Assembly (NCBI GenBank): GCA_003282175.1
Contig: QBZX01000002.1
Location: forward strand, 138,598-202,597
DNA: 64,000 bases
Reading direction: 5' to 3'
Source of the DNA: Pelagibacteraceae bacterium AG-337-G06
GTDB taxonomy: Bacteria; Pseudomonadota; Alphaproteobacteria; Pelagibacterales; AG-422-B15
Shown: one piece after another, positions 1 to 64,000 of the stretch
Layout of the letters: each line of letters starts with the position of its first letter
Position numbering within the stretch: the first letter of the stretch is position 1
Notes under the pieces: generated by a model
Seen by the model: only the letters and a program-made list of their open reading frames with translations
Told to the model about the DNA's origin: nothing
Database searches by the model: none
Translations under genes and position numbers: made by a program

Positions 1-45
1 GTAAAAACCACTTCTTTAACTTGATTATTCATATTTATGGACTAG

Positions 46-70
46 ATAGTTGACTAAATTAGTAGGTTAT
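46..70 (+). promoter_or_regulatory. IscR type-1 operator overlapping a sigma70-like -35 (TTGACT, 50-55)
   Basis: ATAGTTGACTAAATTAGTAGGTTAT matches the IscR type-1 consensus ATASYYGACTRWWWYAGTCRRSTAT at 23/25 positions; lies upstream of cysE-iscR-suf. Confidence 0.8.
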
Positions 71-133
71 TATATGTAACCACTGAGACGGTATACTAAA
101 TTTGTTATTTAAAATTCAAGGCTTTTTTTTAAA

Positions 134-811
134 ATGAGTAAAATCATTGATTTAATTGACTCTTATATTGAAAGAGACCCAGCGGCAAAAGGGAGAATTG
201 AGGTGTTTTTTACCTCTCCAGGCTTGCATGCTGTTGGTATATATCGCCTGTCAAATTTCCTGTGGTCTTTAAAGCTTCAATTTTTCGCAAAAATAATTTC
301 TTATTTAGGTAGGTTAATTACCGGAATTGAGATTCATCCTGGTTCAAAAATTGGCGCTCGTTTCTTTATTGATCATGGAATGGGAGTTGTAATTGGGGAA
401 ACTGCTGAAATAGGTGATGATGTAACAATATACCATGGTGTTACTCTAGGAGGTGTTTCTCCAAACGAAGATAGTGCAAGCCAAAAAGAAAAAAAAAGAC
501 ACCCAACACTAGAAGATAGAGTAACTGTGGGCTCTGGCGCGCAGATCTTGGGTCCAATCACAATAGGACGCAATTCAAAGGTTGGTTCTAACTCTGTTGT
601 TACAACAAATGTTGACCCTGATAGAAGTGTAATTGGTAACCCTGCAAGATATACAATAGTTGCTAACTCTACTGGGAAAAAGAAATTCAGAGCTTATGGG
701 CTAAGTAAGGGAGATGACAGCAGAACTGCAATTGTTGATCAGATTCAAAAAGATAATAAAGAGCTTCAAGAAAGAATTGCAGACTTAGAGAAAATAATAA
801 AGGAAAAGTAA
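134..811 (+). CDS. cysE: Serine O-acetyltransferase
   Basis: ERDPAA start, [30 protein letters not shown] and hexapeptide repeats. Confidence 0.95.
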
Positions 812-1246
812 ATGAAAATTACATCTAAAGGAAGATACGCGGTTTTAGCAATGGTGGACATTGCCAAGTTTGGTGAAAATAACCCGTGTAACTTGTCTCA
901 CGTTTCAGTCAGGCAAAATATTTCACTATCGTATCTTGAACAAATTTTTAATGATTTAAAGAAAGCAAATCTCGTTAAAAGTCAGAAGGGCCCCGGTGGA
1001 GGCTATAAGCTTAATAAAGAGTCAAATGAAATTAGAATACTTGATATTTTTAACGCTATCGATGAGCAAATAAAAACCACTGGTTGTGGTAATGATCCAA
1101 AATCTTCTTGCTCGGGTACAGGTAAAAAGTGCTTAACGCACAACTTTTGGGAAAATCTAGAGGGTGTAATTGGAAATTATCTAAACTCGGTTTATTTAAG
1201 TGATCTAACTGAAGGATATAGTAATTCTGTGAGAGGAGAGCAATAA
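812..1246 (+). CDS. iscR: Rrf2-family Fe-S cluster regulator IscR
   Basis: TSKGRYA...SLSYLEQ...GPGGGY wHTH; three Cys plus His (C-x7-C-x6-CLTH); abuts sufB. Confidence 0.92.
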   Translation: MKITSKGRYAVLAMVDIAKFGENNPCNLSHVSVRQNISLSYLEQIFNDLKKANLVKSQKGPGGGYKLNKESNEIRILDIFNAIDEQIKTTGCGNDPKSSCSGTGKKCLTHNFWENLEGVIGNYLNSVYLSDLTEGYSNSVRGEQ

Positions 1247-2689
1247 GTGAATAAAATTAGTAAAGAAAATTTTAAGCCAGATGCTTATAAGTATGGGTTT
1301 GTAACTGAGATTGAAAATGAAAAAATTCCTAAGGGTCTCAATGAAGATGTTATTAAGTTAATTTCTAATAAAAAAAATGAACCTGAATGGATGCTTGAAT
1401 GGAGACTTGCTGCCTATGAGCGATTAAAAAGTATGGAGGTTCCAAAATGGGCTCGTGCAAATATTGCAGACATTGATTTTCAAGATTTATATTACTATTC
1501 ATCTCCTAAAGATTTCAAAGACAAGCCAAAATCTCTTGAAGAAGTAGATCCTAAGCTTTTAGAAACGTATGAGAAATTAGGAATTCCATTAAAAGAGCAA
1601 GAAGCATTAGCCGGTGTTGCAGTAGATGCTGTTTTTGATAGTGTATCAGTCGCAACCACTTTTAAAGAAAAGTTGAACGAAATAGGGGTCATATTTTGTC
1701 CAATTTCTGAGGCAATACAAAAGCACCCAGATTTAGTTAAAAAGTATATTGGCTCAGTAATTCCTGTAACGGATCATTTTTATGCAACTTTAAATTCAGC
1801 GGTATTTAGCGATGGATCATTTGTGTACATTCCTAAAAATGTTAAATGTCCTATGGAACTTTCAACGTATTTTAGAATTAACGCCTCTGAAACAGGTCAA
1901 TTTGAAAGAACATTGATAATAGCAGATGAAGGTAGTTATGTTAGTTATCTTGAAGGCTGTACAGCTCCAATGAGAGACGAAAATCAACTTCATGCAGCAA
2001 ATGTTGAGTTAGTTGCACTTGATAATGCAGAAATTAAATATTCGACAGTTCAGAATTGGTATCCTGGCGATGAAGATGGTAAGGGCGGGATATACAACTT
2101 TGTGACTAAAAGAGGCCTCTGCAAAGGAAAAAACTCAAAAATATCATGGACACAAATTGAAACCGGGTCAGCGATAACATGGAAATATCCAAGCTGTATT
2201 TTAAGAGGTGATAATTCAACCGGAGAGTTTTATTCAGTTGCAATAACCAATAATCATCAGCAAGCTGACACGGGCACCAAAATGATTCATTTAGGCAAAA
2301 ATACAAAGAGTAGAATTGTCTCAAAGGGAATATCAGCAGGCAAGTCCTCAAATACGTATAGAGGTTTAGTTAATTTTCATAGAAAAGCTGAAAATTCTAA
2401 AAACTTTACTCAATGTGACTCCTTGCTTGTAGGCAGTAATTGCAAAGCCAATACTATTCCTCTTACAGAAAATAATTCCAATACCTCATCATTAGAGCAC
2501 GAGGCTACGACTTCTAAAATAAGTGACGATCAATTATTTTATTGTATGCAAAGAGGTCTAGACGCTGAAGAAGCGCAAAGTTTAATTGTTAATGGTTTTT
2601 GCAAAGAAGTCTTGCAACAACTTCCAATGGAATTTGCGGTAGAGGCCCAAAAACTTGTTAGTATAAGTCTTGAAGGAAGTGTTGGATAA
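1247..2689 (+). CDS. sufB: Fe-S cluster assembly protein SufB (GTG start)
   Basis: [37 protein letters not shown], ends SLEGSVG. Confidence 0.98.
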
Positions 2690-2690
2690 T

Positions 2691-3425
2691 ATGTTAGAAA
2701 TTAAAAATCTAGACGTATCGGTAGAAGATAAACAGATTATTAAAAATCTAAATTTAAAGATTGGTCCAGGTGAAGTTCATGCAATTATGGGTCCTAATGG
2801 TTCTGGTAAAAGCACAATTGCACATACATTAGCTGGGAAGCCTAATTATTTAGTTGAAGCTGGAAATGTAGACTTTAAGAATGAAGACCTTATAGCAAAA
2901 GATCCTTATGAAAGATCGCTGCTAGGGTTGTTCTTGGCTTTTCAGTATCCAATAGAACTGCCCGGTGTTACCAATGCATCTTATCTAAAGCAAATTCTAA
3001 ATGCACACAGAAAATCTCGTGGAGAAAATCCAATAGATGCGGGCGAGTTTTTGAAAATACTAAAAGAAAAATCAAGAAACTTAAATATTCCTATGGAAAT
3101 GCACAGCAGATTTGTGAATGCAGGATTTTCAGGTGGAGAAAAAAAGAAAAATGAGGTCCTTCAAATGGACTTGCTTGATCCAAGTTTAATCATAATGGAT
3201 GAGACCGATTCTGGATTAGATGTTGACGCACTTAAAAATACTTCAGAAGCTGTAAATAAGTTGAGAGATGGAAAAAGGTCATTCTTAATAATAACTCACT
3301 ACTTGAGACTACTAGAATATATCGAGCCTGATCATGTTCACGTTTTTGGTGATGGATCTATAATAGAGTCTGGAGATAAATCTTTAGCTTCAAGAATAGA
3401 TAATGAAGGGTATGAAGTTAAATGA
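2691..3425 (+). CDS. sufC: Fe-S assembly ATPase SufC
   Basis: GPNGSGKST Walker A, FLAFQYPIELPGV, FSGGEKK, DETDSGLD; ATG at 2691 preferred over the track start. Confidence 0.97.
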   Translation: MLEIKNLDVSVEDKQIIKNLNLKIGPGEVHAIMGPNGSGKSTIAHTLAGKPNYLVEAGNVDFKNEDLIAKDPYERSLLGLFLAFQYPIELPGVTNASYLKQILNAHRKSRGENPIDAGEFLKILKEKSRNLNIPMEMHSRFVNAGFSGGEKKKNEVLQMDLLDPSLIIMDETDSGLDVDALKNTSEAVNKLRDGKRSFLIITHYLRLLEYIEPDHVHVFGDGSIIESGDKSLASRIDNEGYEVK

Positions 3426-4342
3426 AGTCAATTAGCTCTTTAGATTGTATCATAGAAATATCTGAAAAGATTAATATTCAGAACCCTTCTGATGAAATAA
3501 AGATAACCTGTTTAAACAGTGAGAGCAGTCCCATTATAGATATTGAAATTAAAAAATCTAAAATCAATAATCGTATTCATTTAACATGCAATGAAAAGCA
3601 AGATATCAAAGCAACTATCAATCTTCAAATACATGATGATGCTACACTAGAGTTTATTGATGAAGCAAATTATGAAGGTACTACTGAAATTAAAATGAAT
3701 ACCATTATGAGACCGAATGCTGTATTTGAACTATATAGATTTAACAAATTTAATGTATCAACAAAGAATTCTTTTTTTCACAATTGTGATCTTCAAACAA
3801 ATTGTATTTTCAGAGATTTTAACTTCTCAAATGGCTCAAAAGAAATGCTTAATAGTACTAAAATTTCATTAAACGAAAAAAATTCTAAATATATTGGTAG
3901 TGGGGTGGTGATTGCAGATTCTACTAACTGTAAAAATCAACTTGATATTTCTCATATGTCACAGTCGGCTATATCTGATTGTTCATTCAAAACAGTTTCA
4001 AGAGGTAAATCTAATGTCTCATTTAAAGGAAAGGTTTTTGTAGATGACGATTGTTCAGACACGGTTTCTAGTCAAATAAGTAAAGGTCTAGTTATGTCTG
4101 ATGAATCAAAAATAAATTTAACTCCAATCTTAGAAATTAATAATGATGATGTCGTTTGCTCTCACGGAGCTGCTTCTGGTAAACCAGACGATTCAGTACT
4201 TTTTTACCTGGCTTCGCGAGGTATAGAAAAGAACGACGCAGAAAAATTATATATGCAGGGTTTTCTTAGTGAATTTTTAAATAAAATTGAAAATGTACAA
4301 ATGCAATCCAAAGCAAGGGATTACATTAACCAAAATTGCTAA
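3422..4342 (+). CDS. sufD: SufD (short, 306 aa)
   Basis: C-terminal PILEINNDDVVCSHGAASG and LFYLASRGI motifs; sits between sufC and sufS. Confidence 0.9.
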   Translation: MKSISSLDCIIEISEKINIQNPSDEIKITCLNSESSPIIDIEIKKSKINNRIHLTCNEKQDIKATINLQIHDDATLEFIDEANYEGTTEIKMNTIMRPNAVFELYRFNKFNVSTKNSFFHNCDLQTNCIFRDFNFSNGSKEMLNSTKISLNEKNSKYIGSGVVIADSTNCKNQLDISHMSQSAISDCSFKTVSRGKSNVSFKGKVFVDDDCSDTVSSQISKGLVMSDESKINLTPILEINNDDVVCSHGAASGKPDDSVLFYLASRGIEKNDAEKLYMQGFLSEFLNKIENVQMQSKARDYINQNC

Positions 4343-4344
4343 CA

Positions 4345-5577
4345 ATGAATAAAGATAAAACTTTACATAAAGAAATTAGAAAAGATTTTCCTATTCTTTC
4401 TAAAAAAATTCTTAAGACAAAGGATTTAGTATACTTTGATACGGCTGCTTCTGCGCAAAAGCCACAAGTAGTCATTGATGAACTAAACCAATTCTACAAA
4501 AGTCACTATTCAAATGTGAGTAGAGGTGTTCATACGCTATCAGTAGAATCAACATTACGGTATGAAGATGCTAGAAAGAAAATACAAAGTTTCATAAACG
4601 CTAAATCAGAAAATGAAATAATTTTCACAAAAAGTGCAACAGAGAGCATAAATCTTGTAGCGCAAACATTTTACGACAAATATATGAGTACTGGAGACGA
4701 AATCATATTATCTCTAATGGAACATCATTCAAATTTAATACCATGGTATTTTTTAAGAGATAAATACGGAGTAGTAATAAAATTTGCAAACATAACTGAC
4801 TCTGGAGAGATTGATGTTAATCATTTTGAAAGTCTTATAACTCCTAAAACTAAAATTGCTGCCTTGACTCACCTTTCAAATGTGTACGGTAGTAAGATTG
4901 ACGAAAAAGTCTCAAGTATTTGCAAAAGAAATAATGTAGCAATTTTGTTAGACGGATGTCAGTCTGCTGCGCACTTAAAAATTGATGTACAAAAACTTGA
5001 ATGTGATTTTTTTGTATTTTCTGGCCATAAAACATATGGACCATCAGGCATTGGAGTCCTCTATGGAAAAGAGAACCTTTTAGACGAAATGCCCCCTTAT
5101 CAAGGCGGTGGAGGAATGATTGGAGAGGTAACAACTGATAAAGTTTCTTACGCTGAGTTACCAGCAAAATATGAGGCAGGTACACCTCCAATTGCTGAGG
5201 CTCATGGCTTGGGTATAGCGATAGACTATATGAATAATATAGGCATAGAAAACATAATTAATCATGAAGAAGGGCTAACTAAGTATGCTTATGAAAAGAT
5301 TAGTGAACTTGACTTTGTAAAAATATACGGCGCGGGAGATAATAGGAATTCAATTATTTCATTTAATATAGAAAATATTCATTCACATGAAGTTTCATCA
5401 TTTTTAGATGTAGAGGGTATTGCAGTAAGAGCAGGGCATCATTGTTGCCAGCCACTGATGAAACATCTTGGCGTCAATTCAACGTCTAGATTATCTTTTG
5501 GGGTGTATAACACTATTGAAGAAGTTGATATTTTTATAAATGCATTAATTAAATGTAAGGAATTTTTTATAAAATGA
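4345..5577 (+). CDS. sufS: Cysteine desulfurase SufS
   Basis: YFDTAASAQKP, EHHSN, FSGHKTYGPSGIG (PLP Lys), RAGHHC. Confidence 0.97.
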   Translation: MNKDKTLHKEIRKDFPILSKKILKTKDLVYFDTAASAQKPQVVIDELNQFYKSHYSNVSRGVHTLSVESTLRYEDARKKIQSFINAKSENEIIFTKSATESINLVAQTFYDKYMSTGDEIILSLMEHHSNLIPWYFLRDKYGVVIKFANITDSGEIDVNHFESLITPKTKIAALTHLSNVYGSKIDEKVSSICKRNNVAILLDGCQSAAHLKIDVQKLECDFFVFSGHKTYGPSGIGVLYGKENLLDEMPPYQGGGGMIGEVTTDKVSYAELPAKYEAGTPPIAEAHGLGIAIDYMNNIGIENIINHEEGLTKYAYEKISELDFVKIYGAGDNRNSIISFNIENIHSHEVSSFLDVEGIAVRAGHHCCQPLMKHLGVNSTSRLSFGVYNTIEEVDIFINALIKCKEFFIK

Positions 5578-6008
5578 ATGAATTACTCAAAGAATTATAT
5601 CAAGAAATAATACTAGATCATGGTAAAGAGCCTAGAAATTTTGGCGAATGTGAGACTCACAATAAAAGTGCTCACGGACATAACCCATTGTGCGGAGATA
5701 AGGTAAGTCTTACGTTATTTATCGATGATGATGATTTTATAAAAGATATTAAATTTTCAGGAGAAGGATGTGCTATTTCAGTAGCATCTGCTTCACTTAT
5801 GACTGAAAAATTAAAAGGTAAAAAACTGTCCTATGCAGAAAATATGTTCAAAGATTTCACTGACCTAGTAAAGGGCTCTGAAGACTCACTTAGCACTATT
5901 GATGAAGATGACTCTCTTTACGCTCTTAAAGGAGTAAAAGATTTTCCTATGAGAGTTAAATGTGCAACGCTTGCTTGGCATACTTTTAAAAATGCTTTGA
6001 AAGACTAG
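5574..6008 (+). CDS. sufU: SUF-system NifU-family protein SufU
   Basis: LYQEIILDH, NPLCGD, GEGCAIS, RVKCATLAWH. Confidence 0.92.
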   Translation: MNELLKELYQEIILDHGKEPRNFGECETHNKSAHGHNPLCGDKVSLTLFIDDDDFIKDIKFSGEGCAISVASASLMTEKLKGKKLSYAENMFKDFTDLVKGSEDSLSTIDEDDSLYALKGVKDFPMRVKCATLAWHTFKNALKD

Positions 6009-6011
6009 ATT

Positions 6012-6593
6012 ATGAGATTATATCCTGTGTATATAGCCTTATTACTTCTATTTATTGTTTTGCAGTTATTGTATAGTAATAATGCTTTTTCAGAAGTTGA
6101 TATAGAAGGATACGATATGACTAAAGTAAATGTAATTGATACTCCATTTTGGTGTTCAGCGACGCCAGAGGAAAGAGCTGAAGCAATAAGCAAGCTAACT
6201 GATGAACAAAAGGATGTTACTCTAAATAATGGCACAGAAAGGCCTTTCAAAAATGAGTTTTGGAATAGCAAAGAGAAAGGGATATATGTAGATATTATAT
6301 CTGGAGAGCCACTATTTTCATCTTTAGATAAATTTGACTCAGGTACAGGTTGGCCAAGTTTTGACCGTCCAATCAATGGAATAGAAATTGTCGAAATCGT
6401 TGATAAATCTTATGGTATGACGAGAACTGAAGTTAGAAGTGAATACGGCGATTCTCATTTAGGTCACTTATTTAATGATGGCCCGACAGAAACTGGCCTT
6501 AGATATTGTATTAATTCAGCTTCATTAAAATTTATACCTGTTGATGAATTAGATAAGAATGGTTACGGAGATTTTGTTGAACTATTCAATTAA
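6012..6593 (+). CDS. msrB: Peptide-methionine (R)-S-oxide reductase with N-terminal signal peptide; Zn-free type
   Basis: [34 protein letters not shown]; no CxxC Zn ligands; hydrophobic leader ending AFS-E. Confidence 0.95.
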
Positions 6594-6599
6594 TGATTA

Positions 6600-6908
6600 A
6601 TGGAAAAGCTAGAAGATCAAAAAATTATTGATGCTTTAAAAACAGTATTTGACCCTGAAATTCCTGTTGATATTTATGAATTAGGTTTGATTTATAAATG
6701 TGAAGTTTCACCAGCTAATGACGTTTTGATTCACATGACTTTAACTACACCGCATTGTCCTGTCGCAGATGAAATGCCTAAAAAGGTTAAACAAGCCGTT
6801 GTCGATGTTCCAGGTGTAAACAATGTGAGTGTTGATTTAGTATGGGATCCTCCATGGGATATGTCTCGCATGTCTGAAATTGCTAGACTAGAATTAGATA
6901 TGATGTGA
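6600..6908 (+). CDS. sufT: SUF Fe-S assembly protein SufT (DUF59)
   Basis: DPEIPVDIYELGLIY, TLTTPHCPVA, VWDPPW. Confidence 0.9.
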   Translation: MEKLEDQKIIDALKTVFDPEIPVDIYELGLIYKCEVSPANDVLIHMTLTTPHCPVADEMPKKVKQAVVDVPGVNNVSVDLVWDPPWDMSRMSEIARLELDMM

Positions 6909-6975
6909 GATACCTACTTGAAATACAAAAATACGTATATATTTAGCTAATATTCGTATATACAAATGTGAATAT

Positions 6976-7051
6976 GTGCCCGTAGCTCAGTTGGTAGAGC
7001 ACTCCCCTTTTAAGGGAGTTGTCCTCGGTTCGAACCCGAGCGGGCATACCA
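6976..7051 (+). tRNA. tRNA-Lys(UUU)
   Basis: 76-nt cloverleaf: acceptor GTGCCCG/CGGGCAT (G1-U72), D stem GCTC/GAGC, anticodon stem CTCCC/GGGAG with loop CTTTTAA, T arm CTCGG-TTCGAAC-CCGAG, encoded ACCA. Confidence 0.97.
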
Positions 7052-7088
7052 AATAGATGGCTACTCTATAAATAAAAAAAATTTAAAT

Positions 7089-7244
7089 ATGAAATTTTAC
7101 GAAAAATTAGGTCCTTACAAGAAAAAAGAAGATCTTGAAAAAAAGAAAGACATTAATCCTAACGTGGCTAGAAACTGGGTTATCACCTGGTACTCAATCG
7201 TTGCAGCATCAATTATATTATATTTTCTTATAAGTAACATCTAA
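7089..7244 (+). CDS. Small single-TM protein, 51 aa (not in ORF track)
   Basis: MKFYEKLGPYKKKEDLEKKKDINPNVARNWVITWYSIVAASIILYFLISNI; stop 2 nt before next ATG. Confidence 0.65.
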   Translation: MKFYEKLGPYKKKEDLEKKKDINPNVARNWVITWYSIVAASIILYFLISNI

Positions 7245-7246
7245 CG

Positions 7247-7873
7247 ATGTGGTTGCTTGACTGTGGATTAGACAGCGTTGAGTGGAGAAGAATAATTGTT
7301 GTTTATTCATCAGCCATAGCTCCTTTAATCCTCGCAGCTTATTTAACTTATAAAAAACAAATGAAAACGTGGATCACGTTTACTCTTTTATCTTCATTTT
7401 TAATTGCTGCTTTTGGATGGGAGCTGTGGGTAAATTACGGCATATTAAATGGCGATGAAGTTACACTTAGGCGCTCAGAAGCACTCAGTTGTGCGATACC
7501 ATTGCATATTAACTGGTTAGTAAACTCCCTTGCTGATACAGGAATAGTTTGGTTCGCAATTATATTGGTATACTGGTTATTTCCAAAGAGAGTAAAACAT
7601 TATCAAGAGTTTAGTTACTTAATTTTCACTGTCTTTTTTGTATGGTTTATGGGACAAAATTTTATAGTTGAGACAATCATTTATCACAATCAAGTTGGAG
7701 GGGACGCTCTGTTATCTTGGGCACCACTAATGCCATTAGGGTCATTTTTCAATCCTACACTTATATCATTTGGTGAGCGTGAAATTACATTACAATCTCA
7801 GTCTGCATGGTTAATTGGTACACCTCTATTTTATTTCATATCAATTTATTTTTATAAAAAGCATGGTAAGTAG
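7247..7873 (+). CDS. Hypothetical multi-pass membrane protein
   Basis: 208-aa ORF with several hydrophobic segments, Trp-rich; no family recognised. Confidence 0.75.
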   Translation: MWLLDCGLDSVEWRRIIVVYSSAIAPLILAAYLTYKKQMKTWITFTLLSSFLIAAFGWELWVNYGILNGDEVTLRRSEALSCAIPLHINWLVNSLADTGIVWFAIILVYWLFPKRVKHYQEFSYLIFTVFFVWFMGQNFIVETIIYHNQVGGDALLSWAPLMPLGSFFNPTLISFGEREITLQSQSAWLIGTPLFYFISIYFYKKHGK

Positions 7874-7884
7874 TATAATTACTT

Positions 7885-8058
7885 ATGATTCTTACTGATT
7901 GCATGTGGTGCAGCAAACAAGTTAACCCCATTGAGGTTCACGGTCATTATCAGTGTCCAAACTGCAAAATTAACATTGATCCTTGTTGTTCTGGCGAACA
8001 GCAAAGTAATTATGATACAACAATCCCTTCATGCGACACTAAAAGGTATGACGACTGA
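7885..8058 (+). CDS. Small Cys-rich putative metal-binding protein, 57 aa (not in ORF track)
   Basis: MILTDCMWCSKQVNPIEVHGHYQCPNCKINIDPCCSGEQQSNYDTTIPSCDTKRYDD: CxxC, HGH, CxxC, CC. Confidence 0.7.
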   Translation: MILTDCMWCSKQVNPIEVHGHYQCPNCKINIDPCCSGEQQSNYDTTIPSCDTKRYDD

Positions 8059-8193
8059 ATTAAAACTAGAAAATATACAAAAAAGCTAGAAAAACTAAAA
8101 AGATCATCAATGCCATCATAGGAAATGTTAAAATTCTATACAGTATTTGCATAAACTGTTTAAAATTGAATTGTTCCATATGGGCTAGATCAA

Positions 8194-9054
8194 TTAATCT
8201 AATTTAATTTCTCCGTCATTATCATTTACAAAGAAATCCGGAAATGGCTCAGCATCTGGCGTTGCTAAATATTCTGATAAATCAGACTTACCTGAGTGTA
8301 TTAATGTGCTGTCATCGACACACATATTTCCCGTAAACTTTCTAGAATCTTGAGTTAAAATAATATAAGCAGCATCGCCCATAATAGCTGGCGTTCTGCA
8401 CTTACTTTTACCCTGATCATCCATTGATGCAGCTAATATATTGTTCACAGCGGCGGTATCGATCATAGTTCTTGGCCATAATGAATTTACTGCAATACCA
8501 GCAGACTTTAACTCTTCTGACATGCCAAGAGTGCACATGCTCATACCGTATTTTGCCATTGTATATGCAACATGAGGACTGAACCATTGACTTTGCATAT
8601 TTAACGGTGGACCTAGATTTAATATATGAGGGTTATTTCCTTTTTTTAAGTGAGGAATACATGATTTTGAAACCATAAATGTTCCACGTGTATTAATATT
8701 ATGCATCAAATCATACTTTTTCATGTCTGTGTTTAAAGTTGGCGTAAGGCTAATAGCGCTTGCGTTATTAATACAGATATCAATTCCACCAAAAGTCTCT
8801 ACTGTTTTATTTACTGCAGCAATAACTTGATCTTCAAATCTAATATCAGTTTTTATTCCTATTGCATTACCACCTGCTTTAATGAGATCCTCAGCAGCCG
8901 TATGAATAGTTCCAGGCAATTTTGGATGCGGTTCCGTTGTTTTTGCAATTATGGCAATGTTAGCACCATCCTTGGCAGCTTTTTTAGCAATCGCATAACC
9001 GATCCCACGAGTAGCACCAGTAATGAAAAGAGTTTTTCCGTTTAAGTCAGCCAT
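8194..9054 (-). CDS. Short-chain dehydrogenase, AtuG/HSDL2-like
   Basis: TGATRGIG, AKTTEPHPKLPGTI, YTMAK, WPRTMIDTAA, RTPAIMGDAA are characteristic of the AtuG/HSDL2 subfamily. Confidence 0.85.
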   Translation of the reverse strand: MADLNGKTLFITGATRGIGYAIAKKAAKDGANIAIIAKTTEPHPKLPGTIHTAAEDLIKAGGNAIGIKTDIRFEDQVIAAVNKTVETFGGIDICINNASAISLTPTLNTDMKKYDLMHNINTRGTFMVSKSCIPHLKKGNNPHILNLGPPLNMQSQWFSPHVAYTMAKYGMSMCTLGMSEELKSAGIAVNSLWPRTMIDTAAVNNILAASMDDQGKSKCRTPAIMGDAAYIILTQDSRKFTGNMCVDDSTLIHSGKSDLSEYLATPDAEPFPDFFVNDNDGEIKLD

Positions 9055-9197
9055 TAAGTTCTCCTATCTTTAAAAAAAGGTATAAAATTTCGTCATAAAT
9101 AATTTATAAAACTAGTACATAATGATTTTTTTTCAAAGGGTAAAAAAGCTTTATGCTGAAAAAGCTCTTAATAAACAATTAAAATCAGGAGACAAAA

Positions 9198-9578
9198 ATG
9201 GAAGCAAAAGAAGTTGTTCAAAAAGGCTATGATCTTTTTGGTGCAGGAGACATGGAAGCATTTTTTAATGATGTGGTTCACGATCATATAACATGGACCT
9301 TTCCTGGCGATAAAGATAAGCATCCACTAGCTGGAGTACATGAGGGGAAAGAAAATTTTATAGCTAATATGATGAAGATACCAGAATACTGGAATAATTT
9401 TATGGTTAAACCAGTCTCAATGATAAGCGAAGGAAATAAAGTTTTCGTTATTGTCAATGGAACAGCGGAAGGTATGGACACAATGTTTGGCCACTATTTT
9501 GAAGTTGAAGATGACAAAATGAAAGTCATGATGACTTTTGACGATACCTTGACTGCATATAACGCAATGACGAAGTAA
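9198..9578 (+). CDS. SnoaL/NTF2-like protein
   Basis: YDLFGAGDMEAFF..DHITWTFPG..LAGVHEGKE pattern; AGGAG RBS. Confidence 0.8.
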   Translation: MEAKEVVQKGYDLFGAGDMEAFFNDVVHDHITWTFPGDKDKHPLAGVHEGKENFIANMMKIPEYWNNFMVKPVSMISEGNKVFVIVNGTAEGMDTMFGHYFEVEDDKMKVMMTFDDTLTAYNAMTK

Positions 9579-9600
9579 ACAGTCGGAAAGGAATAGGACT

Positions 9601-9951
9601 ATGACTAACGTAGAAGTGAAAAGCTTTAGCAATGCTGATGAAGTTAATGACAATTTTAATAATGCAAAAATTGAAGCTGTGAATGTCGGTGGACAAAGGA
9701 TTATGAAGTTATCCCTCGAGCCTGGATGGAAATGGTCAAATGATATCAAGCCAACGGTTGGTACGGATAGCTGCCAAGCCACGCATCTTGGCGTTATTGT
9801 AAGTGGAACAGTTGCAGTAAAGCATAATGATGGAACGGAAATGAGTTACTCTGCGGGTGATGCATATTCTATTGCACCTGGACACGATGGATGGGTTGTT
9901 GGCAATGATCCTGCTGTAGTATATGAATTCGCAGGTAAATGGGGAGAATAA
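9601..9951 (+). CDS. Cupin-domain protein
   Basis: LEPGWKWS, CQATHLG.IVSG, AGDAYSIAPGHDGWVVG. Confidence 0.85.
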   Translation: MTNVEVKSFSNADEVNDNFNNAKIEAVNVGGQRIMKLSLEPGWKWSNDIKPTVGTDSCQATHLGVIVSGTVAVKHNDGTEMSYSAGDAYSIAPGHDGWVVGNDPAVVYEFAGKWGE

Positions 9952-9953
9952 TT

Positions 9954-10331
9954 ATGACCACTAATAAATCACAATATACTCTCACTACTCAATGGATTGT
10001 GCCAGAAGACAAGAAATCAGAGGTTGAAAGCTTCTTTGCTGAGCATGAAGTATGGATGAGAGAAACTCATAATCTCTCTGGCAATGATGAACCAAGAATT
10101 GTTGACTATTCTGTTTCTAAGGCACCTCACTATATTGATAATGACTTAGAAAAAGGACCATCAGGAAAAACAATTTACTCTTTGCATGAAGTGTACGTGA
10201 CTGATCAAGGGGCTATGAAACATTTTGAGTTGTGGCAATCACATCCTGCTGCTGAAAAGATGGCCAACATGGCTGAATATCAAACGGATATGTCATTTAA
10301 TGCAGAAGTAATTGCATCAATGGAATCATAA
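9954..10331 (+). CDS. Hypothetical protein, probable dimeric alpha+beta barrel
   Basis: W.VPEDK..EVE.FF.EHE.WM and Y.LHEVY...GAMKH patterns resemble ABM-like barrels; GGAG RBS. Confidence 0.6.
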   Translation: MTTNKSQYTLTTQWIVPEDKKSEVESFFAEHEVWMRETHNLSGNDEPRIVDYSVSKAPHYIDNDLEKGPSGKTIYSLHEVYVTDQGAMKHFELWQSHPAAEKMANMAEYQTDMSFNAEVIASMES

Positions 10332-10346
10332 GGAGTAAAATAAAAT

Positions 10347-10640
10347 ATGTATGTAATGTTAACTCAAAAGCTATCGAAAGGCTTTAAATCTTGGAAAGCA
10401 ATGGCAGAAGCTAATGCAGAAAAAATAAAAGGCTTTAAAGGAAAAGTACTTTATGCAGGAGCTCACGCAGATGATGATAATTCTATGGTTGTAATCATGC
10501 ATTATGAGAGCAAGGTCGGCTTAATGGCTTTTAAAAACGATGAAGAACTTACGAAAGCTCGTCAAGAAGCTGGGGCTTTAACAGAGACAACGGTAATGAC
10601 AATTTTGTCAGATGATGCCCTAACGGACTTTCCTAATTAA
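10347..10640 (+). CDS. Small barrel-fold protein (DUF3764-like)
   Basis: F.SWKAM, DDDNSMVVIMH, EELTKARQEAG; AGGAG RBS. Confidence 0.6.
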   Translation: MYVMLTQKLSKGFKSWKAMAEANAEKIKGFKGKVLYAGAHADDDNSMVVIMHYESKVGLMAFKNDEELTKARQEAGALTETTVMTILSDDALTDFPN

Positions 10641-10647
10641 TTAAATT

Positions 10648-10875
10648 CTAATTGGCTGTAAGTTGATACGAAGTGTCTTCATTGCAGCCAATTCCTATTG
10701 ATTTTCCATAATTAACTATTTCTTGTTCTGAATACTTTTCACTATCTAAGTTATCCAAAATAATCATATTCTTATCAATACATGTTTTGTGTGGAGATGG
10801 AAAAAGTGTTGTAAAAAAAATTGCAAAAACAAAGAGAAAAAATGCTGCAGGAACCATGCCGTATCGATTTATCAT
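10648..10875 (-). CDS. Small hypothetical membrane-anchored protein
   Basis: N-terminal TM segment; ATGA overlap with the upstream DUF1192 stop. Confidence 0.6.
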   Translation of the reverse strand: MINRYGMVPAAFFLFVFAIFFTTLFPSPHKTCIDKNMIILDNLDSEKYSEQEIVNYGKSIGIGCNEDTSYQLTAN

Positions 10876-11051
10876 TTTTTGAATAATTCCTCAGCGTTAA
10901 GTCGATCTTTACCTTTTGATGAAATATACTGCCTTGCTTTTTTGATTTCTTTTTCAAGTTCTAGAATGTATTCATTTAATTCTTCTATACTCAAGGTATC
11001 GAAATCAACTTCTTTTGGCCTAATAACTGGCTCTAATTCATCAGTATCCAT
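10872..11051 (-). CDS. DUF1192-family coiled-coil protein
   Basis: DFDTLSIEELNEYILELEKEI..K.KDRLNAEELFKK; start taken at MDTDEL. Confidence 0.8.
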   Translation of the reverse strand: MDTDELEPVIRPKEVDFDTLSIEELNEYILELEKEIKKARQYISSKGKDRLNAEELFKK

Positions 11052-11093
11052 ACAATAGAAGTGTTCCATTTTTTTTAAGAGTTGTTAAGATAA

Positions 11094-12197
11094 ATGATGA
11101 CTAATGAGGTCAAATTTTTTGACAACCGACAGAGATATCTTTTGTTTGTTACAACAACAAACGAAAAGGCTATTATTTCAGAGAAGCTATCGCACCTAAT
11201 TAATGAATTGAAACCTTCAAAACCAGCTTTAAAAATATTTGATGCTGGTGTTGGAGATGGGGCAGTGTTAATGAATGTGTTACGTATTTGTCATCAGAAA
11301 TTTCCAACTATCCCTATCTATGTATCTTGCAAGGACGTAAGCATGGAAGATGCTAGACTCACAATAGAAAAATTAGCAGACCGTTTTGTTGAACATCCAA
11401 ATATGGTTTTTACGATTTCAAATTTACATTACTCAGAGGCTGGCTATTTAAAGTCTAACAATGCTGACAAGCAAAAGAATATGAACTGGAGCAATATCTC
11501 TCTTGAAGGCAATTCATCATTTGGTTTTTATCAGCAATTGAGACAGCTTGGCCCTCTGCTTAAAGAAAATTGGAGAGTTGAAGAAAATAAAGCCGGAAAC
11601 ACAACGTATGAACATCCATCAGTTTTGACTATTTACAGAAAAGACCAAGAATTTTCTCTAGAGCAGGTAATTCCAAATATTGAAAACTCAATTAATGAGT
11701 TTGATTTAGTCATTGTATCTCAAGCATATAGGTCACGGGCTTCTGTAGAAAAAAAAGTTAAATCAGTGATTATGCCAATGACTGACATCCTAGCGCCAAA
11801 TGGAAAATTAGCAGTTTTTCATTCTTACGGTGGAGATCCAGGGATGAAAGCAATCAATGAATTATGGCCAGACGAAGAACCTTTCCCAAATAAGGGCCAT
11901 GACATAATTCAATACATGAAAAATAATTTGAAAGATGAAGTAAAAAATCAAATCCAATTTAGAGATCCAGAAATCTTTAAATACAAATTAAGGTCTCAGC
12001 CAAATGAAATAAATAGCGGCATTTCAACTTCTTTAGTATTTTCTGCGTGGAACGCCTGTACTTATGTTGCTCAAATAAGTGATCAAATGGTAAAAGAAAA
12101 AGAAGCTGACCAAAGCTATATTGAGTGTGTAGAAAAAGTTATTCGAGATAACGATGGGCTCTGGTTTTATGATGAAATGCTAATTGCCGAGCGTTAA
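11094..12197 (+). CDS. Conserved hypothetical protein with class I SAM-methyltransferase fold
   Basis: IFDAGVGDG motif I, acidic KDVS after strand 2, FDLVI motif; 367 aa. Confidence 0.6.
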   Translation: MMTNEVKFFDNRQRYLLFVTTTNEKAIISEKLSHLINELKPSKPALKIFDAGVGDGAVLMNVLRICHQKFPTIPIYVSCKDVSMEDARLTIEKLADRFVEHPNMVFTISNLHYSEAGYLKSNNADKQKNMNWSNISLEGNSSFGFYQQLRQLGPLLKENWRVEENKAGNTTYEHPSVLTIYRKDQEFSLEQVIPNIENSINEFDLVIVSQAYRSRASVEKKVKSVIMPMTDILAPNGKLAVFHSYGGDPGMKAINELWPDEEPFPNKGHDIIQYMKNNLKDEVKNQIQFRDPEIFKYKLRSQPNEINSGISTSLVFSAWNACTYVAQISDQMVKEKEADQSYIECVEKVIRDNDGLWFYDEMLIAER

Positions 12198-12237
12198 TTA
12201 TCATTGAATTTTAAATTTTCAAATTATATCAATTATT

Positions 12238-12744
12238 ATGTTGGCTTCATTAGTTGTAGGTGCAGGTTGCTTTTGGGGCGTTGAAGCGCTTTATGAAGAT
12301 ATGCCTGGGGTATTAAATGCCACGTCAGGATACGCTGGTGGATCACTTCAAAATCCACGTTATGAAGATGTATTAACTGGCGAAACGGGCCATGTAGAAG
12401 TCGTAAAAATTGACTACGATACGAGTGAGGTAACTTTTGACACGCTTATCGATGCTTTTTTCATTATGCATGACCCAACAACACTAAATCGTCAAGGTCC
12501 AGATATTGGTGAACAATACAAATCAGTAATTTTTTACAATAATGATGAACAAAAAAATATTATAAAAAATAAAATTAAACTAATTGACGCAATGGATATC
12601 CATGAAAATCCTGTAGTTACTGAAATAAGAGAGGCTGCAAAATTTTATCCTGCTGAAGACTATCATCAAGACTATGCCATGAAGACAGGGAAACTTTGTT
12701 ATCAACAAATGTATGTTAAATACAACTATACGCCCATACCCTAA
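12238..12744 (+). CDS. msrA: Peptide-methionine (S)-S-oxide reductase
   Basis: GCFWGVE, SGYAGG, TGHVEVV, HDPTTLNRQG.D.G.QY, AEDYHQDY. Confidence 0.96.
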   Translation: MLASLVVGAGCFWGVEALYEDMPGVLNATSGYAGGSLQNPRYEDVLTGETGHVEVVKIDYDTSEVTFDTLIDAFFIMHDPTTLNRQGPDIGEQYKSVIFYNNDEQKNIIKNKIKLIDAMDIHENPVVTEIREAAKFYPAEDYHQDYAMKTGKLCYQQMYVKYNYTPIP

Positions 12745-12851
12745 ATAGACTCAATATAAAGTTATATATTTTGGTAGTTTTTTATTTTCTAAGTTTCATA
12801 AAATCTTAATAAAAGTAAATTTAAATAACCTATTTTTTAAGGAGAATTTTT

Positions 12852-13493
12852 ATGGCAATCGCAAGAAGTCAAGTTTCAACGGCAATACCAGGTAAAGAGA
12901 TGGAATTTATTTCCCTCTCAAAAGAAGGTATTAAATTAATGAATGATAAAGGTATACCAACTGGAGTAAGAGTTAGTCACTCAGGCACTCAAGACATTGA
13001 GGTTTATACAGTATCAATGTTTGATAATTATTCAGATTATGGCGCAGCACAGGAAAAGCTGATTAGTGACCCTGAATTACAGGCATGGTATGCGAAAACT
13101 GTAGCATCTGGATCTGGACGAATTATTGATACAATGGAAATGGTAGAAATGAAAGGTTTCGAAAAGGGAGCTGGATTAATTGGCAATGTAACTGTCATTG
13201 TTATGTATAAGTTAATTCAAGATCAGGGCAACATGGGTAAATTTGTTCAGTCGTGTCAGACTGCAAAAGAATTTCAAGAAAAGCACGGAGCTCAAGTTAG
13301 GTTATGGCAAGTTAATGCTAGTCAACGTTACACTGGCATGATGGCCTATACAATGGGCTTTGAAAACTTCGACGATATGGGTAAGGCTTTTGATGGCTGG
13401 AAAGAAGAGAACGAAAAGTTTTATTTCAAGCAACCAGTTACTGCTACAATGGAGCAACAAATTATAATGCGCTCTTCGACCATGATAGGATAG
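12852..13493 (+). CDS. Tandem NIPSNAP-like barrel protein, cytoplasmic, Met-rich
   Basis: Two internal repeats (FDNYSDYGAAQEK..DPELQAW / FENFDDMGKAFD); AAGGAG RBS. Confidence 0.65.
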   Translation: MAIARSQVSTAIPGKEMEFISLSKEGIKLMNDKGIPTGVRVSHSGTQDIEVYTVSMFDNYSDYGAAQEKLISDPELQAWYAKTVASGSGRIIDTMEMVEMKGFEKGAGLIGNVTVIVMYKLIQDQGNMGKFVQSCQTAKEFQEKHGAQVRLWQVNASQRYTGMMAYTMGFENFDDMGKAFDGWKEENEKFYFKQPVTATMEQQIIMRSSTMIG

Positions 13494-13494
13494 C

Positions 13495-14385
13495 CTACCT
13501 TTTGCCAAAACTAGGCAATTGGGAGTCAATTACTGTTGGAGTAACGTATTTGCTTTTTGCAATGTCTAAACAGTTGGGATTTTTGTGATTATAGTAGTTT
13601 GTGCTTTTGTAATCTAGGTGTTTTGCTTTATCGTAAGTAACATTACTCTGCACGCTATACATAATATCGCCAGGAATAGATATGTGACCACCAATTCCGT
13701 CGTTAATTGTTCCTTCATCTTTAAAAACTAAATGATCCTTCGCACATTGCGGAACAGCCCCTAATACGTGTAAAATTTCGTGCAATGCTGCTTTTGCAGT
13801 TTCATTGAATTCAGGTTTAAAGCCTCCGTTGTTTTCAATACAAGAGCCGCTTCTTTTGCCAGGATAATATAGAGCTGCAGTATTTGCAATTACGCCTTCA
13901 GTTGCGTAACTAGGCAATTGTGATGAAGCGCAGACATCCCGGTTAGATCCACCATAAATAATAAAATAAACTTTTTTTGGATCATTGAAACCATGAGAGC
14001 TTATAGCTGGCTGAAGTACATTTACGGCTTGAATACCTTCTTTTGAAATTTCGTTATCTTTTTTTTCAAGCCTTAAAAAAGTAATATCTATTTTGCCATT
14101 CTGTTTACGATCAAATTTTAAATTCTGTCCATCAGCATATAATCTCTTTTTTGTTTTTGAATTAAACCATTTATCAATTTGATAAAGCAACATGCTTATC
14201 TTACTGTTAAGGTCATACTCCTTATCCACGCCATCTGCTGGTATGACGTACATTACGTGAATATTATAACCATCATCAATGTCTTCTAAGTCAATAAAAT
14301 TTCTTCCAATTTTTTCATCGGACGAATACACATTCATTGTAAGAAAAAAAAAGGCAATAATCGAATATTTTATAAATATCTTCAT
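13495..14385 (-). CDS. Secreted zinc metallopeptidase-like protein
   Basis: Signal peptide; HEILHVLG (HExxHxxG) plus Met-turn-like DIMY. Confidence 0.65.
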   Translation of the reverse strand: MKIFIKYSIIAFFFLTMNVYSSDEKIGRNFIDLEDIDDGYNIHVMYVIPADGVDKEYDLNSKISMLLYQIDKWFNSKTKKRLYADGQNLKFDRKQNGKIDITFLRLEKKDNEISKEGIQAVNVLQPAISSHGFNDPKKVYFIIYGGSNRDVCASSQLPSYATEGVIANTAALYYPGKRSGSCIENNGGFKPEFNETAKAALHEILHVLGAVPQCAKDHLVFKDEGTINDGIGGHISIPGDIMYSVQSNVTYDKAKHLDYKSTNYYNHKNPNCLDIAKSKYVTPTVIDSQLPSFGKR

Positions 14386-14417
14386 TTTATTAAATCTGTT
14401 AATCTTATTTATATAAA

Positions 14418-15488
14418 ATGAAAAAGTTAATTGTTAATCCTTTTTTTCAAATAGGTTTTCCCTCAGAAAATGGGAAAGATCCAGTCAGTACAGATGTAGA
14501 AGCAGTGAGAAAATTATTGGCAATGTGCCCTGTTGCTGCTGAAACCCCCTTAATCACATCTGATGCGTTGGCAAGCAATTTGGGAATTAATAAACTCTGG
14601 TTGAAGGATGAAAGAAATCGAATGGGCCTCGGAAGTTTCAAGGCTTTAGGCGCTACTTTTGTTATTGCTTCTCATGCTGCAAAAAAAGTTGCTAAAGAAA
14701 ATTCAGATGATGACTGGAAAAAAAGTTTATCTGAAGAAACCTACGTCTCAGCAAGCGCAGGTAACCACGGACTTTCTCTAGCTGCAGGTGCACGAATATT
14801 TGGGGCTAAGGCAGTTATTTATTTGTCAAAAAATGTTCCTTCTACATTTGCAGACAGAATTCGAAGTTATGGCGCTGAGGTTGTAATTCACGGTGATGAT
14901 TATGAAGAAAGTTTACAAGGAGCACAGATTGCAGCCGAAGAAAATAATTGGTTCCTCTTATCTGATGTGACTTGGGATGGCTATGATTACGGTCTCCAAG
15001 TTATGCAGGGATATCTAGTTTTAGCAGCAGAGGCATATGATAAATGTTCAGAAATACCTACTCATATATTTTTACAGGCAGGCGTTGGAGGCTTTCCAGC
15101 ATCCATGGCATCTTTGGCACGCAAGTATTTTGGAAATAAACCAAAAATAATTATTGTTGAGCCAACAAAGGCCCCAGTGTTACAAGAGTCAATAAATGCA
15201 GGAAAAGCTACTAATGTCACAGGAGGGGTATCTAATATGGGAAGACTTGACTGTAAAAGTCCCTCATTAAAAGCTCTTTCCTCATTAGCGATAACTTGTA
15301 CTCATTTCATTACCATTGAAGATGAAGATGCAGAGAATTCACTTAGCGACTTAGACGAAAATGATTTAACAACCACGCCATCAGGTGGTGCTGGATATGC
15401 TGCAATTGCAGAAGCTCAAAAATATAGTGAATGTGGGATTGATAAAGACAGTAAAATATTAGTTTTTTTGACTGAAAAGCGAGATTAA
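14418..15488 (+). CDS. PLP-dependent diaminopropionate ammonia-lyase family protein
   Basis: R.GLGSFKALGA (PLP Lys), SAGNHG, QAGVGG, MGRLDC. Confidence 0.85.
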   Translation: MKKLIVNPFFQIGFPSENGKDPVSTDVEAVRKLLAMCPVAAETPLITSDALASNLGINKLWLKDERNRMGLGSFKALGATFVIASHAAKKVAKENSDDDWKKSLSEETYVSASAGNHGLSLAAGARIFGAKAVIYLSKNVPSTFADRIRSYGAEVVIHGDDYEESLQGAQIAAEENNWFLLSDVTWDGYDYGLQVMQGYLVLAAEAYDKCSEIPTHIFLQAGVGGFPASMASLARKYFGNKPKIIIVEPTKAPVLQESINAGKATNVTGGVSNMGRLDCKSPSLKALSSLAITCTHFITIEDEDAENSLSDLDENDLTTTPSGGAGYAAIAEAQKYSECGIDKDSKILVFLTEKRD

Positions 15489-15532
15489 TTTTTATTATTG
15501 ATAAAAACTTAAAGTCATTATTTAATTTCTTC

Positions 15533-16717
15533 ATGATTACAAAAAGCCTTCTCAGAAAAATTATAAAAGTTGGCAACTTAACTTGGATCAGTCCTAATGG
15601 TGAAATAAACACCTACGGTGATGGCTCAGGAGAGGCAATACGTATCCGCACAACAAATAGTTTTTCAGAACTACAGCTTCTTATGAATCCCTCTGTTCAT
15701 TTTGGTGAAAGCTATATGAATGGTTCCCTAATTGTTGAAGAAGGTCGAATACATGATTTTCTTAAACTTATTTTCTTGAATACTACGAGTGAAATTGACC
15801 ATTGGGTCATGAAATTATCTAAAATTGTGAGAGTAATACAAAATAAAATCAGAACAAGTAACTATATTTCTAAGTCGAAACATAATGTCGCTCATCATTA
15901 TGACTTATCAGATAAATTATATGAATTGTTTCTAGACCCCGATAGACAGTATTCCTGTGCATATTTTAATTCACCTAACGATACATTAGAACAGGCGCAG
16001 ATTAATAAAAAGGAGTTAATCTCTAAGAAGTTACTGTTGGAAGAAGGACAATCAGTTTTAGATATAGGTTGTGGATGGGGTGGAATGGCTGCTCATATTT
16101 ATAGAAAGTCAAATGCCAATGTAGTAGGGGTTACTTTATCAGAAGAGCAAATCGCCTACGCTAAACAAAGAAAAATTGATGAAAAGTTGGATAAAGTTGA
16201 ATACAGATTGCAAGACTATCGGAACGTAAATGAGACTTATGACAGGATTGTATCCGTTGGAATGTTTGAGCATGTAGGCACTGCCCACTATCAAGAATTC
16301 TTTAATAAGGTTCATGATTTACTGAATGATACAGGTGTTGCCTTAATTCATACGATTGGAAGACTAACAGAACCTACAAATAATGATCCATGGATAGAAA
16401 AATATATATTTCCAGGTGGCTATATACCTGCCCTTAGTGAAACCATGTCTCGAGTCGAAAAATCTGGTCTAACTCTTGCTGATGTTCAGGTATTAAAATT
16501 TCATTACGCTGAAACCTTGAAGAGATGGAGATATAACTTTTATGATAACATTGATAGAGTTAAAGAACTTTACGATGAAAAATTTTGTCGTATGTGGGAC
16601 TTTTATTTATCATCATCACAAGCATCGTTCGAGGAGTCTGGATTAGTAGTATTTCAACTGCAGCTATCCAAAAATAAGAAATCTGTACCCGACAAAAGGG
16701 ATTATATGATTGAATAG
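15533..16717 (+). CDS. cfa: Cyclopropane-fatty-acyl-phospholipid synthase family methyltransferase
   Basis: VAHHYDLS, YSCAYF, LDIGCGWGG, QDYR, SVGMFEHVG, YIFPGG, FCRMWDFYL. Confidence 0.92.
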   Translation: MITKSLLRKIIKVGNLTWISPNGEINTYGDGSGEAIRIRTTNSFSELQLLMNPSVHFGESYMNGSLIVEEGRIHDFLKLIFLNTTSEIDHWVMKLSKIVRVIQNKIRTSNYISKSKHNVAHHYDLSDKLYELFLDPDRQYSCAYFNSPNDTLEQAQINKKELISKKLLLEEGQSVLDIGCGWGGMAAHIYRKSNANVVGVTLSEEQIAYAKQRKIDEKLDKVEYRLQDYRNVNETYDRIVSVGMFEHVGTAHYQEFFNKVHDLLNDTGVALIHTIGRLTEPTNNDPWIEKYIFPGGYIPALSETMSRVEKSGLTLADVQVLKFHYAETLKRWRYNFYDNIDRVKELYDEKFCRMWDFYLSSSQASFEESGLVVFQLQLSKNKKSVPDKRDYMIE

Positions 16718-16739
16718 TCGTCTATAAATAGACGACTAT
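16714..16739. terminator. Perfect inverted repeat between convergent genes; probable bidirectional terminator
   Basis: ATAGTCGTCTAT-AA-ATAGACGACTAT. Confidence 0.75.
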
Positions 16740-16749
16740 CAATTATATT

Positions 16750-17448
16750 CTAATCGTTAAAAACAAGAACTCCAGCATCAGTAATATTTCCATGCGGCAC
16801 CATGTTTGCAAACATCCATCTTTGCATTTCCTCGCTTGAGAAAATATCTAGTGCTTTTCCCATATCTACAGGATTAGCTGCTGAAAAATATACCATTCCA
16901 TTTGTAGGAAGTACATTTTCACCACACAATGCGCACGCCATCGCTGAAACTTGTGCCGGGGCTCCCATATCACGCATCATCTGCTGCATGATAGGAAAGT
17001 TTAAAACAAAGTTTATACCACTTGTAATTTCTACAAATGCATAAGCAACAGTTTGACCTGCAGCTGACTCACCTAATTCTTCATCGTTTCCAAATGTTGT
17101 ATTGTCTACATCATCAAAGTCTAATTTTCCAAAGGTACTTTGGAACCAATCTGGATTAGCTCCAATCAGCGCTTGCGTCGCCATTTGATCTTCAAAGGAT
17201 TCATAGTAGGCGTGTACAAATACTGTATCAAGTGTGTCGTCACCTCTGATTTTTGTTGACGATCTAAATGCTGTGTACATTGCACCGCCATCCATTGCTT
17301 TTTCTTTAAAAGCTAAAGTAGCTTCAGAAACTTCAGCTGGCGTAACGCCTCTTAACTCCCATACATCCATTATAAATGCTTTAGACGGGATTATAGAGAG
17401 CGCAAATAAAGCTGCCGATATTGTTAAAATTTTAATTAACTTTCTCAT
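16750..17448 (-). CDS. Secreted tandem-barrel hypothetical protein (paralog A)
   Basis: Signal peptide ending SKA-F; KIRGD, CALC, DMGKALD; AAAGGAG RBS. Confidence 0.75.
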   Translation of the reverse strand: MRKLIKILTISAALFALSIIPSKAFIMDVWELRGVTPAEVSEATLAFKEKAMDGGAMYTAFRSSTKIRGDDTLDTVFVHAYYESFEDQMATQALIGANPDWFQSTFGKLDFDDVDNTTFGNDEELGESAAGQTVAYAFVEITSGINFVLNFPIMQQMMRDMGAPAQVSAMACALCGENVLPTNGMVYFSAANPVDMGKALDIFSSEEMQRWMFANMVPHGNITDAGVLVFND

Positions 17449-17461
17449 ATTCTCTCCTTTT

Positions 17462-18181
17462 TTAATTTGCGATAACCATGTTCATTCCAGCATCTACTTG
17501 CTCGACAAATGGTCTAATATTTCTGTAAAACCAGATTTGAGAATCTAAATCAAAATTATCTAAATCTGCACCCATATCTGCCATTGTATCATTACTTAAA
17601 AACATCATATGTGTTGTCTTGCCTAATGATGCAGGACATATCGAACAACTAAGAATTCCTAAATCCCCTTTTGTTCCATTTTCCTCCATTAATGCAGGCA
17701 ATTGCTGAACTCGATTTAAGAAATTTAAAAAATCAGTTACTTCTAGCATTACAAACCAATTTGTATTACCGACTGAGGCTTTTTCATATTCTATATCGGC
17801 ACCTGGTGGGGTTTCCATGACTGCATTGATAACATTATCTGTATCAATATTGAAATTATCATCAAACCACTTACTATTCATTGCAAACAGCGCATTCGTG
17901 TCAAGCATATCTTGGTAGTTTTCGTATACGACACCAAAAAGCATTTGCTCATTGTAGTTATCACCTTTAATTTTCATCTGTAGAGTGAAATCCATCCATT
18001 TTGCACCTCCAGACTCTGCAGAATTTTTGAATTTCTCAAATCCCTCAATCATTTGAGTTCTTTTTTCTGGGGTATCTATTCCAGACACTGAATAAAAGTC
18101 TAGAACTAGCGCATGACTAGAAGTCAAATAGAACATCGCTAGGGATGCTAATGCTGCTAATTTAATTATAGTATTTTTCAT
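17462..18181 (-). CDS. Secreted tandem-barrel hypothetical protein (paralog B)
   Basis: Signal peptide ending SHA-L; KIKGD, CSIC, DMGADLD; collinear with paralog A. Confidence 0.75.
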   Translation of the reverse strand: MKNTIIKLAALASLAMFYLTSSHALVLDFYSVSGIDTPEKRTQMIEGFEKFKNSAESGGAKWMDFTLQMKIKGDNYNEQMLFGVVYENYQDMLDTNALFAMNSKWFDDNFNIDTDNVINAVMETPPGADIEYEKASVGNTNWFVMLEVTDFLNFLNRVQQLPALMEENGTKGDLGILSCSICPASLGKTTHMMFLSNDTMADMGADLDNFDLDSQIWFYRNIRPFVEQVDAGMNMVIAN

Positions 18182-18358
18182 AATAAACTCCGTTTTTTTT
18201 GAAAATTGTATGTTAATAAAGCAAGAAAGAAACTATAGATATTAGTGTTAAACTTTATTAACTTATTAGAAATAATATATAAAGTATTGAAAACATTGTA
18301 TAAAAAAATTGACTATGAAAATAATAATTAAATTCTTATATAGTAATAGATAATTATT

Positions 18359-19300
18359 ATGAAATTTACACCTGCTATCAAACCAAATGAAATTTTTTCT
18401 GAAAATGAGATCTCTTTCTTGAGGAAAAAAAGTGACCTAAAGGGTTTAAGCTTGCTTTTGCATGCATGGGCTGTAATTTTTGCCTCCATTATATTTTACA
18501 CCATATTTCCAAATATTTTTACATTCTTGTTTACAGTGCTCGTTATTTCCGGAAGACAATTAGGACTTGCAATTTTAATGCATGAGGGCGCACATGGGTT
18601 AATAGTTAACAGCACGAAAAATAATAATTTTCTTTCTCAGTGGATCTGTGCTTTTCCTGTGTGGTCAGATACATACGGCTATAGACATTATCATTTATCT
18701 CATCATCGACACACACAAACTGCTGATGATCCTGATTTGAGTTTGTCAAAGCCATTCCCAGTTAACAAATTTAGCTTTGCCAGAAAAGTATTCAGAGATA
18801 TTTTTGGGATAAGTGGTCTTGTTCAGCGATATGAGTTAATTTTTAAAACTTTATTAACAAATGACACAAAAAAAGATGATGGTAAAAAAATTAGTGGGTT
18901 TAAGTCAAAGAATACACTTTTTGGAATACTTATCTCTAATATAATTATTTTTATAGCTTTTAGCGCAGTTGGTCATTGGTGGTATTATTTTGCATTTTGG
19001 CTTCTTCCCTTATTGACATTCTTTCAACTTTTTTTACGTATAAGAAATATTGCTGAGCACGCTGGTGTAGTAGATAATTGTAATGATTTTAATAATGCCA
19101 GAACCACTTATGCAAATATTTTAGAAAGGGCATTTGTTGCACCATATTATGTTAATTATCACTTAGAACATCACTTACTTATGTTTGTTCCCTGCTATAA
19201 ACTAAAGGAGGCTCATAAGTTGCTTCTTAAAAAGGGACACAAGCAAGAAATTGAAATAAAAGATGGATATATATCTTTACTAAAATCAGTAATAGTTTAA
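18359..19300 (+). CDS. Membrane fatty-acid desaturase family protein
   Basis: Three His boxes: HEGAH, HLSHHRH, HLEHH. Confidence 0.9.
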   Translation: MKFTPAIKPNEIFSENEISFLRKKSDLKGLSLLLHAWAVIFASIIFYTIFPNIFTFLFTVLVISGRQLGLAILMHEGAHGLIVNSTKNNNFLSQWICAFPVWSDTYGYRHYHLSHHRHTQTADDPDLSLSKPFPVNKFSFARKVFRDIFGISGLVQRYELIFKTLLTNDTKKDDGKKISGFKSKNTLFGILISNIIIFIAFSAVGHWWYYFAFWLLPLLTFFQLFLRIRNIAEHAGVVDNCNDFNNARTTYANILERAFVAPYYVNYHLEHHLLMFVPCYKLKEAHKLLLKKGHKQEIEIKDGYISLLKSVIV

Positions 19301-19326
19301 CTGTTCATCATCAATTTTTTATATCT

Positions 19327-19797
19327 ATGTCATCAGATTTTGATAATACAGCGCTGAAAAAAGCTTTTGGCTCATTTGCAACAGGCGTTGCTGTTGCAAC
19401 ATCACACTCAAGTGGGTTTACTATAAATTCATTTTCTTCTTTAAGTTTGAATCCACCATTAATTATCTTCAATATCTATAAAACAGAAACTGATCATGTT
19501 GATTTTCTAAAAAATAACTCATTTGTTATTAATTTTTTATCGCGTGAACAAGAAGAGGTATCCAGATTATTTGCCACAAAAGATCCAGAGAAGGTTAATA
19601 AAACCCAACATTCTATCTCAGAGAATAAAAATATTATTTTGAATGATACTTTAGGCCATATCGAGCTATCTGTTTTCCAACAAATTGATATAGCAGACCA
19701 TGTACTAGTTATAGGTCAGGTTCAAAATTTAGAGACTGATGACAGCAAGAGGCCGCTCATTTATTACAGAAGTAAGTATCAGAGTCTCAAGGACTAA
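19327..19797 (+). CDS. Flavin reductase family protein
   Basis: AFGSFATGVAV, FTINSFSSLSLNPP, ADHVLVIG, PLIYY. Confidence 0.9.
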   Translation: MSSDFDNTALKKAFGSFATGVAVATSHSSGFTINSFSSLSLNPPLIIFNIYKTETDHVDFLKNNSFVINFLSREQEEVSRLFATKDPEKVNKTQHSISENKNIILNDTLGHIELSVFQQIDIADHVLVIGQVQNLETDDSKRPLIYYRSKYQSLKD

Positions 19798-19808
19798 CAA
19801 CTCATTAG

Positions 19809-20204
19809 TTAGTATGATGGCGCACCAAAATCATTTTGGTTTTCACTGCCTTTAAGGCAGAGAAAGAAAATTAATGTAATTATTCCAATGAAGGGAACCA
19901 CAACAATCAACAACCACCAACCTGACCGATTAGTGTCGTGAAGCCTTCGAATATACAAAGCAATACTAGGCAACATAAATAAAAAGTATAAAAAAATATA
20001 CATGGGGCCCAACATGATAGTTCCTGGAGAATTATTGAGATCTATTCCAAGTATTTGTAATTCAAATAATTGATCAAATTGCAAGCCTATAAAACCAACG
20101 ATTGTCGTGAATAAATAGAAGTACCAAAATTCTGAGCGAGTCGCTCTCGTCTTAAAGTCAAAGCATTTTACAAACGCATTATTGATTGATTTAATAAAGC
20201 CCAT
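19809..20204 (-). CDS. DUF805 membrane protein
   Basis: F..RATRSEFWYF, IRRLHDTNRSGWW, N.FG. Confidence 0.9.
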   Translation of the reverse strand: MGFIKSINNAFVKCFDFKTRATRSEFWYFYLFTTIVGFIGLQFDQLFELQILGIDLNNSPGTIMLGPMYIFLYFLFMLPSIALYIRRLHDTNRSGWWLLIVVVPFIGIITLIFFLCLKGSENQNDFGAPSY

Positions 20205-20267
20205 ATTTAGTGATATGATATTAATTTAATTAACTTATTATTACAAAAAAATATATAATCTTAAAAT

Positions 20268-22055
20268 ATGTCTAAACAACTTAGAATTGGTGGAGCAAGT
20301 GGCTTTTGGGGTGACTCTGTAGTGGCAACTCCTCAATTGTTAAATGGAAATAACCTTGATTTTATTGTTTATGACTATCTTGCTGAAATAACCATGTCCA
20401 TTATGGCTCGAGCTAGAGCAAAAGATCCTTCAAAAGGCTATGCCATTGATTTTGTTTCAAGTGTAATGAAACTAAACTTGAAGCAAATTGCTGACCAGAA
20501 AATCAAAATTCTTAGTAACGCAGGAGGTGTTAATCCCCAAGCATGTGCGGATGCTATTAGAGAACTTATAAAGGAGCTAAACTTGGATTTAAAAGTAGCC
20601 GTTGTTTTGGGTGATGACTTACTTGAACATAAAGATAAATTTTTAGATAGTGGAGTTCTAGAAATGTACTCTGATGAAAAATTTCCAGAGTTGGATAAGA
20701 TTGCAAGTATTAATGCATACCTAGGAGCATTCCCAATCGCGCAAGCACTCAATGATGGTGCAGATATAGTAATTACTGGGAGAAGTGTTGATAGTGCGGT
20801 AACCCTGGCCGCGTGCATTCACACTTACGGGTGGAAAGAAGACGAATATAACAAGCTGGCTTCAGGGAGTTTAGCAGGTCACATTATTGAATGCGGCACA
20901 CAAAGTACCGGTGGAAATTTTACAGACTGGGAACTTTCTTCAAAGAATCTTCATATGATCGGTTATCCAATTGTGGATGTTTCTGAAAATGGAGAATTCA
21001 TTTGCACAAAATCAAAAAATACATCTGGATTGGTGAGCTTTGGAACAGTATCAGAACAAATGTTATATGAAATTGGTGATCCTCAAGCGTATATACTCCC
21101 AGATGTAATTTGTGATTTCTCAAATGTAATTATTTCTGAAATCGAAAAAGATACGGTTAAGGTTACGGGCGCAAAAGGATATCCTGCCCCTCAGCAATAT
21201 AAAGTGTGTGCAACATATGCCGACGGTTTTCGCGCAGGCCATGTCTGTTCATTTGTGGGCATTGATGCAGCAAAAAAAGCAAGAACCTATGGGGAAGCAA
21301 TATTTGAAAGAGCAAAAATGATTATGCGAATGATGAATATTCCTGACTTTGATGAAACCAGCATTGAAATTATTGGTGACAACAGTCAATATACCAATAA
21401 AGATCAAAATACAGATAATAGAGAAGTTGTTTTAAAGTTTGCTGCAAAACATCAAGACATAAGAGCAGTAGGGTTATTATTGAAAGAGTCGGTAGGACTA
21501 GGATTAGCAACGCCACCAGGATTATCGGGCTTTGTTGGCGGTAGGCCCAAGCCATCGCCAATTGTTAGATTGTTCTCTTTTATGGTTAATAAAGAAGATG
21601 TAAAAGTTTCCATAGATTTAGAAGGTTCAAATAAAGAGTTTGCAGTCCATCAACCTAAAGAATTTAATATGTCTGAAATAGTAAAACCTGAAAACCCAAC
21701 ATTTGACTCCAGAGATCAAAAATTTATTGATGTTCCTCTAATTAAAATTGCATATGGACGAAGCGGAGATAAAGGAAACAAAGCTAATATAGGGATCATT
21801 TCAAGAGATCCAAAATTTTACCCTGCAATATGCAATTATTTAACAGAAGATGTAGTTATGAAATGTTTTAAGAACTTTTTAGAAGGATCGGTTGAAAAGT
21901 ATTTATTGCCTGGATCCAATTCTATTAATTTTATACTCAATGATGTTCTCGGTGGCGGCGGGCCCGCTAGTTTAAGGAATGACCCTCAAGGGAAAGCTTA
22001 CGCACAAATACTACTAGATCAAATAATTCCTTTACCTAAAAAATTGATGGATTGA
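20268..22055 (+). CDS. atuA: Acyclic terpene utilization AtuA-family protein (DUF1446)
   Basis: GASGFWGD, DYLAE, NAYLG, GHIIECG.Q.TGGNF, C-terminal GRSGDKGN and RNDPQGK. Confidence 0.9.
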   Translation: MSKQLRIGGASGFWGDSVVATPQLLNGNNLDFIVYDYLAEITMSIMARARAKDPSKGYAIDFVSSVMKLNLKQIADQKIKILSNAGGVNPQACADAIRELIKELNLDLKVAVVLGDDLLEHKDKFLDSGVLEMYSDEKFPELDKIASINAYLGAFPIAQALNDGADIVITGRSVDSAVTLAACIHTYGWKEDEYNKLASGSLAGHIIECGTQSTGGNFTDWELSSKNLHMIGYPIVDVSENGEFICTKSKNTSGLVSFGTVSEQMLYEIGDPQAYILPDVICDFSNVIISEIEKDTVKVTGAKGYPAPQQYKVCATYADGFRAGHVCSFVGIDAAKKARTYGEAIFERAKMIMRMMNIPDFDETSIEIIGDNSQYTNKDQNTDNREVVLKFAAKHQDIRAVGLLLKESVGLGLATPPGLSGFVGGRPKPSPIVRLFSFMVNKEDVKVSIDLEGSNKEFAVHQPKEFNMSEIVKPENPTFDSRDQKFIDVPLIKIAYGRSGDKGNKANIGIISRDPKFYPAICNYLTEDVVMKCFKNFLEGSVEKYLLPGSNSINFILNDVLGGGGPASLRNDPQGKAYAQILLDQIIPLPKKLMD

Positions 22056-22057
22056 TA

Positions 22058-22831
22058 ATGTCAGAACCTTTGCTAAATGTAGAAAATATTGAAACTTTTT
22101 ATGGACCTATTATGGCAATCAGGGGTGTTAGTTTTCAAGTTCAAGAGGGATCAATCGTAACAATATTAGGTTCAAACGGAGCAGGTAAGACGACTATTTT
22201 AAAGACAATTTCAGGTGCCATAGATCCTAGAAAGGGAAAAGTGTTTCTAAGTGGAAGTGAAATACAAAAAAAAGATCCCGATAAGATACTTCGATTAGGC
22301 ATGAGCCATGCACCTGAAGGAAGAGAAGTATTCCCATACTGTTCAGTTTTAGAAAACCTTGAAATGGGCGCCTACACTAGAAGTGATAGAAAAGGCATAC
22401 AGAAAGATATAGAGCAGGTGTATGATTACTTCCCCATTCTTAAGGAAAGAAAAAATCAGCCTGCAGGATTACTTTCTGGCGGCGAACAGCAAATGCTTTG
22501 CATTAGTCGTGCATTAATGAGTAAGCCAGAAATTATGCTTTTAGATGAACCTTCATTAGGCTTGTCACCAAAACTTGTTAAAGAAATTTTTGAAATTATA
22601 ATCAGGATCAATAAAGAATTGAAAACTACAATATTACTGGTTGAACAAAATGCGAATATTGCATTAAGCAACTCTGATTTTGGTTACGTTTTAGAGTTGG
22701 GAAGAATAGTCATGGAAGGCAATAGTAAAGAATTGCTTGAAAAAGAAGACATTAAAGAATTTTATCTTGGCCAACAAGATGAAGGAATAAGAGGGGAAAG
22801 ACGTTGGAAAAAGAAAAAAATGTGGAGATAA
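22058..22831 (+). CDS. Liv-type ABC ATPase (LivF-like)
   Basis: GSNGAGKTT, PEGREVF, LSGGEQQM, DEPSLGL, LVEQNA; basic tail RRWKKKKMWR. Confidence 0.93.
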   Translation: MSEPLLNVENIETFYGPIMAIRGVSFQVQEGSIVTILGSNGAGKTTILKTISGAIDPRKGKVFLSGSEIQKKDPDKILRLGMSHAPEGREVFPYCSVLENLEMGAYTRSDRKGIQKDIEQVYDYFPILKERKNQPAGLLSGGEQQMLCISRALMSKPEIMLLDEPSLGLSPKLVKEIFEIIIRINKELKTTILLVEQNANIALSNSDFGYVLELGRIVMEGNSKELLEKEDIKEFYLGQQDEGIRGERRWKKKKMWR

Positions 22832-24627
22832 ATACAATACCAAAATTATTTTGGAATTCAGTTAAATCTCGAGCAGATAGAGTAGCCATGCGAGAAAAAG
22901 ATCTAGGTATTTGGCAAGAAATTTCATGGACCGTATATGGAGAAAAAGCAAAACTAACTGGCTTAGCTCTCCACACACTTGGACTTAAAAAAGGTGACGT
23001 CGTATCAATCGCTAGTGAGGGAATGCCTGAGTGGCTCTATACAGATATGGGAACCATTGGTGCAGGAGGTATTTCAAGTGGAATTTATACAACAGACTCA
23101 GCTGAGCAGGTAAAGTACTTAGTAAATGATAGTTCAACAAAGTTTTATTTTGCTGAAAATGAAGAACAACTTGATAAAATTTTAGAAGTAAGAAGTGAAT
23201 GTCCCACACTGAAGCAGATTATTGTTTTCGATATGGAGGGATTAAATGAATTTCATGACGATCAAGTCATTAGTTATGAAGAGTTTTTAAAAATAGGTGA
23301 AAAGGCAAATCAAGAAAAGCCTGATCTATGGGAAAGTTTAATTAATAACGTTAATTCTAGCGATATTGCCATCTTAGTTTACACATCTGGCACAACAGGC
23401 CCCTCCAAAGGTGCCATGATCAATCATGAAAATATACTTTATTCAATCAATACTGGTTACGACATTTTTGAAACGATGGAACATGAAGAACAATTATCAT
23501 TTCTTCCATTATGTCACATTCTAGAGCGCTCAGTATCAGTTATGATACCTTTAAAAACTGGTGCTGTTGTTAATTTTGCAGAGAGTATAGATACAGTTCC
23601 TGAAAATATTCGTGAAGTCTCTCCAACTGTATTTATCGCTGTGCCAAGAATATGGGAAAAATTTTATTCATCCATTACTATTTTAATGAAAGATGCAACC
23701 TTTATAGGTAAGTATTCATATCAATTCTCAATAAATGTAGGCTCCAAATACAAAGAGTACTTTATCGAAGGCAAGGTACCCCCTTTATCTTTAAAGATAT
23801 TATATTGGCTGTGTAACCAATTAGTTTTAAAAAATATTAAAAAACTGCTTGGTCTCAATAATTGTCGATACGGTTTAAGTGGAGCTGCTCCTATATCGCC
23901 CGAGTTAATTAATTGGTACTTATCACTTGGTATAGATATGAGGGAGGGCTGGGGCATGACCGAAACCTCAGGTGTAGGTACAGCTTTTTATTCACGAGAA
24001 ATAAAACTGGGGCACGTAGGTAGGGCAGTTAATGACTCAGAAATTAGAATTGCAGATGATGGTGAAATCCTTTTTAAAGGACCCGGCGTTTTCTGTGGTT
24101 ATTTGAATAAACCTGAACAAACAAAAGAAACGCTAAAAGATGGTTGGCTGCATACAGGCGATGTTGGTGAGATGGACAATTATGGCAATATAAAAATTAC
24201 TGATAGAAAAAAAGATATTATAATTACCGCTGGTGGGAAAAACATCTCTCCATCTGAAATAGAAAATGAATTAAAATTTAGCCCTTTCGTATCAGATGCT
24301 GTTGTCATAGGGGACAAAAGAAAGTTTCTATCCTGTTTAATTATGATAGATGAAGAAAACGTAATGAAACATGCACAAGATAATGACATTCCGTTCTCAA
24401 ACTTTGAAAGTTTATGCAAATCTAAGGATATCGTAGAGCTGATTGACAATGAAGTTTCTTCAGTTAATAAGAAATTTGCAAACGTAGAGCAGATAAAGAA
24501 ATTCTCCCTTATTGATACACAGCTAACAGCTGAGGATGATGAACTTACACCAACAATGAAATTAAAACGTAAATTCATCAATGAAAAGTACAGCTCTGTA
24601 ATTGATCAAATGTATCAATCTGCTTGA
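22804..24627 (+). CDS. Long-chain acyl-CoA synthetase (GTG start)
   Basis: YTSGTTGPSKG, LPLCHILE, VPRIWEK, EGWGMTE, LHTGDVG, DRKKDIII, LTPTMKLKR. Confidence 0.92.
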   Translation: MEKEKNVEINTIPKLFWNSVKSRADRVAMREKDLGIWQEISWTVYGEKAKLTGLALHTLGLKKGDVVSIASEGMPEWLYTDMGTIGAGGISSGIYTTDSAEQVKYLVNDSSTKFYFAENEEQLDKILEVRSECPTLKQIIVFDMEGLNEFHDDQVISYEEFLKIGEKANQEKPDLWESLINNVNSSDIAILVYTSGTTGPSKGAMINHENILYSINTGYDIFETMEHEEQLSFLPLCHILERSVSVMIPLKTGAVVNFAESIDTVPENIREVSPTVFIAVPRIWEKFYSSITILMKDATFIGKYSYQFSINVGSKYKEYFIEGKVPPLSLKILYWLCNQLVLKNIKKLLGLNNCRYGLSGAAPISPELINWYLSLGIDMREGWGMTETSGVGTAFYSREIKLGHVGRAVNDSEIRIADDGEILFKGPGVFCGYLNKPEQTKETLKDGWLHTGDVGEMDNYGNIKITDRKKDIIITAGGKNISPSEIENELKFSPFVSDAVVIGDKRKFLSCLIMIDEENVMKHAQDNDIPFSNFESLCKSKDIVELIDNEVSSVNKKFANVEQIKKFSLIDTQLTAEDDELTPTMKLKRKFINEKYSSVIDQMYQSA

Positions 24628-24677
24628 TTTTCAGCCACGATCTCATTAGTATTTCTTCATATTTATAGGGGCAATTT

Positions 24678-25838
24678 ATGAAAAAATTATTAATTTTTAT
24701 TTCAATCTTATCTATTTATTCGGCATCAAGCTTTGCTGATCAAGGCGTCAGTGATGATGAAATAATGCTTGGTATGCATACGGATATTAGTGGGCCTGTG
24801 TCTTCATTTGGAAAGTATTCGGTAGAAGGTGCTAAGATGAGAATTGACGAAATCAATGAAGCTGGTGGAATTAATGGAAGAACTTTAAAGCTTGTAGCTG
24901 AAGATCATCAATATCAAGTTCCAAGAGCCGTTCAAGCGGCAAACAAATTAATTAACAAAGACAAAATATTTTTAATGTTAGCAAGCTTAGGTACACCTAT
25001 GAATAATGCAGTATTTCAACTGCAAGAACAAAAAAATATACCCAACTTATTTCCTTTGTCATCTGCACGTTCAATGGCAGAGCCATTTCACAAATTAAAA
25101 TTTGGAGCTTTATCAACTTATTACGATCAAATAAGATCCGGAGTTAAGTGGGCTGTAGAAGATAAGAATATGAATAAAATCTGCGTTCTTTATCAAGACA
25201 ATGATTTTGGACAAGAAACATACGATGGAGTAGTGGATCAGTTAGAAGAAATGAAAATGGCATTGCATGAAAAAACTACAAACAAACCAACTGACACTGA
25301 CTTGACAGCACAAATCACAAAATTAAAAAATGCAGAATGTGAAGCTGTTGCAGTGGGCACTATTGTAAAAGATACGATATTAGCTTATACAAAAGCTCGG
25401 CAAATGGGATGGGATGCTTTATTTTTTGGTCAGGTAGCAAGTTTTCATCCAGTAATCGCAAGTCAGCCTGATGGAGTTACCGATGGCTTTTATACATTTG
25501 CTCAATTTGATACCCCAAGCAGGGAAAATTGTGATGAGTGGGTTTGTAATTGGATAGATAAATATGAAAGCATTTACGGTAATAGCCCTAATATTGGATC
25601 AGCTTACGGATATATGTACGCAGATATTACTGCGAAGGCTATTGAGATAGCTGGCAGTGATTTAAACGTAGACTCTTTCACGAGTGGATTAGAATCAATT
25701 GATAATTATGAGATGCCTTTTGGCGAGTCAGTCTTATCATGGGGTCCAGACAAGCATTTAGGTTCAAGTGATGCATATTTATTTGTTGTAGAAGAAGGCA
25801 GGTTTGTCCGCGCCGACAGTATGAAATATGAGTATTAA
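24678..25838 (+). CDS. Liv-type periplasmic substrate-binding protein 1
   Basis: Signal peptide; MHTDISGP, EDHQYQVPRAVQAANKL, SLGTP, YQDNDFG. Confidence 0.9.
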   Translation: MKKLLIFISILSIYSASSFADQGVSDDEIMLGMHTDISGPVSSFGKYSVEGAKMRIDEINEAGGINGRTLKLVAEDHQYQVPRAVQAANKLINKDKIFLMLASLGTPMNNAVFQLQEQKNIPNLFPLSSARSMAEPFHKLKFGALSTYYDQIRSGVKWAVEDKNMNKICVLYQDNDFGQETYDGVVDQLEEMKMALHEKTTNKPTDTDLTAQITKLKNAECEAVAVGTIVKDTILAYTKARQMGWDALFFGQVASFHPVIASQPDGVTDGFYTFAQFDTPSRENCDEWVCNWIDKYESIYGNSPNIGSAYGYMYADITAKAIEIAGSDLNVDSFTSGLESIDNYEMPFGESVLSWGPDKHLGSSDAYLFVVEEGRFVRADSMKYEY

Positions 25839-27000
25839 AATTTTAAAGACTCTATCATCGGTCTTTTTATTTATTTTTTTATCTAATGAATTATTTGCTG
25901 ATCAAGGAATCAGTTCTGATCAGATACTTATTGGTATGCACACAGACATAAGTGGTCCAGCATCAATGATTGGCAAACAAAGTGTCGATGGAGCCAATAT
26001 GCGTTTTAATGAATTCAATGAAAACGGAGGAGCATTTGGTAGAACAATTAAATTTATTGTTGAGGACCATCAATATACCGTGCCGAGAGCAGTACAAGCT
26101 GCCAATAAGTTACTCAGAAAAGACAAAATTGCATTTATGATGGGATCATTGGGCACACCCATGAATAATGCTGTAATGACCGATCAATTAGCAATGAATG
26201 TTCCCAACTTATTTCCACTCACTGCTGCACGATCAATGTTTGATCCTTTTGATCGATTAAAATTTACATCTGGCTCAACGTATTATGATCAAATTAGAAC
26301 AGGTATTAAGTATTTGGTTGAAAATAATAATCGTGAATCTGTATGCGTACTTTATGAGGATACAGATTTTGGACAAGAGATCGTAGATGCTGCATACGAT
26401 CAAGTAGAAGCCATGGGAATGAAAATTGTTGAAAGCGCTTCTGCAAAGCCAACAGATACTGATTTCACAGCTCAAATTAAGAAACTATCAAATGCAGGTT
26501 GTGATTTGGTTGCTATGGGAACAATAGTGCGAACGACCATACTACCTTTCATGAAGTCAAAAGAAATTAATTGGACGGATGTAGATTTTGTAGCGACTTC
26601 AGCAAGTTACTATACCGTCGTTGCAGAACAGCCAAACGGTGTAATGAACGGCTTATATTGCTTAAATTCTCTCGTCTTTCCATACTATGATACAGCCAAT
26701 AGTGATGAGAGAGCATGGTGGGACTCATTCAATTCATTATATGGCACTGAGCCAAACACAGGTGCGATTTATGGATACATTTTTGCTGATATGGTCGTTG
26801 AGGGCATAAAAAGAGCTGGCCAAGACTTAACTGTTGAGTCCTTAATCGCTGCGTTGGAAACATTAGAAGATTTTGAAGATCCATTAAAACTTGGATCAGT
26901 GACGTTTAATGAAAATAAAAGACAAGGAAGTAATATTTCATATTTTTTCCAGGTTCAAGATGAGAGGTTCAACGTAATCTCAGGCCCAATCAATTACTAA
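25828..27000 (+). CDS. Liv-type periplasmic substrate-binding protein 2 (paralog)
   Basis: Same motifs: MHTDISGP, EDHQYTVPRAVQAANKL, SLGTPMN. Confidence 0.9.
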   Translation: MSIKILKTLSSVFLFIFLSNELFADQGISSDQILIGMHTDISGPASMIGKQSVDGANMRFNEFNENGGAFGRTIKFIVEDHQYTVPRAVQAANKLLRKDKIAFMMGSLGTPMNNAVMTDQLAMNVPNLFPLTAARSMFDPFDRLKFTSGSTYYDQIRTGIKYLVENNNRESVCVLYEDTDFGQEIVDAAYDQVEAMGMKIVESASAKPTDTDFTAQIKKLSNAGCDLVAMGTIVRTTILPFMKSKEINWTDVDFVATSASYYTVVAEQPNGVMNGLYCLNSLVFPYYDTANSDERAWWDSFNSLYGTEPNTGAIYGYIFADMVVEGIKRAGQDLTVESLIAALETLEDFEDPLKLGSVTFNENKRQGSNISYFFQVQDERFNVISGPINY

Positions 27001-27011
27001 GTGCTATAATT

Positions 27012-27626
27012 TTGAGTACATCAGCTGTCTTAGTCGCAAATGGTGAAAAACCTGTTTCAAATTATGCAAAGCAACTCATAAAGGAAATTAATTTAAAAAT
27101 TTGCGTTGATTCAAATCTAAGTATATTCAGAGAATTAGATATTGAACCAGATGTCATTATCGGTGATATGGACACAGTAGAAATTAATACTGCCAGTTCT
27201 AAAAGCACCATAGTAGTTGTGGAAGATCAAAATCAAACTGATCTGGAGAAATCGTTGAATTACTGCATTGCTAAAAATATTCAAAATATTTACATAATTG
27301 GTTCAACAGGTGAACGAGACGATCACAGCTTGGCCAATATTTTGATCGCACAACAATATTCAGATATTCTCAATATTGAAATAGTTACTAATTACTTTCA
27401 GATATTTTTTGTTAATGGAAGTAAAGAAATTTTAGAAAAGAAACACAGAAATTTATCTATGATCTCTTTGATTGCTGATAACAGAATTACAACATCAGGC
27501 CTTGAATACAATTTATCTGATCAAAAACTGAATTCATTTACACATGGCATAAGTAATCAAATTATTTCCGATAAATGTTTGATAAAAGCTAAGGAAAAAC
27601 TAATTTTATTTATAGAGACAGAATGA
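27012..27626 (+). CDS. Thiamine diphosphokinase (TTG start)
   Basis: VANG, PDVIIGDMDT, QNQTDLEKSL, G.TGERDDH.LAN, TTSGLEYNL, GISN. Confidence 0.8.
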   Translation: MSTSAVLVANGEKPVSNYAKQLIKEINLKICVDSNLSIFRELDIEPDVIIGDMDTVEINTASSKSTIVVVEDQNQTDLEKSLNYCIAKNIQNIYIIGSTGERDDHSLANILIAQQYSDILNIEIVTNYFQIFFVNGSKEILEKKHRNLSMISLIADNRITTSGLEYNLSDQKLNSFTHGISNQIISDKCLIKAKEKLILFIETE

Positions 27627-28750
27627 CAAATAAGATTGGAATTATTGGTGCTGGAATATCTGGCCTTACTTTAGGTTGTATATTAGCAAAGGGTTCACAA
27701 AATTGTACTATTTATGAGAAGGCAGACGGTCCTAGTAACTATGGTGCTGGCATTTCTCTTTCTCCAAATATTATTTGCTTATTAGATGAACTCGAAATTT
27801 TAGAAAAAGTTGAAAAAGAATCTTGTCTTCCTATCGATATTGTGTGGAGAGATAATGTGGGTAAAGTAATCAGAGAAGTCAATGTAAGTGAATTCGGCAA
27901 GCTTATTACTACAAATAGAAAGATATTGATTAAACATCTGCTTGATAAGTACTTATCACTTGGTGGAAAAATAGAATTTTCACATGAGCTGGTTAAGATT
28001 AAAAACGAGAAAGAACTTCTTTTTCAGAACGGAAATGAAGCCCGTGTTGATTTTATTGCTGGCTGTGATGGAATTAAATCCTTTGTAAGGTCAAATTATG
28101 TCAAAAATGACTCACCGAGATTTACTGGATATACTGCATGGAGAGGTATAGGTACGTCAGATAGCAAAAGAATAAACATCTACCTTGGACCACGAAGTCA
28201 TATTGTTTGCTACCCTATCAACAATTCTCTTGAAACAAGTTTTATCGGAGTCATCAAGAATAATGCTAAAAATAACGAGTCATGGAGAGAAGAGGGTACT
28301 CATGATCAATTAGTAAGTGATTTATCTGATTATGGAGATTTTATACATTCATTGTTTAAATCTTCAAAAAAAGTATTTCGATGGGGTTTATATGATCGAA
28401 ATAAATTAAACAATTTTTCAAAAGGTAATATTACTCTTTTAGGAGACTCTGCTCATCCAATGATGCCTTTTTTAGGGCAGGGTGGTGCAATGGCCTTTGA
28501 GGATGCTTTTGTTCTTGGAAAATTACTTCTGAAATTACCAAGCTATGACTTGGTGCAAGATAAATATAATGACCTAAGAAGAAAAAGAGTAAATTACATA
28601 AAAAGTTCTTCAGCACTTCAAGGCTACGTAAATCATTTGACCAATCCTTTTTTAAAAAATGTCAGAGACTACTTACTAAAAAATACAAATATAGCTATGA
28701 GAAGAACCAAGAATATTTATAATTATGATACTTTAGGAAAACTGATATGA
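27623..28750 (+). CDS. FAD-dependent monooxygenase (salicylate hydroxylase-like)
   Basis: GAGISG, GCDGIKS, GDSAHPMMPFLGQGG. Confidence 0.9.
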   Translation: MTNKIGIIGAGISGLTLGCILAKGSQNCTIYEKADGPSNYGAGISLSPNIICLLDELEILEKVEKESCLPIDIVWRDNVGKVIREVNVSEFGKLITTNRKILIKHLLDKYLSLGGKIEFSHELVKIKNEKELLFQNGNEARVDFIAGCDGIKSFVRSNYVKNDSPRFTGYTAWRGIGTSDSKRINIYLGPRSHIVCYPINNSLETSFIGVIKNNAKNNESWREEGTHDQLVSDLSDYGDFIHSLFKSSKKVFRWGLYDRNKLNNFSKGNITLLGDSAHPMMPFLGQGGAMAFEDAFVLGKLLLKLPSYDLVQDKYNDLRRKRVNYIKSSSALQGYVNHLTNPFLKNVRDYLLKNTNIAMRRTKNIYNYDTLGKLI

Positions 28751-28756
28751 TTTATC

Positions 28757-29563
28757 ATGAGTAATTTACCAAACACCAAAGCTTGTAACGTACAATTAGA
28801 AGATGAATGGTTAACCATTTCATTTAATCAACCTGAAAAGCGAAATGCTCTTACAGAAGAAATGACCACCGACATAAAGAATATTTTCGACGCTGTCAGA
28901 GATGATTTGAGTGTTAGAGGCGTAACTCTCAGAGGTGAAGGGGGTATATTTTGTGCTGGTGGTGATTTAAAGATGTTTAAAACAGGTTTCCAGGGAGGTG
29001 AACAAGGCTTGAAGGATGTGCATCATGCGAGTGAAATGACAGGATTATTTTTTGATATGATTAATTCATATCCCAAGCCAGTAATTATGCTGGCCGAAGG
29101 AGCTGCCATGGCTGGAGGTCTAGGAATGTTATGCGCAGGTGACATTGTTGTTGTCACAGAAGATTGTAAATTTGCATTAACGGAAACAACACTTGGTATT
29201 CCTCCCGCACAAATTGCACCATTTGTTTCTCAAAGAATTGGTCTTGCAAAGGCCAGAAGAATTATGCTGACAGCAGCAAGGTTTACTGGAAAAGAAGCAC
29301 ATGAAATGGGTCTAGCTGATTTTGTTGCAAAAGATGCTGATGATTTAAAGGTTATAGAGTCTGATATAAAGAAAGGTGTACTCAAATGTGCACCGGGAGC
29401 CAATACAGTAACAAAAGAAATTGTTTTAGCTACGCGACACTTAACACGAAAAGAAATGATAGAATTTGCAGCAAAGGGATTTGCTGAGAGAATGTTGAGC
29501 GATGAGGGTAAAGAGGGAATATCCTCATTTATTGAAAAGAGAAAGCCTAAGTGGTCAAAATGA
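28757..29563 (+). CDS. Enoyl-CoA hydratase, AtuE (isohexenylglutaconyl-CoA hydratase)-like
   Basis: MSNLP start, PEKRNAL, FCAGGDL, AMAGGLG, ETTLGIPPAQIAPFV. Confidence 0.8.
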   Translation: MSNLPNTKACNVQLEDEWLTISFNQPEKRNALTEEMTTDIKNIFDAVRDDLSVRGVTLRGEGGIFCAGGDLKMFKTGFQGGEQGLKDVHHASEMTGLFFDMINSYPKPVIMLAEGAAMAGGLGMLCAGDIVVVTEDCKFALTETTLGIPPAQIAPFVSQRIGLAKARRIMLTAARFTGKEAHEMGLADFVAKDADDLKVIESDIKKGVLKCAPGANTVTKEIVLATRHLTRKEMIEFAAKGFAERMLSDEGKEGISSFIEKRKPKWSK

Positions 29564-30381
29564 CTGATACTAAAACATCTTTACCACAAGCTTATGATTT
29601 CTGCGAAGAAAGTAACGCAGTTTATGATTTACTGTCAAATCTATCAGACAATGATTTCAATGAGAAAACTCAATTCAAAGGATGGACGATCAATAATGTA
29701 ATCGGTCACCTTCATGTATGGAACCATGCTGCAGATTTGTCATTAATAGATGGTGAGGAGTGGAAAAATTTTGCAAACGCAGCACTTGAAATGTTTGGCA
29801 AAGGATCAACCATGAACCAGTTTGAAGAAACCATTACTCAAGGCAAACAAGGAAAAGAATTACTGGATACATGGAAGAATTACTATGAGGATATGACAAC
29901 AAGGTTCGCTGTTGCAGATCCAAAAAAGAGAGTTAAATGGATGGGGCCTGATATGAGTGCCCGGTCCTCGATTAGCGCAAGACACATGGAAACATGGGCA
30001 CATGCACAGGAACTCTATGATTCACTTGGCGTTGACCGAGTTAATGAAGATAGAATTAAGAATATTGTAATCATTGGAAACAATACATTTAAGTGGTGCT
30101 ATACAGTTCATCAAAAGCCATTACCAAAAGACACTCCCTATTTGAAACTGACCTCACCATCTGGAGAGATTTGGGAATTCAACGATCCAGCAAATGAAAA
30201 TATTATAGAAGGATTAGCTGAAGAATTCTGTCAAGTTGTTACTCAAGTAAGAAATATAAAAGATGTTAACTTAAAACTAGTGGGCAATGTTGCCAATGAA
30301 TGGATGTCTATAGCCCAGTGTTTTGCAGGAGGTGCAGAAAAGCCACCTGAGCCAGGAACTAGGAAAAAAGTAATACGATAA
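29560..30381 (+). CDS. TIGR03084/MDMPI-family metal-binding protein
   Basis: TQFKGWTI..VIGHLH, WMGPDMSARSSISARHMETWAHAQ, LTSPSG..W, FCQVVTQ.R, CFAG. Confidence 0.85.
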   Translation: MTDTKTSLPQAYDFCEESNAVYDLLSNLSDNDFNEKTQFKGWTINNVIGHLHVWNHAADLSLIDGEEWKNFANAALEMFGKGSTMNQFEETITQGKQGKELLDTWKNYYEDMTTRFAVADPKKRVKWMGPDMSARSSISARHMETWAHAQELYDSLGVDRVNEDRIKNIVIIGNNTFKWCYTVHQKPLPKDTPYLKLTSPSGEIWEFNDPANENIIEGLAEEFCQVVTQVRNIKDVNLKLVGNVANEWMSIAQCFAGGAEKPPEPGTRKKVIR

Positions 30382-30383
30382 AT

Positions 30384-30779
30384 TTAAAATGGTGCTGATA
30401 AAGCTAGTGGTGAATACGTTTCAGCATCAGCCTTTAACCAAGCTTCAAAATCCTTCTTTGCTTTATCTGTAAGAGTAAGCGATTTAACTCGCATATCTTT
30501 TACTAAGGGCGCCTTAAATATGAAGCCTTCTTGAATGCCGTTTTCTATAATTGATTGTATTGAAGATTTTGAGCCAACCTTGGAGGGTATTGACTTACAA
30601 ATTTCTTGAAAGGAAGTAACATACTCATCTTTGAATGTTGCTAACGCTATAATGAGCATTACGTTCCAATGTAATGGTGTTCTGAATATAAAATTAGTCA
30701 ACGGAACCGTGAGTTCATACTCATAAAACTTTAGAGAATTTTCGATTGAAGCTATAATTTTTTCCTTATCAGCAGTCAT
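30384..30779 (-). CDS. MarR-like winged-helix protein
   Basis: SKSSIQSIIENG..EGFI.K....DMRVKSLTLTDKA wing motif. Confidence 0.6.
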   Translation of the reverse strand: MTADKEKIIASIENSLKFYEYELTVPLTNFIFRTPLHWNVMLIIALATFKDEYVTSFQEICKSIPSKVGSKSSIQSIIENGIQEGFIFKAPLVKDMRVKSLTLTDKAKKDFEAWLKADAETYSPLALSAPF

Positions 30780-30839
30780 TTGTAAAGAATTACTACTGTA
30801 TCTTGGTAGTAATAAAATACTTAAATTTGGTAGTAATAT

Positions 30840-31820
30840 TTAAGCAATTTTTACTTTCGACAGTCGATCATGAATTATGCTTTCAGCGTCTGAGATAATC
30901 CTATCCACAAGCTCCTTACAAGTTGGAATATCGTGTATCAATCCAGCAACCATTCCACAGCTCCAAGCACCTGCTTCCATTGTTCCCTCTTGCATAATTT
31001 TTGGATAAACTCCTGCAACCTCGCCAAAAATATCTTGAATCTGAAGATTGTCACCTTGTGCTTTTTCTTTATCAAGTATGCGTGTCACAGCGTCATTTTT
31101 TAAAACCCTTTCAGTATTTTTGAGAGGTCTCATAATCAGTTCTGTATCTAGTTCACTCGCATTCACGAGGGCATCTTTAACATTTTGATGAACAGGAGCT
31201 TCTTTTGTTGCAATAAATCGTGTTCCCATGTTTATGCCTTCAGCACCCATAGCGAGCGCCGCTACTAATTGCTGTCCGTTGCCCATGCCACCTGAAGCTA
31301 CAAAAGGAATTGTTAATTCTTCATAAGCTCTAGGCAGTAGGATCATATTAGGAATATCATCTTCACCTGGATGGCCTCCACATTCAAAACCATCAACACT
31401 TGCTGCATCACAACCAATTTTTTCAGCCTTTAAGGAATGCCTAACAGAAGTACATTTGTGAATTACTTTTATACCAGCATCTTTTAATAAAGGCATAAAT
31501 TTTTCTGGACTCCTTCCAGCTGTTTCAACAATTTTTACTCCTCCTTTAACGATAGACTCAATGTATCCAGGATAATCAGGATTAGCAAATCCAGGCAAGA
31601 AAGTTAGATTCACTCCAAAAGGCTTGTCAGTCATATCATGACATCTTGCTATTTCATTTGCTAGAGCTTTTGGGGACTCTTGTGTTAAGCCGGTGATAAT
31701 ACCAAGTGCACCTGCATTAGAAACTGCAGCAGCCATTTCAGCAAAACCAACGTAGTGCATTCCACCTTGTATAATTGGATGTTCAATTCCAAACATTTCT
31801 GTAATTTTCGTTTTAATCAT
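30840..31820 (-). CDS. Nitronate monooxygenase/FabK-like flavin oxidoreductase
   Basis: PIIQGGM, GFECGGH, ASGGMG, MGTRF. Confidence 0.88.
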   Translation of the reverse strand: MIKTKITEMFGIEHPIIQGGMHYVGFAEMAAAVSNAGALGIITGLTQESPKALANEIARCHDMTDKPFGVNLTFLPGFANPDYPGYIESIVKGGVKIVETAGRSPEKFMPLLKDAGIKVIHKCTSVRHSLKAEKIGCDAASVDGFECGGHPGEDDIPNMILLPRAYEELTIPFVASGGMGNGQQLVAALAMGAEGINMGTRFIATKEAPVHQNVKDALVNASELDTELIMRPLKNTERVLKNDAVTRILDKEKAQGDNLQIQDIFGEVAGVYPKIMQEGTMEAGAWSCGMVAGLIHDIPTCKELVDRIISDAESIIHDRLSKVKIA

Positions 31821-31906
31821 GATGTTCCTATAGTTAGAGTATTGTAAATTTATAAAATTATGAGAGTAATGTTATAATACTTTGAAAAAATAAATAGGAG
31901 TAAATT

Positions 31907-32122
31907 ATGGTTAATTATATTAAATGGGGCAGTACTTGCTTTATACTTGTAGGAATTTTACTAACAAATCTTAACATTTACCCCTTAAATATATTTGTTC
32001 ACGGAACAGGAGCCATTGGTTGGACCACTGTCGGATATATGACGTCGGATAGAGCCATATTAACCAATTTTGGGCTTCAAATACCGTTGTTTATAGTTGG
32101 AAATATATACCTTTTGACCTAA
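31907..32122 (+). CDS. Small membrane protein (DUF6552-like)
   Basis: KW..T.FIL.GI.LT..NIYPLN.F.H..G..GW...DRAI; GGAG RBS. Confidence 0.6.
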   Translation: MVNYIKWGSTCFILVGILLTNLNIYPLNIFVHGTGAIGWTTVGYMTSDRAILTNFGLQIPLFIVGNIYLLT

Positions 32123-32131
32123 TTTAATTTG

Positions 32132-32512
32132 ATGAGCAAAGCAGAAGTTATCAATATATTTGGGGATAAAATAGAAGCCTGTTGTCATGATCCAGTAACT
32201 GGATATTTTCGCGATGGTTTTTGCAATACTGACGAACACGACTTTGGAAGTCATGTAGTCTGTGCTGAAATCACAGAGGATTTTCTTACCTTCAGTAAAG
32301 CAATGGGGAATGATTTATCTACGCCAAGGCCTGAATTTAATTTTCCTGGTTTAAAAGAAGGTGATCGATGGTGCTTATGTGCACTCAGATGGAAAGAGGC
32401 TTACGATGCTGGAGTAGCGCCTCGTGTGTATTTAGAGAGTTGTCATTTAAATGCCTTATCTTATGTAACTAAAGAACAGCTTGAAGAATTTGCAGTAAAC
32501 AAAATAAACTAG
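32132..32512 (+). CDS. DUF2237-family protein
   Basis: CCHDPVTGYFRDGFC, GNDLSTPRPE, FPGLKEGDRWCLCALRW. Confidence 0.92.
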   Translation: MSKAEVINIFGDKIEACCHDPVTGYFRDGFCNTDEHDFGSHVVCAEITEDFLTFSKAMGNDLSTPRPEFNFPGLKEGDRWCLCALRWKEAYDAGVAPRVYLESCHLNALSYVTKEQLEEFAVNKIN

Positions 32513-32517
32513 TCATT

Positions 32518-33594
32518 ATGAAAATATTAATAACTATTTTTATATACATTTTATTTTCATCAATTTCATATGCATCAGAGTATAAGCTTGAAAAAGTAAT
32601 CGATAACTTGACTAAGCCATGGGGCATGAGTTTCATCAATGACAATGAATTGTTCCTTACTCAAAAAACTGGTGAAATTTTAAAAATTAATTTGAAAACA
32701 AAGGAAGTAATCAATTTTGATCATGAACTCAAAGTTGTCCAACCTCATTGGCAAGCAGGAATGCTTGATATCTTGTACAGTAACGAAGAAATATTTGTTA
32801 GTTATACAGAAGATATGGGCAATGACAAAACTAGTACGTCTATTGCAAGAGGATTTATTCAAGGCAATGAATTGGTAGGTTTGCAAAATATTTTTCAGTC
32901 ACAACCACCTCTTTGGGACAATATACATTGGGGCTCTCGATTAATGATCAAAGAAGATCTTTTGTATGCAAGTGTAGGCGAGAGAGCACAAGGCAGCTTC
33001 ACTCAAGATCCTACAAATCATATAGGCAAGATTATAAGAATAAATCGAGATGGTTCGGCGCCTTCAGACAATCCATACTCATCTGAGCCAGACTGGCTTC
33101 CAGAAGTCTTTCAAATTGGATTGAGGAATCCTCAAGGAATGGCATTAAATTCAAATGATAATTCAATTTATATAACAAACCATGGACCAAAAGGAGGAGA
33201 CTTTTTTGGTGAAGTTGTAAAGGGCACAAATTATGGTTGGATGGATGTAGCATGGGGCGGAACTGACTACGATGGTTCTATAATTGGTGATGGCAGTGCA
33301 TGGAAAGAAGGGCTGCTAAAGCCAATTTATAGATGGATCCCATCAATTGCGGTAAGTGATATGACCTTTTATAAAGGTAGCCTTTTTCCTGAGCTAAAAG
33401 ATAAAGTCATTTTAACCAGCTTAAAAGCCCAACGACTAATCAGTTTAGATTTTAATGACGGTAAGGCGTCTAATGAAACTGTCTTAATAGAAGGTATGGG
33501 ACGATTACGCGATGTTGAGCAAAATGATTCTGGTGAAATATTTGTTATTATAGATGATGATAACAGTGGAATATGGAAATTAGTTAAAAAGTAA
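32518..33594 (+). CDS. PQQ-dependent sugar dehydrogenase (GSDH family), exported
   Basis: Signal peptide; PWGM, HWGSR, GKIIRI, GLRNPQG, HGPKGGD, NYGW, PSIA. Confidence 0.88.
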   Translation: MKILITIFIYILFSSISYASEYKLEKVIDNLTKPWGMSFINDNELFLTQKTGEILKINLKTKEVINFDHELKVVQPHWQAGMLDILYSNEEIFVSYTEDMGNDKTSTSIARGFIQGNELVGLQNIFQSQPPLWDNIHWGSRLMIKEDLLYASVGERAQGSFTQDPTNHIGKIIRINRDGSAPSDNPYSSEPDWLPEVFQIGLRNPQGMALNSNDNSIYITNHGPKGGDFFGEVVKGTNYGWMDVAWGGTDYDGSIIGDGSAWKEGLLKPIYRWIPSIAVSDMTFYKGSLFPELKDKVILTSLKAQRLISLDFNDGKASNETVLIEGMGRLRDVEQNDSGEIFVIIDDDNSGIWKLVKK

Positions 33595-34127
33595 TGTTTT
33601 ATGTATATTTAATTTCTAAAATTCTTCTCTTTTATCTTCTTCCATATTTTGCCATTACTCGAAAAGCTAGCAAAACACTTATAAATGTTAAATCAATATT
33701 GCTATTCTCATGGTTAGTTTATCTAGCCTTTCTGACCTATATACCTTTTATCGATTATTATTTTGAAAATGAAGTAAACATACAATACCTCATTCCAGAT
33801 TATATTCTTTTCTTGATAATAATTATTTTTTTAATTATTCCATTTGGTTATTTTTTTTACTTTGATAAGGCAATCAACAAATTTAAAAAATTAACACTTA
33901 TCTTTGGAATACTATTTTTAATCATTTCATCCGTAATAATTTTTGGACTAGAAATATTTAATCATCAAAAAAGAATGCCTCTTGAGAATATTTGTTACCA
34001 GCAACATAGTGCAAATAAAGAAATGTTAGAATGCTGTTTAAACGCTGAATATATTTGGCAAGAAGGATTTAGCTATTTATCCGAAACTCCTGTAAACTGT
34101 AAAAAATATATGAATTGGAATGATTAG
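33594..34127 (+). CDS. Hypothetical membrane protein
   Basis: Very hydrophobic N-terminal part, Cys-containing C-terminal tail; 1-nt overlap with upstream stop. Confidence 0.65.
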   Translation: MFYVYLISKILLFYLLPYFAITRKASKTLINVKSILLFSWLVYLAFLTYIPFIDYYFENEVNIQYLIPDYILFLIIIIFLIIPFGYFFYFDKAINKFKKLTLIFGILFLIISSVIIFGLEIFNHQKRMPLENICYQQHSANKEMLECCLNAEYIWQEGFSYLSETPVNCKKYMNWND

Positions 34128-34129
34128 TT

Positions 34130-34522
34130 TTGAGTAATATAAATTTATTAATTGGTAGAATAATTATAGGTATCTACTTTCTTGTGTTTGGAGCTGTCTT
34201 CAAGATATTTAATTACAATCTGACACTGGAATATATGTTTAATCATGAAGTGCCATATACGGAGATAGCGCTGGTAATGACGATCGTCATCCAAGCTGCG
34301 TGTGCCATTGCAATACTAATAGGAAAATTTTCAAAGTTTTCAGCTTTTAGTCTTGCAATTTTAACCATCATTATCAATTACTACATGCATGATTTCTGGA
34401 ATATGGAGTCGGGTCTTGAGCAACGGCACGAGTTGCAAAATTTTGTAAAAAATACAGGAATTATTGCTGGTTTATTAATTCTTTCAGCAGTGCATCCTGG
34501 TAAATACAAAATAGGAAATTAA
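34130..34522 (+). CDS. DoxX-family membrane protein (TTG start)
   Basis: GRIIIGIYF, MHDFWN, FVKNTGIIAGLL, GKY. Confidence 0.88.
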   Translation: MSNINLLIGRIIIGIYFLVFGAVFKIFNYNLTLEYMFNHEVPYTEIALVMTIVIQAACAIAILIGKFSKFSAFSLAILTIIINYYMHDFWNMESGLEQRHELQNFVKNTGIIAGLLILSAVHPGKYKIGN

Positions 34523-34527
34523 AAGAT

Positions 34528-35304
34528 ATGTACAAAAATTTACTCAATTTTTTGAGAGTGGGGGTCATATCGAATTTAATTCTACTTTGGGGGACTTTTA
34601 CATATCTTGATGCAACAGATAATTTATGGATTTTAATACCTGCACAATTCCTATTACTGATTTCAGTCTACCGATGTATGTTTCCAGTTAACTATGCTTC
34701 AAAAGCAGTCTTGTTTGACTCAATTTTATCATCTGTATTTATAACTAGATTTTTAGTAACAATTGTTGAAGTCACTTATATTTTTATGTTCAGTCATGTA
34801 CTGAGAATTATTAATAATGAGGACTATATGTTTGTTACAGCTTTATCCTGGCTGATGGTAATACAAGTAACAATTTCACAATTCTTTTGTTGGGGTGCTA
34901 TCTTAATTAAATATGAGAGATTTTATTTTTATGAGGAATTAGGCTGGTTTATTATTTTTTTATTCAACAGTATTTGCAGCATTATTTTATTAAATAGTAA
35001 TATTTCCAGTGATCACAATATTCTTGTAATTTTGAACATTATTTTTGGTATTTTGTACCTGCCATGGCAAGTATTTCACCTTAAATCAATTTTAAGTAGG
35101 ATTAAGGGCAATAAAGATATTCAAAATCAGTCAATGCAATTCAATGTAGAGAAAATGAAAATGGAGCTTAATAATTCATTTCATGAGAGAAAAGTTACTT
35201 ATGAACAATCTGATTGGGGCGGCGTGGTTGGAATAATGTGGATGTATGGCTATTGGATTTTAATCATACCAATTTGGGTATTCTATATCGTAAGAGCAAT
35301 TTAA
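34528..35304 (+). CDS. Hypothetical multi-pass membrane protein
   Basis: 258 aa; YRCMFPVNY, EELGW, YLPWQ and DWGG motifs. Confidence 0.7.
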   Translation: MYKNLLNFLRVGVISNLILLWGTFTYLDATDNLWILIPAQFLLLISVYRCMFPVNYASKAVLFDSILSSVFITRFLVTIVEVTYIFMFSHVLRIINNEDYMFVTALSWLMVIQVTISQFFCWGAILIKYERFYFYEELGWFIIFLFNSICSIILLNSNISSDHNILVILNIIFGILYLPWQVFHLKSILSRIKGNKDIQNQSMQFNVEKMKMELNNSFHERKVTYEQSDWGGVVGIMWMYGYWILIIPIWVFYIVRAI

Positions 35305-35334
35305 GAATTTAGATGTTTAAGTATTAATAAGTAT

Positions 35335-35895
35335 ATGAAAAATAATAGCATTATATCAATTGCATTTGCTGTATTTATTTCTGCTATAATTGGGAAAACG
35401 AGTATTGCCCAGGACATGTTCAAAGATAATTTTAGCAATAATGAGCAGTGGAGATATATTGCCGACGACGTAATGGGTGGCGTTTCAACTGGCAATGTCG
35501 AGTATAATATTATTGAAGAAGATGTAATCGCTGTTTTAAAGGGGAATGTTTCCACTGAGAATAATGGTGGCTTTATACAAATCAGAAGAGATCTAAAAGG
35601 CATAAACTTAGAAAATGCTAACTCAGTAAAACTTGTGGCTAAAGGCAATAGTCAAAAATATTATATTTTCTTAAGAACAACAGGCACAATCCTTCCTTGG
35701 CAATATTATGCTTCTGAATTTACAGTTAATGAGAACTTTAACGAATTCGTTCTACCTATAAGTGATTTTGAGAAATCAGGTTTTCTTTTGGCAAAAAATA
35801 TTAATCCTAAAAAAATAACATCCATTGGCATTGTAGCATTTGGAAGAGACCATGAAGCTGAATTATTTGTTAAGGAAATAGGATTTATCAAATAA
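35335..35895 (+). CDS. CIA30-family carbohydrate-binding-like protein, exported
   Basis: DDVMGGVS, NNGGFIQ, LPISDF; signal peptide. Confidence 0.88.
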   Translation: MKNNSIISIAFAVFISAIIGKTSIAQDMFKDNFSNNEQWRYIADDVMGGVSTGNVEYNIIEEDVIAVLKGNVSTENNGGFIQIRRDLKGINLENANSVKLVAKGNSQKYYIFLRTTGTILPWQYYASEFTVNENFNEFVLPISDFEKSGFLLAKNINPKKITSIGIVAFGRDHEAELFVKEIGFIK

Positions 35896-36039
35896 AGTAT
35901 ATTTTTGATTTATTCTCCCATATACGCCTGACTCATACATTAGCATACGACGTCGAACGTAGGTATAGATACAAAATTATCTATACTTGCATTCATACAC
36001 GTACTGTCTTGTACGGGGTCGTGCAGTAGAGTACGTACA

Positions 36040-36054
36040 CGACTTAGACCCGAC
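36040..36054 (+). repeat. Left copy of 15-bp direct repeat
   Basis: CGACTTAGACCCGAC; 14/15 identical to 39288-39302. Confidence 0.6.
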
Positions 36055-36079
36055 CCTAAAGATACTTGATAAGCACATA

Positions 36080-36451
36080 TTATTGCTCTGCCCAATCATC
36101 AATTACACTCAGGATTTCATTGCAGATGCTGTTGTCGTCCTGAATATACATTATCTTGGTATTCATATAAGCTGATAACAAAGCTCGATGTTCCTCTTCT
36201 GAGAATTCATTGTCTGGATAGCGTACTTCATTGAACAAATAAATCTTTGCAGCATTTTTTAATGCCTGAATTTCATCTGTATCGTCAAGAACTGTAGAGT
36301 GAAATTCGTAAAGAGCATAACATCTCTGCAAAATGTATTGCATACCATCCTTACTTTCCACGTAGTCATCTAAGGATGGAAGTGGATGATCATCTGCATT
36401 AGTCGTAAACATATAGCCTAACAAGATTAATATAGAGAGCAGGTGTTTCAT
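36080..36451 (-). CDS. Secreted hypothetical protein
   Basis: Signal peptide ending TNA-D; two Cys; acidic. Confidence 0.7.
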   Translation of the reverse strand: MKHLLSILILLGYMFTTNADDHPLPSLDDYVESKDGMQYILQRCYALYEFHSTVLDDTDEIQALKNAAKIYLFNEVRYPDNEFSEEEHRALLSAYMNTKIMYIQDDNSICNEILSVIDDWAEQ

Positions 36452-36494
36452 TTAAAATAGATATAGAACTCTTAAAGTATATTTGAAATAATTT

Positions 36495-36680
36495 TTAACT
36501 TCTACCCATTCTGGCTTTTGGGTCAGTCATTTCTCTTCTCATCATTAATACAAAATAGATAATGAAAATTATTCCTCCTATAACCCCAAGCCAATTATCA
36601 ATATTCTTAATGGTAAAATATCCAACAATTCCAACTGAAAAAATCGTCCAAGTATACCAAATGAACTTTATTATTTTCAT
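36495..36680 (-). CDS. Small 2-TM hypothetical protein
   Basis: 61 aa, two hydrophobic segments and a basic tail. Confidence 0.55.
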   Translation of the reverse strand: MKIIKFIWYTWTIFSVGIVGYFTIKNIDNWLGVIGGIIFIIYFVLMMRREMTDPKARMGRS

Positions 36681-36834
36681 AAGTTAAACTTTAACTCAGA
36701 TTTCAGAATTAACAACTAAGGATACAAACCCCCCTATATATGCAGTCACCCCCCGCATTTTAGATTGATGTGGCAGGTTGTTCAAAATACCTTATGTGAT
36801 AATCTTATTAAATATTTTAAATAGGGATAAATTT

Positions 36835-37038
36835 ATGCTTATAACTATTGTTGGTCTTTTAATAGGGCTAGGTGTCTGTATTTTAGCTTGGTGGCTATAT
36901 CATAAAGATGGAGAACTAGATGGATTTTATGATTTTGCAAAATCATTATCACCAATTATTTATTGGGTAGTAGGTTTAGCGGTACTAGCGGCAATTGTGA
37001 ACTCAGGTGGTGGCGGTGCGTTTAATTTTTTTTTCTAA
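36835..37038 (+). CDS. Small 2-TM hypothetical protein
   Basis: ATG at 36835 with an AGGG RBS-like element; abuts next ORF. Confidence 0.55.
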   Translation: MLITIVGLLIGLGVCILAWWLYHKDGELDGFYDFAKSLSPIIYWVVGLAVLAAIVNSGGGGAFNFFF

Positions 37039-37812
37039 ATGAAAATTAGTGAAAAAATAAATACAGCTGAAGAGACAACATTCACATTTTATGGTGGTAA
37101 TCTCACTACCAGGGAAGACGTATCATTTTTTGAAGATATTGATCTAATGACAAAATTACTTTTTGAAGAAGAAATTATTCAAAATCCAATTCGTAACTTA
37201 AACATTTCACTAGTTTATGATTGTGAATTAGAAGATCCCGCAGTTGCACTAAGGGAGGATCTCGGCATTAAAGAATTTGAAGAAGACCTTGAAGATGAGA
37301 TGTATGAAATGCTTGATCAGAAGAAAACCTGCGATGAGATTGCTAATAAATTTAAGGTTAGCGTAGAAAGTGTGCGATATAATCTGCTTACGAAATACGA
37401 CGATCCTTGTTCTCTGAATATTATGGAAATTGAGAATAATCGTATTCGAGTATTGGATGACTATTGGATTGGTAACGAAAAAATGCTTAATGAAAAAATC
37501 TTTAGCAAACTTCACAGTGACATATATGAATTTGAATTTGACATTCGTTCCTTTATTGCAAAATACATGGGAAACGCTCTAACTGAAGATGATGACAATG
37601 CAGTTATCAGGGAGAATTTTAATAATCCTCGATGGGAGGAGCATAATTCAATGCTTTTCTTACAGCAAGACGATGTTCCTTACCTCTTATCTTTAAAAGA
37701 AACGATCGGAGATAAATTTAAACTTATACTGACTGAACCTAATGATGTAGAAAAAAATAAACTTGATGAGATTGGAATAAATTGGGGGACAGATGATAAA
37801 CGTATCCTCTAG
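37039..37812 (+). CDS. Acidic hypothetical protein (ORFan)
   Basis: 257-aa ORF, strongly D/E-rich; no family recognised. Confidence 0.7.
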   Translation: MKISEKINTAEETTFTFYGGNLTTREDVSFFEDIDLMTKLLFEEEIIQNPIRNLNISLVYDCELEDPAVALREDLGIKEFEEDLEDEMYEMLDQKKTCDEIANKFKVSVESVRYNLLTKYDDPCSLNIMEIENNRIRVLDDYWIGNEKMLNEKIFSKLHSDIYEFEFDIRSFIAKYMGNALTEDDDNAVIRENFNNPRWEEHNSMLFLQQDDVPYLLSLKETIGDKFKLILTEPNDVEKNKLDEIGINWGTDDKRIL

Positions 37813-38146
37813 TGATATTCTTATTGTATTTGCACTTATTTACTTAATCTTACTATGCATTGTGAAATTTTATAAAAGACTTTCATGGTATGAAGCACAT
37901 GAAAAAATACTTCCAACACCAAAGTTTACCTTTATCAAAAATATACTTAAAAAGCCGTATAGCATTCTATCATTTGTATTGGCCTTGAGTTATTTTGTAA
38001 TTTACTTCCTTATAGTTGCTTATCTCATCGAATATTTTGAGTTTTTTGGCTTTGTATTTTCTGTTATTATATGGATATTAACAGCAGAAAGATTTGGTAA
38101 ATTTATAAATAAACTAGATAAAAAAGATAACGAGCGAGATACATAG
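37793..38146 (+). CDS. Hypothetical membrane protein
   Basis: 117 aa, about 3 TM segments. Confidence 0.55.
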   Translation: MINVSSSDILIVFALIYLILLCIVKFYKRLSWYEAHEKILPTPKFTFIKNILKKPYSILSFVLALSYFVIYFLIVAYLIEYFEFFGFVFSVIIWILTAERFGKFINKLDKKDNERDT

Positions 38147-38163
38147 GTTATGAAATCTTAGGT

Positions 38164-38436
38164 CTAGTAGTCTAACCAACCCCAAGTAGGTCTTGGTTTC
38201 TTATAGCGTAATGTCACTAAATACATATCCAGATACAGCTCTTTACGATATTGCTTGTAGTACAGATCTTTTGCTTCTTTATTGACCATCTTCTTCCAGT
38301 TACGTCTAGTTGAGTAATAGTTCTTAAGAGATATAGGAGTATCAGGTTTATTTGCTTTTTTGGATTTAAATAAGTCTTGCTTATCATCTTTAATTTTTAG
38401 ATATTCGAGTAATGAGTCAATAATTGAATCTTTCAT
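38164..38436 (-). CDS. Basic hypothetical protein
   Basis: 90 aa, K/Y-rich. Confidence 0.55.
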   Translation of the reverse strand: MKDSIIDSLLEYLKIKDDKQDLFKSKKANKPDTPISLKNYYSTRRNWKKMVNKEAKDLYYKQYRKELYLDMYLVTLRYKKPRPTWGWLDY

Positions 38437-38462
38437 ACAATAAAATTATGACATGATTCCTT

Positions 38463-39059
38463 TTATTTTGAAAGTATCGGTAGTGCTTTGAGTGTCTTAG
38501 GTAATTCTTTCATATGCTTACTTTTGTATGTAACTTTACAGTTATCAATCTCATCTAATAAATCAGTACACTGATCAGACTTCAAATAAAGATCGCATGG
38601 TTCGTCTATTAGTTTAATATCATTTGATTTCTCAGTGTCTGTACTGTGGAATAAATATATTTCGTCATTTGAATCCTCTTCATTAAATACATCGATTAGA
38701 TATTTTTTTATCTGATCGCCATTGGCAGAATACAAATAATAAAAATCATGACTACTCATGTTACCCATCTCTATATTAAATAAATGCACGCATCCCAAGT
38801 CTGTAGCAAGGGGAATTAGTTTTGGAAATATTGATCCTGGTATTGTCCAAAAAAGAAATTCATCTGAATTAGAATACCACTCATAAAATATTTCATCTGT
38901 AATTTGCTTTGGTTGAAAACAATAAAGGAAATCATCTACATTTTTTTCGCCAGTATTAGCTAATACCTCATGCAATCTTTCCTCTCTAAAGAACTGCTTA
39001 AAGTCACTATCTACCTTAATATTCTGATCAAGGAACTCTAATTGTTTTTCTTCATTCAT
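38463..39059 (-). CDS. Acidic hypothetical protein (ORFan)
   Basis: 198-aa ORF, D/E-rich. Confidence 0.7.
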   Translation of the reverse strand: MNEEKQLEFLDQNIKVDSDFKQFFREERLHEVLANTGEKNVDDFLYCFQPKQITDEIFYEWYSNSDEFLFWTIPGSIFPKLIPLATDLGCVHLFNIEMGNMSSHDFYYLYSANGDQIKKYLIDVFNEEDSNDEIYLFHSTDTEKSNDIKLIDEPCDLYLKSDQCTDLLDEIDNCKVTYKSKHMKELPKTLKALPILSK

Positions 39060-39236
39060 TTAATTCTCACTATTATCAAGCAAAGTTTCCGAGTTTTCTT
39101 CGAATTTGTTCATCAAATTTTCAATTTCTTCGATTGATATTGGATCAGAAGGCTCTTCAGTAACGTAATTATAAATGCGTCTACCTCCGTCTAAAATTAC
39201 AATTATAATTAATATAAGTTTAAATGTGTTAGACAT
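39060..39236 (-). CDS. Small single-TM protein, 58 aa
   Basis: MSNTFKLILIIIVILDGGRRIYNY...; the longer TTG start runs through the repeat element and is unlikely. Confidence 0.55.
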   Translation of the reverse strand: MSNTFKLILIIIVILDGGRRIYNYVTEEPSDPISIEEIENLMNKFEENSETLLDNSEN

Positions 39237-39287
39237 ATTTAAAGTTTTCTCTTGATATTCTAAAAGGCAATTTTGACGTTTTGGACC

Positions 39288-39302
39288 CGACTTAGGCCCG
39301 AC
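39288..39302 (+). repeat. Right copy of 15-bp direct repeat
   Basis: CGACTTAGGCCCGAC within period-11 tandem CCCGACTTAGG-CCCGACTAAAT. Confidence 0.6.
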
Positions 39303-39342
39303 TAAATCTGTAAGTAATTGATTATTAATATGAAATAAAAAA

Positions 39343-39375
39343 AGACTCAAAAAGTAGGGGTTAATTGTTGAGTCT
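39343..39375 (-). terminator. Probable terminator of livHMG-like operon
   Basis: AGACTCAA/TTGAGTCT inverted repeat preceded by an A-run (U-tract on minus strand); 17-nt loop makes it atypical. Confidence 0.45.
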
Positions 39376-39395
39376 AATCAATAGGTTAGAGGATT

Positions 39396-40154
39396 TTACT
39401 CCCCCATATACGCTTGCTTGACATCCGCATTTTCTTTGATTTCACTTGGCAAGCCTGATGCCAGTATCTCACCATAGTTCAATGCTAAAATGCGATCTGA
39501 AACTTTATTCACAAAGCTCATATCATGTTCAATCATAATTATTGTTATGCCGAGAAGACTTTGAATATCTTTTATCCAGAATCCTAAATCATTTGTTTCT
39601 TCATTAGTTAAGCCAGACGACGGCTCATCAAGTAAAAGCAGTTTAGGAGCAGTACAAAGAGCGCGTGCTAATTCAACATTTTTTCTTACACCATAAGGAA
39701 GACCATTTATCAGTGTATCTCGGTAGTGTTGCAAATCTAGAAAGTCTATAACTTCTTCAATTTTTAATCTGTGCTCACGTTCTTGTTGTCTGGTTTTATT
39801 TGTAAATAATATTTCAGACAAAATATTAGTTTTTTTGTAAATATGACGTCCTAATAGCATATTTTGAAGAACTGTAGCGTTTTCAAATAGTTCTAAATTT
39901 TGGAATGTTCTGGCAATGCCAAGTGATGAAATGTTATGTGGTTTGATCTTTGAAATATTTTCTCCATCAAAGAAAATTTCACCATTGCTTGGTTCATAGA
40001 TCCGACTGATTACATTAAAGAGAGTAGATTTACCAGCTCCATTCGGTCCAATGATTGTAAATATTTCTCCTTTATCAACTGTAAATGAGACATCATTCAA
40101 TGCCTTTACGCCACCAAAGGAAACAGTGATATTTTTAACTTCAAATAAACTCAT
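39396..40154 (-). CDS. Liv-type ABC ATPase (LivG-like)
   Basis: GPNGAGKST, ARTFQN, LPYG.RK.VELARAL, LLDEP, IEHDM. Confidence 0.93.
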   Translation of the reverse strand: MSLFEVKNITVSFGGVKALNDVSFTVDKGEIFTIIGPNGAGKSTLFNVISRIYEPSNGEIFFDGENISKIKPHNISSLGIARTFQNLELFENATVLQNMLLGRHIYKKTNILSEILFTNKTRQQEREHRLKIEEVIDFLDLQHYRDTLINGLPYGVRKNVELARALCTAPKLLLLDEPSSGLTNEETNDLGFWIKDIQSLLGITIIMIEHDMSFVNKVSDRILALNYGEILASGLPSEIKENADVKQAYMGE

Positions 40155-41227
40155 TAAACTCTATCCGATTTAGTAAATACTTTTTGTTTCTTGAACGTTT
40201 GTTTCTTGTAAGTAGGAAACAACTGAAAGAATAATTTTATTTTTACCCAACGACCATAAATACCTAGAGGTTCATAAAGAATGAAGAGAACTAGTATGAG
40301 TCCAAAAAGCATAGGCTCTAGTCCTGGCTGTGAACCAATTGAACTTGGTAAATAATCTCTGCATATTGCAATTAATTGAGGAAGGTAACCTACAAAAATT
40401 GCTCCAAACACGGTTCCATGTAGACTTCCCATTCCACCTACAACTATTAAAAGAAGCAATGTTAGTGATAAGAAGATATTGAAGATATCTGGCGCTAGAT
40501 ATCCAATGTAGTGAGCAAGTAAAGCTCCAGCCAGTCCAGTAAAAGCTCCTGATATAGCAAAAGATAAAGCTTTATATAAACCTAAATTTACTCCAAGACT
40601 TTGTGCAGCAATTTCACTGTCTCTAATGGCTACAAAAGCTCTGCCAGTAGGTGATCTTAATATATTTATAGCCGCAAACATTGAGAGAATTAAAAATGCT
40701 AAACAAACATAATAAAAGGTAGCACTGTCATAGAAACTCATTCCCATAATTTCAGGTTGAGGCACAGGCATACCTCTGTTACCTCCAGTAAAATGTTCCC
40801 ATTTAATAAAGACATGTTCTGCAATGAAACATAAAGCAAGTGTTGCAATTGCTAAGTACATGCCTGTTAAACGAAGAATAGGTATACCTATCAGTGCGCC
40901 AACCATAAATGAAACTATTACAACGATTGGAATGGAGGCAAAAAATGGGACACCATTTGTAAGCAAAAATGCATGCGTATAGGCTCCTATGCCTAGGAAT
41001 GCAGCATGACCGAGAGAAGCAAGTCCTGTGTATCCTGACAAGATCATTAATCCAATTCCTGCAATAGCCAAGATACACACATATGAGATTTCACCTAAAT
41101 AAAAATCATCAATAATTAGTGGCATCGCAAGCATTAATATAATTAGCAATGAATACCAAAATTTGTCACCACCGTGCCGTGCAATGTTAATATCCTGAGC
41201 GTAATTTGTTTTAAAAATAAATCTCAT
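40154..41227 (-). CDS. Liv-type ABC permease (LivM-like)
   Basis: GYTGLASLGHAAF, LRLTGMYLAIAT, SPTGRAFVAIRDSE, VVGGMGS. Confidence 0.93.
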   Translation of the reverse strand: MRFIFKTNYAQDINIARHGGDKFWYSLLIILMLAMPLIIDDFYLGEISYVCILAIAGIGLMILSGYTGLASLGHAAFLGIGAYTHAFLLTNGVPFFASIPIVVIVSFMVGALIGIPILRLTGMYLAIATLALCFIAEHVFIKWEHFTGGNRGMPVPQPEIMGMSFYDSATFYYVCLAFLILSMFAAINILRSPTGRAFVAIRDSEIAAQSLGVNLGLYKALSFAISGAFTGLAGALLAHYIGYLAPDIFNIFLSLTLLLLIVVGGMGSLHGTVFGAIFVGYLPQLIAICRDYLPSSIGSQPGLEPMLFGLILVLFILYEPLGIYGRWVKIKLFFQLFPTYKKQTFKKQKVFTKSDRV

Positions 41228-42108
41228 TAAACTTTTTTAACCTCAGCTTTATCTGAAAATAATCCACGCGGATAAATAATTAACGTCAAGATCAATACTA
41301 GGTATGCTGAAATTTCTCTGACGCCTTCAAATAAATAATTTTCATATGTTCCGCATAATTGTTCAACTATACCAATGATTATTCCTCCTACGATTGCGCC
41401 AGGTATAGATCCAAATCCACCAAGTACTGCAGCAGCAAAAGCTTTTAGTCCGATTAGCGAGATTGACGTGTCTACCAGTGTTATTGGTGCAAGCAATACG
41501 CCTGCAATGGCGGCAGTAGCTGCAGATATTGACCAAATTAAAGAAAAAATAAATTTAACCGGGATGCCCATATAATATGCTGCTAATTGATTTTCTGAGG
41601 ACGCACGCATAGCAACACCAATTCTTGAAAATGTAAAAAAGAGATAAAGAACTGAAACTAAAATAACAGTTCCTATAATTATAGATAAGTTAACATAGGA
41701 GATAATAAGACCATTAAACTCAGTTATTTTTCCTGAAAAGGGTGTACTGAATGAAAAGATATCAGTTCCCCAATAAATTGATGCAAAGCCTCTTAAAATA
41801 AATCCAATTCCTATGGTTAACATTACAGTTGCAAAGGGAGGCTGGCCAATAATTTGTCTTACAACAACTGAATCTAGAAAAAATCCAAATACAGCAATTA
41901 TTACAACAGTAAGAGCGAATCCCATGATGTAATCCATGCCTAAAACACCTATTAACGAGAAGGCGACAAAAGCTCCTAGCATTAAAATATCACCTTGAGC
42001 AAAATTTATAGTTTCCGTTGCTTTATAGATAAGCACAAAACCAAGTGCCACTAGTCCGTAAATGCATCCTGATGCCACACCATCAATTATTAACTGAATC
42101 AATTGCAT
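41227..42108 (-). CDS. Liv-type ABC permease (LivH-like)
   Basis: G.IYGLVALGF.LIY, NFAQGD, G.AMRA, AAVLGGFGS. Confidence 0.93.
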   Translation of the reverse strand: MQLIQLIIDGVASGCIYGLVALGFVLIYKATETINFAQGDILMLGAFVAFSLIGVLGMDYIMGFALTVVIIAVFGFFLDSVVVRQIIGQPPFATVMLTIGIGFILRGFASIYWGTDIFSFSTPFSGKITEFNGLIISYVNLSIIIGTVILVSVLYLFFTFSRIGVAMRASSENQLAAYYMGIPVKFIFSLIWSISAATAAIAGVLLAPITLVDTSISLIGLKAFAAAVLGGFGSIPGAIVGGIIIGIVEQLCGTYENYLFEGVREISAYLVLILTLIIYPRGLFSDKAEVKKV

Positions 42109-42278
42109 ATATTAAAATTTTAATAAATTAGTTTAATAAATTTAGTTTATAAAGAGACAATATACATTATTTAATCAAACAAGTTATAAAAATTAGCTGA
42201 ATTAAACTAAAAAATTAACTTTCAATAACCTTAAAATTGATAAAAAATTCATGCATAATTAATTAATCGGGGGATTAT

Positions 42279-43073
42279 ATGTTTAAAACAGACGATGTGA
42301 TTATTAAAGTCTGCATGTTTTTAGCAGGTTTTATTTTTTTCTTATATGGCACTATCATGATGTTTAATTACGACTTCATGATTGATAGATATCCAACTTT
42401 TGAGGACAATCTTACTACTGAATTTTTTCTTAATTGGTTTGGAGCGGTCAACTTTGTTGCTTATGTAGGAATCCTATATATGGGATTTAAAGGACTTGAT
42501 AGAGGATTTTTTGCATACGCATTACCAGTTGTTCTGCTTCAATTAATATGGGTTGTTATGTCAATTCAAATAAGTGGAAGTGAAAACTATACTGGCCTGT
42601 ATGCATGGATTATTTTGTTTGCTTTACTAATAATTTCAAGAATAAGAGCGGGTTTCCCCTTTACCTTTGAAAGTGCTGGTAGCGCGTTTGGTGTAACCGA
42701 CAAAGTTACTCAATACATGCTGTATTTAGGAATTATTTTGGCTGTGTTCAACATTATATCTTACTTCGTTGATCCAGGTGGGTTTATCAGACAAGTTCCT
42801 TTGTTGGAAAGCAGCCCACAAGCTGAACATGCTGTATTAGGTATAACAATGATTAATATTGCAATACTGATTGCCTTTATTTACCAATACAGAGTGGGTT
42901 TAAGTGGCGTACTCATTACAATGAGTGCAGTTGCTGCAGCAATGTTCTTTAGTAGCTTGCTTGTAGCTAGCGTGACATTCCCTAATGATGGCGCTCCATT
43001 ACTTGCATTGTTTATTACACTTAATTTTATAATTTCAATAACAGTGTATTTTAGAAACCAATCAAACTTTTAG
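42279..43073 (+). CDS. 8-TM hypothetical protein (two 4-TM modules)
   Basis: 264 aa; each half has four hydrophobic helices. Confidence 0.7.
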   Translation: MFKTDDVIIKVCMFLAGFIFFLYGTIMMFNYDFMIDRYPTFEDNLTTEFFLNWFGAVNFVAYVGILYMGFKGLDRGFFAYALPVVLLQLIWVVMSIQISGSENYTGLYAWIILFALLIISRIRAGFPFTFESAGSAFGVTDKVTQYMLYLGIILAVFNIISYFVDPGGFIRQVPLLESSPQAEHAVLGITMINIAILIAFIYQYRVGLSGVLITMSAVAAAMFFSSLLVASVTFPNDGAPLLALFITLNFIISITVYFRNQSNF

Positions 43074-43083
43074 GAGGAGTAAG

Positions 43084-43503
43084 ATGATTAAAATTGAAGA
43101 TATGATTAGTAGAGTAATAATTTGTTTCCTTATAGTATTATTCCTCTTTTATGGGTTCATGTTTATTGATGACCAATCAACAGTAGCCTTTGCAGAACGT
43201 ATAGGAACTGATCCTGGAGATGTTGATGCAGCGCACTTACTATTATTTGCAAACTTGGGGTGGGTTTATATCACGTTTGCAATAGGGTTTGCAGCTTGTT
43301 TGCTTGCTCCATTGGAACAATCGACGGTATTTTTTAGATTGATGCTTGTTGGTTCTTTCATCACGGCTATACGTCAGATCATCATTTATATGGGTGTCGA
43401 TGGTGGAGCCAACCCTGTACCGATGATTGCAAGTATATTAGTTTTTGTTCTCATGAATGTTCTCTACAGCAGGGCAGGGATGAGGATTGGAACTACGTTT
43501 TAA
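43084..43503 (+). CDS. 4-TM hypothetical protein related to the upstream gene
   Basis: MIKIEDMISRV..LFYG versus MFKTDDVIIKV..FLYG; AGGAGGAG RBS. Confidence 0.7.
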   Translation: MIKIEDMISRVIICFLIVLFLFYGFMFIDDQSTVAFAERIGTDPGDVDAAHLLLFANLGWVYITFAIGFAACLLAPLEQSTVFFRLMLVGSFITAIRQIIIYMGVDGGANPVPMIASILVFVLMNVLYSRAGMRIGTTF

Positions 43504-43526
43504 GATCCTTAACGATTAATAAAATT

Positions 43527-43559
43527 AGGGCTTGAACTTTTAGTTCGAGCCCTTTTTTT
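43527..43559 (+). terminator. Rho-independent terminator
   Basis: AGGGCTTGAAC-TTTTA-GTTCGAGCCCT followed by a T-run. Confidence 0.85.
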
Positions 43560-43591
43560 ATTAAAGTAATCTATAATTTAAAATCTAAATA

Positions 43592-43825
43592 TTAACAGCA
43601 GCCACAAGTTTTTTTGCCTGCAGGAGCATTTTTTAGTGCTTTTTTCTCAGCCATTAACTCTTCTTCTTTAACTTCATTTTCAGCAAGAAGCTGAGCTTCG
43701 TTAGCTAGTTTATCTTCAAAGTACTTTTCTAAACAATCATAGCCAAGCTTCTTGGCTTTTTTCTCTTCATAGCCTCTTCTGCCTTTGAGATTAGCAATGA
43801 TGTCAGGGATTGAAATATTTTGCAT
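43592..43825 (-). CDS. Small protein with C-terminal CGCC tail
   Basis: NLKGRRGYEEKKAKKLG..C..YFEDK, coiled coil, ends KKTCGCC. Confidence 0.8.
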   Translation of the reverse strand: MQNISIPDIIANLKGRRGYEEKKAKKLGYDCLEKYFEDKLANEAQLLAENEVKEEELMAEKKALKNAPAGKKTCGCC

Positions 43826-43902
43826 ATAGGATTTTTATTTAAATTTTTACCTTTTTACAAGCACATAGATTTTTAGTTTGGTAATTGCTGATTTATAGCC
43901 AA

Positions 43903-44397
43903 TTACCAGTCAAAAAAGCCGTGCGTGCCAGTTGTTCCTCTATAATATTCAACGTCGTCGGCTATAAGTTCATATCCAACAACTGCAAGCTCTTCAATGT
44001 TATGGTTTTCAATTTTAATCTTACCTGTAACGTAAACAGGTTCCCACCAAGCAAGTCCTTCCCATGGTTTTTTAGTTTCAACATAAACAATCTGATTAGG
44101 AGCAGGAGCGGGGACATGTATACATGCTCCAATGTAAGGTACCAATAAGAAAGTGTTTATCTCTCGTCCAATTATATCTAAGGGCAGAATATACCCCGGT
44201 ATTCTTACTTCTTTATCGTCTAATTTTTTGTTAAATTTAACTTCAGATGGATTAAACATTGCAGTCCATGGGATCAAGTCTTCCCAATCAATTTCTTTAG
44301 GTTCAGATGCATAAGAAAAAGATGAAAGTAAAATTGTTGATAAAAGCACTAAACATTTAATACTTAGTAAAATACTCTTTGATAGTTGAGTTTTCAT
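43903..44397 (-). CDS. DUF3299 protein (ZrgD-like)
   Basis: WEDLIP, VRIPGYILPL, FLLVPYIGACIHVPAPAPNQIVYV. Confidence 0.9.
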   Translation of the reverse strand: MKTQLSKSILLSIKCLVLLSTILLSSFSYASEPKEIDWEDLIPWTAMFNPSEVKFNKKLDDKEVRIPGYILPLDIIGREINTFLLVPYIGACIHVPAPAPNQIVYVETKKPWEGLAWWEPVYVTGKIKIENHNIEELAVVGYELIADDVEYYRGTTGTHGFFDW

Positions 44398-45644
44398 ATT
44401 TTAATTGTCATACCGTCATTAATTGAAAACCAATAGGCTCTGATTGCGGGGATCAGACTTACCAATGAAGCTGCTATAATAAATAACATAAAAATATAAA
44501 TATCTTTTACAGCCAGCATTTCAATATTAACTAATATTCCGTAAGTATTATCAATCCATGGTTGCAATACGTATAAAGTTAGGAACAGCATGAGAGTACT
44601 TAAAATTATACTCATTACTGAGATAATGAATGCTTCAAGCATTAAAAGACCTATAACAACTTTAGGCGATGCTCCCATTGCTCTCCAAATAGCCATTTCA
44701 CGCCTTCTTTCATTCAAACTTGAAAATATAATGGCCGTCATGCCAATGAGTGTTGTAAAAATAACTGTTACGGAGATTCCAAGTAGTAGATTTTCAACCA
44801 CGCCAACGATCCTCCACAGTTCTTGAAGAGCAACACCAGGTAAAATTGAACTTAATGATTCCTCTGGATACTCATTAATCCATCGTTGTAATTGAAATAT
44901 TTGTAATTTTGAATTTACCCCAATTAATGCTGCCGTGATATTTTTTGGGGAGAGGTCCATCTGACGAATTTCTTCCACAGGAGTAATTTGCCCAGGAATT
45001 TTAGCTCCTGTAGACCAATCTACGTGAATAGCTTCAATTGCCTCCAAGCTTACGATAACTGTATTGTCAACTGGTGTTCCAGTTTTAGCAAGAATACCTG
45101 AGACTCTAAATGGTTGATCATCGTGATCTGAAAATGACTGTAGTCCATGAGATACAATGAGTGGAGTGCCCACAGAATAATTTAGTTTTTCAGCAACGCC
45201 TGCACCTATTATAACATCGTATAAGTCATCTAGGCTGTTGCCTTGTTCTAATTCAACTGATTGTCCACCCCTGAACTTATATCGCTTAAAAAATTCATTA
45301 TTGGTACCCATAACTCTAAAACCTTTATGACTATCTCCAAGAGAGATAGGCACAGACCATGCAACTTCTTTTTTATCTATAACATCCTCATAACTTTCCC
45401 AAGTTATGTTGTTGGTAGCATTTCCAATTCTAAAGACTGAATATAGAAGTAGTTGAACAGAACTCGTTCTTGCGCCAACTATTAGGTCAGTTTGAGAGAT
45501 CGTATCAGTGAAGCTTGTGTAAGCAGATGTTCTTAACTTTTCAACGCTCATGTACAACATTAAAGATAAGGATATAGCAAAAACCGTCATACCAACGGTT
45601 AATAACCTTGCATACAAAGAATTGAAGGTAAGTTTTAAAAGCAT
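44394..45644 (-). CDS. MacB/FtsX-type ABC permease (ZrgC-like)
   Basis: DLIVGAR.S.VQLLLYSVF.IG, PISLGDSHKGFRV, ERRREMAI.RA.GA. Confidence 0.9.
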   Translation of the reverse strand: MLLKLTFNSLYARLLTVGMTVFAISLSLMLYMSVEKLRTSAYTSFTDTISQTDLIVGARTSSVQLLLYSVFRIGNATNNITWESYEDVIDKKEVAWSVPISLGDSHKGFRVMGTNNEFFKRYKFRGGQSVELEQGNSLDDLYDVIIGAGVAEKLNYSVGTPLIVSHGLQSFSDHDDQPFRVSGILAKTGTPVDNTVIVSLEAIEAIHVDWSTGAKIPGQITPVEEIRQMDLSPKNITAALIGVNSKLQIFQLQRWINEYPEESLSSILPGVALQELWRIVGVVENLLLGISVTVIFTTLIGMTAIIFSSLNERRREMAIWRAMGASPKVVIGLLMLEAFIISVMSIILSTLMLFLTLYVLQPWIDNTYGILVNIEMLAVKDIYIFMLFIIAASLVSLIPAIRAYWFSINDGMTIKI

Positions 45645-45646
45645 CT

Positions 45647-46348
45647 TTATTGTTCTTTCACCGAGACATTTTTCATATCTATAACTCTATCAAAGTTAGA
45701 GCTTAAAGATTTATCATGAGAAACCATTAATAAGGTTGAATTGCTATTTGCAACTTGAGAGAACATTAAATCCAGAAATATATTTTGCGCGTCTGTATCC
45801 AAAGAGGATGTAGGCTCATCTGCAATGACCAATGGAGGATTTCCAATTAATGCTCGTGCAACAGCAACTCTCTGTTGTTGACCAACGCTCAATTCACTTG
45901 CTTTCATATTAACAATGTCTTCAGGCAAACGTAAAGATTGACAAATGCTAATCGCTGTTTCTCTTTGATCGCTGACGTTTGCTGACCTTAATTTTGAAAA
46001 ATAAAGTGGCAACAAAATATTATCAATGACATTTGCATACGGCAGTAAATTAAATTGCTGAAATATAATCCCAATGTTATCAGATCTATATTGATCTCTT
46101 TTTGTTGCTGATAAGTCATTAATCAGCTTTTCATTCAATTGAATTTTGCCTGAAAGGGGAGTTAAAAATCCACAGATAAGTGAGAGCAGGGTTGTTTTAC
46201 CTGAACCACTCTCGCCCAAAAGCAATACTTTTTCTCCTTTGTCGATTGAGAGCTCAGGAATATGAAGTTTAAATTTGCTTTTATTTGACCAATGAAACTT
46301 TACAGAATTAATTTGTATCGTTTTTTCATTCAAATTAGATTTTTCCAT
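45647..46348 (-). CDS. ABC ATPase (ZrgB-like)
   Basis: GESGSGKTT, IFQQFNLLPY, LSVGQQQRVA, ADEPTSSLD. Confidence 0.92.
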   Translation of the reverse strand: MEKSNLNEKTIQINSVKFHWSNKSKFKLHIPELSIDKGEKVLLLGESGSGKTTLLSLICGFLTPLSGKIQLNEKLINDLSATKRDQYRSDNIGIIFQQFNLLPYANVIDNILLPLYFSKLRSANVSDQRETAISICQSLRLPEDIVNMKASELSVGQQQRVAVARALIGNPPLVIADEPTSSLDTDAQNIFLDLMFSQVANSNSTLLMVSHDKSLSSNFDRVIDMKNVSVKEQ

Positions 46349-46946
46349 CTGTGTTAATTAAAGGCTCATCTCCTTCTACCTCAAAGCTAGTAGACCCCAT
46401 ATTTGAGATAAACTGAACCTCTAACTCACCAGAATTTGTGAAAGTAGCAAAATAAGGAAAATTTACCTCTTTAATGGCGTTTATGTTGCCGCATTCAAAT
46501 GAATATTTTGCATAAAACTCATTATGATTTTCTTCAGCATGCTCATCATGGTCATCGTGTTCATCATGGTCATCGTGTTCATCATGGTCATCGTGTTCAT
46601 CATGGTCATCGTGCTCATCATGCTCATCTTCTTCCTTTAAAGCAACTTTCTGACCGTTTAATTCGCAAAGACTATTACTTGGTAGAGTGAATATATTTGT
46701 GTAATCATCAAATGTTTTCAAAGCTTGATTAATTTTAGCAATATCTTCATCACTTTTTGCAACATATTCAAAACCTACAATATCGGCTCCAGGTATCATA
46801 AATTCAAACTCAATTGTCGATCCTTCAACGGCAATATTTAACTCACCCACGCCATGTTCATGCTTATCAACCTGTCTCGTCTCTTCAGCACTGATTGTAA
46901 AAGTCATTAAATTAAATGAGATTAATATATAGATTATGTATTTCAT
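46335..46946 (-). CDS. zrgA: Periplasmic zinc-binding protein ZrgA (DUF2796)
   Basis: Signal peptide; HEHGVGELNIA, PGADIVGFE, His/Asp-rich loop, YSFEC. Confidence 0.88.
   Translation of the reverse strand: MKYIIYILISFNLMTFTISAEETRQVDKHEHGVGELNIAVEGSTIEFEFMIPGADIVGFEYVAKSDEDIAKINQALKTFDDYTNIFTLPSNSLCELNGQKVALKEEDEHDEHDDHDEHDDHDEHDDHDEHDDHDEHAEENHNEFYAKYSFECGNINAIKEVNFPYFATFTNSGELEVQFISNMGSTSFEVEGDEPLINTDGKI
46543..46614. repeat. 4 x 18-bp tandem repeat encoding HDDHDE in ZrgA
   Basis: TCATCATGGTCATCGTGT x3 plus one copy ending in C. Confidence 0.95.
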
Positions 46947-47005
46947 ATGAGCCTCTATTTGAAAAAAAAATATATTATCGCTAAAAAAATATTTTATCTA
47001 GAGAA

Positions 47006-47026
47006 AATTGTTATTATATAACAATT
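47006..47026. promoter_or_regulatory. Zur box upstream of zrgA
   Basis: AATTGTTAT-TAT-ATAACAATT palindrome (TGTTAT-N3-ATAACA). Confidence 0.85.
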
Positions 47027-47048
47027 CAATTAATGGATGATTTTTGCT

Positions 47049-47450
47049 TCAAGATGTTTCACAGGATTTACAAGTACCAAAGAATTCTAGATTGTAGCCG
47101 TCAAATTTGATTCCACTATTATCCTTAAAATCTAATAAATATTTAAAGAGTTTAGGGTCATTTATTTCTGAGACTTCATCACAACTATCACATATTGAAA
47201 ATGCAGTAGCATGAGGTGTTTCACAATCTGAAGTTTTGCATGCAACAAATGAATTTTGACTTTCTACTTTATGAATTTTACCAATTTCAATTAACTTATC
47301 TAAAGCTCTGTAAACTTGAGGTGGAGCATTGATGCCTTTTTTTTGTACATTAGATAAAATGGAATACGCTTTAACAGGCTTCTTGTTTTTTTGAATGTAT
47401 TCAAGAATGATCTTTTGATTTTTGGACAGTGGTTTCTGTTTATTTTCCAT
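47049..47450 (-). CDS. zur: Zinc uptake regulator
   Basis: PPQVYRALDKL, HKVES.NSFVAC, F.ICDSC..V.EI, CKSC. Confidence 0.92.
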   Translation of the reverse strand: MENKQKPLSKNQKIILEYIQKNKKPVKAYSILSNVQKKGINAPPQVYRALDKLIEIGKIHKVESQNSFVACKTSDCETPHATAFSICDSCDEVSEINDPKLFKYLLDFKDNSGIKFDGYNLEFFGTCKSCETS

Positions 47451-47461
47451 TGCTTGCTATT

Positions 47462-48253
47462 TTAATATTTTTTTCTAATTCTGGATAATGATAAAATAAA
47501 TAAAATTATTGCAACTGTGACAATAGTAGGGCCCGATGATGTATTGATTTCGAAGGATGCATAAAGTCCAACAAATACTGATAATAATCCTCCAATAATT
47601 GACAAAACAACCATTTGTTTGGGATTATTTGATAAATTACGCGCCATTGCACATGGAATAATCAGCATCCCAGTTATTAAGAGAAGACCTACCATTTTGA
47701 TAGAAATTGCAATAAGAGCTGCCAATAATATTGTAAATATAGCGTTAACTCGTTTTGGATTCATGCCCTCAGCTTCAGCCAACTCATAATTTACCGTTGA
47801 GGCAAATAAAGGTTTCCATATTAGCCATAATACGAAAAGTATTATTGCACCACCTGCCCATATGATGATCAAGTCATTTACATTTACCGACAGTATATCT
47901 CCAAACAGTACCCCCATGATATCAAACCTTATGAATGATAAAAACCCTAAGACTAGTAACCCAATGGCTAAAGATGAGTGTGAGAGGAGCCCCAGTAGTG
48001 CATCGCCTGCTAAATTTGTTGTATTTTGTAATCTCAATAAAATTAATGCAACTAATGATGAAACAGCGAATATTGATAGTGAAATGTTTATATCAAATGA
48101 TATCGATAATATTACACCTAACAATGCTGAATGCGCTAGTGTATCCCCAAAGAATGAAAGTCTCCGCCATACAACAAAGCATCCTAGAGGACCGGTAACT
48201 AGGGCAATTCCAATACCAGCGATCAGTGCCCTAAACAAAAAGTCATCAAACAT
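47462..48253 (-). CDS. znuB: Zinc ABC permease
   Basis: GPLGCFVVWRRLSFFGDTLAHSALLG, LFGDIL, VGLLLI. Confidence 0.95.
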   Translation of the reverse strand: MFDDFLFRALIAGIGIALVTGPLGCFVVWRRLSFFGDTLAHSALLGVILSISFDINISLSIFAVSSLVALILLRLQNTTNLAGDALLGLLSHSSLAIGLLVLGFLSFIRFDIMGVLFGDILSVNVNDLIIIWAGGAIILFVLWLIWKPLFASTVNYELAEAEGMNPKRVNAIFTILLAALIAISIKMVGLLLITGMLIIPCAMARNLSNNPKQMVVLSIIGGLLSVFVGLYASFEINTSSGPTIVTVAIILFILSLSRIRKKY

Positions 48254-48254
48254 A

Positions 48255-49004
48255 TTATTTTGCCTCTTTCACGATGTTACCATCTGAGTCATGAACATGA
48301 TCATGCTCATGTTCATAGAGAGAAAGAAGATGAGATGATTTTTCTCCAAATAGTTCTTTATATTCTTTGTTTTGAGCAACAGCTACTGGCGTTCCTGAGC
48401 AGCAAACATGCCCATTAAGACAAACGACATAGTCCGTAGCAGACATAACAACATGAAGATCGTGTGAAATTAACAGTATTCCACACTGAAGTGTTTCGGA
48501 TATTTTTTTTATCAACGCGTATAATTCAACTTCACCTGTAAAATCGACACCCTGCACAGGCTCATCAAGCACCAAAAGGTCGGGCTTCTTTGCAATCGCT
48601 CTTGCCAGAAGAACTCTTTGAAATTCACCACCTGATAATTCTCTCAGATTATTATTTTTAAGGTGCTCAACGCCTGTTAAGTTAAGAGCATCGTTTATTT
48701 CTTGATCTCGAAGGTCCTGAGTTAAGACCATAAAATCAATAACTCTTACAGGCAATGTCCAGTCAATTGAAACTTTTTGTGGTACGTAAGAAATTTTATT
48801 TGTTAATCTTTCAACAGTGCCCTCAATGTTTTTGTAAAGACCGAGAGCTATTTTAGCAGTCGTGGTTTTGCCTGACCCGTTTGGACCAATTAAAGTAACA
48901 ATTTTTCCTTTTGTAATATTTAAATTTACACCCTTCACAAGCCATTTACCATCCTTATACAAACCGGCATCAGATACTTTTACTAAAAGGTCATTGTCTA
49001 TCAT
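48255..49004 (-). CDS. znuC: Zinc ABC ATPase
   Basis: GPNGSGKTT, LSGGEFQRVLLARA, SHDLHVVM, HVCCSGTP, His-rich tail. Confidence 0.95.
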   Translation of the reverse strand: MIDNDLLVKVSDAGLYKDGKWLVKGVNLNITKGKIVTLIGPNGSGKTTTAKIALGLYKNIEGTVERLTNKISYVPQKVSIDWTLPVRVIDFMVLTQDLRDQEINDALNLTGVEHLKNNNLRELSGGEFQRVLLARAIAKKPDLLVLDEPVQGVDFTGEVELYALIKKISETLQCGILLISHDLHVVMSATDYVVCLNGHVCCSGTPVAVAQNKEYKELFGEKSSHLLSLYEHEHDHVHDSDGNIVKEAK

Positions 49005-49027
49005 GAAAAAATGCTTGCTAAATAATT

Positions 49028-49043
49028 ATGTTATAATATAACG
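49028..49043. promoter_or_regulatory. Zur box between divergent znuC and znuA
   Basis: ATGTTAT-AAT-ATAACG. Confidence 0.8.
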
Positions 49044-49076
49044 CTATACTCAAACTATTATGAAAGCAATATATCT

Positions 49077-50192
49077 ATGAAATTACAACTTAAATTTGGA
49101 TTAATCTTATCAACTATTTCACTATTAACGTTTATTTCTTTCGCAAAAGCTGAAACAAAAGTTGTAGCATCAATTAAGCCGATACATTCATTAATTAGCT
49201 ATGTAATGGATGGAGTAGGAACGCCTGGCTTATTAGTAGATGGCAGTTCTTCACCACATACTTTTCAATTGAAGCCTTCCCACGCAACAATGCTTCAAGA
49301 AGCAGATATTGTGTTCTGGATTGGCGAGGACTTGGAGTCATTTCTAGAGACACCTCTTGAGTCAATTGCAAAAGATGCAAAGCAAGTAACATTGATGGAA
49401 TCAGAAGATATTGAAATGCTCAAATTTAGGGAAAAAAATGTATTTGATGATCATGACGATCATGGTGATGAACATGATGACCATGACGAGCACGGTGATG
49501 AACATGACGAGCACGAAGAACATGGTGACGAGCATGACGAGCACGAAGAACATGGTGACGAGCATGACGAACATGACGAACACGAAGAACATGGTGACGA
49601 GCATGACGAACACGAAGAACATGGTGACGAACATGACGAGCACGGTGATGAACATGACGAGCACGCACATCATGATGGTCATAACCATGGTGAATTTGAT
49701 ATTCACTTTTGGCTAGATCCTGAAATTGCAAAGACTATTGTTCAAATAGCAGCAAAAGAAATGTCAGAAATTGATCCTGCAAATGCATCAAAATATGAAG
49801 CAAATGCAGCTAAAGCTCTGAATGAACTTGATCAACTTATAAATGATACAAGAGGCAAGATAAATAAAGATGCCACTTATGTTGTATTCCATGATGCTTA
49901 TCAATATTTTGAGCAACGTTTTGGAATCGAAGTAATCGGCGCACTCACAGTAAATCCTGAAGTATTGCCAGGTGCAAAGCAGCTTGCTGAAATTAGAGAG
50001 GTCATTGAACACGAGGTCGTTAACTGCCTATTCTCTGAGCCTCAGTTTAATCCAACGATTGCTGAAACAATTGCTAGTGACACAGGCGTGAAGGCTGCAG
50101 TTCTTGATCCGTTAGGAGCTGAACTAGAGCCTGGAAAAGATCTGTATTTTGATCTTATAAGCGATATGGCATCATCATTTGAAAGTTGTTAG
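49077..50192 (+). CDS. znuA: Zinc ABC substrate-binding protein with long His-rich loop
   Basis: SIKPIH, SPHTFQLKPS, HFWLDP, FHDAYQYFE, EPQF, LDPLG. Confidence 0.96.
   Translation: MKLQLKFGLILSTISLLTFISFAKAETKVVASIKPIHSLISYVMDGVGTPGLLVDGSSSPHTFQLKPSHATMLQEADIVFWIGEDLESFLETPLESIAKDAKQVTLMESEDIEMLKFREKNVFDDHDDHGDEHDDHDEHGDEHDEHEEHGDEHDEHEEHGDEHDEHDEHEEHGDEHDEHEEHGDEHDEHGDEHDEHAHHDGHNHGEFDIHFWLDPEIAKTIVQIAAKEMSEIDPANASKYEANAAKALNELDQLINDTRGKINKDATYVVFHDAYQYFEQRFGIEVIGALTVNPEVLPGAKQLAEIREVIEHEVVNCLFSEPQFNPTIAETIASDTGVKAAVLDPLGAELEPGKDLYFDLISDMASSFESC
49446..49688 (+). repeat. Imperfect tandem repeats (9/12/30-bp units) encoding the (E/D)H-rich loop of ZnuA
   Basis: Unit EHEEHGDEHD (GAGCACGAAGAACATGGTGACGAGCATGAC) repeated with variants; 26 His by my count. 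Confidence 0.95.
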
Positions 50193-50394
50193 GAGCTTAC
50201 CATGATAAGGCAGTCAATATTACTTAGTTTAGACCATTCTTCATTTTTAAAAAAAATAGATCATAGCTACTAAACCATACATTAAATAAGACATTTAAAT
50301 GTTTCAAAAATGTGAATTATTTAAATTCTTATACTTATTTATTGATTTCGATTTATTATTTAGAATAATTTAAAGTCCTGAATCTATTAAAGAT

Positions 50395-51114
50395 ATGACG
50401 TCAGAATTTACATTATTTGGTTTTCATCATCTAATTTCAATTACATCAATTTTTGCAATTTCATTTCTATTTCCTGCATTGGTAAGACTGATTAACAATA
50501 AATCAATTACTGAGATAATCTTAATCATCTTAGGAGCTGTATTAATTACCCATGAATTAGCAAAACCTTTTTACAGAGTTGTTTTTTACGATCATTCTGT
50601 TTATGAGGTTTTTCCAATACACATTTGTCACATCGCGGCATTATCGATGGGAATTTATATTTTCACTAAAACTAAATTCTTTTTTGAAGTTGCGTATTTT
50701 TTTGGACTAACTGGAAATCTGTTAGCTATGGTAACACCTGATGTTGATTATACGTATCCAGATGCTGAATTCATTACATATTACTTTGGTCATGGATTGC
50801 TTTTTATGACTGTATTTTATGTATGTATCTGTACCAAAGTGGAATTAACGTGGAGTTCAGTAATTAGAGTCCTAGTTTTTGCTGTCTCCTTATTGCCATT
50901 GATTTATCTGCTAAACCTTTATCTCGTTAGTTATTTTGCTGATGTTAATTACTGGTATTTAATGATTACGCCTGCAGCCAACACGCTGTTGGATTTCTTC
51001 CCAGCCCCACCATGGCATATACCTTATCTAGCAATATTAGCTCTGATCTTGTTTGTGATGTCGTATTGGGTGTACTTAGCCCTAATGAGACTAAATAAAT
51101 TCAAATATCTTTAA
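50395..51114 (+). CDS. TIGR02206/YwaF (TMEM164-like) membrane protein
   Basis: FGFHH, FPIHICH, A.VTPD, YYFGHG, NYWYL..P. Confidence 0.82.
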   Translation: MTSEFTLFGFHHLISITSIFAISFLFPALVRLINNKSITEIILIILGAVLITHELAKPFYRVVFYDHSVYEVFPIHICHIAALSMGIYIFTKTKFFFEVAYFFGLTGNLLAMVTPDVDYTYPDAEFITYYFGHGLLFMTVFYVCICTKVELTWSSVIRVLVFAVSLLPLIYLLNLYLVSYFADVNYWYLMITPAANTLLDFFPAPPWHIPYLAILALILFVMSYWVYLALMRLNKFKYL

Positions 51115-51240
51115 TATAATGATTGTGTTTAAGACTAATAGCAGCAGAGGAACCACTGTTCTTATGAGTTCCATGATGTGATTAATGTTATCTAACTTCT
51201 TTTCGAGCTCAGATTTGTTATTCAGTAATTTGTTCAACAT
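51091..51240 (-). CDS. Small single-TM protein, 49 aa (not in ORF track)
   Basis: MLNKLLNNKSELEKKLDNINHIMELIRTVVPLLLLVLNTIIILKIFEFI; overlaps the convergent gene by 24 nt. Confidence 0.55.
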   Translation of the reverse strand: MLNKLLNNKSELEKKLDNINHIMELIRTVVPLLLLVLNTIIILKIFEFI

Positions 51241-51573
51241 ATAACAATTATAACACATCAATTTATTAAGTTCAAGTTTTATTATGTAAAACAGTAACTT
51301 ATAAAATTTTATGAATATTTTACATTACCTTAAAATACTATCGAATCAATCAGAATAAATAGCAAAAATTATCTACATAAAATTTTATATCTTAGTTCGT
51401 AAGTTCTTGAGATTTTCAAACGAATCAAATCAAGATTGATAGTTCTTTTAATTTCAAAATTTCAATTTTTATTATGAAAAATATAAAAATCGAAAAAGAA
51501 TGTCCAAATCATATCCAGGCAAGTGTTTGCCTAAATTCATTATTTAATATTTTCAATTAAGGAAACAGAGACA

Positions 51574-52569
51574 ATGGAAATATCTGACGTTTATATGATT
51601 ATCGGTTTCACTTTAGCAGCTTATTCTGTGGTTGCTAATGACAGCGTGCAAACGCTTGGAACTTTTATTGCATCAAATTCAGAAAAGTTTAAATGGTATA
51701 TACTTGCAGGCGCAGCTTCATCAGTATTAAGCTTAACATTATTTTATGGATGGTACATGTATGATGACATCTCATACGGTAGATTGAATAAAATACCATT
51801 TCAGGAAATTAAGTGGTATCACGCAGCTGCTCCAGGATTTCTTTTACTATTTACTAGATTTGGTGTTCCAGTATCTACGACATTTTTAGTACTATCTGCT
51901 TTTGCATCAACTATAATTTTGGAAAAAGTTTTAATCAAATCTGTGATGGGTTATGGATTAGCTGCAATCATTGCTTATACGATATGGATTGTTCTCTCAA
52001 GATACATTAATGAAAAATTTGATAAGGTTGATAATATTAAACGATGGAGAGTCTTTCAGTGGATGACAACAGGTTTCCTCTGGTATACGTGGTTATCACA
52101 CGATATGGCTAACATTGCTGTATTTTTACCTAGAGATCTACCTTTGGCAATGTTAGTTGCAATTATTCTTCTTTGTTCTGCATTGTTATTTTATATATTT
52201 TATGAAAAGGGAGGACGTATTCAAAAAATTGTATTAGATAAAACTGGAACTCGTTTCGTAAGATCTGCTACAATCATTGATGGAGTTTATGCCTTTATAT
52301 TACTTTATTTTAAGCAGTATAATGATATCCCAATGTCAACCACATGGGTCTTTGTGGGAATTTTGTGTGGTCGAGAATTAGCTATCGCAACAACAGCAGC
52401 TGATTACAAACTTGGCTATGTTTTTCCAATTATTGGTAAAGATTTCCTAAAAATGATCAGTGGTCTTTTGATTTCTGTGGCAATAGTTCTATCAATCCAT
52501 TATGTGATAATTCCTGGTGGATACGAAGATATTAACTTTGCATTTTTAGAATCGTCTTTTAGGTTCTAA
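51574..52569 (+). CDS. PiT/PHO4-like anion permease (distant homolog)
   Basis: Twin degenerate signatures VVANDSVQ and LSHDMANIA; PVSTT and PMSTT repeats. Confidence 0.65.
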   Translation: MEISDVYMIIGFTLAAYSVVANDSVQTLGTFIASNSEKFKWYILAGAASSVLSLTLFYGWYMYDDISYGRLNKIPFQEIKWYHAAAPGFLLLFTRFGVPVSTTFLVLSAFASTIILEKVLIKSVMGYGLAAIIAYTIWIVLSRYINEKFDKVDNIKRWRVFQWMTTGFLWYTWLSHDMANIAVFLPRDLPLAMLVAIILLCSALLFYIFYEKGGRIQKIVLDKTGTRFVRSATIIDGVYAFILLYFKQYNDIPMSTTWVFVGILCGRELAIATTAADYKLGYVFPIIGKDFLKMISGLLISVAIVLSIHYVIIPGGYEDINFAFLESSFRF

Positions 52570-52752
52570 TTAATTTCACATAATCGCTCTAGGACAGTTT
52601 TAGAAGACCTGTACCTAGGGCAATTATGATAATAGATAGAATTTTAATCTTTGAGAGTTTCTCAGACAGTATAACAATGGTTTTGAATACGATCCAATAA
52701 GAACAGTACGTGCAGCAGGGTATTCTCTTGGCTTATAAATAGAAATTTTCTA

Positions 52753-53586
52753 CTAAGATACGTATTCTAATAAGAAAACGCCTATAAACAAAATAATAGC
52801 CGCAGCAAGCCTTCTCTTTAACCCCTGTTCTTTAAAAAATAATAATCCGATTAGTGAGGCAAATATTATACTGCTCTCTCTTATTGAAGCGACGTAGTGA
52901 ATTGGCGCTTGTGTATATGCCCATAGAACAAGTGAGTATGAAGTTAAAGAGCCTATTGCAGCAATGAATAGTGGAAACTTGTTTTCGGTGAATGTTGTTA
53001 TCAATAAATTACGCTGATTGCTTATAGAATAAAGCAGTATTGGAATAGGCATCAAAAAAAATAGCCACACAATATACTGCATGGAACTTTCAACAGATTT
53101 AACTGCATACGAGTCAACTAAAGTATAAAACGTTATAGAAATTGGAAAATACAATAAGGCCAATATATTTTTATAATCTAAGCTGAAACTTTTACCGATA
53201 AAAAGAACAAAAATACCTGATATGATTATTCCAATTGCTATGATTTCATTTAATGAGATTGTCTTGTTTAAGATAAATATTAAAATTAATATTGTTAGTA
53301 AGGGTGCAAGACCTCTAGCAAACGGATAGGCGACTGAGAAGTCCTCTATGGCGTATGCTCTTGTTAATGAGTGCATGTACATGGTATGAGCAATTACTCC
53401 AAAAAATAAATATATTGCTGCAGTAGAAGAGGGTAGGCCCACATAAAATAGGAAAGGCACCATCATAAGTGAGATGATGGATGCAAGTGTAACCATTTTT
53501 GCAAAACCATTATCCTTATTCTTAATGAAGGCATTCCATGATGCATGGAGGATAGCAGCAAACAGAATGACTGCTAAAATTGACAT
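52753..53586 (-). CDS. DMT/EamA-family transporter
   Basis: AAILHASWNA, DFSVAYPFARG, YTLVD, SIRESSI. Confidence 0.88.
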   Translation of the reverse strand: MSILAVILFAAILHASWNAFIKNKDNGFAKMVTLASIISLMMVPFLFYVGLPSSTAAIYLFFGVIAHTMYMHSLTRAYAIEDFSVAYPFARGLAPLLTILILIFILNKTISLNEIIAIGIIISGIFVLFIGKSFSLDYKNILALLYFPISITFYTLVDSYAVKSVESSMQYIVWLFFLMPIPILLYSISNQRNLLITTFTENKFPLFIAAIGSLTSYSLVLWAYTQAPIHYVASIRESSIIFASLIGLLFFKEQGLKRRLAAAIILFIGVFLLEYVS

Positions 53587-53587
53587 A

Positions 53588-54214
53588 TTAAGGTGTTAGC
53601 CATTCTTTGGTTAATTTCTCATTATTAAGCTTAAATAAGGCCCGTCTATGCCCATGTCGGTGAAGATAAAGCCATTCCATGCTTTCAATCTTAATCTCAA
53701 CAAGCGCAAAATTATCATAGCCTTTATTTAAGATCTCTTCACTGGGTAAATCTTTTTCATGTTCTGGAAGATAACCAGAAACAGGCGTATCTGAATGCGT
53801 GCCTGGAGCCACTTCAACAATATAGCATTTTTTACTAAATGATCTGGTGTTGGCCCATGCTTCTTGAGCTTTATCATTTTTATGATTGATTTCAGCAACC
53901 CCTGATACTTTAATTTGTATCTTTTTGCCGTGATCATAAAAAAGCATACTGATCATGTCGTTATCTTTCAGTTCATTTACCTTATTAGACCGAATATCAG
54001 TGTGAAAACTTATTGAATTAGTTTCTTTATTTACATGTCTCAATACTACTGTTCTTATGGAAGGGTAGTCTTTGTTGACTGTTGCAATGTAGCCCTGATG
54101 CATCTCAGATTTTGATTTTGCTTTACCAATTGTTAAGAGATTCCATATGTTGTCATAGGTCTTATCTAAATCATCATAGAAATCAGGAATATCTTTAAAA
54201 GATTCTTCTACCAT
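53588..54214 (-). CDS. Pyridoxamine 5'-phosphate oxidase-like FMN-binding protein
   Basis: P.IRTVVLR, FHTDIRS.KV, EWLYL...GHRRA.F. Confidence 0.85.
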   Translation of the reverse strand: MVEESFKDIPDFYDDLDKTYDNIWNLLTIGKAKSKSEMHQGYIATVNKDYPSIRTVVLRHVNKETNSISFHTDIRSNKVNELKDNDMISMLFYDHGKKIQIKVSGVAEINHKNDKAQEAWANTRSFSKKCYIVEVAPGTHSDTPVSGYLPEHEKDLPSEEILNKGYDNFALVEIKIESMEWLYLHRHGHRRALFKLNNEKLTKEWLTP

Positions 54215-54885
54215 TCAAGTTTATTTCCTTCGTAATTTACAAATGAACCAGAAGTTTCTAAGTTTAGATCACTAATTACTTGGATCATTCGTTGAATACT
54301 ATCTGGTATTTCTAGTTTTGCACTTTCACCGCCCATATCAGTTTTTACCCAGCCTGGATGCAGCATAAGGACTGAAATGTTTTTATCTTTCCAATCTATG
54401 GCCAGACTCTTTGCTGCAGAATTTAATGCAGATTTTGAAGAACGGTAAAAATAAAATCTTCCAGAATAATTATCATCTATGCTGCCCATCTGACTTGAGA
54501 TAAAGATTATTTTCTTATCTTTCCCTTCAAGAACATTTTGTTTTAGTTTTCTAGCAAGTATAATAGGGGTAATTGCATTGATGCGCATTTCATTCATCCA
54601 TGCATCAATATCTAGATCTTCACTCAGTTGTTCATCACGAAAGATGCCTGAATTATGTATCAATATATCGATCTTTATTGATGACATTTCATCGATAAAA
54701 CTATCAATACTTTTGTCTTTATTAAGATCAAGTTCAAACACTGTTGTATTAGTAATGGTAACTAATTGATCCGACTTAGATTCGTCTCTTGTTGTTGCAA
54801 ATACATGGTGACCCAGCTCACTGTATTGTTTAGCAAACTCAAGTCCCAAACCACGATTTGCACCTATTATTAAGATATTGCTCAT
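54208..54885 (-). CDS. SDR oxidoreductase (CsgA-like)
   Basis: GANRGLG, SSQMGSI, YRSSK, HPGWVKTDMGG. Confidence 0.9.
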   Translation of the reverse strand: MSNILIIGANRGLGLEFAKQYSELGHHVFATTRDESKSDQLVTITNTTVFELDLNKDKSIDSFIDEMSSIKIDILIHNSGIFRDEQLSEDLDIDAWMNEMRINAITPIILARKLKQNVLEGKDKKIIFISSQMGSIDDNYSGRFYFYRSSKSALNSAAKSLAIDWKDKNISVLMLHPGWVKTDMGGESAKLEIPDSIQRMIQVISDLNLETSGSFVNYEGNKLEW

Positions 54886-54911
54886 TTATTGGATAATCTT
54901 ATATTTAGTTA

Positions 54912-55268
54912 ATGCATATTCTAACAAATCCACTTCGAGTAATCTTCTTTTTTTATTTATTTTTTCTTTACTATTCATATGTGCGACCGGTTGATCCTAC
55001 GGTTAGTAGTGTTGCTGCTGTTGTATCAGATAATACTGTACATTTTGTTGCATTTTTTATTTTAGGAGCACTTGCACAATTAGCGAATAATAAATCAAAT
55101 GATTTTGTTTTTGGCATTAGCCTAGCTTTGATTACAAGTATCTTTATTGAGTTTGTTCATTTCTTTATTCCATTTCGAGATTTTCAAATCATAGAAGGCG
55201 TTTTTAATGTACTTGGTTGTTTGTCAGCGATATATTTAATAAACTATTATAGAAAAAATTATGGATAA
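54912..55268 (+). CDS. VanZ-like membrane protein
   Basis: D..VHFVAFFILG, IEFVH.FIPFRDF. Confidence 0.75.
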   Translation: MHILTNPLRVIFFFYLFFLYYSYVRPVDPTVSSVAAVVSDNTVHFVAFFILGALAQLANNKSNDFVFGISLALITSIFIEFVHFFIPFRDFQIIEGVFNVLGCLSAIYLINYYRKNYG

Positions 55269-55629
55269 GCTCATTATTAGAAATATTTGTCAACCCCCTG
55301 ACAGCAATCCCTACGGTACAGCACATGGGGCTTGGGTAGTTAAACAGATGGCTCACGCAGGAATTTACATGACTCAGTTGGTATCAAAGGGCAATGCAGT
55401 ACTTGTTGAGTCAAAAGTTAAATACAAAAACCCAATGCACGTTGGTAAATTTATTAATGTTTATGGATCTGTCTTAGGTGTAAAGCAATCCAAAATGATT
55501 TTTAAAATTACCGCAAGAAGATCTGAAATGAATCAAAAGGAAGTTGATGTGGCAGTGGGGGAATTTTCATACATTGCAATCAATGATAAAAATAAGACAA
55601 GAAAATTTAAACCTAATCTAAAGATATAA
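55261..55629 (+). CDS. HotDog-fold acyl-CoA thioesterase (YciA-like)
   Basis: QPPDSNPYGTAHGAWVVKQM, PMHVG, VG.FSYIAI. Confidence 0.75.
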   Translation: MDKLIIRNICQPPDSNPYGTAHGAWVVKQMAHAGIYMTQLVSKGNAVLVESKVKYKNPMHVGKFINVYGSVLGVKQSKMIFKITARRSEMNQKEVDVAVGEFSYIAINDKNKTRKFKPNLKI

Positions 55630-55658
55630 AAATAAGCCCCCATTAACTTGGGGGCTTA
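55628..55658 (-). terminator. Rho-independent terminator oriented for a minus-strand transcript
   Basis: TAAGCCCCC-ATTAACTT-GGGGGCTTA hairpin; A-run at 55628-55632 gives the U-tract on the minus strand. Confidence 0.85.
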
Positions 55659-55664
55659 CTGTAG

Positions 55665-55763
55665 TTAAAACGGAGCTCCACTCAAAAAGTGGAGGTTTCC
55701 ATATCTACAATCACATGGAATCTCACTACTCGAGCAAAGCTCCTCTATACTACTGATAGACAT
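55665..55763 (-). CDS. Candidate 32-aa small protein (or structured ncRNA)
   Basis: MSISSIEELCSSSEIPCDCRYGNLHFLSGAPF; extended SD 6 nt upstream and terminator 6 nt downstream. Confidence 0.55.
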   Translation of the reverse strand: MSISSIEELCSSSEIPCDCRYGNLHFLSGAPF

Positions 55764-55764
55764 A

Positions 55765-55778
55765 GACCACCTCCTTTC
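55765..55778 (-). promoter_or_regulatory. Extended Shine-Dalgarno sequence
   Basis: GAAAGGAGGTGGTC pairs over 14 nt (one G-U) with the typical 16S 3' end GAUCACCUCCUUUC. Confidence 0.75.
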
Positions 55779-55848
55779 ATTAAATATGGTTTAAAATATA
55801 GATATATATATAATTTACTGGATTCTTATTTCAATCAAGGAGTTTATT

Positions 55849-56286
55849 ATGTCGCCTGAATTAATTTTTGAGCCTGTCATCAATATGTTATGGCTTTCTT
55901 TAGCGGTATTTGCCTTTGGGACCACACTGAGGCTTAAATCCATTATTATTGATAAAAAAAGCAAAGAAGAAGACTTCAAAATTCCCACATTTGATAATGG
56001 TGGTGAAACTATTCAAAACAGTCAGAGGAATCTGACCAATTTATTTGAATTCCCAATCTTTTTCTATGCTGTGTGTATCATGATCTATGTAACAGGTAAT
56101 GTTGATGCTTATTTTGTGCTGTTGGCCACTTGGTTCTTTTGGTTACGAGTTGCGCATACGGTTACGCACATTTTTTATAATAAAGTGATTCCTGGGATTG
56201 CAATTCCTGTGAGGACTCTATTTTGGCTACCATCAACCATCATTCTTGGTTGGATGGCTTATAGAGCTTGCTCTGTCATGATGTGA
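55849..56286 (+). CDS. MAPEG-family membrane protein 1
   Basis: QRNLTNLFEFPIFFY, WFFWLRVAHTVTHI; AAGGAG RBS. Confidence 0.82.
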   Translation: MSPELIFEPVINMLWLSLAVFAFGTTLRLKSIIIDKKSKEEDFKIPTFDNGGETIQNSQRNLTNLFEFPIFFYAVCIMIYVTGNVDAYFVLLATWFFWLRVAHTVTHIFYNKVIPGIAIPVRTLFWLPSTIILGWMAYRACSVMM

Positions 56287-56699
56287 TGTTTGAAAACATT
56301 CTTTTCCCAACTTTTGGATTAATTGTATTAACATTTGCGGTGGGCTTATTGCATACCATTGCCTCTGTTGATTTAACAAGGAAATCTAAAGAGTGGGAAG
56401 AGAGTGGTATTCCTAGGGAGCCCTATGAGGACGCTCCACTAAAACTAAGATTGTTAAAAAATAATATTAGCAATTTGTTTGAATTCACCATTATTTTTTA
56501 TTTCTTAGTTGGTATTATAATTATTCTTGATCTATCGAACACTTTTTTAATAATTTGTGCATGGCTATACTTTTTATTAAGAGTTATCCATTCTGTATGG
56601 CATATATATTTTATAAATACGTCAGTCAGAGGAAGCTTGTGGCTATTCTCTCAAATAATTTTATTTATTTTCTTTTTAGGAACGGTTATTAGTATCTAA
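56286..56699 (+). CDS. MAPEG-family membrane protein 2
   Basis: NNISNLFEFTIIFY, WLYFLLRVIHSVWHI; TGATG coupling. Confidence 0.8.
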   Translation: MFENILFPTFGLIVLTFAVGLLHTIASVDLTRKSKEWEESGIPREPYEDAPLKLRLLKNNISNLFEFTIIFYFLVGIIIILDLSNTFLIICAWLYFLLRVIHSVWHIYFINTSVRGSLWLFSQIILFIFFLGTVISI

Positions 56700-57037
56700 C
56701 TTCCGGAGACTCCTGCTTCATTAAGCCTCTTTTTTAATCTACCCGTTAACATAAGCCATGTCATATGATGGTCACCAATTTGAGACCACCATGGATATTT
56801 AAATGTCGCAGGTTTATTATGTTCAATAAAGAAATGTCCTATCCATGCAAACGTATACCCGCACACTAGCGCTAGCGGAATATACAACCAACTTTGGGTA
56901 ACAATTGCACTCCAAAGTATTATTTGGGCTAATCCTGTTCCAATATAATGAAGAATGCGAGTATTTTTCTTACTATGCTCACGTAAATAGTAAGGAAAAA
57001 AATCTTTATAATTTGTATATCTGGCTGGATTTTCCAT
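56696..57037 (-). CDS. DUF962/Mpo1-like protein
   Basis: FFPYYLREHS, R.LHYIGT, GYTFAWIGHFFIEHNKPATFKYP. Confidence 0.88.
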   Translation of the reverse strand: MENPARYTNYKDFFPYYLREHSKKNTRILHYIGTGLAQIILWSAIVTQSWLYIPLALVCGYTFAWIGHFFIEHNKPATFKYPWWSQIGDHHMTWLMLTGRLKKRLNEAGVSGS

Positions 57038-57060
57038 GCAATAAACATTATATTTCGTTC

Positions 57061-57141
57061 ATGAATCTAGACAATAAAATAATGTACATAATGGTCGCTG
57101 CTTTTGTGGCCTTTATATTCATATCAAGTTTCAGTAGTTAA
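57061..57141 (+). CDS. Possible 26-aa single-TM peptide leading the triplet operon
   Basis: MNLDNKIMYIMVAAFVAFIFISSFSS; stop 6 nt before next ATG. Confidence 0.3.
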   Translation: MNLDNKIMYIMVAAFVAFIFISSFSS

Positions 57142-57147
57142 GTTTCA

Positions 57148-57858
57148 ATGTTAAATTTTGGCTATATTCCAGTCTTTGCCCTAAGATTTATGGTTTTCTA
57201 TTTTATTGTTACAAATGCGATAGCCATGGCATTGTTTCCTGGGGGAACTCTGTTTAACCCTCAACTTGAAATATACTCATTTTCTGAAAATTTTTTTAGT
57301 GACTTGGGAATCACGTTTACGAAAGATGGAACGCAAAACTATCTTTCAAGTTTTTTATTTAACAGTTCTCTATTGGTATTAGGGCTATGTGCAGTAACAC
57401 ACATTTTCGTCCCAAAATTATTTAAAGATAACAAAAAAAGTTATGTTCTCTCAATCATTGCAGCAGCATTATTTGTTATAGCGGGACTATCTTTTATTGG
57501 GGTAGGATTGACACCTGCTGACATTTACTTCGAAGAGCATGTTTGGTTTGTTATTTTTGCATTTAATGCACAAACAATGGGTGTTCTATTCATGACTATC
57601 GCTTTTTTACTTAGCAAGATCAGCAATAAATATACAATTGTTGCTTTTATCTATTTTATAAATGTCGCTCTGTACACAATCTTTGAAACAAGTGAACCTC
57701 CACCAGATTTTAATCCTTTTGAGTTAGAAAATGTTGGTGACTTTATTGATTACAATCGTTTTATCATTTCTGTGGTTTGGCAAAAAATTATCACTCTAAT
57801 ATCAATGGTAAGCATATTAATTTTTACATTTGGATATAGACGTTTGATAAATGACTAA
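57148..57858 (+). CDS. DUF998-like membrane protein, paralog 1
   Basis: FPGG..YSFSENFFSDLG, GVGLTPAD.Y.EEH, QK. Confidence 0.75.
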   Translation: MLNFGYIPVFALRFMVFYFIVTNAIAMALFPGGTLFNPQLEIYSFSENFFSDLGITFTKDGTQNYLSSFLFNSSLLVLGLCAVTHIFVPKLFKDNKKSYVLSIIAAALFVIAGLSFIGVGLTPADIYFEEHVWFVIFAFNAQTMGVLFMTIAFLLSKISNKYTIVAFIYFINVALYTIFETSEPPPDFNPFELENVGDFIDYNRFIISVVWQKIITLISMVSILIFTFGYRRLIND

Positions 57859-58558
57859 ATTCTGGTGTGTAGATGTTCTTCGGATTGCTTCCGTTTATTA
57901 TGTAATAGCCGTTGTTATTGCAATGCTGCTCTACCCTGGAGGAAACCATATAGAGCTTGATCAAGTTGGCTATTCTCTTCATAAAAACTTCTTAAGCGAA
58001 CTTGGTTTTCATAAAACAATGTCTGGAGATCTTAATTTCTTTTCATCTTTTTTTTGGAATACAGCCATGTATATGCTTTTACTTCAGGGTGTAGCATTTT
58101 TATTTATTCCAAAGCTATTTAGAGACAATAAAGCTTCATTTATTTTTGCTTGTTTAGGAACATTATTTATGTTCCCTGCATGTATATTTTTTGTTGGGGT
58201 TGCCTTAACTCCAGGAGATATTTATTTTGATGCACATATATTCACAACGACTGCAGCATTTAATCTTTATACCGTAGCAATCTTTTTTTATATTTTTGCT
58301 TTCATATTTAGCCCACTGTCTAATTTTTATGCATCAGGTGGGATTTTACTGTTTGTTGCAGTAGGCATTTATTCTTATTATCTTGGTGATTTTCAACCTA
58401 TAGATGCATTAAATGATCGCGTTCGATTTCTTGAAGTTTATACAATGGATTTTTTAATATTTAATGTAGTACTTCAGAAAGTTATGATAACTCTAATGAT
58501 TACAACAATAATTATATTTACTTTTGGACTCAACAAACTCATCAAGGACGGTCAATAA
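57851..58558 (+). CDS. DUF998-like membrane protein, paralog 2
   Basis: YPGGN..GYSLHKNFLSELG, GVALTPGD.Y.DAH, QK. Confidence 0.75.
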   Translation: MTKFWCVDVLRIASVYYVIAVVIAMLLYPGGNHIELDQVGYSLHKNFLSELGFHKTMSGDLNFFSSFFWNTAMYMLLLQGVAFLFIPKLFRDNKASFIFACLGTLFMFPACIFFVGVALTPGDIYFDAHIFTTTAAFNLYTVAIFFYIFAFIFSPLSNFYASGGILLFVAVGIYSYYLGDFQPIDALNDRVRFLEVYTMDFLIFNVVLQKVMITLMITTIIIFTFGLNKLIKDGQ

Positions 58559-59236
58559 ATGACAAAATTTTGGACAGTTTATGTTATTCGCTTCGTATCA
58601 ATTTTTTTTGTTACATCAGTAATAATTGCTTCTTTCTTTTTTCCTGGTGGCAATATTCATAATCCTAATCAAGTTGGGTACTCATTTAGTCATAATTTTT
58701 TAAGTGAATTAGGCGGGTATATTACATTTGCGGGAGACATTAATAGCATTTCATCTTTTTTCTTTAACACAGCTCTTTTTTGCTTCTTGTTGGTAGGTAT
58801 ATCAAGTTTTTTTATTCCATCTTTGTTTAGAGAAAATAAAACGTCATATGTATGTGCATACATCGCGGCTGTATTATTTTTTATAGGAATGGTTTTCTTC
58901 GCTGGTGTAGCGCTTACACCACACGATCTATACAGAGAAGCACACGCATTTTTTGCTATTAATGCATTTAGATGGCTCATCCCAGCATCAGCTTTCTTTG
59001 TTATTGCCTTTTTCTTAAGTGATGCAGATAATAAATATACTATAGTTAATATTATCTTTCTTATTTCCACAGCAATATACGTGATTTATCAATTAAATGC
59101 TGGCAGTCCAAGACTTAATGAAGAACTTTTGGTTCAAAATGTATTAATGCAAAAAGCTATTGCGAGCATACATGTTATAAGCATCTTTTCGTTAACATTT
59201 TGCTTTAATGATCAGATCAAAAGAAAAAATTTATAG
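58559..59236 (+). CDS. DUF998-like membrane protein, paralog 3
   Basis: FPGGN..GYSFSHNFLSELG, GVALTPHD.Y.EAH, QK. Confidence 0.75.
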   Translation: MTKFWTVYVIRFVSIFFVTSVIIASFFFPGGNIHNPNQVGYSFSHNFLSELGGYITFAGDINSISSFFFNTALFCFLLVGISSFFIPSLFRENKTSYVCAYIAAVLFFIGMVFFAGVALTPHDLYREAHAFFAINAFRWLIPASAFFVIAFFLSDADNKYTIVNIIFLISTAIYVIYQLNAGSPRLNEELLVQNVLMQKAIASIHVISIFSLTFCFNDQIKRKNL

Positions 59237-60733
59237 ATTTGGTATTCTCTGTATCCATGGCGCCGCTTCTTCAAGTTGAGCTGCTAATGATATAAGGGTA
59301 TGCTCATCAGCATATCTTGAAGCAAATTGAACTCCTAAGGGAATATTATCTTCTGACCAATAGGTTGGAATAGAAATTGATGGTTGGCCGGTGATATTTT
59401 GAAGAAGTGCATCCGGTGCATACCAAAGACTTTGAGGCGCAAGGCCATTCAAAATAGCATCGCGCATTGGTTTAATTCTGAACACAAAACCGAGTTTTAA
59501 CTTCATTATAATTTCACTAATTATTTTTGATTGTTTGTCAGGTCTAATTTTTCCAATTTCAGGTGGATGCTGTGAAATAATAGGGGTTAAAACAACATCA
59601 TATTTATCAGTCGCTTGCATTACTGAACGAGCAATCGATTGCATCGTATATCGGGCCCAAGTATAATCACTTGCTCTAAAACTTTTACCTAAATAATCAA
59701 ATAATCTTGTAGCGGTTTCCACTTCATGTGATTTATATTTTCTACCTACAACATCTTTTAACTCATTGAACATTTGACTTACATGAGATGTTATAATTAC
59801 TGTAAATGCCCTTGAAGCTAAACGGCCATCATAAGTAAAATTCATTTCTTCAACATTATGTCCTAAATCTTCACAGAGTTTTGCATTATATTTTATGGCC
59901 TCTACAGCATCTTTTGATGGGTCTATACCTACTGGACTTTTTAGATTGAATCCAATTTTTAATTTTTTCCTATCATCCAAAGATTTAATTAATGATCCCT
60001 TTTCATAATGAACTGAGTAGGGGTCTCCCACACTGTTTTCAAAAATTGCATCGTACATGTGAGCAGTATCACGTACTGTTCTTGATACAATGCCTGAATG
60101 AGTTAATCCTCCCCATTTGTCACCATGTGAAGGTCCAAATGAAGTTCGTGCTCTATTTGGCTTTAATCCAATTAATCCACATGATGCTGCAGGAATTCTA
60201 ATTGATCCTCCTCCGTCACTCGCGTGTGCAAAAGGAACCATTCTTGCTGCTACACCTGAAGCCGCTCCACCAGAGGAACCTCCAGTAGTTAAATTTGGGT
60301 TCCAAGGGTTTCTTGTTGGTCCAAATTCAAGTGGCTCTGTTGTTATCATTAATCCATACTCTGGCGTTGCTGATTTGCCGCAAATTAATGCCCCAGTGTT
60401 TCGAAACTGTCGGGTTAATTCATTATCATAGTTCATTTTGGTATTTTTTAGGTATTTGCTTCCTTGCATCATGTTGTAATTAGCAAGTGAACTGTCCATA
60501 TCTTTTAACAGCATTGGAACACCTGCAAATTGTCCTTTGAGTTCACTATTCCTATTTATAGATTCAAATGCATAGTGATACATGGTCCTGTGAACAGCAT
60601 TGAGCTTTGGATTTAATCTTTCAATGAGGTCAATTGCTGAGTCTAAGGGATCGATAGGAGAAATCTCTTTTTTCTTTATTAACTCACTTAATCCAACACC
60701 ATCATAATTCGTATACTCTGCAAATATAGCCAT
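59231..60733 (-). CDS. Amidase signature-family enzyme
   Basis: PMLLKD, GGSSGG, SDGGGSIRIPA (Ser-cisSer-Lys triad). Confidence 0.93.
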   Translation of the reverse strand: MAIFAEYTNYDGVGLSELIKKKEISPIDPLDSAIDLIERLNPKLNAVHRTMYHYAFESINRNSELKGQFAGVPMLLKDMDSSLANYNMMQGSKYLKNTKMNYDNELTRQFRNTGALICGKSATPEYGLMITTEPLEFGPTRNPWNPNLTTGGSSGGAASGVAARMVPFAHASDGGGSIRIPAASCGLIGLKPNRARTSFGPSHGDKWGGLTHSGIVSRTVRDTAHMYDAIFENSVGDPYSVHYEKGSLIKSLDDRKKLKIGFNLKSPVGIDPSKDAVEAIKYNAKLCEDLGHNVEEMNFTYDGRLASRAFTVIITSHVSQMFNELKDVVGRKYKSHEVETATRLFDYLGKSFRASDYTWARYTMQSIARSVMQATDKYDVVLTPIISQHPPEIGKIRPDKQSKIISEIIMKLKLGFVFRIKPMRDAILNGLAPQSLWYAPDALLQNITGQPSISIPTYWSEDNIPLGVQFASRYADEHTLISLAAQLEEAAPWIQRIPNL

Positions 60734-60788
60734 TATTAATTACCCTAATTAAAAAACTGTGATATTCTACTATTCCAAGAATAAGCTT

Positions 60789-61427
60789 ATGTCAGAATTA
60801 GATAAGAAAAAAGGAAATAGCTTCATAAATTTTATAAAAAGGTATTTCTTTACCGGATTATTAATCTCAGCGCCAATTGGTGCTACAATATACATAACTA
60901 TATTTATAGTTGAATTTATTGCAGGATTAGTACCTCAAAGATTTAATCCCAATGGGCTGCTTCCAGAAATAATTGGGTATGAAATACCTGGATTAGAACT
61001 AATTATTGCTTTTTTATCTTTTATTTTAATTGGACTGATTTTTTCAACCTTATTTGGAAAAGCAATACTTGGTTACTTTGATAACCTTATTACCAGAATA
61101 CCATTTGCAGGAAATGTTTACAAAGCGATCAAGCAAATCACTGAAACATTTTCTAATGCAGATGCAGCTTATCAAAAAGTTGTTTTAATTGAGTATCCAA
61201 GGAAAGACATCTATGCGATAGGCTTCATGACTGGTGAAACTAAGGGTGAAATAAAAGATCGTAAAAAGATCGATATGGTCAATGTATTCGTTCCGACAAC
61301 ACCAAATCCAACATCAGGTTTTTTACTCTTTATACCCAAGGAAGATGCTGTAGAACTTGATATGTCTGTTGAGGATGCGATAAAATTAGTTGTTTCTGCG
61401 GGTATGGTTGTACCTCCAACAAAATAA
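60789..61427 (+). CDS. DUF502 membrane protein
   Basis: RYFFTGLL, RIPF...VY.AIKQI, FVPTTPNPTSGF, S.GMV. Confidence 0.92.
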   Translation: MSELDKKKGNSFINFIKRYFFTGLLISAPIGATIYITIFIVEFIAGLVPQRFNPNGLLPEIIGYEIPGLELIIAFLSFILIGLIFSTLFGKAILGYFDNLITRIPFAGNVYKAIKQITETFSNADAAYQKVVLIEYPRKDIYAIGFMTGETKGEIKDRKKIDMVNVFVPTTPNPTSGFLLFIPKEDAVELDMSVEDAIKLVVSAGMVVPPTK

Positions 61428-63485
61428 TTATCCTGTTTTAAGATAATCAATTGCTACATCATTTCTAAATAAATGAAGCAGTACTCTTTGTGCTTTTCCA
61501 AGAGGTGTTTTTAATTCAGGATCATCTTTAATGGTCTTGATTGCTGTTTCCCTGGCTTCTTCTAAGAGGTGTTTATGTTTATCAAGGTTTGACAGTTTAA
61601 AATTTGGCACACCGCTTTGCTTGGACCCAAGAATTTCTCCTGCACCTCTAATATCCAGGTCTTCCTCAGCAATTTTGAATCCATCGTTGGTTTCTTTCAT
61701 AATTTTTATTCTTCGTTTAGCATTTTCAGTAAGAGGGCCGTTAAACAATAAAATGCAGGTTGAGGTTTTCTCACCTCTTCCGACTCTTCCTCGTAATTGA
61801 TGAAGCTGTGAAAGACCAAACCTTTCTGCATTTTCAATTATAATTACAGTAGCATCAGGGTCGTCTATGCCGACTTCTATTACTGAAGTAGCTACTAATA
61901 TATTAACTTTTCCAGATTTGAATTTTTGCATAACTAAATTCTTATCTTCTTGATGCATTTGTCCGTGCACAATTTCGACTGAATAATCGCTATAATAATT
62001 TCTGAGATCTTTTAGTCTTTCATTTACAGATTGTAATTGAAGTTTTTCAGACTCATCGACTAAAGGGCAAACCCAATAGATTTTTTCACCTTTATTAATT
62101 ATTTTATTAAGACTATTCTTCAGGTCTTCGACTTTATTTATATTTATTGATTTAGTATTAATTTCTTTCCTATTTTTTGGTTTTTCCATAATTTTAGAAA
62201 TATCAGTGTCTCCATAAGCAGCAAGCTCTAAAGTTCTTGGAATAGGAGTTGCTGTCATGAGCAATACATCACATTCGTTTCCTGCTTTTTCATTCAGTAA
62301 GATTCTTTGGTGAACACCAAATTTGTGCTGCTCATCTATCACAACTAAGCCAATATTAACAAACGATACTTTCTCTTGAAATAGAGCATGAGTACCAATC
62401 AAAATATCTGCGTCAAAATTATGACTATCTTTTGTTGAAGACGTTATCAATGAACATGTTAAATCCATTGTGTTAACGATCTTTACTATTGTATTAAAAT
62501 GTTGCTCAGCAAGTATCTCTGTTGGCGCCATGAGTATAGATCTTTTGTTATTTTCTAAACATTGCATCATGGCAAACAAAGCCACAATTGTTTTGCCGCT
62601 CCCAACATCTCCCTGTAACAGTCTAAGCATTTTGTTCGGCTTTGACTGATCGTTTGAAATCTCTTCTATAGTTTTTAATTGATCACTGGTGAGACTGAAA
62701 TCAAGATTTTCTTCCAGTTTTTTTATAAATTTATTATTTCTTCTTATAGCTATGCCCTGAGTATGGCTTATTTTGTTTTTTATAAGACGTATCGTTAGTT
62801 GATGAGCTAATAGCTCATCAAAAACTAATCTTTCAAGGAAAAGGGAATTAACCGAATCTGATGTATTGACAGGGTTGTGTATTTTTTTAATGGCTTCATT
62901 CCAATTCGGCCAATTATTTATTTTAATTTTATCGTCCGGTATCCATTCTGGAAGAGGATCAAGATTAATTAATGCCGAATTTATAGATTTTTGTATAGTT
63001 TTTGATGTCAATCCAGCAGTAAGTGGATAAATACACTCAATTTTTTTGACACTATCTAAATTTTCTAAGTCTACTACATGTTGGGGATGTGTTATTTGGA
63101 AGTTTTCGTTAAATTTCTCAAATTTACCACTAATTACTTTCTGCCTACCTACCGGAAATATTTTTTTTAGATAGGGGCCTCGCAAGTTAAAATATACGAT
63201 TGAAATAGCTCCAGTATCGTCCGTGCAATTAATGCGATAGGGCATCCTTTTATTGAATGAAGGTGAATGACTATCTATCGTGACTATGATTGTTGCAATT
63301 TTACCTTCTTCAAGATCAATTATTTTCGGACTGTTTCTTCTATCAATGTATGTAGATGGCTTATGAAATAAGAGATCTATAACATATTTGCCACATAACC
63401 TTTCGATAACCTTAGCATTTTTTGGTCCAATACCTTTAAGTGATATTATATTTGAAAAAAGCTTGTATAAGATTTTAGGCCTCAT
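61428..63485 (-). CDS. recG: ATP-dependent DNA helicase RecG
   Basis: GDVGSGKT, DEQHKFGV, MTATPIPRT, AERFGLSQLHQLRGRVGR, D..IRG.GE. Confidence 0.97.
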   Translation of the reverse strand: MRPKILYKLFSNIISLKGIGPKNAKVIERLCGKYVIDLLFHKPSTYIDRRNSPKIIDLEEGKIATIIVTIDSHSPSFNKRMPYRINCTDDTGAISIVYFNLRGPYLKKIFPVGRQKVISGKFEKFNENFQITHPQHVVDLENLDSVKKIECIYPLTAGLTSKTIQKSINSALINLDPLPEWIPDDKIKINNWPNWNEAIKKIHNPVNTSDSVNSLFLERLVFDELLAHQLTIRLIKNKISHTQGIAIRRNNKFIKKLEENLDFSLTSDQLKTIEEISNDQSKPNKMLRLLQGDVGSGKTIVALFAMMQCLENNKRSILMAPTEILAEQHFNTIVKIVNTMDLTCSLITSSTKDSHNFDADILIGTHALFQEKVSFVNIGLVVIDEQHKFGVHQRILLNEKAGNECDVLLMTATPIPRTLELAAYGDTDISKIMEKPKNRKEINTKSININKVEDLKNSLNKIINKGEKIYWVCPLVDESEKLQLQSVNERLKDLRNYYSDYSVEIVHGQMHQEDKNLVMQKFKSGKVNILVATSVIEVGIDDPDATVIIIENAERFGLSQLHQLRGRVGRGEKTSTCILLFNGPLTENAKRRIKIMKETNDGFKIAEEDLDIRGAGEILGSKQSGVPNFKLSNLDKHKHLLEEARETAIKTIKDDPELKTPLGKAQRVLLHLFRNDVAIDYLKTG

Positions 63486-63515
63486 ATATCTAATGTATCA
63501 AATAAATTAAAAAAT

Positions 63516-63773
63516 ATGGAAGATTTATCAACATTTCAAAAAAAACTATTGTACAAGTCTACTCATCGTGGATCCAAGGAAATGGATCTTATTTTGGGAA
63601 AATTTGCACATAAGTACCTATCTTTATTTAATGAAGATGAGCTTGCAATGCTTGAAGTAATACTTGAAATGGATGATAACGATATTTATCAATATGCATT
63701 AAATAAAAAAGAAATTCCAGAGTCTTTAAATAATAGAGTATTCACTCTTCTTAAGGATTATACTTTACTGTAA
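63516..63773 (+). CDS. sdhE: Succinate dehydrogenase assembly factor (SdhE/SDHAF2)
   Basis: HRGSKEMDLILG (RGxxE motif); recG-sdhE-mfd synteny. Confidence 0.9.
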   Translation: MEDLSTFQKKLLYKSTHRGSKEMDLILGKFAHKYLSLFNEDELAMLEVILEMDDNDIYQYALNKKEIPESLNNRVFTLLKDYTLL

Positions 63774-64000
63774 TGCCGTCTGAAGCACTAGTTGTACCAT
63801 CTAAACTGTCAAACTTAAATATTAATTTAGATAATAAATTCGATTACGAATTTACACTCAATTATTTATCAACCAATGGATATGTCAGGGTAAGTTCAAT
63901 ACGTGAACCTGGCGAATTTTCTGTTAAAGGAGATGTTATTGATATCTTTCCATCAGAATTTTCAAAACCAATAAGAATAAATTTATTTGGAAACGATATA
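63773..64000 (+). CDS. mfd: Transcription-repair coupling factor, 5' part (runs off the window)
   Basis: MPSEALVVP...NGYVRVSSIREPGEFSVKGDVIDIFP..KPIRINLFGNDI is the UvrB-homology segment; TAATG coupling to sdhE. Confidence 0.8.
   Translation, partial: MPSEALVVPSKLSNLNINLDNKFDYEFTLNYLSTNGYVRVSSIREPGEFSVKGDVIDIFPSEFSKPIRINLFGNDI

What the first reader, a model, noticed from the sequence alone, without database searches (positions are those of the whole stretch)
55628..55835. Hidden minus-strand mini transcription unit: 14-nt SD, 32-aa Cys peptide, folded body, own terminator
Seen, between the thioesterase and MAPEG genes on the minus strand: a promoter-like TTGAAA-16/18 nt-TATATA (about 55834-55806); GAAAGGAGGTGGTC, which can pair over 14 nt with the 16S 3' end and is far stronger than any other RBS I noticed; an ATG 6 nt after the AGGAGG core; ORF MSISSIEELCSSSEIPCDCRYGNLHFLSGAPF; and a 9-bp GC hairpin with a U-tract that fits only this strand. 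The body also folds: GGAGCT...AGCTCC encloses TTCCAT/ATGGAA and CCACT/AGTGG hairpins. Inference: an abundant small protein, a ribosome-sequestering or dual-function RNA, or a type I toxin-like module. It is absent from the ORF track.
Basis: partly seen in the sequence, partly recalled or inferred. Interest (0 to 1): 0.7.

Follow-up and report, generated by a model that had tools for sequence, protein, structure and literature searches.

The report
Ultraconserved small folded RNA gene in SAR11
Between two ordinary genes of the ocean bacterium SAR11 lies a real, separately transcribed, undescribed RNA of about 160-175 nt that carries an unusually long ribosome-docking site and a 32-codon reading frame folded back on itself; its RNA sequence is conserved far more strictly than the peptide it could encode.

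Summary
On the minus strand there is a 14-nt anti-SD complement (55778-55765), an ATG (55763), a 32-codon ORF (to 55665) and a 12-bp terminator with a U-run (55660-55626). The window comes from SAR11 (Pelagibacteraceae). The element occurs once per genome. It lies between a divergent MAPEG gene and a convergent thioesterase gene in every locus that reaches both neighbours (83). Its body is 96-100% identical where the flanking genes are 70-83% identical. Metatranscriptome contigs from about 10 runs have sharp ends, several joined to adapters, at 55785-55803 and 55649-55653. DNA-run contigs pass straight through. Every clade folds the ORF into the same rod of about 93 nt (z -4.7 to -6.7). Selection acts mainly on the RNA: the SD, the AUG and a 31-nt 3' arm are almost invariant, including synonymous sites. 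The 5' arm drifts while keeping its pairing, pN/pS is 0.4-1.6, and one copy has a premature stop. The frame, start, stop and in-frame indels are otherwise kept. Best reading: a translated, structured small RNA that is a candidate dual-function RNA. The type I toxin and leader-peptide readings fail. It is absent from Rfam and Pfam and from the two SAR11 RNA surveys I read. Some genomes list it as a 'hypothetical protein'.

The parts
55829..55834 (-). -35-like hexamer TTGAAA (TTGATA, TAGAAA or TAGATA in other clades)
   Evidence: Sequence read. It is kept 16 nt upstream of TATATA or TATATT in all clades. Promoter function is inferred, not shown.
55807..55812 (-). -10-like hexamer TATATA. It lies inside the conserved block ATTATATA, which on the + strand reads TATAAT and probably serves the divergent MAPEG gene.
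   Evidence: It predicts a transcription start near 55800, which matches the contig ends at 55801 (X7) and 55803 (X8).
55785..55803 (-). Zone of observed RNA 5' ends. The main end is at 55785/6; others are at 55790, 55776 and 55801-55803.
   Evidence: RNA-run contigs stop here with the Illumina index adapter attached: X10, X13 and X14 at 55786, X9 at 55790. DNA-run contigs run through.
55765..55778 (-). 14-nt Shine-Dalgarno sequence GAAAGGAGGTG[G/A]TC, complementary to the 16S rRNA 3' tail
   Evidence: 11 Watson-Crick pairs, 14 with G.U, against a maximum of 7 (8 with G.U) in 78 ORFs. It is invariant in 52 unique sequences except for G/A at one position, and both bases pair with U. The 16S tail sequence is taken from general knowledge and was not read here.
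55665..55763 (-). 32-codon ORF (33 codons in several clades): MSISSIEELCSSSEIPCDCRYGNLHFLSGAPF*
   Evidence: Frame 0 is open in all 52 unique sequences, while frames 1 and 2 are closed in all. Length changes are in frame. However, pN/pS is 0.4-1.6 and L101 has TGA at codon 14.
55661..55753 (-). Rod-like hairpin in which the first half of the ORF pairs with the second half. P1 is GUAGU/ACUAC (tentative), P2 is GGAGCUUUGCUC/GAGUGGAGCUCC, P3 is GUGAG/CUCCAC and P4 is UUCCAUGU/AUAUGGAA.
   Evidence: the same architecture appears in 7 clade representatives, z -4.7 to -6.7. The forward strand is 3-15 kcal/mol more stable than its reverse complement. With this structure 72% of cells are paired against 32-52% when the partners are slid, and 0 of 500 shuffles reach the covariation score. 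P1 is weak on its own, mean z -1.7.
55671..55701 (-). Nearly invariant 31-nt 3' arm UGGAAACCU[C/U]CACUUU[U/A]UGAGUGGAGCUCCG, which encodes GNLHF[L/M]SGAP
   Evidence: My metagenome pattern left eight synonymous positions free, yet only CUC/CUU varies.
55667..55706 (-). Alternative local hairpin formed by the 3' arm alone: AGAUAUGGA/UCCGUUUU plus CUCCACUU/GAGUGGAG
   Evidence: It is the RNAalifold consensus, with AU<->UA changes at two pairs. Energy is -12 to -16 kcal/mol against -34 to -43 for the rod. Its upper part is listed as terminator-like.
55626..55660 (-). Intrinsic terminator: a 12-bp stem, a 6-nt loop and a U-run
   Evidence: There is covariation of AU<->GC (27 vs 25 sequences) and CG<->UA. 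RNA contigs start at 55649-55653, inside the hairpin.

Best explanation
This is a genuine stand-alone gene of SAR11 bacteria, read from the minus strand. It makes an RNA of about 160-175 nt. The RNA starts 7-25 nt upstream of a 14-nt ribosome-docking sequence, carries a 32-33-codon reading frame and ends at its own intrinsic terminator.

Almost the whole frame is folded on itself as a rod of about 93 nt. Codons 4-19 pair with codons 20-32 and the first nucleotides after the stop.

Selection acts mainly on the RNA. The SD, the AUG and a 31-nt 3' arm are fixed at nearly every nucleotide. The 5' arm may change as long as it keeps pairing, so residues 7-21 of the peptide drift.

I propose that it works as a translated riboregulator, that is, a dual-function RNA.
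1. A 30S subunit docks on the extra-long SD close to the 5' end. The complementarity is shown; binding and protection from RNases are inferred.
2. Translation of the 5' arm unzips the rod (inferred).
3. This releases the invariant 3' arm. It either refolds into its local hairpin or meets a partner that is still unknown (inferred).
4. Translation also yields a 32-33-aa peptide with fixed ends, MS(I)SSI... and ...GNLHF(L/M)SGAP. This peptide may or may not be active in its own right.
For: **Independent transcript.**
- RNA-run contigs end sharply at 55649-55653 and at 55785-55803. Seven of these ends carry Illumina adapters, all in the same orientation (read 1 on the + strand).
- DNA-run contigs cross both points.
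- In run X10 the element contig has depth 49.8, against 8.2 for MAPEG and 2.7-10.7 for other contigs listed in the 20-kb neighbourhood.
- The terminator shows covariation.

**Conservation.**
- 92 complete copies give 52 unique sequences. The element sits in one fixed context in all 83 loci that reach both neighbours.
- The body is 96-100% identical against 70-83% for the flanking genes.
- It is single-copy in the window.

**Structure.**
- All clades form the same rod, z -4.7 to -6.7.
- The fold is strand-specific.
- Pair counts exceed the slid and shuffled controls.
- The change from GAGGUU/AACCUC to GAAGGU/ACCUUC between clades is compensatory.

**Ribosome site and frame.**
- The SD is an outlier.
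- The SD, spacer, AUG and second codon are invariant, and the only SD polymorphism (G/A) keeps pairing with U.
- Frame 0 is open in all 52 unique sequences.
- The 32- and 33-codon forms differ by in-frame indels.

**A constraint on the RNA beyond coding.**
- Synonymous sites of the 3' arm are frozen even where pairing would tolerate a change.
- 23 unique ORF sequences give 22 peptides.
- Variable sites are not concentrated at third codon positions.
Against: - No trans target or protein partner was found. A duplex scan of the window's translation start regions did not beat shuffled controls, and only about 5% of a genome was available.
- Translation has not been observed. Structure-preserving random 5' arms keep the frame open in 33-74% of trials, so an open frame is only weak evidence.
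- One natural copy has a premature TGA.
- The strand assignment rests on sequence signals, fold asymmetry and adapter orientation under the usual dUTP convention. No raw stranded reads were available.
- Contig depth overstates expression, because all strains share the element's k-mers while the flanking genes split into variants.
- The covariation statistics are modest. The number of pairs changed on both sides did not exceed the shuffles, and P1 is weak.
Confidence: 0.5

Rival explanations
1. It is a plain small-protein gene. The 32-33-aa peptide, with its conserved N- and C-terminal motifs, is the only functional product. The rod and the strong SD serve only mRNA stability and translation control.
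For: - The SD, AUG, frame and stop are kept in all 52 unique sequences.
- Indels are in frame.
- In L026, 5 of 7 ORF substitutions are synonymous.
- pN/pS is below 1 within clades A, C and C2 (0.23-0.65).
- Gene finders call it, and NCBI lists it as a hypothetical protein.
Against: - Synonymous sites of the conserved half never vary.
- pN/pS is about 1.5 between clades, and there is no third-position excess.
- Net charge and Cys content are not conserved.
- One copy has a premature stop.
- No family match was found in Pfam or NCBIfam, and the search of 1.8 billion representatives found only the peptide itself.
- AlphaFold gives no confident fold: pLDDT 66, pTM 0.27.
Confidence: 0.25
2. It is a non-coding RNA that engages the ribosome without making a useful product. 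The 14-nt sequence would act as a decoy or anchor for the 16S 3' tail, for 30S sequestration or parking, or purely as a 5' stabiliser. The ORF would be a by-product of the hairpin's self-complementarity.
For: - The SD is extreme and lies only about 7 nt from the main 5' end.
- The SD duplex would end 1 nt from the AUG.
- The rod begins at +11, inside the initiation footprint.
- An open frame is expected in 33-74% of structure-preserving sequences.
- One copy has a premature stop.
- The constraints are RNA-like.
Against: - The AUG and its 6-nt spacing from the GGAGG core are invariant.
- All length changes are in frame.
- Frames 1 and 2 are closed in every sequence while frame 0 never is.
- Stoichiometric sequestration would need very high copy numbers, which contig depths cannot establish.
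Confidence: 0.15
3. It is a cis-acting element of its neighbours. Options are a translation-controlled terminator that meters antisense read-through into the thioesterase/VanZ genes, a convergent-transcript partner of the thioesterase 3' end, or a promoter that competes with the overlapping divergent MAPEG promoter.
For: - The linkage to both neighbours is strictly fixed.
- The stop codon lies 4 nt before the terminator stem, so a terminating ribosome would cover its 5' arm.
- Several RNA contigs run from 55786 through the terminator into the thioesterase gene.
- The conserved ATTATATA block reads as a perfect TATAAT for MAPEG on the other strand.
Against: - There is no co-oriented downstream gene within about 740 nt.
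- SAR11 synteny is generally rigid, so linkage proves little.
- Contigs carry no strand, so read-through cannot be told from overlap with thioesterase mRNA.
- This reading does not explain the invariant 3' arm.
Confidence: 0.08
4. It is a type I toxin-antitoxin-like module.
For: It is a small ORF in a highly folded mRNA with its own terminator.
Against: - The peptide is not hydrophobic: the best 15-residue hydropathy is at most 1.12, and there is no transmembrane segment.
- No antisense promoter and terminator pair was found.
- It is single-copy, vertically inherited and universally conserved in the lineage.
- It is abundantly expressed in situ.
Confidence: 0.02

Closest known systems
Dual-function small RNAs that encode small proteins: AzuCR (164 nt, 28 aa; PMC8915982), VcdRP (29 aa; PMC8672173), Spot 42/SpfP (PMC8916003), SR1/SR1P
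   Same: - It is a stand-alone transcript of about 160-175 nt with its own promoter and intrinsic terminator.
- Its ORF is about 30 codons.
- RNA-level constraints overlap the coding sequence, as in AzuCR, where coding and base-pairing regions overlap.
   Different: - No base-pairing target or peptide partner is known here.
- The ORF is folded on itself as one rod.
- The SD is 14 nt long.
- The middle of the peptide is not conserved.
- There is no sequence similarity to any of these RNAs, and no Rfam match.
sORF-2 motif of SAR11 strain HIMB5 (Stav et al. 2019, PMC6429828, supplementary text)
   Same: - It comes from the same bacterial clade.
- It is a short ORF next to conserved hairpins.
- The flanking genes point toward it, so it cannot be a leader.
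- The authors propose a trans-acting element that combines an sRNA and an sORF.
   Different: - The peptide differs: a conserved PPDT motif there, GNLHFxSGAP here.
- The locus and flanking genes differ.
- The present element is not in that paper's HIMB5 list.
STAB-SD 5' mRNA stabiliser of Bacillus thuringiensis cryIIIA (Agaisse & Lereclus 1996; cited from my own knowledge, not read here)
   Same: - It has the same core, GAAAGGAGG, perfectly complementary to the 16S 3' end and placed near the 5' end of the RNA.
- There, 30S binding shields the transcript from decay.
   Different: STAB-SD is not followed by a start codon and acts in a Gram-positive host. Here the site has a correctly spaced, invariant AUG.
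Regulatory leader and arrest peptides (TnaC, SpeFL, SecM) and classical attenuators
   Same: - The ORF is about 24-34 codons, roughly the length of the ribosome exit tunnel.
- Its ends are conserved and its middle is free.
- Its stop codon abuts a terminator hairpin.
- Alternative RNA folds are possible.
   Different: There is no co-oriented downstream gene to regulate in any of the 83 loci. No run of a regulatory amino acid is present. Stalling was not tested.
Type I toxin mRNAs (hok, tisB, aapA1 and others)
   Same: Small ORF inside a tightly folded, stable mRNA.
   Different: The peptide is not hydrophobic. No antisense RNA is evident. The gene is conserved, single-copy and vertically inherited.

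Membership tests
Intrinsic (Rho-independent) terminator | G+C-rich stem-loop directly followed by a U-run on the transcribed strand | tested here: met
   12 pairs, 6 of them G-C, then TTTATATCTT, on the minus strand only. There is covariation of AU<->GC and CG<->UA. RNA contigs end inside the hairpin.
Dual-function sRNA (sRNA that also encodes a small protein) | Independent short transcript with its own ends | tested here: met
   RNA-specific ends carrying adapters lie at 55785-55803 and 55649-55653. DNA contigs are continuous.
Dual-function sRNA (sRNA that also encodes a small protein) | The ORF is translated into a peptide | not testable with these tools
   Only indirect evidence is available. 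For translation: invariant SD and AUG, an open frame and in-frame indels. Against: pN/pS of 0.4-1.6, one premature stop, and a frame that stays open in 33-74% of structure-preserving simulations.
Dual-function sRNA (sRNA that also encodes a small protein) | The RNA has a regulatory activity of its own, by base pairing or protein binding | tested here: inconclusive
   Frozen synonymous sites and a conserved rod point to an RNA-level function. No target beat the shuffled controls within the 64-kb window.
Leader-peptide transcription attenuator | A co-oriented regulated gene directly downstream of the terminator | tested here: not met
   The downstream gene is the convergent thioesterase in every locus that extends that far. 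The next minus-strand gene starts about 740 nt away.
Type I toxin-antitoxin | Small hydrophobic, membrane-inserting toxin peptide | tested here: not met
   The best 15-residue Kyte-Doolittle mean is 0.07-1.12. Net charge varies from -3 to +2.
Type I toxin-antitoxin | Antisense RNA antitoxin with its own promoter | tested here: inconclusive
   No + strand promoter and terminator pair lies within the element. Contigs carry no strand, so antisense RNA cannot be excluded.
Any Rfam family | Score at or above the family's gathering threshold | tested here: not met
   The best hit is the rimP leader at 31.1 bits against a threshold of 47, and it is driven by the terminator. Nothing reaches threshold in the whole-window scan except one tRNA.
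Any Pfam or NCBIfam protein family | HMM match to the peptide | tested here: not met
   No families at E <= 10 for four peptide variants. A phmmer search of 1.84 billion representatives found only the peptide itself, plus two matches to long proteins of 578 and 881 aa that I take to be spurious.

The most novel reading that the evidence does not exclude
The RNA is a translation-gated regulator, or a decoy for the 16S 3' tail, in the ocean's most abundant bacterium. A ribosome is parked on a 14-bp SD/anti-SD duplex at the 5' end. The 31-nt invariant arm, which contains a CCUCC anti-SD-like motif, is released for action in trans only when the ribosome starts to elongate and unzips the self-complementary ORF. 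Ribosome availability or translational status would thus be coupled directly to a regulatory output. No described sRNA is known to work this way.
Probability: 0.15. Interest if true: 0.85.

Novelty: new member of a known kind. Interest (0 to 1): 0.6.

Why it matters
SAR11 is the most abundant bacterial lineage in the sea. It has a minimal genome, very short intergenic spacers and very few known regulators. It nevertheless keeps a 220-nt spacer whose RNA is conserved at a level one would expect of rRNA or tRNA (my comparison, not measured here). In several independent metatranscriptomes that RNA reaches or exceeds its neighbours' contig depth. That makes it a strong candidate for a core regulatory or ribosome-associated function.

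It is also a clean natural case for a long-standing problem: telling coding constraint from RNA constraint in small-ORF transcripts. Here the ORF's two halves pair with each other. Only one half is fixed in sequence, while the other drifts but keeps its pairing.

The peptide and the RNA are both short enough to synthesise, so the competing models can be tested directly.

Tried and rejected
- **Rfam.** A permissive scan of 2 kb and a gathering-threshold scan of the whole window gave only sub-threshold hits driven by the terminator.
- **Protein families.** Pfam and NCBIfam gave nothing for four peptide variants.
- **phmmer against 1.84 billion representatives.** It found only the peptide itself and two matches to long proteins (578 and 881 aa) that I take to be spurious.
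- **Viral contigs.** No match.
- **AlphaFold on the peptide.** No confident fold: pLDDT 66, pTM 0.27. I did not run a fold search on it.
- **Trans-target search.** Duplex folding against the window's translation start regions was no better than shuffled controls.
- **Second copy in the window.** A covariance-model search found none.
- **More distant relatives.** Look-ups through thioesterase and MAPEG homologues returned only clades already sampled.
- **Raw stranded reads.** Only assembled contigs were available.
- **Literature.** The element is not among the Pelagibacter motifs of Meyer 2009 or the HIMB5 motifs of Stav 2019: sORF-1 is preceded by a terminator and has a modest RBS, sORF-2 has a PPDT peptide, sORF-3 is lysine-rich. 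The held files of the Red Sea TSS study do not mention it.
- **Ideas rejected.**
  - rRNA-derived fragment or h45 mimic: the similarity is too weak and there is no Rfam rRNA hit.
  - ArfA/BrfA-like non-stop design through the internal hairpin: the U-run after it is absent in clade C.
  - RiPP precursor: no modifying enzymes are nearby and the core is not conserved.
  - Metal-binding Cys motif: the Cys residues are not conserved.
Full report
**What is in the sequence.** On the minus strand between the thioesterase gene (55261-55629, +) and the first MAPEG gene (55849-56286, +) the window reads as follows.
- TTGAAA (55834-55829), 16 nt, TATATA (55812-55807).
- GAAAGGAGGTGGTC (55778-55765), one T, then ATG (55763).
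- A 32-codon ORF ending in TAA at 55667-55665.
- Four nucleotides later, a 12-bp hairpin with 6 G-C pairs (55660-55631), followed by a T-run.

AAAGGAGGTG occurs once in 64 kb, which alone is not significant: 13 of 100 shuffles have a match. As a ribosome site, however, it is an outlier. It has 11 contiguous Watson-Crick pairs to the canonical 16S 3' tail, or 14 with one G.U. The maximum upstream of the 78 long ORFs of the window is 7 (8 with G.U). The 16S tail sequence is general knowledge; no rRNA gene is in the window.

**Origin and distribution.** The thioesterase gene recovered 36 single-cell or MAG genomes, all Pelagibacteraceae (SAR11). All of them carry the element.

Walking outward through thioesterase homologues of 57-80% identity gave loci with the same spacer of 216-232 nt and the same element.

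I also ran one metagenome scan with a pattern that specified only the peptide GNLHF[LM]SGAP and left synonymous positions free. It returned 52 loci, 51 real and one unrelated G+C-rich hit.

In total there are 92 complete copies and 52 unique sequences. Every locus that reaches both neighbours (83) has the same arrangement: a divergent MAPEG gene upstream and a convergent thioesterase gene downstream. The remaining loci are cut by contig ends. A covariance model finds a single copy in the window.

**Conservation.** The 119 nt from the SD to the stop are 96-100% identical to the window in genomes where the SDR, VanZ-like, thioesterase and MAPEG genes are 70-83% identical at the DNA level. In L032 and L033 the body is 100% identical while thioesterase is 80% and MAPEG 77%.

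Across all clades the following are invariant:
- TGAAAGGAGGTG[G/A]TC(N)ATGTCTA;
- TAGTA;
- GG.GC;
- TGGAAACCT[C/T]CACTTT[T/A]TGAGTGGAGCTCCG;
- TAA.

The only SD polymorphism is G/A at the position opposite a U of the rRNA tail, so pairing is kept either way.

**Transcription.** The element's k-mers are present in many metatranscriptomes.
- Contigs from about 10 RNA runs of several studies cover it.
- They start at 55649-55653. In X1 and X2 this end is joined to the Illumina universal adapter.
- They stop at 55785/6 in X10, X13 and X14, at 55790 in X9 and at 55776 in X13. These ends are joined to the index adapter. In X7 and X8 the contigs end at 55801 and 55803.
- All seven adapter junctions have the same orientation, with read 1 on the + strand. 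Under the usual dUTP chemistry this means a minus-strand RNA whose 5' end is at 55785-55803.
- Contigs from four DNA metagenomes run straight through both points, so the ends are properties of RNA and not assembly artefacts.
- In X10 the element contig has depth 49.8, against 8.2 for MAPEG and 2.7-10.7 for other contigs listed in the 20-kb neighbourhood. In X7 it is almost the only thing assembled there.

Three caveats apply. Contigs carry no strand. Depth is inflated because all strains share the element's sequence. Some contigs continue through the terminator into the thioesterase gene, which could be read-through or overlap with the convergent mRNA.

**Structure.** The minus-strand RNA folds at -66.4 kcal/mol (z = -7.6), and the plus strand folds less well (z = -5.4).

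Representatives of seven clades have 5' halves that differ strongly, yet all give the same rod:
- P1, codons 4-5 with the last A of the stop plus 4 nt;
- P2, GGAGCUUUGCUC with GAGUGGAGCUCC;
- P3, GAGGU with ACCUC;
- P4, an apical hairpin ending in the invariant UGGAA.

Their z-scores are -4.7 to -6.7, and 0 of 200 shuffles fold as well. The forward strand is 3-15 kcal/mol more stable than its reverse complement in 9 of 9 cases, because of many G.U pairs.

On the codon-register alignment A2, one clade's rod gives 72% paired cells against 32-52% when the partners are slid. No shuffle out of 500 reaches the observed covariation score. The count of pairs changed on both sides, however, does not exceed the shuffles.

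Clear compensations exist. One is GAGGUU/AACCUC in clade B against GAAGGU/ACCUUC in clade C. Another is AU<->UA in the lower helix of a local hairpin, which couples residues 20-21 (RY to DI) to residue 32 (F to N).

P1 is present in all variants but is weak on its own, with mean z -1.7.

RNAalifold prefers an alternative local hairpin made by the 3' arm alone. It has -12 to -16 kcal/mol against -34 to -43 for the rod. The two folds exclude each other.

**Coding or not.**

*Evidence for translation.*
- The SD, its spacing, the AUG and the second codon are invariant.
- Frame 0 has no stop in any of the 52 unique sequences, while frames 1 and 2 have stops in all.
- The 32- and 33-codon forms differ by 3-nt indels.
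- The N-terminus MS(I/T)xSI and the C-terminus GNLHF(L/M)SGAP are kept.

*Evidence against a conserved protein.*
- 23 unique ORF sequences give 22 peptides.
- pN/pS is 0.23-0.65 within clades and about 1.5 between them.
- pS is only 0.03-0.09 even though the neighbouring genes have diverged by 17-30%.
- Variable sites are spread over codon positions as 3/1/2, 9/10/4 and 4/8/7.
- The Cys residues, the net charge (-3 to +2) and the hydropathy are not conserved.
- One assembled copy (L101) has GGA changed to TGA at codon 14.

In simulations I redrew the 5' arm at random while keeping its pairing to the fixed 3' arm. The frame stayed open in 33-74% of trials, so openness is partly a by-product of the hairpin.

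Eight synonymous positions of the 3' arm were left free by my search pattern. They never vary except CUC/CUU, even where a change would be tolerated by pairing or lies in a loop. This points to sequence-specific constraint on the RNA beyond both coding and the rod. It is what one expects of a segment that must pair with two alternative partners or be recognised by another molecule.

**Interpretation.**
- I take it as settled that this is a real, independently transcribed, lineage-specific gene whose main constraint is at the RNA level.
- I consider it likely, about 0.7, that ribosomes initiate on it.
- The mechanism I favour, at about 0.5, is a translated riboregulator. The long SD sits about 7 nt from the main 5' end and docks a 30S subunit, much as the STAB-SD stabiliser does in Bacillus. 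Elongation into the 5' arm unzips the rod. The invariant 3' arm is then released to refold or to act. A 32-33-aa peptide with fixed ends is made, and its own activity is uncertain.
- The rivals are a plain small-protein gene (0.25), a non-coding ribosome decoy or parking site (0.15) and a cis-acting device for the neighbouring genes (0.08).
- The type I toxin idea is rejected.
- A leader-peptide attenuator is rejected because no co-oriented gene follows.

**Comparison with what is known.**
- There is no Rfam family at threshold and no Pfam or NCBIfam family.
- The protein-space search finds only the peptide itself.
- Clade-C and A2 forms are present in public protein collections. Clade-C members appear on up to 251 contigs and are named only 'hypothetical protein'.
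- The element is not among the structured-RNA candidates of P. ubique (PMC2704228). It is not among the 30 motifs listed for SAR11 strain HIMB5 (PMC6429828).
- That HIMB5 study does describe a conceptually similar 'sORF-2' motif with a different peptide and locus.
- In kind, the element resembles dual-function RNAs such as AzuCR (164 nt, 28 aa; PMC8915982).
- I therefore class it as a new member of a known kind. Its unusual traits are the 14-nt SD, an ORF whose halves pair with each other, and one arm frozen in sequence.

Noticed in passing
window 55642-55649 (terminator loop); L001-L036 equivalents: The terminator loop is flipped. The window and L002 read GCCCCC-AAGTTAAT-GGGGGC. All other copies, and the dominant form in DNA metagenomes, read GCCCCC-ATTAACTT-GGGGGC, which is the exact reverse complement. 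This is a hairpin-loop inversion polymorphism.
   Followed up: partly
L101:1060-1268 (minus strand): One metagenomic copy of the small ORF has a premature stop at codon 14 (GGA to TGA), while the rest of the RNA is intact. I could not tell whether it is a real population variant or an assembly error.
   Followed up: partly
window 55778-55780; L026, L059, L064, L103-L105: An upstream ATG sits just 5' of the SD. In clade A2 a 1-nt insertion between the SD and the main ATG puts it in frame. Gene finders then call a 39-aa form, MKGGGPMS... (P0068; L104 1013-1132).
   Followed up: partly
window 55807-55814 and 55787-55792 (+ strand): The conserved block ATTATATA reads TATAAT on the + strand at 55809-55814, 35 nt upstream of the MAPEG ATG. 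A TGGTTT lies 16 nt further up, at the element's main 5' end. The two divergent promoters seem to overlap.
   Followed up: no
window 55739-55780, seen in runs X9, X13, X14, X26, X42: Reads and contigs reveal a further diverged variant of the element. It shares only the SD and first codons, then continues differently; the loose end translates to ...EEPTTFAGLPNH.... It rejoins the window near 55622. My peptide pattern did not capture it.
   Followed up: no
window 55676-55694 (minus strand): The local hairpin CUCCACUUUUUGAGUGGAG, followed by CUCCGUUUUA, is listed as terminator-like and lies inside the ORF just before the stop. The U-run is absent in clade C, so it is not a conserved internal terminator.
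   Followed up: yes
window 46335-46946 (-) and 49077-50192 (+): Two predicted proteins carry long His/Asp/Glu-rich tandem repeats with DNA periods of 18 and 30/69; from their sequences I read both as periplasmic and one as ZnuA-like. The ORFs between them look from their sequences like ABC-transporter and Zur-like genes (not scanned against a family library). RNA contigs show repeat-number variation at 49454-49665.
   Followed up: no
window 55849-56699 and 57148-58558: There are two tandem MAPEG paralogues; the second starts with TTG and overlaps the first by 19 nt. There are also two tandem DUF998-like membrane proteins that overlap by 8 nt. An Mpo1-like gene lies between the pairs on the other strand.
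   Followed up: no
runs X3-X6: Oligo-dT-selected 'transcriptomic' libraries from seawater also contain the element. This is unexpected for a bacterial RNA. It may reflect internal A-rich priming or carry-over of a very abundant RNA.
   Followed up: no
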